In this document: in pieces, positions 1 to 19,585 of the stretch
Numbering within the stretch: position 1 is the stretch's first letter
How the letters are laid out: the number at the start of each line of letters is the position of its first letter
Program-made: the position numbers and the translations under genes
Assembly: GCA_964645535.1 (NCBI GenBank)
Contig: CAZYCQ010000028.1
Coordinates: 1-19,585, forward strand
Length of the DNA: 19,585 bases
Reading direction: 5' to 3'
Source: an uncultured archaeon
GTDB lineage: Archaea; Asgardarchaeota; Heimdallarchaeia; Heimdallarchaeales; Kariarchaeaceae
The notes under the pieces: model-generated
Told to the model about the DNA's origin: nothing
Database searches by the model: none
Seen by the model: only the letters and a program-made list of their open reading frames with translations

Positions 1-174
1 AAACTCGAATTTCTGAATTTGGTTGATACAAAGATTGAAAAGTTACCTGAGTGGTTGGAAGAACTTCCTTTGCTGAAGATCAGAACAAACTCAAAATTGA
101 GGTCACAAATAGACGTTCCCAAAAACCTTAAGGATCGAATTATATATTGGACACCCTTCAAGTTCCGATTTTAG
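1..174 (+). CDS. Leucine-rich repeat protein, C-terminal end (5'-truncated by the window)
   Basis: Frame 1 reads KLEFLNLVDTKIEKLPEWLEELPLLKIR...FKFRF-TAG, which fits an LxxLxLxxxxIxxLPxxLxxL LRR unit. It is absent from the ORF track because it has no start codon in the window. Confidence 0.7.
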   Translation, partial: KLEFLNLVDTKIEKLPEWLEELPLLKIRTNSKLRSQIDVPKNLKDRIIYWTPFKFRF

Positions 175-2937
175 GATCCATAATCAACGTCCTCGAGCAT
201 CTCGATTTTTTCAGGCAGTTCACGTATCCTGAATGTTGCATCAATGAAGTAGTTGAGGAGATATTCAGGGAGGGGTTGGTCAAGTCTCCATTGAACAGAT
301 ATTGGTTTTTCCCCTGAATGGGCGATAAGGGTGACAGATCCGATATAGAAGTAGTTGTATTTGACAAGCTTGTCATTTTTCTTTAGTCGTACAAAGAGTA
401 ATTTTTTGTAGTTTTTGTATTCTGGGTCTTCGCAGATGATTTTTCCGTTTTCACTTTTGCGGGTTGTGCTGTTTTGTGATTCCCATTGGAACGTAGTGTG
501 ATCGATGAAGTGATCCCTATACATGGTGTCTTTGTAATCTTCACCCTTGTCCAAGGTTACGAACATGAGAAGTTTCTTTTGGCTTCTGATGTTGATGAGT
601 CCGGACTGGCCAGTTATGGTATTGATCTCTTTTTGTGTTGCTCCAAGCTGGCGGAATATTTTGGCGACGTCTTTTCGGGTGGAGAGGTGGAGAAATCTGA
701 ATTCATTTTTGGGTGTTTCATTTAGCAGGATGTCTGTTCTTTTCTTGATTTCGTCATGGAGTAAGTTCCAATTGATTGTTTCGTTTTTGATGATGGTTCC
801 GTCTTTGAATTTCAGTAGGCGATTTTTCAGGGTTCCCTTCAATACTTTGCAGATGGTCTGAATGTCCTCCCTGTGATGGGGGGTTTCGAGTTGTTCTTCA
901 TCGATCCAGAGGGGTTCATCGAGGAGGATTTCCGTGAGAAGTTGGATTTGGAGGGAGGTGAGATTGGTATGTTCAAGTTCTTTTAGGAGGCGGAGTTCTG
1001 TGGGATTGAGGAGTTCTTCTTCAGGAGTCAAGTCTCCGACAGCCTTGTAGAAGTCCAGAATTGAGGTAAAGGCGGTTATGAGGGTTCTGTAGGGGACAAA
1101 TTCCAAGATCTGTTCAATTTTGAGCCGTTCGGTTCCGGATTTGCGTTGGATATACTCATTGATGATCTGTTGTCGGATTGGGTTCACTGCCTTGAGTCGT
1201 TCCAGCATGTCTTCGATGAGTCTGAGGTCAAAATTGATTTTGCACCCTTTTGGAGGTCTGAATTTTGGATTGAGTGAGGGATCCAAAGTTGTTTTTTTGA
1301 TATCCTGCAAGATGAGGTTGATGTATTCCGAACCAAGATGAGAGTAGAAACCACCTAGAAGAAGTGAGGGAATAACGTAGGAGTTCTTGTAGTTGCCGAT
1401 GATATCGATGACAGTGGTTTTTTCTTGTTGGGGGCTGTTCGGAGGCCTCTTCCCAGTTGCTGAAGAAAGATGACCATTGATTGGGTAGGTCGAAGGAACA
1501 TAATGGATCGGATGTCAGGGACGTCGATTCCTTCATTGAATACATCAACGGCGAAAATGATCTCGATTTGGGAGTTTACCATCTTGGCCTTTGCCAATCC
1601 GGGATCGAAACCTTTGGAATGGACGGCAATTGCTGGAATGTCGTTACTGTTGAAGAAGTCGGTCATGTAGTCTGCATGTTCAATAGATACACAGAACGCA
1701 ATTGCAGGTTTTTGGCCGAGTTTACGATACTGTTCGAGAACTGCGGAGGCCCATTCCTCACGTGCCAAGACAGAGGTCAATTCCGTTGTATCGTACCCTT
1801 TATTTCTTTTCTAGGTGATTTGAGTATAGTCGATGATATCATCTTTGATGCCATGATATTCAAATGGAACCAGCCAATTGTTTTCGATGGCTTCAGGAAG
1901 GGTACAGATGTATGGGACATTTCTGTCGCAAAGTTCGAGGATGTCCTTGTTGTCCATCCTGTAGGGGGTTGCTGTCAGGCCTAGGAGGAATTGAGGTTCA
2001 AAGTGCCGTATCACTTTTTCGTAACTGCTAGCTTTTGAATGATGGAATTCATCGATAATAATGTAGTCAAAGAAGTCCTTTTCAAATCTTTCAAGGACAT
2101 TTTGTCTGGACATCTTCTGAACAGATGCAAAAAGGCAGTTTGCAAGATCCTTGGTGTACCATCCATCGGAGAATAGCAATTGGTTTCCGAATCCCCGGAC
2201 TTCTTCGAACACGTTTCGTGCCTGTCGTAGGATCTCCGTTCTATGGGCAAGGAAGAGCACCTTTTGATACTTTGCGGAATCGAAGGCAGCCAAATGGGTT
2301 TTACCCAAGCCGGTTGGCATTACCACTAGGGCCTTATCCTCACCTCGGTTTCGAAGTGCTTCAAGTTGCATAAGGGCATCTTTCTGCGCAGGTCTGGGAA
2401 TCAATTCCCTTTTTGCCTTTTGTTGCCTTTCTCTATAGAAAGCGGTAGATCTTCGGTAACGTAATCTGTACTCGTTAATCCATTCATCTTCGGGAACTTT
2501 TGCCTCCTTCCAGAGTTCAAGAAATCTATTTTCAAAATCATGGGTTTCCTCTTGGGCTTCAGTCCAAACGGAATTCCATTCGATGTTTCTTTGGAGTCCT
2601 GTTGTTGTTAGGTTAGATGAACCCGCGATTACAATGGATTTGTCATTGTTCATCTTGAAGTAGTATACCTTTGCATGAAGTGGTTTATCCTCAATTATTC
2701 GGAGATTGTACTTTGTTTTGAGGTATGCAATTGCATCTGGATCGGAGAAATCCAGAAGGTTCCGGTTATTATTCTAACGTCCGTTTCGTCATGTGTCCAA
2801 TCCTTGACAGTTTGTGCTCCATCCATCGTTACGAATGCGGAAATTATCCATACCTTTTGTGGGCGAGTATCCTTCAATGTTTCGTCAAGGAATTCCAAAA
2901 AGTGGTGGGTGACAAGCCTGTAAATTCCGATCCCCAC
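171..2937 (-). pseudogene. SauUSI-like PLD nuclease-SF2 helicase-DUF3427 protein (putative modification-dependent restriction enzyme), disrupted
   Basis: Four ORF pieces join into about 920 aa: PLD motif LHAKVY..GSSNLT, Walker A MPTGLGKT, DEFHH, TATP, QQLGRGLR, and a DUF3427-like C-terminus (FVTLDK..YRDHF..FQWESQN). Lesions are a 1-nt frameshift near 2756, an in-frame TAG at 1811-1813 and a 1-nt frameshift at the A6 run 1418-1423. Confidence 0.85.
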
Positions 2938-3002
2938 AGCCAGGAGAAATTTTCCTTTAATATTTTTTCGGCAATTGGGGGGACATAGTTGATTGTTTGA
3001 TG

Positions 3003-4211
3003 TTAATGTTTGGTTATTTGGTTTCTGCCGACGAGTCGTTCGATTCTCTTGAAATATTTTCGTTCATCGTTTGAGCAGAGTGAGATGGCGATCCCTTCCT
3101 TTCCGGCTCTTGCAGTTCTTCCAATTCGGTGGAGGTAGGTTTCTGCCTCTTCAGGGAGGTCGTAATTGATAACGTGTGAAATATCATCCACGTCAAGGCC
3201 TCTTGCGGCAACGTCTGTTGCGACGAGGATTTGGGTTTTTGAGTGCTTGAAATTGAGGAGTGTTTTCTGCCTTGCGTTCTGGGACTTGTTTCCATGCATA
3301 GCTTCAGCTGAAAAGAAGGCTTTTCTCAATTTACGGACGATTTTGTCAGCCCCGTGTTTGGTTCGGGAGAACACGATTGCTTTCTTCATCTGAGGGTTTT
3401 TGAGCAATTTCTTGAGAGTGTCCCATTTGAGTGATTTTTCGACGAAGTAGATGTTCTGGGATATCTTGTCCAAGGGAACAGATTCCTTTGTTCCTTCAAT
3501 GGTAACGAAATCTTTCCTGAAGAATTGACGAACAAGGTTTTCAATTTGTGGAGGCATGGTGGCCGAAAACATGAGCGATTGTCTTTGTGGAGGAAGAAGT
3601 CTGAAGATTCGTTTGATATCCGGGAGGAAACCCATGTCAAGCATTCTGTCAGCTTCATCAAGTACGAGGGTATCCACCTTGTCAAGGGAGATATGGCCTT
3701 GGTTGATGAGATCCAGCAGTCTTCCGGGTGTGGCAATGAGTACGGCCACATTGTTTTTTCGGAGTGCCTTGACTTGGGGAAATTGATTGACACCTCCATA
3801 GATGGTGATATGTTTGAGATTGGTGTATCGTGCGAGTTTGTGGAAGGTGTCACCGATCTGGATTGCTAGTTCCCTGGTTGGTGCAACGATGAGAGTTTTG
3901 ATGGGTGTCCTTTTGGGGGTTTCCCTTTCCATCAGGTTGTTGATGATCGGGAGGAGAAAGGCAGCGGTTTTTCCGGATCCGGTCTTGGCAGTTCCGAGCA
4001 CGTCCTTCTTGATGAGGATGTGTGGAATTGATTTTTCCTGAATATCTGTTGGCAGACTGAAACCCATTTTTTTGATTGCTATATTCACACTTTCATGAAA
4101 TTGGAAGTTTTGGAATGAAGTTCGAGTATCAGTTTTGTTTTTTGGGTGGGCTATGGGCTTGTTAGGAGATATGTTCTCATAATATGCCCCCGCGGGGCGA
4201 ATTGTATTCAA
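3003..4211 (-). CDS. DEAD-box ATP-dependent RNA helicase (RhlE-like core)
   Basis: Q motif GFSLPTDIQ, AKTGSGKT, PTRELA, TPGRL, DEAD, SAT, ARGLD and HRIGRTAR. TTG start. Confidence 0.95.
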   Translation of the reverse strand: MNTIRPAGAYYENISPNKPIAHPKNKTDTRTSFQNFQFHESVNIAIKKMGFSLPTDIQEKSIPHILIKKDVLGTAKTGSGKTAAFLLPIINNLMERETPKRTPIKTLIVAPTRELAIQIGDTFHKLARYTNLKHITIYGGVNQFPQVKALRKNNVAVLIATPGRLLDLINQGHISLDKVDTLVLDEADRMLDMGFLPDIKRIFRLLPPQRQSLMFSATMPPQIENLVRQFFRKDFVTIEGTKESVPLDKISQNIYFVEKSLKWDTLKKLLKNPQMKKAIVFSRTKHGADKIVRKLRKAFFSAEAMHGNKSQNARQKTLLNFKHSKTQILVATDVAARGLDVDDISHVINYDLPEEAETYLHRIGRTARAGKEGIAISLCSNDERKYFKRIERLVGRNQITKH

Positions 4212-4311
4212 CTAACCTTCAGGTTATTCCAAGAGATAAATAGTCTTTGGTGTATTCCGGGATTCGGAATTGATATGGTGGAGGGTTTTCAAGTACTGTT
4301 GTTTGATTTTA

Positions 4312-4827
4312 TCAATCAAGGAATGGATATTTTTCCACAATCGGATCCCATTGCGGGAGTTTTGGTCCAATGTTCTTGGCATTTGCGAAGAGGAGGAGGA
4401 ATGCACCATATACGAGGTGGTCATCGAAGATGGGGTTGTGGGATTCATCGATTGCTGCCCACGGGGCAACTGCGATCCACATGAGGAACATGAGTAGGGC
4501 ACCGCCGTACCCTGCAATTTTTCTTCCAATGCCTAGGAGGAGTGAAATACCAATACCATAAAGGGCGAGCATGAACAGCCAATCTACAAGCACATTTCCG
4601 GCCATTGCTTCGAACATCCCCTTAAGTGGGCTGTTGGCCGTTCCGAATTTGAGGAACCCGAATGTTGGTGATCCGTCGCCGAATCCAAATAGCCATTTGT
4701 CTTCGGGAGCAGTTGTGTATCTGAGTCCGAAGGTTTTGTCAAGAGCTGCCCACAGGAAAATTCCCGCGAGCATAATCCTCGTCACGAGGAAGAATATGGG
4801 TTCGAGTTTGTTATTGTTTTCGCTCAA
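4312..4827 (-). CDS. DoxX family membrane protein (DoxD/thiosulfate:quinone oxidoreductase large-subunit-like)
   Basis: R-x-x-L-x-G-I-F-L-W-A-x-L-D-K in TM1, four hydrophobic segments and HNPIFDDHLVY. The start is moved to TTG 4827 because GGAGG lies at 4840-4836. Confidence 0.8.
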   Translation of the reverse strand: MSENNNKLEPIFFLVTRIMLAGIFLWAALDKTFGLRYTTAPEDKWLFGFGDGSPTFGFLKFGTANSPLKGMFEAMAGNVLVDWLFMLALYGIGISLLLGIGRKIAGYGGALLMFLMWIAVAPWAAIDESHNPIFDDHLVYGAFLLLFANAKNIGPKLPQWDPIVEKYPFLD

Positions 4828-4840
4828 TGATTGAGCCTCC

Positions 4841-4861
4841 TGGAGGTTTTCTTCACCTCCA
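4841..4861 (-). promoter_or_regulatory. 7-bp stem-loop in the DoxX 5' UTR, directly upstream of the SD sequence
   Basis: Minus strand reads TGGAGGT-GAAGAAA-ACCTCCA followed by GGAGG. A TATA-like TTTTAATA lies at 4891-4884. Confidence 0.5.
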
Positions 4862-5025
4862 TATAGAAATAGGCAATCATGCATATTAAAAGATCGCACC
4901 AAGTGTTGAAATTTTGCTATATATTTTATTGTTTGTTTGTCATTATTCCGATATTAGGTATAGTAATCCACATATTTTCATAACAAATTCTGAAGTTTTG
5001 TGAGGAATTAGTGCACACCAGTAGT

Positions 5026-5053
5026 GCGGGAATTTTGTTTAAATTTGGCGGTA
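5026..5053. promoter_or_regulatory. Pair of E2F-like sites in the DoxX/ATPase E divergent promoter region
   Basis: GCGGGAATT at 5026-5034 and AAATTTGGCGGTA at 5041-5053. The second is the exact reverse complement of 9686-9698. Confidence 0.4.
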
Positions 5054-5101
5054 TCGTTCACAACTATTAAAAGATGGAGCATTGTTCTAGGGTCAAGGAA
5101 T

Positions 5102-5752
5102 ATGACGGACAGCGATTCAACCACACATAATGTTACAGAGGGACTTGCCCTGATCAAGAAGAGCATTGAAGAAGAAGCCAAGTCCAAAGCTGCCATAGTG
5201 ATCAAGGAAGCTAAAGCAGAAGCAGAAGCAATCTTGAAAAATGCCAAGGAGGAGGCTGAGAAACTCAAGTCTTCCTTACTCAAGGAGCAAGAGGCCATGG
5301 CCAAACAGATTCTGCAGAAAGAGATTTCCAAGAAACGACTCCAAGGGAAGATGGAGGTTCTGGAGACTCGTGAACAGGTGATTGAAAGTCTGATGACAGA
5401 TCTGCGCACGGAATTGCAGAAGTACACCAAAGACAAGAAATATGCAGAAACATTGGAAAGCTTCTTCATGGAAGGTGCCCTTGCCATTGGAGGAGGAGAT
5501 TTGGTACTTCAATTGAGGGATGAGGATAAACCCCTTTTTCCGAAGGAAAAGTTGGCAGAACTTGCAAAGAAGATAGAAAAGGAAACAGGTACACCAACGA
5601 CAATAGAATTGGCAGATCGTTCCTTGAAGACCATGGGTGGGTTGAAAGTTTCCGCAAAAGATGGCAGCGTCTGGGTGGACAATACTTTTGAATCAAGGAT
5701 TGAACGTCAGTACGACGACTTGCGCATCGCGATTATGCGGGCTTTGGCTTAA
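5102..5752 (+). CDS. atpE: A/V-type ATP synthase subunit E
   Basis: N-terminal EA-rich coiled coil (IEEEAKSKAAIVIKEAKAEAEAIL) and C-terminal GGLKV..DG.VWVDNTFESRI. ATG 5102 is preferred over the ORF-track GTG 5024. Confidence 0.9.
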   Translation: MTDSDSTTHNVTEGLALIKKSIEEEAKSKAAIVIKEAKAEAEAILKNAKEEAEKLKSSLLKEQEAMAKQILQKEISKKRLQGKMEVLETREQVIESLMTDLRTELQKYTKDKKYAETLESFFMEGALAIGGGDLVLQLRDEDKPLFPKEKLAELAKKIEKETGTPTTIELADRSLKTMGGLKVSAKDGSVWVDNTFESRIERQYDDLRIAIMRALA

Positions 5753-5762
5753 GGTGGGTCTT

Positions 5763-6293
5763 ATGCGGCGATTGGCTGGTTTTTTCTTGGTTGCCTTCCT
5801 ATTCTTTGGACTTGCGTCAGCTAATGGCGAGACATATATCGGCTTTGGAGGGTACGTTGAAAGCCAGTCCGTTCTGAAGGGGTCGAAGGTCTGGTTTGGA
5901 GGATCCTTCTTCAACAATAACACAGAAGGGAATGTAAAGGTACATTCCATGAACGTTTCTTTCGTCATTGGTCGTGGGGCGCAGAAGCTGTTGTTGAATG
6001 CCTCGGAAACCATCCCCGAGGACAGGCAGGAAGTCAATGTCAATGAGACCTTTACATATGCAATGCTTGTCAAAGTCGATTTTGATCCCGGCATCTACAA
6101 TGTTTCAATATTTTTTGAGGTATCAGGAGGAAGCGAGGCGATCCGTGACAATATTTACTCCCTTTCCAATGCCACTTTTGTCATAAGAGGTGAATCAAAT
6201 CCAGAAGCAGTTACTCGAGGGATTTTGATCTTCTTGGGTGGAATTACCGGAGCAATTGTCCTCATCCTTTTGTACAATAGGTTTAGGTCTTAG
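5763..6293 (+). CDS. Type I membrane glycoprotein, translocon-associated protein alpha (TRAP-alpha/SSR1)-like
   Basis: Signal peptide (MRRLAGFF..ASA), a beta-rich domain with 6 N-x-S/T sequons and a C-terminal TM helix. The pattern V.F...F.N.....V.S...SF ... N.T..I resembles the TRAP-alpha lumenal domain. The TRAP assignment is by eye. Confidence 0.55.
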   Translation: MRRLAGFFLVAFLFFGLASANGETYIGFGGYVESQSVLKGSKVWFGGSFFNNNTEGNVKVHSMNVSFVIGRGAQKLLLNASETIPEDRQEVNVNETFTYAMLVKVDFDPGIYNVSIFFEVSGGSEAIRDNIYSLSNATFVIRGESNPEAVTRGILIFLGGITGAIVLILLYNRFRS

Positions 6294-6336
6294 GCAGGAA
6301 CTTACTCTTTTTAACCGGTGCAGAAATATTTTAGAT

Positions 6337-6687
6337 ATGGTTTCAAAGGCCGAGATATTTGAACTTGAAAGTGTAGAAGAGTTAATTCGACTGGTTGTGG
6401 CAAATTCCCAGCATCGAGGAGGCCATATTTATGTTGGTAATCGAGATGGAGAATGGTATTATTTCGTCAACCACTTGGTTCCCAATTGGTTTGAATTAAG
6501 AGGATTGCCAGTGACGATCTTTGCTCGAAGCAAAAAGGAACCATCGGGTCCATTTATAGCCTACGAATATGTTAATCTAGGGGGAAGCGGGGAGACATGG
6601 AAATTTGTATCTTCAGTAGGCGAAAATCCCCAAATTGCCTATGTACCGATCGTTCGGGTAAAGGAAATTCCGGAATTTATTTTGTAG
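6337..6687 (+). CDS. Archaeal-type hypothetical protein (116 aa)
   Basis: Fills the gap between genes and has a globular composition (ELESVEELIRLV ... YVPIVRVKEIP). ATG 6337 is the likely start. Confidence 0.7.
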   Translation: MVSKAEIFELESVEELIRLVVANSQHRGGHIYVGNRDGEWYYFVNHLVPNWFELRGLPVTIFARSKKEPSGPFIAYEYVNLGGSGETWKFVSSVGENPQIAYVPIVRVKEIPEFIL

Positions 6688-7875
6688 TCACACCATATGT
6701 CGTTTAAGGAACCGATCCATTCTAGTTAGACCTTCTTCCAGAATATCAGGGGTTGAGAGATAAACCATTCTGAAATGGTCAGGGACTCCAAAACCAGACC
6801 CATGGACCATAAGAACCTTTTCTTCCTTAAGTAGGTTGATGATGACGTCTTGGTCGGAGGAGAAGTTGAGCATGTCAAGATGCAATTTTGGAAAAATGTA
6901 GAAGGCCGCTTTGGGAATCTGGGTGGTGATTGTCTCCATCTCATTGAATCTTCGAACCACAAGATCTCTGCGTTCTCGAACTTTTCTAATTAGTTCAGGG
7001 AGGTGGGGGGGATTGAGATCAAGACCCATTACGGAGGCATAGGAGATGGGAGTGTTTGGGGAGAGTCGTGTTCTGCACAGTTTTCTTACCCCTTCATAAG
7101 GTTCTTCAATTCTACCTTCTGGATCGATGGCATACATATATGCAGCCCTCCAGCCGGGTGCAAGGTAATTTTTGGAAAATCCATTGAATACCACCACCGG
7201 AACATCTTTGGAGATGGTCGACATCGAGGTAAAGGGATCACCATCAAGCAACATCCTGTCGTAGATTTCATCTGCCACAATTGCAGCGTCGTATTCTCCG
7301 ACAATGTCCTTCAGTTTCCTTAAGGTTGCTTCAGGATAGACTGCACCAGTGGGATTGTTGGGATTGATGACGACCACAAGTTTTGTGGTGTTGTCGATTT
7401 TTGAACGGATATCATCAAGGTCAGGAGCCCAACCCAGCTCTTCAGAACAACGGTAGGCTTCGAGTTTTGCTTGAGATACCGTTGCAATGCTTTGATATGC
7501 GGGATAGGTGGGGGCGGGAACGAGAACCTTATCACCAGGATTCAGGAAGGCAAGAAACAGATAGAGAATTCCTTCACTGACACCCTGAGTGAAAATCACA
7601 TCATCAGGATGTACACCATTGGAGTATTTGGCATTTTCATATTCAGCAATTTTAGTTCTGACGAATTCGTCACCTTCTGATTGGGAGTAGTATCCCCGGT
7701 TGAGGTTGTCCCTGAGAGCATTCTGCATAGTCTGTGGGACATTGAAGTCGAACTTGTTTGGGTCACCTATATTGAAGAAGAGAATTTCATGACCTTCTTT
7801 TTGCATTTGATTAGCGACCTGCTGGACATCCCTTATTGCATATTTCATGGAGCCAACTCTATTGGATATCTGCAT
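6688..7875 (-). CDS. alaA: Class I/II PLP aminotransferase, alanine aminotransferase (AlaA-type)
   Basis: YAIRDV, NIGDP..FDF, INPNNPTG, DEIYD and GFSKNYLAPGWR (PLP lysine). ATG 7875 is the likely start. Confidence 0.85.
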   Translation of the reverse strand: MQISNRVGSMKYAIRDVQQVANQMQKEGHEILFFNIGDPNKFDFNVPQTMQNALRDNLNRGYYSQSEGDEFVRTKIAEYENAKYSNGVHPDDVIFTQGVSEGILYLFLAFLNPGDKVLVPAPTYPAYQSIATVSQAKLEAYRCSEELGWAPDLDDIRSKIDNTTKLVVVINPNNPTGAVYPEATLRKLKDIVGEYDAAIVADEIYDRMLLDGDPFTSMSTISKDVPVVVFNGFSKNYLAPGWRAAYMYAIDPEGRIEEPYEGVRKLCRTRLSPNTPISYASVMGLDLNPPHLPELIRKVRERRDLVVRRFNEMETITTQIPKAAFYIFPKLHLDMLNFSSDQDVIINLLKEEKVLMVHGSGFGVPDHFRMVYLSTPDILEEGLTRMDRFLKRHMV

Positions 7876-8054
7876 CAATCCGTTGTGGCCTTGGTTGTTC
7901 AAAAACCATACGTCAATGGCTACAGGATTTTGCCAAGGATTAGAGACAGCCCGCGTAATTGATGTCTAGATTTTAAAACCATGGATCATAAATTGAATTA
8001 ATCCTGCAGTAAAGGTGACAAAAGTCGACCTGAACTACCATAAGGAGATGATGT

Positions 8055-8228
8055 ATTATTAAAGGTGAAAAGAAAGTAAGGTCTGTCGGCAAGGGCACTC
8101 GTTCTTGTCGCAGGTGCGGAACACACCGTGGCATAATCAGAAGGGCCGACCTTTTGATATGCAGACGATGCTTCAGGGAAGTTGCCGGTCAACTGGGCTT
8201 CCAAACAACAGGAGACAGAGGTGGTTGA
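8055..8228 (+). CDS. rps14: 30S ribosomal protein uS14 (zinc-finger type), apparent ATT start
   Basis: Manual translation gives [60 protein letters not shown], with two CxxC pairs, in the canonical position before rps8. It is absent from the ORF track. The start is 8055 or 8058. Confidence 0.93.
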
Positions 8229-8231
8229 TGC

Positions 8232-8621
8232 ATGCAGTTCGATCCATTGGCAGATGCATTATCCAAGATTGACACTTACGATCGGGCCGGAAAGAAGGAG
8301 GTTTTCATCAGACCGACAAGCAACCTGATCCAAGACGTGCTCGCCACCCTTCAGAAGGCCGGTTATATTGGAGAATTTGAGCGTGTTGAAGACGCACAGG
8401 GAGGACAATTCCGTGTGCAGCTTCTTGGACGTATCAACAAATGTGCGGTGATCAAACCAAGACAACCGACAAAGGTCACAGAAATCGATGAATTCGAGAA
8501 AAGGTTTCTTCCAGCAGTTAACTTTGGGATCCTTGTTCTGACAACCCCATTGGGCGTAATGACACAAAGGGAAGCCATTGAGAACCATGTCGGTGGAAGA
8601 TTGCTGGCGTATGTCTATTAG
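8232..8621 (+). CDS. rps8: 30S ribosomal protein uS8
   Basis: DPLADALSKI, GYIGEFE, LLGRINKC.VIKPR and GGRLLAYVY. SD GAGGTG upstream. Confidence 0.97.
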   Translation: MQFDPLADALSKIDTYDRAGKKEVFIRPTSNLIQDVLATLQKAGYIGEFERVEDAQGGQFRVQLLGRINKCAVIKPRQPTKVTEIDEFEKRFLPAVNFGILVLTTPLGVMTQREAIENHVGGRLLAYVY

Positions 8622-8630
8622 GTGATTGAA

Positions 8631-9182
8631 ATGTTCGGTAGATTGCAGAAAACCGTAACCATCCCTGAAGATGTGGATTTCAAGCTTGAGGGGTCAGTAA
8701 TCACGGTCAAAGGCCCATTGGGTGAATTGACACGTGATTTTTCCTTTAGTGGATTAATCTTTGAAAGGAAAGGAGATGAATTGGTCATTTCAGTCCTTTT
8801 CCCTAAACGAAAGGAGAAAGCCCTCCTTGGTGCCGTTGAATCCCACGTGAAGAACATGATCCATGGGGTCACAAAAGGCTATAAATACAGTATGAAAATT
8901 GTTTTCTCCCACTTTCCAATCAAGGTGATTCCAGAAGGTTCGCAGGTTAAAATCGAAAACCTGTATGGAGGTCGGAAGCCCCGATATGCAAAAGTGCTTC
9001 CTGGAGTTAAGGTTGAAGTGGACGGAGAAAACGTCTATGTCAGCGGCATTGACAAGGAAAAAGTTGGTCAGACATGTGCCAACATTCAAGAGCTGACTAG
9101 GCTTCGTGGCAAACGCCGTAAGTCACCAAAAACTTTCATGGACGGTATTTTTACATTTGATAGAAGTGGAACCATGCAATAA
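8631..9182 (+). CDS. rpl6: 50S ribosomal protein uL6
   Basis: VKGPLGELTRDF, NMIHGVTKGY, HFPI, GIDKEKVGQTCANI and FMDGIF. SD GGTGA lies 5 nt before ATG 8631. Confidence 0.97.
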   Translation: MFGRLQKTVTIPEDVDFKLEGSVITVKGPLGELTRDFSFSGLIFERKGDELVISVLFPKRKEKALLGAVESHVKNMIHGVTKGYKYSMKIVFSHFPIKVIPEGSQVKIENLYGGRKPRYAKVLPGVKVEVDGENVYVSGIDKEKVGQTCANIQELTRLRGKRRKSPKTFMDGIFTFDRSGTMQ

Positions 9183-9183
9183 T

Positions 9184-9549
9184 TCAATCACTGAAAGGTT
9201 CAATTGATAGTTTAGCTTGATCATCAAGTTCAATTACAACTTCAGATCCACGATTTGCGACATTATAGATGGATCCTTCAGTGGACACCCTGATTTTTGA
9301 GGCAAAGAAGGATGTTCCGGATTCATTCCCTTGGGGTGGTATCGTTTGGTCATCTGTCCAAAAGATTCTGGTTCCCCCTCCTTCTCGTTCAGTTGTGATA
9401 AGGTTTGCTGCCTTCAGGATGGCAATGACATCGTACACCCGTCTTTTGGGTGTCCCAATAATTTCTGCAAGCTCTGCATTGTTGATACCTTCTTCGCCTT
9501 TTTGTTTGATTATTTCAATAGCTCTAGCAGCAATTTCTTTCAGTTTCAT
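9184..9549 (-). CDS. E2F/DP-family winged-helix DNA-binding protein (121 aa)
   Basis: NNAELAEIIGTPKRRVYDVIAILKAANLI...RIFW matches the E2F/DP signature RR(I/V)YD..(N)VL....(L/I)I...I.W. SD GAGGT at 9560-9556 and TATA-like TTTATA at 9626-9621. Confidence 0.75.
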   Translation of the reverse strand: MKLKEIAARAIEIIKQKGEEGINNAELAEIIGTPKRRVYDVIAILKAANLITTEREGGGTRIFWTDDQTIPPQGNESGTSFFASKIRVSTEGSIYNVANRGSEVVIELDDQAKLSIEPFSD

Positions 9550-9685
9550 ACTACAACCTCTTGCCAAATCGATGATAGTTCATCGTTTGTTTTTCTGAAT
9601 TATCTTAGCCCAATCTTCTCTATAAACATTATGCCATTGTTGAGAATGACCTTTTAATTCAGCAGTTTTGGGGTTTGTTCGCGTG

Positions 9686-9709
9686 TACCGCCAAATTTTT
9701 GAATTTGGC
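9686..9709. promoter_or_regulatory. E2F-like site and inverted repeat upstream of the E2F-like gene
   Basis: TACCGCCAAATTT at 9686-9698 contains TTTGGCGG on the minus strand. GCCAAATT-tttg-AATTTGGC at 9690-9709 is an inverted repeat with 8-bp arms. Confidence 0.45.
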
Positions 9710-9813
9710 TCCAAAATTGGAGGGCGATTGTGGTGAAAAAATATTACCAAAGAATATATACTAGTACATTTTGGGATTCCGAAATGATGATTGAATGTTC
9801 GATTCTCGCGATA

Positions 9814-9836
9814 GACGCGCGACATTGTCGCGCGTC
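9814..9836. promoter_or_regulatory. Perfect CGCGCG inverted repeat, candidate operator
   Basis: GACGCGCGACA-T-TGTCGCGCGTC, with 11-bp arms and a 1-nt spacer, in an AT-rich divergent intergenic region. Confidence 0.6.
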
Positions 9837-9892
9837 AATTTTCAAGGAAAATTGAGAGCGTTCCTGTTTCCAGTCATTTGCTTTATTAACTA

Positions 9893-11071
9893 ATGGAGGA
9901 AGCCTATTTTGTTTTGCAGGAAAGGAGAGTTTCACAATTTCTTGGTTCAGTTGTTGGATCGGTGACGGCAGAGATTTTTGCCCAAGCTAAACTATTGCAA
10001 AGGCAAGGAAAATCCATAATCAACTTAGCAATTGGACAACCAGATTTCCTACCACCTAACGAGGTGTTGTCCACTGCTTCCAGAGCGATACTTGAAGGCA
10101 ACGTTCGGTATGCTGAAAGTAAAGGAATTTATGAACTTAGAAAAGCAGTAACAGATTATTATGGTCTTCCCCTTGATGTTGAAAACGAAGTAGTCATTAC
10201 GACAGGTGCAAAAATGGGGATTTTTGCATCGATCTGGACAGTGTGCAATCCAGGAGACAATGTTGTTATCCTTGATCCTTCTTGGGTATCTTATGGTTCC
10301 ATTGTTAAGTCCTTGGGATGTGAACCTCGTTACGTTGAAACAGGTCCGGATTTTGTTTTTGACGAAGAAGATTTGATAAGGAAAATCGATGGAAGGACAA
10401 AAGCAGTCATCGTAAACACCCCTTCAAATCCGACAGGGCAGATAATTGGTCAAACTCAATTTCAGAGGATTTTTGAACTTTGTGCCTCCAACGAGATTCT
10501 TTTGGTCAGCGATGAAATCTACAATGAATACGTCTTTGGATCGAAAAAGTTTACCTCGTTGGGTAGCATTAAGAATTGGAAAGAGCATGGAGTAATTGTC
10601 AATGGATTTTCCAAGACTTTTTCGATGACTGGTTTCAGATTAGGTTATACATTATCCAACGAAGTGATTGCCAAGGAAATCAACAAGGTAATGCAATTGA
10701 CAGCAAGTTGTGCATCACCCTTTGCTCAACTAGCTGGGATTTCTGGTTTGGAGCATATTGATGACATGAGAGAAAGGATTCAAACAATTATGAAGCCCCG
10801 TTTGAAAAGATTGATTGAGTTGGATGAGGAGCTGGAGGGGTTCAAGCTCCTTCCTCCTCAAGGAGCCATGTATGGGTGGTTCCAATTGGATGGAAAGGTG
10901 GAAAGTGCAAAATGGGCGCAACAACTCCTATCGGAAAAAGGGGTAGCTGTGACACCGGGTATCGGTTTTGGTCCACATGGAGAGGGATGGTTCAGAGTTT
11001 CCTTTGCAACAGACCCAAGAGTGTTGGAGGAAGGACTTCGCAAAATAGAGGAATTTGTAAGAGGTATTTAA
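9893..11071 (+). CDS. Class I/II PLP aminotransferase (aspartate aminotransferase-like)
   Basis: IGQPDF, NTPSNPTG, SDEIY, GFSKTFSMTGFRLGY and PG.GFG..GEGWFRVSF. The start could be TTG 9914. Confidence 0.9.
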   Translation: MEEAYFVLQERRVSQFLGSVVGSVTAEIFAQAKLLQRQGKSIINLAIGQPDFLPPNEVLSTASRAILEGNVRYAESKGIYELRKAVTDYYGLPLDVENEVVITTGAKMGIFASIWTVCNPGDNVVILDPSWVSYGSIVKSLGCEPRYVETGPDFVFDEEDLIRKIDGRTKAVIVNTPSNPTGQIIGQTQFQRIFELCASNEILLVSDEIYNEYVFGSKKFTSLGSIKNWKEHGVIVNGFSKTFSMTGFRLGYTLSNEVIAKEINKVMQLTASCASPFAQLAGISGLEHIDDMRERIQTIMKPRLKRLIELDEELEGFKLLPPQGAMYGWFQLDGKVESAKWAQQLLSEKGVAVTPGIGFGPHGEGWFRVSFATDPRVLEEGLRKIEEFVRGI

Positions 11072-14000
11072 TGGGAGACAAAAATTGAAGGACTTCCGAG
11101 TTCTTTGATCAGAGAATCTATATGGAATACCAAGGTTCTGACTTCAGAAGGATTTTGTTCAAGCATTGAATAAAGATTTGTGGCTTTTTCCAAGAAAGCA
11201 GAATTTGAGTCGGAAAGATTGATGATTGTTTGTAGGTAGTCCAAGGCAATTGAACTTATATCATTCTTGCAATTTTCATTGAATTCACAATCCATGAGGT
11301 AATAAAAAAGCCCAATGGCATAGAGGCCTGTGAGCAGTTCTGATGAGAGTTGGTTTGCTTTTGAGGCCTTTCGTTTTAAGGTTTGGAGGAGGGATCGCAA
11401 TTCATGGTATCCCTCAGTAACCATATCCAAGGCCTGATAAAAACGCATCCAATCCCTAAATCGTGCATGGATGGAATATTTCGCTTCAAATTTCTGTTTT
11501 GAATTAATTATTTTATTGAATATACGCTGAAACTGGGGGCGGTTTTCCGGGATATTTTTACCAAAAGTAATAATGAGGATTTGGGCGTATTCAATATGTT
11601 TCCTTTCTTTCGTTCGGATATAAGCAATAATAAGTTCATCTATGGCAAGTTCAATCATTTCAAGTACTCTTTCTTTTGGAAGGGCTTTTGTGGACTCAAT
11701 AATTTTTGGGGCATATTGGATAAAGGTTGCGGCATTTGCGGGAGTAGGATTACTTTCATAATTTTCCACCATTCGAAGGAATGCATCGATCACCATTTCG
11801 GAAAATTGTTTGATCTGATCATTTTCTTTTCCTGAATCGCGGATCAATTCAATTCCTTCGATGGCGAGATGATAAGCCAATTCACCTTCTCCTTTTTGTA
11901 AGAGTTCATGATGGCCGGTTTTGAGTTCGCTCAGAACATCGTCAACACGGTTCTGGCTTTTGTAGATTTCAATTAGATCCTGTTTGATTTGTACAATTTG
12001 TTCAGGATTAAGGTATCCTTGATGGCTTTCTTCCATTGCAAGCTGGGATTTAAGTATTCTTTCCTTAATGTCAAGGTCTGTATTCAGGTCAAGAGAAATT
12101 TGAACCAATTCATGCGCAATTGGAGCCATATTCATTTCAATAAGAGTTTTTTGGAGGTGAAGAAGTTTGTCTACCCATGGAATTTCAGCCATCTGTCGAA
12201 TGGTGAAAAACATTCGGTAAAATGTAACCAAAGATTCGATATCTCTGACTTCAAGAGCCACATCAATCGCTTGATCCATAATTTCGGAGAGTAGATCAAG
12301 ATCTTCGTTTAAGACGCTCATTTCAGTAATATCATAGAATATTTGTATGGAAAACCGTCTTTCTTTAATTAGAATTTCCTTATTAACAGCATTTAATGCG
12401 GATCTGGCCATTGCTTTTAGAATTTGGTGTCGATGCTGAGTGTAATTCAGAAAATTTGCGGCAAAATCAAGTAATTGAAGATAAAGGGAATACTTACCGT
12501 ATTTTCCAGCAGTGATTAGTAACTTTTCAATTATGGGTGAAACACGGTCTGCATCATTACGATGTTCTCGTAGATACTCCATCAGATCATCAATAAGGGA
12601 AGGATCATCTTCTTCTTCTTCAAAGATGAGATCAAGAAGCCTTGCATTGATGATTGCAATCAAGTCTTGAAACTCTTCGAAATGGATCAAATGCTCTTTA
12701 ATTATCTTGAGAACCTGAACCTGTTCAAGAATGGGAACCTTTTCGATATTTTTGGTAATGGCAACCGTAAAAGAAAGAATCAAACGTTTTCGTTTTTCTT
12801 GTGTCAATTTTGTGAAGAGATTTTGAATCTGCTCGATAAGAATCGGACCAGCGGGAGCAACTTCTAGGGCATTGACTAAATAGGGGGTCAGCATATCTGC
12901 AAGACCCTTTTCATTGGTTGTAGGAAGGGAGGTAGCCCATAGCAAAATTTCAAAAATTTCGAGGCTGTGAATCTCCTCATCTATGTTATCAAATTCATGC
13001 AATCGTAGAGTAAGAGCATCTTCTACAAGTCCAACCGTGGCTAGTGCATTAGCAAGAGATACCTTCTCATCCTTGGTTTTTGCAATGTCCACGAAGTCAA
13101 GGTAAATTTCAGCAAGGATATCACGGATTTCATTTTCTGGATTTGGGAAATTAACAGTAAGTATTTCGATGAAGCTTAGAATCTGTTGACTTCCCCATTT
13201 GGAAATTTTGTTCCCAATTTTTTTTATGATTTGAAAGAGACGTTGCTCGATAACAATTTCGATAACTGAACCAATGACCATAAGGGCAATTTCTTTTTCA
13301 TTTTGGGAGTACAAAAGGTCGGCAAGATTGACAAGGTTGACAAGTTCCTCTTGGGAAAATTCCGTTCGAATCGTCATGAAATCATTTATTGCATCTTTTG
13401 TGAGAAATTGGAGAAGATCAGAACCTAAAAGGGATAGCTGTTCAGAGTATTTGGCGATAAAGTTCATATTCGGCATTTCATTTTCGAAGTTTTCCAATTC
13501 ATTCAGCATTGGAATGAAGTCTTGATATCTTTGTTGCCTTTCAGTTTCTGCAAAAGAACTAAGGTAGTCGAGAAGGTAAAATCCAATTCTTGACAATGAA
13601 GGTATGGAAGAGGTGAGTACTTGCTGAAGTCCCTTAATTGGAATCTGTTCACTCTTGAATTCGATTTCCAAGGTATTATAGGTAATCTTTGTGCGTGAAG
13701 CATTGAGTAGAGCAAGAGGATTAAATGCAATCAAATTCCATAGATAGTTGGCAAGTTCAGAAAAGGTTTCAAATGAAAGAGCTGCTTTTGGAAAAGAAAA
13801 GTCCATGATTGAATAGTTATCAGGATCGATTTCTTCCGTTGGAGAAAAGTTAAGCAATTCTTCAACAAGTTCATCCCAATATTTGGAAGTGCTGTGCAAG
13901 AAATTCCAGATAGTTACAATGAACCGTTTCCTGTTTTCATCATCTTCAATGATTGGAATTGATAGGAAAACACCACCTTGCATTTCCACCTTCCAACCGA

Positions 14001-14202
14001 AGAAAAAGATACGACGTTTGTTGATGAATAGGGTGCCATGGTCTTCCCAAGGATCAAAATTTGTTGTGTCGGAAATCCATTCCTCAACAACCGATGTAAA
14101 CATCTGATCCCTCTCCCCTTTCCATAAGACGGAATAATCACCTAGATTTTCAAGATTAGAGGTTCCTTCTTTTAAGGAGGTAAGTAAGCAAAGACTAATC
14201 AT
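11068..14202 (-). CDS. Large hypothetical protein (1044 aa): N-terminal alpha/beta domain followed by a long alpha-helical solenoid-like region
   Basis: Long uninterrupted ORF with L/E/I-rich amphipathic helices and no TM segments. Its ATG overlaps the upstream stop codon (ATGA). Confidence 0.85.
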   Translation of the reverse strand: MISLCLLTSLKEGTSNLENLGDYSVLWKGERDQMFTSVVEEWISDTTNFDPWEDHGTLFINKRRIFFFGWKVEMQGGVFLSIPIIEDDENRKRFIVTIWNFLHSTSKYWDELVEELLNFSPTEEIDPDNYSIMDFSFPKAALSFETFSELANYLWNLIAFNPLALLNASRTKITYNTLEIEFKSEQIPIKGLQQVLTSSIPSLSRIGFYLLDYLSSFAETERQQRYQDFIPMLNELENFENEMPNMNFIAKYSEQLSLLGSDLLQFLTKDAINDFMTIRTEFSQEELVNLVNLADLLYSQNEKEIALMVIGSVIEIVIEQRLFQIIKKIGNKISKWGSQQILSFIEILTVNFPNPENEIRDILAEIYLDFVDIAKTKDEKVSLANALATVGLVEDALTLRLHEFDNIDEEIHSLEIFEILLWATSLPTTNEKGLADMLTPYLVNALEVAPAGPILIEQIQNLFTKLTQEKRKRLILSFTVAITKNIEKVPILEQVQVLKIIKEHLIHFEEFQDLIAIINARLLDLIFEEEEDDPSLIDDLMEYLREHRNDADRVSPIIEKLLITAGKYGKYSLYLQLLDFAANFLNYTQHRHQILKAMARSALNAVNKEILIKERRFSIQIFYDITEMSVLNEDLDLLSEIMDQAIDVALEVRDIESLVTFYRMFFTIRQMAEIPWVDKLLHLQKTLIEMNMAPIAHELVQISLDLNTDLDIKERILKSQLAMEESHQGYLNPEQIVQIKQDLIEIYKSQNRVDDVLSELKTGHHELLQKGEGELAYHLAIEGIELIRDSGKENDQIKQFSEMVIDAFLRMVENYESNPTPANAATFIQYAPKIIESTKALPKERVLEMIELAIDELIIAYIRTKERKHIEYAQILIITFGKNIPENRPQFQRIFNKIINSKQKFEAKYSIHARFRDWMRFYQALDMVTEGYHELRSLLQTLKRKASKANQLSSELLTGLYAIGLFYYLMDCEFNENCKNDISSIALDYLQTIINLSDSNSAFLEKATNLYSMLEQNPSEVRTLVFHIDSLIKELGSPSIFVSH

Positions 14203-14555
14203 TTGGTTCCCTCCAGTTCAAGGATGCTCTCCATTTTGATGACAAGATCCTCATAGTACTCCAATAACCAAAGACTAATGTCATTTTCCTCAACGAATGG
14301 TGTTGAAATTTTTGTAATGTGGTCTTTGATTGCACCATGGATTTGTGAATCTTCTATGAAATTAACTTCTGACCAAATAGAAGATGCAAATGACCCTACG
14401 AGTGGCTCATTGTCAAGTATCTGTTCAATTTGGATTGCCAATTCGGTGAATCGATCTTTAGTGGATTGGAGTTCCATTTCTACTTTTTTTCTTGGTTGTT
14501 TGAATACAGGCTTTTTTCTGCGAAAGAAGTTTAACCGAATGCCGAACAGGTTCAT
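14199..14555 (-). CDS. Small helical hypothetical protein with a hydrophobic/basic N-terminus
   Basis: Translationally coupled to the 1044-aa gene. AAAATTATAA at 14590-14581 suggests a leaderless ATG at 14555 (or 14561) rather than 14633. Confidence 0.7.
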   Translation of the reverse strand: MNLFGIRLNFFRRKKPVFKQPRKKVEMELQSTKDRFTELAIQIEQILDNEPLVGSFASSIWSEVNFIEDSQIHGAIKDHITKISTPFVEENDISLWLLEYYEDLVIKMESILELEGTK

Positions 14556-14611
14556 CTTCATCCAATATGGCAACAGCACCTTATAATTTTGTGCGAAACT
14601 TAATGGAATAA

Positions 14612-15070
14612 TTAGAGTTCCGGTTGATCCCAAGTGGCATATTGTTCAACCCATTGGCGAACCTTCTGTTTGAAACCTTCTGGATCTTCTTTCATCATTT
14701 TGGCAGCTCCTGAATGAAGAGGGTCGTCAGGATTAGGATTACTCAACAAAAATCTAAGGCTTTCGACTACATCAACCAAATTGTTGGCAGGAGTCCAATC
14801 TTTGCCTAGGATCCCAATGCAAATTCGATCCTTGAAGAAATTCGGATGGAATATTTGTGTCTTTGTTTTTACAATAGGGGGTTTGAATGGGTATTCTCTA
14901 GGAATTTGGATCTCAAACACAAATACCCCATCACTGTATAGACCCGTTCCAATAATAAATCCCTTCCATCTTGTAATATCATTGTCAATTGGTTCAAAAC
15001 TTGGTTCCTCTCTTTTCATTTCATCGGCTTCGATAGCTAATCTGGCCCAGTAATCATCTTCTGGAAGTAT
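14612..15070 (-). CDS. Ubiquitin-conjugating enzyme E2, apparent ATA start
   Basis: W.G.I.G...Y..G.F, PREYPFKPP, FHPN, catalytic Cys in RICIGIL, WTPA and PNPDDPL. The frame extends upstream of ATG 15019 as ILPEDDYWARLAIEADEM (E2 helix 1) up to TAG 15079-15077. Confidence 0.93.
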   Translation of the reverse strand: MLPEDDYWARLAIEADEMKREEPSFEPIDNDITRWKGFIIGTGLYSDGVFVFEIQIPREYPFKPPIVKTKTQIFHPNFFKDRICIGILGKDWTPANNLVDVVESLRFLLSNPNPDDPLHSGAAKMMKEDPEGFKQKVRQWVEQYATWDQPEL

Positions 15071-15162
15071 GTCGATCTACCCCAACCTGTTTTTCCCTTT
15101 ACCCTTTAATACGTTTTTCTAAATGGTTGTTCCTTCACGCTCCAATCCGATTCTATTTTTTA

Positions 15163-15193
15163 TTTGAAAATTTCAAAGCTAGCGATCGCTAGC
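15163..15193. promoter_or_regulatory. Two adjacent palindromes in the E2/TRAP-beta divergent promoter region
   Basis: TTTGAAA-A-TTTCAAA at 15163-15177, then the perfect 16-bp GCTAGCGATCGCTAGC at 15178-15193, then a TATA-like ATTAAATAA. Confidence 0.5.
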
Positions 15194-15245
15194 ATTAAAT
15201 AAACATGAAAAATCCGGAAATCAGGTAATTAGGAGATACGCGACT

Positions 15246-15932
15246 GTGAAAGGCAAAACCATTACACTTCTAATTTTTATCTTGTGCTTGTCCTTAACCT
15301 CAATCAATGCATTTGAGACCGATCCGACTAAAGTATCAGTCATATCAATTCATGACGGGAAGACCCTTGGTAGGGAACTTGTTCCAGGGATATTGGTAAA
15401 TGTAACTGTTTTGGTCAAAAATTTCTCCAACGATACAATGAGAAATGTCAACATCAGCCAATCCCTTCCAGAAGATCTTGAACTTGTCCTTTCACCATTC
15501 GGAAGCGTTAACTCAGAGATTAATATAACAGAACCAACAGATATTGAAATGCCTACAGGGGAAATCCTTAGGATAAATTCAGGATATGCAAATCGTTCTT
15601 ATTTCACTTTCAATTTCGATTCCTTGATAAATGGATCTGGAATTGCATTTGTTTACTCCATCAATGCAACAAGGGACAAGGTTTTTGACATAGATAGTCT
15701 TCAGGTCGACTACCTTGATCATTGGGGAGATCCACATACAGCCAATGGAAACCGTATCTCCTTGGAATTTTTCCCTCCAGAAGATAAGACAGATGATGAC
15801 CTCTATTATCCAAAATTTGAGGTAGGAGAAGTAGATTGGTTCTTGATAGTTGGCATAGGAGTTGGGGTTGTTTTGGGTGTCAGTATCCTTTCTGCATTAG
15901 TCTATTTCAGAAAGCCTTTTTCGGTGCATTAA
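15246..15932 (+). CDS. Type I membrane glycoprotein, TRAP-beta (SSR2)/BatD-DUF11-like Ig-fold protein
   Basis: Signal peptide; LV.G..VNVTV.VKN......NV.I...LPEDLELV; F.SL..GS...F.Y.I.....F.....V.Y; 8 sequons; C-terminal TM helix followed by RK. AGGAG SD before the GTG start. Confidence 0.6.
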   Translation: MKGKTITLLIFILCLSLTSINAFETDPTKVSVISIHDGKTLGRELVPGILVNVTVLVKNFSNDTMRNVNISQSLPEDLELVLSPFGSVNSEINITEPTDIEMPTGEILRINSGYANRSYFTFNFDSLINGSGIAFVYSINATRDKVFDIDSLQVDYLDHWGDPHTANGNRISLEFFPPEDKTDDDLYYPKFEVGEVDWFLIVGIGVGVVLGVSILSALVYFRKPFSVH

Positions 15933-15982
15933 CTACGAACAAAAACGACAACATATATTTCCCTCCTTCTAAATCGAATGTT

Positions 15983-16930
15983 ATGGAATCATTGAGAAAA
16001 GTTGCAGATGACATTATTTCGCTTACCATTCAGGGAGCAACGAATATTGCAATAGAGGGAGTAAAAGCAGTTGTTGATTATGGAAATTCTTTGCCTTCCA
16101 ACCTTTCAGAAGATGAATTTATCGCAAAAATAAAGGAAGCCGAACAGATTATTCGAAAGACACGGCCAACGGAACCAGCCATGCAAAATGGTCTAAAGTT
16201 ACTGGAGTATGAGTTGAAAAGAAATACGGGGAATGGAACAGAAATGTTGCAAATGGCGATTTCAGAAGCAGCAGAATATTACATTTCATTATTGAAGTCA
16301 ACCAAACAACAGATTATTAACTATGGGGCAAGCCTAATTCAAGACGGATATACAGTAATGACCCATTGTCATTCATCACTTTCTTCAGAAACAATCATTA
16401 AAGCATTTAAGGATGGGAAGGACATTAGAGCTATCGCAACAGAAACACGTCCAAGATATCAGGGGAGAAAAACAGCAGTTGAACTGAGTGAAGCAGGGAT
16501 TCCTACAACGCAAGTAGTGGATTCTGCCATGAGGTGGGTAATGAGGAAAATGAATGTGGATATGGTCATTATCGGAATGGATGCAGTAACCTCGTTAGGG
16601 ACAGTCATCAATAAGATTGGCTCTAGACTTCTTGCCCTTGCAGCCAAAGAGGCAGATGTACCTTTCTTCGTTTCGGGATCCCTCTTGAAATTTGACAGTG
16701 ATACAATGTTTGGAAAAAGAACCGAGATTGAAGAAAGAGATATCATTGAAATCACCAAGGATTGGGAGAACGCTCCGAAAAATCTGACAATATTGAATCC
16801 TGCCTTTGAATCCGTTTCAAGAGACTATATTGATGGATTAATTACGGAACAAGGCATTTTTGCCCCAGAATTGGTATATAAATTGGTAAAGGAAAAGTAT
16901 CCGTTCATGGTTGAGGAAACTACTCTATAG
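15983..16930 (+). CDS. Ribose-1,5-bisphosphate isomerase (eIF2B alpha/beta/delta family)
   Basis: IQGATNIA, RPTEP, THCHS (catalytic Cys), ETRP.YQG, GMDAV (catalytic Asp), NKIGS and NPAFE. It lies next to AMP phosphorylase. Confidence 0.92.
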   Translation: MESLRKVADDIISLTIQGATNIAIEGVKAVVDYGNSLPSNLSEDEFIAKIKEAEQIIRKTRPTEPAMQNGLKLLEYELKRNTGNGTEMLQMAISEAAEYYISLLKSTKQQIINYGASLIQDGYTVMTHCHSSLSSETIIKAFKDGKDIRAIATETRPRYQGRKTAVELSEAGIPTTQVVDSAMRWVMRKMNVDMVIIGMDAVTSLGTVINKIGSRLLALAAKEADVPFFVSGSLLKFDSDTMFGKRTEIEERDIIEITKDWENAPKNLTILNPAFESVSRDYIDGLITEQGIFAPELVYKLVKEKYPFMVEETTL

Positions 16931-18434
16931 GTGAAGCAGAAACCCTTTCAATTACCATTCCCTCAAGCTTATACATCTGTGAATTATTGGCAACATTCAA
17001 GGCTCGTTCAAGATGAGATTCCTTTGTTGCATGGATACGGAGTAAGGGAGTTCCCTTAGTTACAAATTCACCGGCCTTGTGGAGTAGATACATTCCAGCT
17101 TTCTTGTTAACAGGGCAGCCAAGTTCTCTTGCAATCTTCTTGATTGCAGTATTGGAAATATGGGATATATATCCATCAGCATAAGCTTTCACTTCAGCAG
17201 TGTATTGCCCTATTTCTATGTCTTCAGGCATTACTTTGGCGTTGCCGCCTTGAGCATCAATGATTTCCCGCATCTTTGCAAGAGCTTTTCCACTTCTCAG
17301 GATGTCATCGGCCATCCGCGCACCTTCCCCTTTTGGTACAAGTTTTGCCATTTCAAGAAGAATTCCAGCAAGCTCAACAGATTTTTCATGAACACTTCTC
17401 GGTCCATTTCCCATAAGAGTTTCCAATGCTTCTTTTGCCTCAAGAGCAGGCCCTATTGCATGACCTACAGGTTGATCAGCATAAGTAAGAGCACAATCAA
17501 CCTCTATTCCAACCTTTCGACCAATCTCCACAAACTTATGAGCAAGAGCCTTTGCGGTGGTTCTTGTTTCAAGTTTGGTTCCAGGACCAGTGGGCATGTC
17601 AAGTACTAGATGTTTAACACCAGTTGCCAATTTCTTTGAAAGAATGGAAGCAATAATGATGGATTCAGGATCTAGTCCCAATGGTCGTTCAATTCTTGAA
17701 ATAATTTTTGAATCTACGGGAGCTAAGTTCAAATGACCACCCCAAACAATCATGCCTCTTGTTTTTGGTGCAATTTCCTGTATTTCCTCTGCGGTGAAAT
17801 CAACATTTGCAAGCACTTCCATAGTGTCGGCAGTTCCTGATGGGGAAGTGATCGCCCTGCTACTTGTTTTCGGAATAAGAAGTCCTGCGGCAGCAACAAT
17901 CGGAACGATTACAAGCGACACCTTGTTTCCAGCAATTCCTCCAACAGAATGTTTATCATAAACAGGTTCATTGAAAGAAAGTTGTGTTCCATGATAGGCA
18001 AAACCTTTGGTAAGGTTTACCGTTTCCTCATCACTCAGATTTTCATATTGGATGGCAAGGGTAAATGCAGCCATTTCAAGGTCAGTAAGGTTCTCATTGT
18101 AGATGTCATCTAGAATTACTCTAATATCATCTCCTGACCAAACATGACGGTCATATTTCTTCATTATGACATCAACACTTTTTGGACGGGCACGAGGGGC
18201 TATACTTACAGGCTTTCTTTTCTTTACGCCCAATTGCTTTGCAAGGGTAGGAGGAAACCCAATTTCTCCTTTCTGAACAAGGGTTTCAGAGAAGACAACA
18301 TTTACAAGAAGCCGTTTCTGGGCAACACTTACTTGTGCCATCATTGTTGTCGGATCCCTAGGGTCTCCATCAGATGGATTTAAAACTACCAATCGATCCG
18401 TTGTATCAAAATTCTCTAATATTTTTCCTTTCAT
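16920..18434 (-). CDS. deoA: AMP phosphorylase (archaeal thymidine phosphorylase family)
   Basis: Extra N-terminal domain, DKHSVGG..GNK, KTSSRAITSPSGTAD, SILSKK and GPALEA. 504 aa. Confidence 0.95.
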   Translation of the reverse strand: MKGKILENFDTTDRLVVLNPSDGDPRDPTTMMAQVSVAQKRLLVNVVFSETLVQKGEIGFPPTLAKQLGVKKRKPVSIAPRARPKSVDVIMKKYDRHVWSGDDIRVILDDIYNENLTDLEMAAFTLAIQYENLSDEETVNLTKGFAYHGTQLSFNEPVYDKHSVGGIAGNKVSLVIVPIVAAAGLLIPKTSSRAITSPSGTADTMEVLANVDFTAEEIQEIAPKTRGMIVWGGHLNLAPVDSKIISRIERPLGLDPESIIIASILSKKLATGVKHLVLDMPTGPGTKLETRTTAKALAHKFVEIGRKVGIEVDCALTYADQPVGHAIGPALEAKEALETLMGNGPRSVHEKSVELAGILLEMAKLVPKGEGARMADDILRSGKALAKMREIIDAQGGNAKVMPEDIEIGQYTAEVKAYADGYISHISNTAIKKIARELGCPVNKKAGMYLLHKAGEFVTKGTPLLRIHATKESHLERALNVANNSQMYKLEGMVIERVSASPIE

Positions 18435-18726
18435 TTTTGATCCTCCTACTTAAGGAAGATAATGATCTATTACACCCCTTTTTAATTCAACGTTCAATAT
18501 CCATATTTTGCACAGAAATCAAAAAACAATTGATCGTTCTTATGTGTAAATTTGCTTTTAGATTATCGGAAAGGTTTCAATGTTTGATTTGAGCAAGAAA
18601 ATCCATTACAAGAAATGTTAAATGGAATTTGAGATTAGATAAGACCAAAAACACGTTTTCTCCAAGCACAATGATTTGCCAATTTTATAAGAATGAAGAA
18701 AGCATCTGAATTTAAAAGTAGGTTAG

Positions 18727-18754
18727 AAAGTCTTCCTTCAAAATAGAAGACTTT
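18727..18754. promoter_or_regulatory. Inverted repeat in the divergent intergenic region
   Basis: AAAGTCTTC-N10-GAAGACTTT. Confidence 0.35.
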
Positions 18755-18836
18755 GTAAATACAATCCAAGATCTTAAACCTTCATTTTTCTTCCAAAAAT
18801 AGTAATTCCTTAAATATAGGTACGAAATTTGATTTT

Positions 18837-19223
18837 ATGGCATCACTGCTTAGAGTTTCCATAGAAGTAACAATAATAGCCATTGCACTGGCAATCATGA
18901 TCTTTGTGGTTCTGCAAACGAACAAACTGCTGAAAATATTGCACGGAAGTAAAGTTGAATCATCTTGGAGGCAGGCAAGAGGTATCCAAACAGCCTTGAT
19001 CATTATTTTCTTTCTTTTTGCGATTGTACGAGTTTTGGCAACCATTGATAATGCAACAGATTTTTTTGAATTGCCAAAATGGCTTTTTGATTTGGGAATT
19101 GGGGAAAATCACAACCTAGTAATGAATTCTAGTTTTCTACTTACAGCCTTACTTTTATTTCTAACCATTCGGGTTGACATTCGTGCCTATGAAGGATTAT
19201 TTAAGTTGTTGAAGAGCGAATGA
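18837..19223 (+). CDS. Three-TM hypothetical membrane protein
   Basis: Three hydrophobic helices. A TATA-like TTAAATAT near 18810 fits a leaderless start. Confidence 0.75.
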   Translation: MASLLRVSIEVTIIAIALAIMIFVVLQTNKLLKILHGSKVESSWRQARGIQTALIIIFFLFAIVRVLATIDNATDFFELPKWLFDLGIGENHNLVMNSSFLLTALLLFLTIRVDIRAYEGLFKLLKSE

Positions 19224-19378
19224 AAATAACATTTTCTGCACTATTGATGATTTGCCCAATCCAAGTACTTGGACATGAGGGGGAAGGAAATACCTCGACT
19301 GAAGCAGATGTGATTATGGTTTTTATTTTCTTGATCATGATTGCCATAACAATTCTTGTTATAAAAAAAACAAAGTGA
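19220..19378 (+). CDS. 52-aa small membrane protein (signal peptide, His motif, TM helix)
   Basis: MKITFSALLMICPIQVLGHEGEGNTSTEADVIMVFIFLIMIAITILVIKKTK, with an ATGA overlap with the upstream stop. It is below the ORF-track size range. Confidence 0.7.
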   Translation: MKITFSALLMICPIQVLGHEGEGNTSTEADVIMVFIFLIMIAITILVIKKTK

Positions 19379-19443
19379 AAAATCAGACGATTTGGGATTG
19401 GAATATGCATATATATTTAAGAAAATGAAATTATAGTTTTTCA

Positions 19444-19585
19444 ATGGAAAATACCCAATACGTGGGTCTTCTCGTGTTCAGCAGTTCCGGAATTCCTATT
19501 TTTGAATTCTTGTCAAAAAAGCAATTTAGTGATGCAACTTTGTTGACTGGTTTATTGACAGCCCTTCAGGCATTAACTATTGAAA
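19444..19585 (+). CDS. Longin/roadblock-like domain protein (3'-truncated by the window)
   Basis: MENTQYVGLLVFSSSGIPIFEFLSKKQFSDATLLTGLLTALQALTIE shows a beta-hairpin 'G.P.F' followed by a 'D..L..G.L.A...L..E' helix, the pattern of longin-like domains. ATATATATTTA lies about 25-35 nt upstream. Confidence 0.65.
   Translation, partial: MENTQYVGLLVFSSSGIPIFEFLSKKQFSDATLLTGLLTALQALTIE

Follow-up and report, generated by a model that had tools for sequence, protein, structure and literature searches.

A conserved pair of E2F-like sites before an Asgard E2F-family gene may serve its autoregulation

Introduction

Do E2F-type words in front of two archaeal genes mark a regulon, or do they belong to one gene alone? 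The question is raised by a 19,585-nucleotide stretch of DNA (the window) from an uncultured member of the Heimdallarchaeia, in which one 13-mer lies upstream of both an ATP synthase gene (atpE) and a gene for an E2F-like protein. E2F homologs occur in some Asgard genomes (PMC7617429), and NCBI labels several of the homologs 'E2F family transcription factor'. Such homologs are cited as a hint of archaeal roots for eukaryotic cell-cycle transcription. In the literature that we searched, no binding site or target of these homologs was found, and the main text of PMC10307638 does not mention E2F.

Results

The shared 13-mer and the atpE promoter

The features around the atpE copy are as follows.

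5026..5053, forward strand: E2F-like words upstream of atpE (5026-5034; 13-mer at 5041-5053), differing from the 12-bp E2F-type dyad at 3-4 positions and not conserved
5059..5073, forward strand: candidate BRE and TATA box of atpE; 4/4 genus genomes share invariant stretches of 7 and 9 columns
5102..5752, forward strand: A/V-type ATP synthase subunit E (Pfam PF01991, 4e-30)
7950..7960, forward strand: weak candidate word between an aminotransferase gene (alaA in the original prediction) and rps14, with 4 mismatches to the 12-bp dyad

The original prediction placed the 13-mer correctly, at 5041-5053 (+) and 9686-9698 (-), upstream of atpE (48 nt from its start at 5102) and of the E2F-like gene (136 nt from its start at 9549). 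The 3.6-Mb genome holds no other exact copy. The inverted partners (5026-5034; the pair 9690-9697 / 9702-9709) and the look-alikes in coding DNA (4755-4767 and 17264-17271) are likewise present. Each copy sits in a divergent intergenic region of its own, but the two genes do not form one divergent pair; they converge. The word at 7950-7960 is where it was reported and finds no support as a candidate site. A search for Rfam families in the window found none. The sharing of a 13-mer by two intergenic segments is not beyond chance, because 23 of 123 non-overlapping 19.6-kb windows, the present one included, have such a pair (6/123 if 5 or more G+C are required; in 20 rounds of shuffling the segments, between 4 and 17 windows had such a pair).

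From these two copies, a regulon joining growth and energy genes had been proposed. The atpE site is missing in 5/5 relatives (G001, G002, G003, G007 and G008), although the adjacent BRE/TATA of atpE is conserved. Intergenic enrichment of E2F-type words was not found: the 8-nt core was observed 9 times (5.7-6.9 expected), the degenerate E2F consensus 48 times (45-47 expected) and the 12-bp dyad with at most one mismatch 14 times (12.1 +/- 3.0 expected), with genes called by a hexamer-based caller (3,379 genes, 90% coding) that missed rps14 of the window. Absence of such enrichment was the outcome that the original prediction had set as its refutation. No conserved E2F-type word precedes the replication and dNTP genes examined or atpK. 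The counts are 0/27 for cdc6/orc1 (27 of 30 loci, three truncated loci excluded, with some starts picked inside the gene), 0/5 for MCM, 0/4 for PCNA, 0/12 for atpK and 1/5, not conserved, for RNR. Candidate sites at thymidylate kinase (kept in 0/5 orthologs) and at C94 (0/3) were rejected. A histone family search had no match in 5 genomes.

A broad E2F regulon over ATP synthase, ribosomal and growth genes would fit the restriction of the 13-mer to those two promoters, the position of the atpE copy 5 nt ahead of the BRE, where an activator could act, and the two ThaI-type tetramers that precede atpK in G007. It is nevertheless unsupported, because the atpE copy is missing in all five relatives, intergenic enrichment is absent and replication genes and atpK are without conserved words; the two rejected candidates also count against it. 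We regard the broad regulon as already largely refuted and very improbable. On our reading, the copy before atpE is a look-alike, either a chance one or a recent one at the level of the species.

The E2F-like protein

9184..9549, reverse strand: E2F-like transcription factor gene, 121 aa (Pfam E2F_TDP, profile matches, AlphaFold model)

The gene encodes a genuine winged-helix protein of the E2F/DP family, in support of the original prediction. Its E2F_TDP domain scores 36.4 bits against a cut-off of 25.7, and 45/45 aligned homologs match this family at E up to 1. A profile built from the 45 homologs has E2F8 (7e-10), E2F4 (1.3e-6) and DP2 (0.018) as its best PDB sequence matches. The residues of the RRXYD motif (R36, R37, Y39 and D40), which is required for DNA binding (PMC5463435), are unchanged in 45/45 homologs. 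In the AlphaFold model, the winged helix with RRXYD is followed by a four-strand beta domain, which had no match in an Atlas structure search. The coiled coil is absent from the 121-aa protein and its family.

Longer Asgard homologs carry a 49-residue helix and four strands after the DNA-binding domain. For one of them, L102, the third-ranked Foldseek match was E2F1 (2aze; E 1.2, prob 0.38, rmsd 15), and a VIA alignment covered 84 residues over coil and strands (Z 3.7, rmsd 14.1). Apart from this rank-three match, E2F was absent from the fold-search matches, which were winged helices of a generic type or coiled coils, and the coiled-coil and marked-box domains had no Pfam or profile match. One E2F-like gene was found in G000, the genome of the window (89% complete), and some relatives have two paralogs. 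A homodimer prediction scored 0.31 against a mark of 0.42. The Rb pocket domain RB_B was found in 0/12 genomes, the same search being equally silent in control genomes.

The promoter of the E2F-like gene

Upstream of the gene, the following elements were identified.

9620..9634, reverse strand: candidate BRE and TATA box, presumed from the archaeal consensus, some 70 nt upstream of the start codon; invariant 7-column run in 4/4 genus genomes
9684..9695, reverse strand: E2F-like dyad site 2, containing the core of the 13-mer at 9686-9698; 2 mismatches to the 12-bp dyad in G000
9704..9715, reverse strand: E2F-like dyad site 1, the inverted partner of the original prediction, 20 bp upstream of site 2; 1 mismatch, at the central base
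9734..9743, reverse strand: T-rich invariant block; 10-column invariant run in 4/4 genus genomes
9814..9836, no strand: 23-bp palindrome, overlooked in the original prediction, with ThaI-type tetramers inside the 15-bp core (9818-9832); two invariant 8-column runs
9893..11071, forward strand: class I/II aminotransferase (Pfam PF00155), the divergent neighbour

Here the proposed site is both conserved and E2F-like (4/4 genus genomes; core in 6/13 promoters of family f1). Only 30% of columns are invariant in the promoter alignment of the four genus genomes; orthologs are 72-77% identical at the protein level. Site 2 is exact in G001 and G002, where it matches the E2F consensus of PMC4862756 exactly; in G003 its flanks are gone and the GC core is retained. 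The spacing between the sites is constant in 4/4 genomes, while the letters of the spacer vary. In G000, G001 and G002 the paired-dyad pattern is found a single time per genome, at the E2F-like promoter. Intergenic DNA as a whole holds three close pairs of dyad-like words, of which only the present one has a 1-mismatch member. The exact 15-bp palindrome core is found once per genome in 4/4 genus genomes, always at the E2F-like promoter, and in 0/37 other relatives; second copies with one mismatch are located in coding DNA. Further ThaI-type tetramers lie at 9807-9810 and 9680-9683. In G003 (L006) the aminotransferase gene is flipped, and the conserved elements remain beside the E2F-like gene.

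The core word in other Asgard promoters

Of 13 E2F-like genes in family f1, six have the 8-nt core no more than 200 nt away, against 0.0 expected from 300 shuffles, and three of the six are outside the genus (3/9 non-genus f1 genes). A related 7-nt word precedes 4/4 f18 genes, all from one genus, and 1/1 f27 gene. Altogether this word is present in 11/56 Asgard E2F-like promoters. It is absent from those of f10 (0/20), f22 (0/5), f19 (0/4), f4 (0/3) and f24 (0/3), as well as of f3, f9 and f12, and from 7/13 in f1. The f10 promoters have another conserved motif instead. In G007 and G008 the core directly adjoins the TATA region, as it does at L007, L018 and L019.

A methyltransferase promoter rich in ThaI-type tetramers

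The two top intergenic clusters of ThaI-type tetramers in the genome are the E2F-like promoter (top-ranked, 6 in 343 nt, of which 2 overlap) and the promoter of a methyltransferase gene (G000:C3:88346-89284; 4 in 334 nt), where one tetramer overlaps the BRE. Clustering beyond the Poisson expectation is seen for further CG-rich tetramers too (e.g. in 3 segments against 0.49, and in 8 against 2.2). The enzyme belongs to the PF01555 methylases and has an SPPY motif, and 10/11 f1 relatives have a full-length match at at least 56% identity; its gene neighbours vary among 12 loci. The 250 nt upstream of the gene hold 28 copies over 8/8 close f1 orthologs and 0 in G005, and only 3 copies precede the 17 non-f1 homologs. 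Within the genus, the ESCRT-I operon, too, retains a tetramer upstream; outside the genus, 1 (G014) of 9 promoters readable by eye has one, those of G008 and G012 being unreadable. Within the order, f1, f3 and f4 have both E2F and methyltransferase and f2 has neither. Across the phylum this co-occurrence fails: in f10, E2F is present in 38/43 and the enzyme in 2/43, and f5, f17 and f26 have the methyltransferase and no E2F match.

Discussion

The conserved elements at 9684-9836 are best explained as belonging to the E2F-like gene, as its own control region. Our preferred reading, to which we give an about even chance, is that this gene autoregulates through a eukaryote-like E2F site. The E2F-like protein, with no separate DP partner found, would most likely bind DNA as a homodimer, and its RRXYD helix would contact both 12-bp GC-cored, T/A-flanked dyads. 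The two dyads, 20 bp apart and on one helix face, lie 50-80 nt upstream of the TATA box. Their binding would set the transcription of the E2F-like gene, probably as repressive feedback. E2F genes are known to regulate themselves via E2F sites.

Autoregulation is favoured because sites and spacing are kept 4/4 in a promoter that is otherwise poorly conserved, because the elements stay with the E2F-like gene where its neighbour is flipped, and because site 2 is an exact E2F consensus in two relatives. The recurrence of the core in f1 and of the 7-nt word in f18 and f27, the 1-mismatch member that sets this dyad pair apart and the invariant RRXYD favour it as well. It is weakened because most Asgard E2F-like promoters are without the 7-nt word, site 1 is without the central CG read by eukaryotic E2F, and site 2 is imperfect in G000 and without its flanks in G003. 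In addition, the core in G007 and G008 could belong to an extended BRE, fold searches gave generic winged helices, and the kin are not independent, the four f18 promoters coming from one genus.

Alternatively, the sites may be bound by another factor, either a TFB paralog that reads an extended BRE or a helix-turn-helix regulator of the ordinary archaeal kind, and their likeness to the E2F consensus may be coincidental. Perfect palindromes like this one of 15 bp are typical sites for dimeric regulators of other kinds, and the core beside TATA at three loci and the rarity of the word among Asgard E2F-like promoters point the same way. However, the core is no general pre-TATA word (0/197 promoter-like sites, by a strict pattern covering 197 of 2,439 upstream regions), the genus core is 50-80 nt from TATA, and an exact E2F consensus before an E2F gene would be a specific coincidence; we consider another factor rather improbable. 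Neutral carry-over among close kin might seem to account for an architecture whose complete form is confined to a single genus (4 genomes). We hold this very unlikely, given invariant blocks at fixed spacing amid diverged sequence, orthologs already well apart at the protein level and a core that recurs in other genera.

Methylation offers a different kind of feedback. The palindrome and the other tetramers may be targets of the persistent m4C methyltransferase, whose methylation would tune its own promoter and that of the E2F-like gene, E2F binding not being needed for the tetramers. The two top clusters are exactly these two promoters, the copies recur before all eight close f1 orthologs, and the enzyme carries the methylase domain and the SPPY motif. 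Archaea are known to have m4C at this tetramer (PMC11033074, PMC10609329), as do two Asgard methylomes (PMC11529989 Table S11-A), and a CfrBI preprint deals with the methylation of a site in the gene's own promoter. Yet the target word of the enzyme is only presumed, the cluster is missing before homologs outside f1, other CG-rich tetramers cluster too and two of the six counts overlap. Moreover, the two dyads, tetramer-free in G000, stay unexplained. Methylation feedback thus seems to us unlikely. A small combined circuit is also conceivable, in which, in this Heimdallarchaeia family, a DP-less E2F homodimer would read the eukaryotic site and run its own gene, the methyltransferase and, in the genus, the ESCRT-I operon, with methylation of the CG core gating E2F binding. 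This is a speculative and rather doubtful proposal. If true, it would amount to a CtrA/CcrM-style switch in archaea, made out of an E2F and predating the E2F takeover of replication genes. In Caulobacter, CtrA is linked to CcrM feedback. As there and in CfrBI, a persistent methyltransferase has its own promoter loaded with one short palindromic word, and ccrM is named as a persistent enzyme (PMC10609329). A difference is that, across the phylum, the methyltransferase and E2F do not occur as a pair, and target word and cell-cycle timing are only putative.

To return to autoregulation by the E2F-like protein, its likeness to eukaryotic E2F1-6/DP includes the winged helix with RRXYD and the exact consensus in two relatives; in the longer homologs, a helix and strands in the order of coiled coil and marked box may be a further likeness. 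It differs in being a single 121-aa gene in G000, of a family that has lost the coiled coil, and in being too short for a transactivation or Rb-binding tail. Among the atypical, DP-independent repressors E2F7/E2F8, E2F8 is its best profile match, and these need neither DP nor Rb domain (PMC5463435); unlike them, it has one DNA-binding domain rather than tandem two, and a C-terminal beta domain is present.

The conserved, consensus-matching site pair provides a 32-bp probe for whether E2F specificity predates eukaryotes, and the differing conserved motifs of other Asgard families provide a natural series for the co-evolution of protein and site. Because the replication genes examined, unlike the targets of eukaryotic E2F1-6, are without such sites, our data suggest that the binding code preceded the G1/S regulon.

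Results

The contig examined (C28) belongs to genome G000, which spans 3.6 Mb and is 89% complete. Among named relatives, the closest carry the label Candidatus Heimdallarchaeota, and several close protein matches are labelled Kariarchaeaceae; we call the family of G000 f1 and its genus g1 (G000-G003). "Dyad" denotes a 12-bp pattern (three T, two S, CG, two S, three A) derived from the consensus of the original prediction and that in PMC4862756. The features concerned are as follows.

5041-5053 (+), 13-mer copy before atpE
9184-9549 (-), E2F-like gene
9684-9695, site 2, dyad-like
9686-9698 (-), 13-mer copy before the E2F-like gene
9704-9715, site 1, dyad-like
9814-9836, palindrome (15-bp core, 9818-9832)
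9893-11071 (+), aminotransferase gene, divergent neighbour

The E2F-like protein

The product of 9184-9549 (-) exceeds the Pfam E2F_TDP cut-off, and a profile of 45 homologs places E2F8 (7e-10), E2F4 (1.3e-6) and DP2 (0.018) at the top among PDB sequences. The RRXYD motif, required for DNA binding (PMC5463435), is invariant among aligned homologs. Across the phylum, 69 of 201 genomes gave homologs, with a patchy spread among families. Two weak metagenome matches (L214, L215) resemble eukaryotic E2Fs on reading. The predicted model shows a winged helix with a four-strand domain set apart from it, and longer Asgard homologs (e.g. L102:1693-2049) insert a 49-residue helix ahead of the strands, giving the same order as in E2F/DP: winged helix, coiled coil, four strands. 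The short family in G000 has lost the coiled coil and kept the strands. A marked box has weak structural support, from a comparison of the long homolog L102 with 2aze chain B (Foldseek E 1.2; VIA Z 3.7, rmsd 14.1), and searches with the whole protein returned generic winged helices. PMC7617429 already reports E2F homologs in Asgard archaea. A term search of the main text of PMC10307638 gave no mention of E2F, and the literature searched, which had few subscription journals, contained no report of Asgard E2F binding sites.

The promoter of the E2F-like gene

Across the four genus genomes, 97 of 321 promoter columns are invariant. Long invariant runs mark the palindrome (two of 8 columns), a T-rich block (10 columns), the TATA region (7 columns) and the start codon. 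Sites 1 and 2 lie at a constant 20-bp offset in every one of these genomes, with a variable spacer between them; in G001 and G002 site 2 is an exact dyad and includes the E2F consensus given in PMC4862756. The aminotransferase gene is flipped in G003, and all conserved blocks still accompany the E2F-like gene. The paired-site pattern is found at this promoter in G000, G001 and G002, one copy per genome; five further matches, none of them in G003, are at unrelated positions in 37 other genomes. Each genus genome has a single exact copy of the palindrome core, and the 37 others have none.

The shared 13-mer and the proposed regulon

All coordinates of the original prediction proved correct in the sequence, and its two 13-mer copies are the only exact ones in G000. 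Two intergenic segments sharing a 13-mer is a common event (23 of 123 same-size genomic windows; 6 of 123 with at least five G+C). Upstream of atpE, G001, G002, G003, G007 and G008 retain the BRE/TATA-like block, and all five lack both E2F-like words; the words differ from the dyad at 3-4 positions, and the atpE copy may be a recent gain in the species of G000. The BRE of these promoters is a candidate assignment by the archaeal consensus.

Across the unique intergenic DNA of G000 (329 kb), E2F-type words are not enriched: the original consensus gave 17 against 18-21 expected, its wider form 48 against 45-47, the dyad with at most one mismatch 14 against 12.1 +/- 3.0 (30 shuffles), and the 8-nt core 9 against 5.7-6.9. 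No such word lies upstream of 27 cdc6/orc1 genes in 12 genomes (three truncated loci left out, some starts placed inside the gene), nor of MCM (5), PCNA (4) or atpK (12); one of five RNR genes has one. Candidate sites at thymidylate kinase and at C94 are missing in 5/5 and 3/3 orthologs. With no enrichment, atpE words missing in relatives and replication-gene promoters lacking conserved words, the predicted regulon of energy and growth genes is unsupported. Several cdc6/orc1 upstream regions and that of one MCM (L237, L233, L234, L239, L244, L247, L250, L256) have in common a T-rich word followed by a C-run, which we take to resemble a mini-ORB element.

Among E2F-like genes, 6 of the 13 in f1 have the core within 200 nt; a related 7-nt word precedes all four f18 genes (one genus) and the single f27 gene, and is missing before the remaining 38 non-f1 genes, making 11 of 56 in total (one unreadable locus left out). 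In family f10, whose proteins resemble a match labelled Thorarchaeota, the promoters share a conserved motif of their own next to TATA (14 matches across 20 promoters, 0.1 expected), a candidate self-site of that clade's genes. Seen in the upstream regions of L102-L106, L114, L116-L132 and L191-L210, it is A-rich, contains CG and stands immediately ahead of BRE/TATA, frequently as two or three copies. The f4 genes (L013, L014, L016) have a conserved segment of 70-90 nt with paired stretches from TATA to start codon, which could be a structured 5' leader.

Tetramer clusters

An exact-dyad match in G003 pointed to a DNA methylase gene. The tetramer is a self-complementary four-base word, the M.ThaI target as listed in PMC11033074. 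An unbiased cluster scan ranks the E2F-like promoter first and the methylase promoter second; this within-genome ranking is marginal after allowing for overlaps and about 2,100 segments, and other CG-rich words also cluster in G000. At the methylase promoter, conservation is stronger evidence than clustering: 28 copies precede 8 of 8 close f1 orthologs (24-36% G+C), with none in G005 and three before 17 non-f1 homologs (7 of 33 loci, unreadable by script, left out). This persistent N4/N6 DNA methyltransferase (G000:C3:88346-89618; L061-L068) has 2-7 tetramers per promoter in those eight. By eye, its distal site looks E2F-like in G000, G002, G003 and G007, and its proximal site overlaps BRE.

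The tetramer before the UEV-Vps28-Vps36/22 (ESCRT-I) operon is kept in 4/4 genus genomes and in one of nine readable promoters outside; this ESCRT-I/II promoter (G000:C52:4880-5720; L045, L288-L290) also has a conserved upstream block in all four. Seven and four tetramers stand upstream of a 107-aa helical protein of no known family in G006 (L217:1400-2093) and G008 (L137:1410-2030), 52% identical over 63 aa and not found in G000.

Other genes

In the window, rps14-rps8-rpl6 stands alone (8105-9182), a detached spc operon piece convergent with the E2F-like gene. Subunits E, K and A/B of ATP synthase are spread over three contigs. A ubiquitin-conjugating E2 gene (14612-15019) lies in a run (11068-15019) with 144-aa and 1,044-aa proteins lacking Pfam matches. 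A PLD-ResIII helicase-DUF3427 gene, split over four consecutive frames (171-2937), has the appearance of a broken restriction/defence gene. PF00808, the archaeal histone family, gave no match in G000-G003 and G007 (5/5), with three controls detected; divergence may explain this.

Discussion

The tetramer words may be read by E2F, by the methylase or by both. m4C on the tetramer is known from Asgard methylomes, two of them (PMC11529989, Table S11-A), and from other archaea (PMC11033074, PMC10609329 and PMC8919816). The methylase is a candidate source of this mark, and its promoter could possibly reflect self-methylation feedback or be an E2F target. Methylation of a site in an own promoter is the topic of the CfrBI preprint (10.64898/2025.12.04.692298). 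Across the phylum, E2F and the methylase do not co-occur.

Eukaryotic E2F genes are self-regulating. Whether the archaeal gene is likewise autoregulated through its promoter dyads seems to us evenly poised. We infer binding, dimer state and the sign of self-regulation: the E2F-like protein would occupy each dyad as one homodimer, with both homodimers facing the same side of the DNA helix and TATA downstream of them. Judged from sequence, the conserved E2F-like element in the gene's own promoter is real and testable.

Follow-up and report, generated by a model that had tools for sequence, protein, structure and literature searches.

Gene and locus

The window, by which we mean the whole 19,585-nt stretch of DNA analysed here, carries on its minus strand a gene for a 121-residue E2F/DP-like protein (P0001), set between a pair of ribosomal protein genes and a divergently oriented aminotransferase gene. 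The features to which the text refers are these:

9184..9549, minus strand: coding sequence of the 121-aa E2F/DP-like protein, stop codon included (open reading frame and translation)
9358..9549, minus strand: winged-helix DNA-binding domain, residues 1-64 (Pfam E2F_TDP; AlphaFold2 model)
9430..9444, minus strand: codons of the RRxYD motif, R36-R37-V38-Y39-D40, invariant in orthologues
9295..9357, minus strand: variable, probably flexible linker, residues 65-85, at the position of the coiled coil in longer Asgard forms
9187..9294, minus strand: residues 86-121, a beta domain of four strands and a candidate for self-association (conservation, fold, hhalign)
9619..9630, minus strand: AATGTTTATAGA, TATA-box-like, about 70 nt upstream of the ATG, near-identical in four congeners
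9688..9709, minus strand: TTTGGCGG (9688-9695) within the inverted repeat GCCAAATT-N4-AATTTGGC (9690-9709); the word is kept in three of four congeners
9814..9836, no strand assigned: GACGCGCGACA-W-TGTCGCGCGTC, a perfect palindrome of 23 bp that has two CGCGCG cores and lies between the E2F-like and aminotransferase genes; candidate operator
9893..11071, plus strand: class I/II aminotransferase (Aminotran_1_2), divergent neighbour and candidate co-regulated target

The reading frame runs from an ATG at 9549 to a stop codon at 9184-9186, and its 121-residue translation contains the three stretches singled out in the initial annotation, namely KRRVYDVIAILKAANLI at residues 35-51, IFW at 62-64 and KIRVSTEGSIYNV at 84-96. 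We assign the start to ATG 9549 because the MKL/MRL of all 22 aligned homologues begins there and because a Shine-Dalgarno-like GAGG lies at 9557-9560, 8-11 nt upstream; the same two observations rule out an in-frame TTG at 9567. In a six-frame search of the 3.6-Mb genome (completeness 89%) this gene gave the single E2F_TDP match, at 37.4 bits, and the stretch is recorded only in DNA runs of one hot-spring metagenome study, from which the DNA comes, and in no RNA run. An 81-aa ORF upstream (9580-9825, minus strand) was rejected as a gene on account of non-triplet indels and merely block-wise conservation in the aligned congeners.

The E2F-like gene is convergent with the genes for S8 (8232-8621) and L6 (8622-9182), the stop codons lying one base apart. 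In archaea S8-L6 is usually followed by L32e-L19e-L18-S5; the S8-L6 pair of the window (8232-9182, plus strand) lacks this continuation, and the arrangement is kept in three of four congeners. On the other side, the aminotransferase at 9893-11071 matches Pfam Aminotran_1_2 with 228 bits and is closest to archaeal aspartate aminotransferase (NCBIfam asp_aminotase_Arch, 294 bits, below that model's cut-off of 550). It adjoins the E2F-like gene in two genera and in three arrangements, being divergent in three congeners, in tandem upstream in a fourth, and in tandem directly downstream in another genus; in one further genus (L021) it is not beside the orthologue. A paralogous class I/II aminotransferase at 6688-7902 (minus strand) stands on the far side of S8, so that two such genes, one alanine-aminotransferase-like and the other aspartate-aminotransferase-like, flank the S8-L6-E2F-like block, and this order is kept in congeners L014 and L016.

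Other genes of the window bear on its host and its annotation. An E2 ubiquitin-conjugating enzyme, typical of Asgard genomes, is encoded at 14612-15019 (minus strand; UQ_con, 116 bits) and agrees with an Asgard host. A 144-aa ORF (14199-14633) and a 1044-aa ORF (11068-14202), both without a Pfam family at E 1e-5, form a run with it on the same strand, possibly a ubiquitin-system cluster of Asgard type whose other members are uncharacterised. An IF-2B-family protein of the ribose-1,5-bisphosphate isomerase or MtnA type (15836-16930, plus strand) adjoins a Glycos_transf_3 and PYNP_C protein of the AMP or thymidine phosphorylase type (16920-18434, minus strand), a pairing that recalls the archaeal AMP salvage pathway. 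Finally, a ResIII/DEAD helicase N-terminal part (280 aa, 1811-2653) and a DUF3427 ORF (379 aa, 171-1310) lie about 500 bp apart on the minus strand and may be one DUF3427-type helicase gene split by a frameshift or insertion.

The winged-helix domain

The initial annotation had proposed a minimal prokaryotic relative of E2F and DP, on the evidence of an RRxYD motif and a downstream IFW. Residues 3-55 match Pfam E2F_TDP (PF02319) at 36.4 bits against a cut-off of 25.7 (E 4e-9), and every other winged-helix family falls under its own Pfam cut-off for this protein: TrmB, the second Pfam match, reaches 18.3 bits (cut-off 25.6), Rrf2 17.6 (cut-off 30) and MarR_2 14.3 (cut-off 27), while the ArsR-type NCBIfam model HTH_metalloreg reaches 16.8 (cut-off 55). 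In the comparison of E2F_TDP with TrmB, ArsR and MarR profiles, E2F_TDP alone is thus above cut-off. The AlphaFold2 model has a mean pLDDT of 85, with the winged-helix blocks at 84-93, and places three helices at residues 3-20, 24-31 and 35-47, followed by wing strands at 51-56 and 59-64. The beta-hairpin wing (residues 51-64) terminates in W64, and the RRVYD sequence is placed at the start of helix 3.

Conservation is concentrated on the same residues. Among 22 homologues, obtained by a word-indexed search at 47-93% identity and spanning 43-93% identity in their alignment, K35, R36, R37, Y39, D40 and W64 are invariant. When the comparison is widened to an 80-sequence set that includes eukaryotic E2Fs, R36, R37 and D40 are still invariant and Y39 and W64 are at least 90% conserved. 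The annotation had named loss of RRxYD in orthologues as evidence against itself; the motif is retained in all 22, and invariance over such a range of identity argues that it is not a chance match. In eukaryotic E2F and DP proteins the invariant RRxYD touches the GCGC core of the site, as stated in the passage of Medina et al. 2016 (PMC4862756) that cites Zheng et al. 1999.

Searches in the reverse direction also arrive at E2F. A precomputed PF02319 domain is present in all 22 homologues, the named ones of which come from Heimdall-group or Kariarchaeaceae MAGs. A profile of the 22 proteins, run exhaustively against 1.84 billion representatives, returned only 79 matches, and Pfam finds E2F_TDP in 79 of the 80 proteins scanned (the matches plus the query), with E2F_CC-MB as well in four. 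The longer matches are eukaryote-type E2Fs, including tandem-domain E2F7/8-like proteins and one sequence (P0070) with the UniRef name E2F2 of the bird Buteo japonicus. Against all PDB sequences the orthologue profile ranks E2F8 first (4yo2, 9e-5) and E2F4 second (1cf7_A, 0.023), with DP2 at 0.48. The protein and the eukaryotic E2F/DP DNA-binding domain (1CF7, 4YO2) therefore have in common the winged helix, the RRxYD motif and the tryptophan at the wing end, and profile searches detect each from the other. With E2F_TDP above cut-off, RRxYD invariant and the reverse search finding E2F_TDP, the proposal of a prokaryotic E2F/DP relative holds up well, and we regard the N-terminal domain as very probably a DNA-binding domain of the E2F/DP family.

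Linker and C-terminal domain

Downstream of the wing, residues 65-85 vary in sequence and length among orthologues and are predicted to be disordered; in the AlphaFold2 model residues 69-77 have pLDDT below 50 and no helix is predicted. The protein then ends at residue 121, straight after the beta domain. The earlier description of a protein with neither a coiled coil nor an Rb-binding tail is accurate on both points.

The C-terminal domain has its own pattern of conservation, with T90, G92, I94, N99, G101, V104, I106 and E117 invariant among the 22 homologues. Folded alone from a 33-sequence alignment, it forms four strands with a pLDDT of 93.8. Comparison by hhalign finds residues 86-121 homologous to the C-terminal domain of longer Asgard forms (probability 97%, E 1e-10, 51 columns), which argues that the Asgard family has a conserved second domain. 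A look-up of residues 78-121 in the ESM Atlas gave no usable feature match, only short beta-meander ones.

The beta-rich C-terminus had been suggested to recall weakly the marked box of E2F. Its beta-rich character is borne out by the four strands. Likeness to the eukaryotic coiled-coil/marked-box module (PF16421, PF08781; 2AZE, 5TUU) is only faint: hhalign against eukaryotic CC-MB matched the coiled coil alone, at a probability of 2.9%, with a eukaryotic alignment that was thin because the homologue search gave almost only bird E2F2. The E2F/DP interpretation as a whole thus stands for the DNA-binding domain, and the marked-box part of it is unproven, its scores not being significant.

One possible function of the beta domain is self-association. 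A lone four-strand sheet without a hydrophobic core of its own, at the position that the dimerisation domain occupies in E2F and DP, suggests, on the shape and conservation of the domain, that two copies may pair. Homodimer prediction with controls gave 0.34 against a mark of 0.42 and carries no weight either way. We consider the question of self-association through the beta domain to be evenly balanced.

Distribution and comparison with known forms

The Asgard E2F/DP-like family is already known, as are orthologues from the same genus, and the 121-aa gene represents no new type of system. Eme et al. 2023 (Nature 618:992, PMC10307638, Suppl. 4.1.5) report E2F/DP in most Asgard groups and its absence from other archaea, with a highly conserved DNA-binding domain that includes the base-contact residues, and Asgard E2F homologues are mentioned in a 2024 review (PMC7617429). 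Two of our homologues occur letter for letter in the ESP table of Eme et al. 2023: P0003 (76% identical), listed under Heimdallarchaeaceae_S012_26 and located on contig WAKA01000204, whose genome shares its genus with the window, and P0008 (64% identical). The proteins entered there as 'E2F/DP, PF02319' (arCOG02749) have the same family, architecture and RRxYD domain as the protein described here. In our own survey of 301 genomes of the phylum, 122 had E2F_TDP above its cut-off, representing 35 of 70 genera, and none of 14 control genomes did.

Two forms of the protein can be distinguished among Asgard archaea. Long forms of about 165-200 aa (for example P0041, L003 and L008) occur in the Loki, Thor and Hel groups, and have the winged helix and the C-terminal beta domain in common with the short form. 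They differ in what joins the two, which is a 40-50-residue coiled coil in the long forms, with LQVQVAELKEQLR-type heptads at the linker position ahead of the beta-rich end, and an unstructured linker of about 20 residues in the Heimdall-group form. A profile of the long-form coiled coil and beta region returned only generic coiled coils from the PDB sequences. In contrast to the account of Eme et al. 2023, the second half of the protein appears here as a conserved domain common to the short and long Asgard forms.

The differences from eukaryotic E2F and DP are larger. The archaeal protein has about 121 aa where those have 300-900 aa, and it is without a leucine zipper, a recognisable marked box or a transactivation/Rb-binding tail. 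Unlike the E2F-DP heterodimer, it is the product of the one E2F_TDP gene in its 89%-complete genome. Two short E2F-like paralogues occur together in several other genomes of the family (L017-L024; G145, G178, G232, G247), one of the type 'INNAELA...VIAILKAA' and the other of the type 'VTTAELA...VKAIMKAA', with a third, divergent type in L024; heterodimers are possible in principle where two short paralogues coexist.

Upstream DNA elements

Alignment of four congeneric genomes revealed four conserved blocks in otherwise diverged sequence upstream of the gene: the TATA-like AATGTTTATAGA, a region with an E2F-type word, a T-rich block and the palindrome. The first of these is likely the promoter of the E2F-like gene. 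A scan of the window with Rfam gave no match, which argues that the conserved intergenic blocks are no known RNA.

The second block, at -160 to -140, reads GAGCCAAA...AATTTGGCGG(G) in the congeners, and its version in the window is the TTTGGCGG at 9688-9695. GAGCCAAA...TTTGGCGG(G) is kept in three of the four congeneric genomes and the fourth has AAGGCGGG. As a pattern fixed a priori we took the eukaryotic consensus TTTSSCGS and searched for it in the 300 bp that precede the gene at 11 non-redundant short-form loci. It is present at 4 of the 11 against an expectation of 0.45, and 4 of 2000 shuffles attained this count. Each of the four occurrences is TTTGGCGG on the coding strand, for which 0.05 were expected and which 0 of 2000 shuffles reached. 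The word is missing upstream of the other 7 short-form loci and of all 10 long-form loci; among the loci compared it precedes short forms only. Genome-wide, TTTGGCGG and related words show no intergenic enrichment, as measured with crude ORF calls in which 9580-9825 is miscalled as a gene. The strict form TTTSSCGC has two matches in the window, both intragenic and equal to chance expectation, and a de novo search for enriched 7-mers in 21 non-redundant upstream regions put TTTTTCG and CGATTTT-type words on top, not convincingly.

The palindrome is the rarer element. Its two CGCGCG hexamers are 2 of only 21 in the 3.6-Mb genome, and its 17-bp core occurs once per genome, at the same locus, in all four genomes of the genus; eight other genomes of the family lack it, and it is genus-specific. 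Elsewhere in the genome, the neighbours of non-coding CGCGCG sites are genes for an aldo-keto reductase, a Lys-tRNA synthetase and an ABC transporter, besides ORFs that have no family, and no regulon is apparent from them. Contig C17 carries at 28395-28415 the near-perfect palindromic E2F-type word AAAGCGCGCGCTTTTCCC (cf. TTTSGCGCSAAA), which stands 39 bp ahead of a 129-aa ORF that has no Pfam family and just after a class-I lysyl-tRNA synthetase gene. In the literature searched we found neither the palindrome nor the TTTGGCGG word nor the linkage to the aminotransferase gene. What connects the protein to these upstream elements is circumstantial evidence, and they could serve another factor.

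Possible explanations for the function of the protein

The explanation that in our view accounts best for these observations, and that we consider rather probable as a whole, is that the 121-aa protein is an Asgard transcription factor of the E2F/DP family that associates with itself and acts locally. Its parts carry different weight. That the protein is a sequence-specific DNA-binding regulator we take to be likely. The RRVYD helix would read GCGC-core DNA as in E2F and DP; binding to such cores (TTTSSCGC-type sites) is predicted from the motif, and the conserved TTTGGCGG word and CGCGCG palindrome upstream of the gene are circumstantial indications of it. The beta domain would join two copies of the protein, and the flexible linkers would let both heads reach inverted half-sites. 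The protein would act on two targets at its own locus, the TTTGGCGG inverted repeat and the CGCGCG palindrome that is present in a single copy, and through them would regulate itself and probably also the neighbouring aspartate-aminotransferase-like gene, in the manner of a simple prokaryotic local regulator. This genome shows neither an Rb-type partner nor a sign of a replication or division regulon. The conserved upstream elements, the single-copy palindrome, the TTTGGCGG word and the adjacency of the aminotransferase together suggest such auto- or local regulation, and we put it forward tentatively, at slightly less than an even call.

A second hypothesis is that the protein does here what E2F does in eukaryotes, regulating the cell cycle by turning on replication and division genes through E2F sites. 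Its DNA-binding domain and base-contacting motif are those of E2F and DP, and the possibility has been raised for Asgard archaea in a review (PMC7617429). In this genome, however, no TTTSSCGS, SGCGCS or CGCGCG lies within 350 bp upstream of three orc1/cdc6 genes, the mcm gene or two ftsZ/tubulin genes, and the gene for the large subunit of RNR has one GGCGCC only, at -260. Strong sites are limited to the locus of the E2F-like gene itself. Moreover, RB_A, E2F_CC-MB and the DP C-terminal domain were not found in the 89%-complete genome, the search for RB_A being a weak one, as the control genomes are without the family too. Taken with the unenriched TTTGGCGG word and the uninformative neighbours of the CGCGCG sites, these results make a cell-cycle E2F an improbable reading for this genome. 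The MCM gene itself (contig C2, 68139-71339, plus strand) has a feature of separate interest: it encodes 1067 aa, and its MCM ATPase domain is matched as two segments separated by about 1.1 kb within a single open frame, a split that suggests an intein.

A third hypothesis would make the protein an ordinary TrmB-, MarR- or ArsR-type winged-helix regulator in which RRxYD arose by chance. The initial annotation had said that generic winged-helix families as best profile or structural hits would count against E2F/DP, and the two kinds of search part ways here: profiles lead to E2F, and structure searches with the full model (Foldseek, VIA-align) rank ArsR, MarR, Rrf2 and Z-alpha first. The latter yield generic winged-helix folds only and do not discriminate between families. 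TrmB is moreover the second Pfam match and is matched by 20 of the 80 related proteins, the two families being neighbours. Against this stand the Pfam and NCBIfam scores given above, in which E2F_TDP passes its cut-off and TrmB, MarR_2 and the ArsR-type model do not, a reverse search of 1.84e9 proteins that gave E2F_TDP proteins almost exclusively, and a motif invariant over the whole range of orthologues, so that this hypothesis is very hard to sustain.

The structures nearest to the winged helix include the Z-alpha (Z-DNA-binding) domains of ADAR1, PKZ and poxvirus E3, which also appear as weak sequence matches of the family profile, and the palindrome holds (CG)3 tracts. That the protein recognises nucleic acids by their structure and not as a promoter-specific regulator, for example alternating CG tracts in the manner of Z-alpha, or that it is a general chromatin protein, is nevertheless most improbable: Pfam z-alpha is unmatched, the sequence similarity to Z-alpha is far weaker than that to E2F8 and E2F4, the structural scores are tied with those of dozens of ordinary winged-helix regulators, and 21 CGCGCG sites in a genome are little substrate for a general binder.

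Implications for the E2F/DP family

Set against the literature searched, the additions made here are modest: the C-terminal domain common to the Asgard forms, the Heimdall variant without a coiled coil, and the single-copy palindrome together with the TTTGGCGG word. A bolder extension, which we regard as unlikely at present, would derive the eukaryotic E2F-DP marked box from the beta domain of the Asgard E2F/DP-like proteins, as its homodimeric ancestor, in a factor that controls itself through GCGC sites. If this were true, the plan of a DNA-binding domain, a coiled coil in some forms and a beta dimerisation module would be older than eukaryotes, which would contradict the published statement that archaeal E2F/DP proteins are without a dimerisation domain. 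The Heimdall-group form would then be a variant that lacks the coiled coil, its homodimer reading TTTGGCGG and the CGCGCG palindrome and controlling its own promoter and the adjoining gene of amino-acid metabolism.

In eukaryotes the G1-S transition has E2F/DP as its master switch, and no prokaryotes are more closely related to eukaryotes than the Asgard archaea. For this reason the archaeal homologues offer the only view of the role that E2F/DP had before Rb, cyclins and CDKs. That no E2F-type sites precede the replication and division genes of this genome argues that the ancestral job, at least here, was local regulation and not control of the cell cycle.

Follow-up and report, generated by a model that had tools for sequence, protein, structure and literature searches.

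The window, a stretch of 19,585 nucleotides from the source genome (G000) of a Heimdall-group Asgard archaeon, carries on the minus strand a gene for a small E2F/DP-like winged-helix protein and, divergent from it on the plus strand, a gene for a class I/II aminotransferase. The genes for ribosomal proteins S8 and L6 are downstream of the E2F-like gene. Between the two divergent genes lie a perfect palindrome, made of two 11-nt arms around a single central nucleotide, and a series of shorter boxes (Table 1). The palindrome, the TCGCGA beside it and an A/T-rich inverted repeat on its other side had been pointed out in an initial annotation of this DNA, and all are present as claimed; the arms of the inverted repeat are 9 nt long (9835-9843 and 9847-9855), which extends the AATTTTC-aag-GAAAATT seen at 9837-9853. 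The palindrome had been placed upstream of the E2F-like gene. It is indeed upstream, with its centre 276 nt from the ATG at 9549, but the aminotransferase is physically nearer, its TATA box being 57 nt and its TTG codon 89 nt away.

The longest open reading frame of the aminotransferase begins at an ATG (9893). The TTG at 9914 follows the predicted TATA box by about 30 nt, and the mRNA of this gene is most likely leaderless. On the other side, the proximal TATA box of the E2F-like gene is part of a CATAATGTTTATAG block conserved in four genomes. Further upstream, an aligned A/T box looks like a second promoter (P2) directed toward the same gene. Relative to this putative P2, the palindrome would be at about -98, and the GAGCCAAA/TTTGGCGG dyad would be just downstream of the start. 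A second, smaller palindrome close to the E2F-like ATG shows symmetric (compensated) differences between genomes, and a similar one is found in G004.

Table 1. Features of the locus, with distances measured from the centre of the palindrome (9825 in G000) in the four genomes of the genus.
Feature	Position	Strand	Distance from palindrome centre (nt)	Spacing	Remarks
E2F/DP-like winged-helix gene, 121 aa	9184-9549	minus	276-305 to ATG (276 in G000)	varies	Pfam PF02319
Palindrome CGATGA-n4-TCATCG	9570-9585	minus			in the E2F-like 5' leader or overlapping the transcription start
Proximal TATA box of E2F-like gene, ATGTTTATAG	9620-9629	minus	196-209	varies	about 75 nt upstream of the ATG
Everted dyad GAGCCAAA-N8-TTTGGCGG	9688-9711	minus	114-116 (half GAGCCAA); 130-132 (half WWWGGCGG)	constant (both halves)	TTTGGCGG at 9688-9695
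Invariant block TATTTTTTCA	9734-9743	minus	82-85	constant	longest invariant run of the intergenic region
TATA-like box GTATATATTC (TATATATT in G000, TATTTAAG in congeners)	9752-9761	minus	about 68	fixed (±2 nt)	aligned A/T box in 4/4 genomes; putative P2
TATCGCGA box, containing palindromic TCGCGA (9806-9811)	9806-9813	minus	12-13	constant	on the E2F-gene side of the palindrome
Perfect 11+1+11 palindrome GACGCGCGACA-T-TGTCGCGCGTC	9814-9836	none			centre 9825
17-bp palindrome core GCGCGACAWTGTCGCGC	9817-9833				
A/T-rich inverted repeat TCAATTTTC-n3-GAAAATTGA	9835-9855				on the aminotransferase side of the palindrome
Aminotransferase TATA box, TTTATTAA	9882-9889	plus	57, 60 and 69 (three genomes)	varies	inferred by comparison with G001-G003
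Class I/II aminotransferase gene	9914-11071	plus			Pfam PF00155; probable leaderless TTG start at 9914

A single-copy palindrome conserved within one genus

The source genome comprises 3.62 Mb in 176 contigs, with 41% GC and a CpG observed/expected ratio of 0.65. A genome-wide count found the 23-bp palindrome to be a single copy in these 3.6 Mb, and each of its 10-11-nt arms also occurs only once. About eight perfect palindromes with arms of at least 11 nt and spacers of at most 3 nt exist genome-wide; the one at 9814-9836 is the sole GC-rich one among them (73% GC in the arms), and a simple composition estimate gives well below 0.05 GC-rich palindromes of such arm length per genome. In the window, CGCGCG is found at 9816 and 9829 only, which bears out the earlier remark that it occurs nowhere else there. 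The genome as a whole has 21 copies, two of them in tRNA genes and most others inside ORFs, and none of its other CGCGCG or GCGCGC sites is similar to the palindrome. CGCG itself had been called scarce in the window, but 14 occurrences were observed versus 13.6 expected from the dinucleotide content, so that it is not scarce relative to composition. The unusual part is the clustering, with 5 of the 14 within 28 nt.

All four genomes of the genus were compared, namely the source and its congeners G001, G002 and G003, whose orthologs are 72-78% identical to those of the source for the E2F-like protein and 58-65% identical for the aminotransferase. The core GCGCGACAWTGTCGCGC was present in the four genomes, once in each, approximately 280-300 nt upstream of the E2F/DP-like gene (about 285-313 nt in the three congeners). 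In the four-way alignment of the intergenic region, 31% of the ungapped columns were invariant overall; for the core it was 16 of the 17 columns, which none of 20000 column shuffles equalled. All 16 arm positions of the core are unchanged while the adjacent DNA diverges. The three outermost base pairs of each 11-nt arm vary among congeners, and the double CGCGCG, which had been taken for the key unit, turned out not to be the conserved part: both hexamers are lost in G001 and one is lost in G002, and the conserved unit is GCGCGACAWTGTCGCGC. The TCGCGA/TATCGCGA box is kept in three of the four genomes (G000, G002 and G003) and missing in G001. The A/T-rich inverted repeat is not conserved in G001-G003, and by this comparison it is probably outside the functional core.

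Allowing at most one mismatch, the core was absent from the 396 other genomes of a 400-genome Asgard sample, which belong to 84 other genera out of the 85 sampled. Allowing at most two, it was absent from 42 of the 43 other genomes of the order. The lone two-mismatch match was in G018, on a contig that has no relation to that genome's E2F-like gene, and a reversed control pattern used at the same threshold gave matches in three genomes. No further relatives were found in metagenome scans, and the homologues P0001 and P0005-P0009 are 61-93% identical proteins. The palindrome is thus a genus-specific single-copy element. Since it is unique in the genome and confined to the genus, it does not qualify as a MITE or as a widespread motif; a dispersed repeat, which the initial annotation had considered, is ruled out by the one copy in G000 and in each congener and by the lack of any copy in the 396 other Asgard genomes.

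Fixed spacings and gene order

From the palindrome centre to the distant half of the everted dyad, the boxes on the E2F-gene side keep their spacing in the four genomes (Table 1). The DNA between these fixed-spacing boxes is poorly conserved, and the other intergenic spacings drift by 12-29 nt.

In G000, G001 and G002, the gene order is L6, the E2F-like gene on the opposite strand, the intergenic region and the aminotransferase gene. A different order is found in G003, where the aminotransferase gene is followed by the palindrome, 15 nt past its stop codon, then by the E2F-like gene, with a peptidase gene downstream. In this rearranged genome, the E2F-like gene has retained the palindrome and its whole 290-nt upstream unit, and no CGCG palindrome was found in the aminotransferase promoter. 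An aminotransferase operator is disfavoured, because the palindrome remained beside the E2F-like gene and the G003 aminotransferase promoter is devoid of the site. It is likely that the palindrome serves the E2F-like gene.

The E2F-like protein and E2F-type words

The E2F-like protein matched Pfam PF02319 (E2F_TDP) with 36.5 bits (cut-off 25.7, E 3.9e-9). It is the sole match to this family in the genome, and no other Pfam domain was matched in the protein. Its recognition helix reads KRRVYDV, and 14 homologues all share R36, R37, Y39 and D40. The best sequence matches in the PDB were E2F8 (4yo2, RRRIYDI) and E2F4 (1cf7, KRRIYDI), with the RRxYD residues aligned; in the structure of E2F4-DP2 with DNA (PDB 1CF7), the arginines of RRxYD read the guanines of the CGCG core. 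The AF2 model had a pLDDT of 83 overall, and of about 90 in the wHTH part, and its secondary structure (helices 3-20, 24-31 and 35-47, strands 51-56 and 59-64) is that of a winged helix. With PF02319 matched above cut-off and RRxYD invariant, the protein is a genuine E2F/DP winged helix, as had been proposed. A Foldseek search against the PDB returned generic wHTH neighbours, the top ones being ArsR- and MarR-family repressors and E2F not being top-ranked, but these neighbours say nothing on DNA specificity.

Beyond the wHTH, the protein consists of a disordered linker and then a conserved four-stranded beta domain. The coiled-coil/marked-box dimerisation module and the pocket-protein-binding tail are absent from the 121 aa, and the protein is a family member by its DNA-binding domain only. 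Prediction of a homodimer gave a score of 0.34 (mark 0.42), to which we attach no weight in either direction.

Few eukaryotic cell-cycle transcription factors have clear homologues in Asgard archaea, and E2F/DP proteins are among them. The existence of these homologues, to which the gene at 9184-9549 belongs, has already been published, together with the observations that the base-contact residues are conserved and the domains for dimerisation and regulator binding missing, and with the suggestion that these proteins probably recognise similar DNA motifs (Eme et al. 2023, PMC10307638, Suppl. 4.1.5), and it is repeated in a 2024 review (PMC7617429). The recognition of E2F-like motifs by Asgard E2F/DP proteins, an idea on which the initial annotation built, was in print before (Eme et al. 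2023). In the literature searched on E2F with Asgard, Heimdallarchaeota or Lokiarchaeota, no candidate binding site, operator or autoregulation was reported for these proteins. What is new at this locus is the palindrome, together with its single-copy conservation across the genus, its movement along with the gene and the module of fixed geometry, the gene itself and the general inference being known.

Inspection of the intergenic region for E2F-type words revealed that the partner box of the palindrome, TTTGGCGG(GAAA), contains an exact match to the E2F consensus TTTSSCGS, TTTGGCGG, which is TTTGGCGGGAAA in G001 and G002. The arms of the palindrome, read outward, give TGTCGCGC, which departs from the classical E2F site TTTCGCGC at a single position of the T-tract. 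For G001, an inward reading of the distal arm gives TTTGGCGCGAC, also given as TTTGGCGC, and either form matches the consensus exactly. By our estimate, one-mismatch matches to an 8-mer consensus arise about 1-2 times by chance in a 340-nt intergenic region, and since chance matches are common, the similarity between arms and E2F sites weighs little alone.

Upstream of the E2F-like genes of the order (17 regions), nine E2F consensus words were observed, versus 0.97 expected. The word TTTGGCGG was found on the sense strand in three genera (5 loci), and it abuts the TATA box in G008 and in both paralogues of G007. Orthologues thus do have E2F-type words in their upstream regions. The palindrome is kept within the genus only, and the word shared across genera, TTTGGCGG, has no CGCG. 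Whole-genome copies of TTTGGCGG number 40 in G007 and 16 in G008, and in the source genome 11 of 144 are outside ORFs, which is no enrichment. E2F words were not enriched at 32 Thorarchaeota-type E2F-like loci, which carry other conserved repeats, TCGGAAAATCG / CGATTTTTCGA. A 13-mer containing TTTGGCGG has only one other copy in the source genome, at 5041-5053 in front of the V-ATPase E gene; the corresponding promoters of G001, G002, G003, G007 and G008 do not conserve this copy, and a wider TTTGGCGG regulon is unsupported. Autoregulation through E2F-type words is likely in the E2F-like family, judging from the words themselves.

Binder and role of the palindrome

We estimate at roughly 0.8 the probability that the palindrome is a protein-binding operator on DNA. 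Among the candidates, the E2F-like protein is the most likely binder, at odds that we place a little below even. This candidate is favoured because the palindrome remained linked to the gene through the rearrangement, because it is unique, because its GCGCG cores fit RRxYD and because its spacing to TTTGGCGG is rigid. A unique genomic site is typical of a regulator's own operator. Three observations count against the E2F-like protein: the palindrome is restricted to one genus, being absent from other genera with closely similar recognition helices; its distance to the proximal promoter, about 200 bp to the TATA box, is large for a classical archaeal operator; and its likeness to TTTCGCGC is at chance level. 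The sole other intergenic-looking TGTCGCGC of the genome is a lone half-site, and since there is a single genomic site, there is no regulon with which the binder could be cross-checked.

The palindrome is best explained as the distal end of a cis-regulatory module of the E2F-like gene, of about 150 bp and fixed geometry. If the E2F-like protein is the binder, its RRxYD recognition helices would read the GCGCG cores of both arms, whose centres are separated by 12 bp, either as one prokaryote-style homodimer held by the C-terminal beta domain or as two E2F/DP-style dimers; oligomerisation through this conserved domain is assumed. The protein would also occupy the GAGCCAAA-N8-TTTGGCGG dyad about 126 bp away, which corresponds to about 12 helical turns and thus to the same face of the DNA, and cooperative binding or looping over the putative P2 would determine how its own gene is transcribed (autoregulation). 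The divergent aminotransferase promoter, which is 57-69 bp away in G000-G002, might be influenced there as well. In this scheme we infer that the palindrome acts on DNA and not on RNA, which protein binds it, that looping takes place and what sign the regulation has. The complete proposal, that in Kariarchaeaceae-type Heimdall archaea the protein binds both the palindrome and the TTTGGCGG dyad and autoregulates through a phased, looping two-operator module, is tentative, and we hold it for possible rather than probable.

The same conserved operator could be bound by a different dimeric DNA-binding protein, in which case the E2F-like gene would be the target of upstream signalling and not an autoregulator. 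Binding to GC-rich palindromes is a property of many unrelated regulators. The evidence for a conserved operator tied to the E2F-like gene applies equally to such a regulator, a genus-specific site would fit a lineage-specific one, and the E2F-type word that is shared across genera is TTTGGCGG, not the palindrome. Against it, the E2F-like and aminotransferase genes are the only constant neighbours of the site, and no second regulator gene was found near the locus. Moreover, the site and its half-sites are essentially unique, which would leave such a regulator without any further recognisable target, and the GCGCG cores fit the chemistry of RRxYD. We regard another regulator as somewhat unlikely.

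A shared divergent operator that would mainly control the aminotransferase promoter, in the manner of MarR or TetR systems, is unlikely, and would be compatible with binding by the E2F-like protein. It is in keeping with the position of the palindrome in G000-G002, 57-69 bp from the aminotransferase TATA box and nearer to it than to the E2F-like gene, and with the adjacency of the two genes in all four members of the genus; in G008, too, they are found in tandem, 35 nt apart. However, no GC-rich motif was found upstream of this aminotransferase-linked E2F-like paralogue of G008, and most E2F-like loci have no aminotransferase neighbour. The spacing to the aminotransferase TATA box varies by 12 bp, whereas that on the E2F-gene side is fixed, and in G003 the aminotransferase uses another promoter, without the site. 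Control of the divergent aminotransferase, which the initial annotation had suggested alongside autoregulation, is in view of the G003 rearrangement at best lineage-specific, restricted to G000-G002.

That the palindrome functions by folding into a hairpin or cruciform, whether as a stem-loop in an unannotated RNA, a signal for processing or termination or a cruciform in DNA, and not as a duplex site, we consider very improbable. The single-nucleotide spacer had been held to speak against a hairpin, an argument that does not settle the matter, since the palindrome folds well into a 10-bp GC stem with a 3-nt loop. The folding energy as DNA, including the neighbouring hairpin, is -17.6 kcal/mol (z -4.5), and as RNA the z-score is -3.6. 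In G003, moreover, the palindrome is just 3' of the aminotransferase stop codon. Against a hairpin, an Rfam search gave no match and a tRNA search none at the locus, which discards a known RNA or tRNA, and RNAalifold, run on both strands of the 170-nt module, found only two local dyads and no covariation. The palindrome arms have no compensatory or wobble changes among the four genomes, and the one change that adjoins the core, directly outside it in G002, is uncompensated. Arms that are frozen, without compensation, fit a readout of sequence and not a constraint on structure only. In three genomes the palindrome is upstream of both predicted TATA boxes and is probably not transcribed from either flanking promoter. 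No T-run follows it, and archaeal intrinsic termination depends on oligo-T, not on hairpins. A small protein gene was considered as well, an 81-aa ORF (9580-9825, minus strand) whose ATG is at the palindrome centre. This ORF is not conserved: in G002 it is interrupted by a stop some 24 codons in, the G003 sequence lacks the ATG, and 1-nt indels in the module exclude coding.

Less credible again is a chromosomal landmark, such as a replication-origin box, a dif-like site or a Z-DNA-prone (CG)3 element: the palindrome is single-copy, conserved and dyad-symmetric and adjoins an A/T-rich stretch, T(CG)3 is a classical Z-forming sequence, and the E2F-like protein has weak sequence matches to the Z-alpha domains of poxvirus E3 and ADAR (E 0.05-0.3; Foldseek 1qgp), but no Orc1/Cdc6 or Xer gene was found near the locus, no GC-skew switch occurs at the site, the CGCGCG hexamers are not conserved in G001, the palindrome moved with the E2F-like gene in G003, and a 1-nt centre (at most 7-nt palindromic) between arms of 5-8 conserved bases misfits Xer sites, which have 11-bp arms and a 6-8-bp spacer. 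The E3 and ADAR matches look like generic wHTH similarity, and the Asn/Tyr/Pro-Pro contact pattern of Z-alpha is, we presume, not evident in the archaeal protein. Structural and chromosomal roles taken together are left with a small probability.

Returning to the operator and to the E2F-like protein as its candidate binder, the locus resembles eukaryotic E2F/DP sites (TTTSGCGS) in that the neighbouring gene encodes an RRxYD protein, the arms contain a GCGCG core and the partner box TTTGGCGG is exact, and in that the sites precede the factor's own gene, as in the autoregulation of E2F1. It differs from them by the imperfect T-tract of the palindrome arms (TGT), by binding that is putative and by the protein, which has a small beta domain instead of the coiled-coil/marked-box and pocket-protein regions; everted arms with a 1-nt centre are, to our knowledge, an arrangement not described for E2F sites. 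The small wHTH protein, the perfect palindrome unique in the genome and its position between a regulator gene and a divergent enzyme gene recall autorepressors of the MarR, ArsR/SmtB and TrmB types. Unlike in these, the palindrome does not overlap the regulator gene's proximal TATA box, which is about 200 bp away, it stays with the regulator gene after rearrangement, and the protein belongs by sequence to the E2F/DP family. Two dyads at a constant distance of about 126 bp, next to spacers that drift, are reminiscent of the looping systems of LacI (O1/O3), AraC, DeoR and NagC, and looping is proposed here from the spacing. We know of no archaeal example of looping by an E2F-like protein.

Two short, testable DNA targets, the 17-23-bp palindrome and the TTTGGCGG dyad, thus precede the gene of this Asgard E2F/DP homologue at fixed spacing, and these targets bear on the question whether E2F-type recognition and autoregulation predate eukaryotes. 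Should the binder be another protein, the palindrome would still mark an unusually elaborate and rigidly spaced control region of an archaeal regulator gene. If looping autoregulation by the E2F-like protein is true, the E2F DNA code (a T-tract and S-GCG-S read through RRxYD) and self-regulation would both be pre-eukaryotic, and the palindrome would be a rare distal, enhancer-like operator in an archaeon.

Upstream regions of the E2F-like genes

Inspection of the leader of the E2F-like gene revealed a second palindrome, A/T-richer than the palindrome at 9814–9836. Counterparts were found at about −47 in locus L003 and at about −40 in locus L006, and the sequence differs symmetrically from genome to genome, a change in one arm being compensated in the other. 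It reads TGATGA/TCATCA in G002, forms a 9+1+9 palindrome in G001, and reads TGATATCA-T-TGATATCA in G004. This element might serve as an operator overlapping the start site or, alternatively, as a leader hairpin. Elsewhere in the genome, two other perfect palindromes, of 100 bp (50-nt arms) and of 14 bp (AAAGCGCGCGCTTT), were located in non-ORF regions of contigs C131 and C17.

The 3.6-Mb genome holds exactly two copies of the 13-mer AAATTTGGCGGTA, one ahead of the V-ATPase subunit E gene and one ahead of the E2F-like gene. When the V-ATPase subunit E promoter was compared in three congeners (G001, G002 and G003) and in two genomes of other genera (G007 and G008), the V-ATPase copy was not kept, whereas the TTCACAACTATTAAAAG promoter block was conserved in all five.

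For the Thor-type E2F-like genes (Thorarchaeota/Hermodarchaeota loci L030–L062), the upstream regions share conserved repeats at −60 to −160 from the start. These consist of CGATTTTTCGA and its inverse TCGGAAAATCG, placed about 12 nt ahead of a TTTAAATA box, and of a TGATAA-N6-TTATCA dyad between them. None of these conserved repeats matched the E2F consensus TTTSSCGS.

Features and their positions
Feature	Location	Strand	Context
AAATTTGGCGGTA, copy 1	window 5041–5053	+	14 nt upstream of TATA-like box, V-ATPase subunit E gene (ATG 5102)
AAATTTGGCGGTA, copy 2	window 9686–9698	-	upstream of E2F-like gene
CGATGA-n4-TCATCG	window 9570–9585	-	between proximal TATA and ATG of E2F-like gene
Beta domain	window 9184–9300		residues 86–118 of E2F-like protein
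ATG 9893, TTG 9914	window 9893–9916		alternative aminotransferase starts
Ubiquitin-conjugating E2 gene and two neighbours	window 11068–15019	-	
L007 gene pair	G008, C541:333–1851		
100-bp palindrome	C131:3795–3894		
14-bp palindrome	C17:28399–28412		

Aminotransferase start and gene linkage

The aminotransferase probably starts at the TTG and not at the ATG. TTG is the sole start codon at the equivalent position in G001 and G002. In these two genomes and the source genome, a TATA box lies about 27–33 nt upstream of the TTG, and this spacing suggests that the mRNAs are leaderless. The G003 gene begins with ATG, and its TATA-like box is some 40 nt ahead of that codon.

In G008, which belongs to another genus, the orthologous aminotransferase follows an E2F-like paralogue (L007) on the same strand after a gap of 35 nt. 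Two genera therefore show the linkage of the E2F-like and aminotransferase genes, and the gene pair is arranged in three different ways.

Elsewhere in the window, a ubiquitin-conjugating E2 gene (PF00179) adjoins two genes without Pfam match, one of which encodes a 1044-aa protein. Congeners retain this protein, but in strongly diverged form, with 31% identity in G002 and 22% in G003.

Domains of the E2F-like protein

A stretch encoded in a Candidatus Dadabacteria MAG (L063, RFKT01000039.1) is 48% identical to winged-helix residues 13–56 (tblastn E 8e-9). This bacterial match reflects gene transfer, a contaminated assembly or convergence between wHTH domains.

The C-terminal four-strand beta domain (consensus KIKVxTxGxIxNVSNRGxEVVIE...IEP) has no Pfam match and is common to all Heimdall-order homologues. 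Where eukaryotic E2F/DP proteins carry a coiled-coil/marked box, this domain is a candidate replacement in the archaeal homologues, possibly acting as the oligomerisation module.
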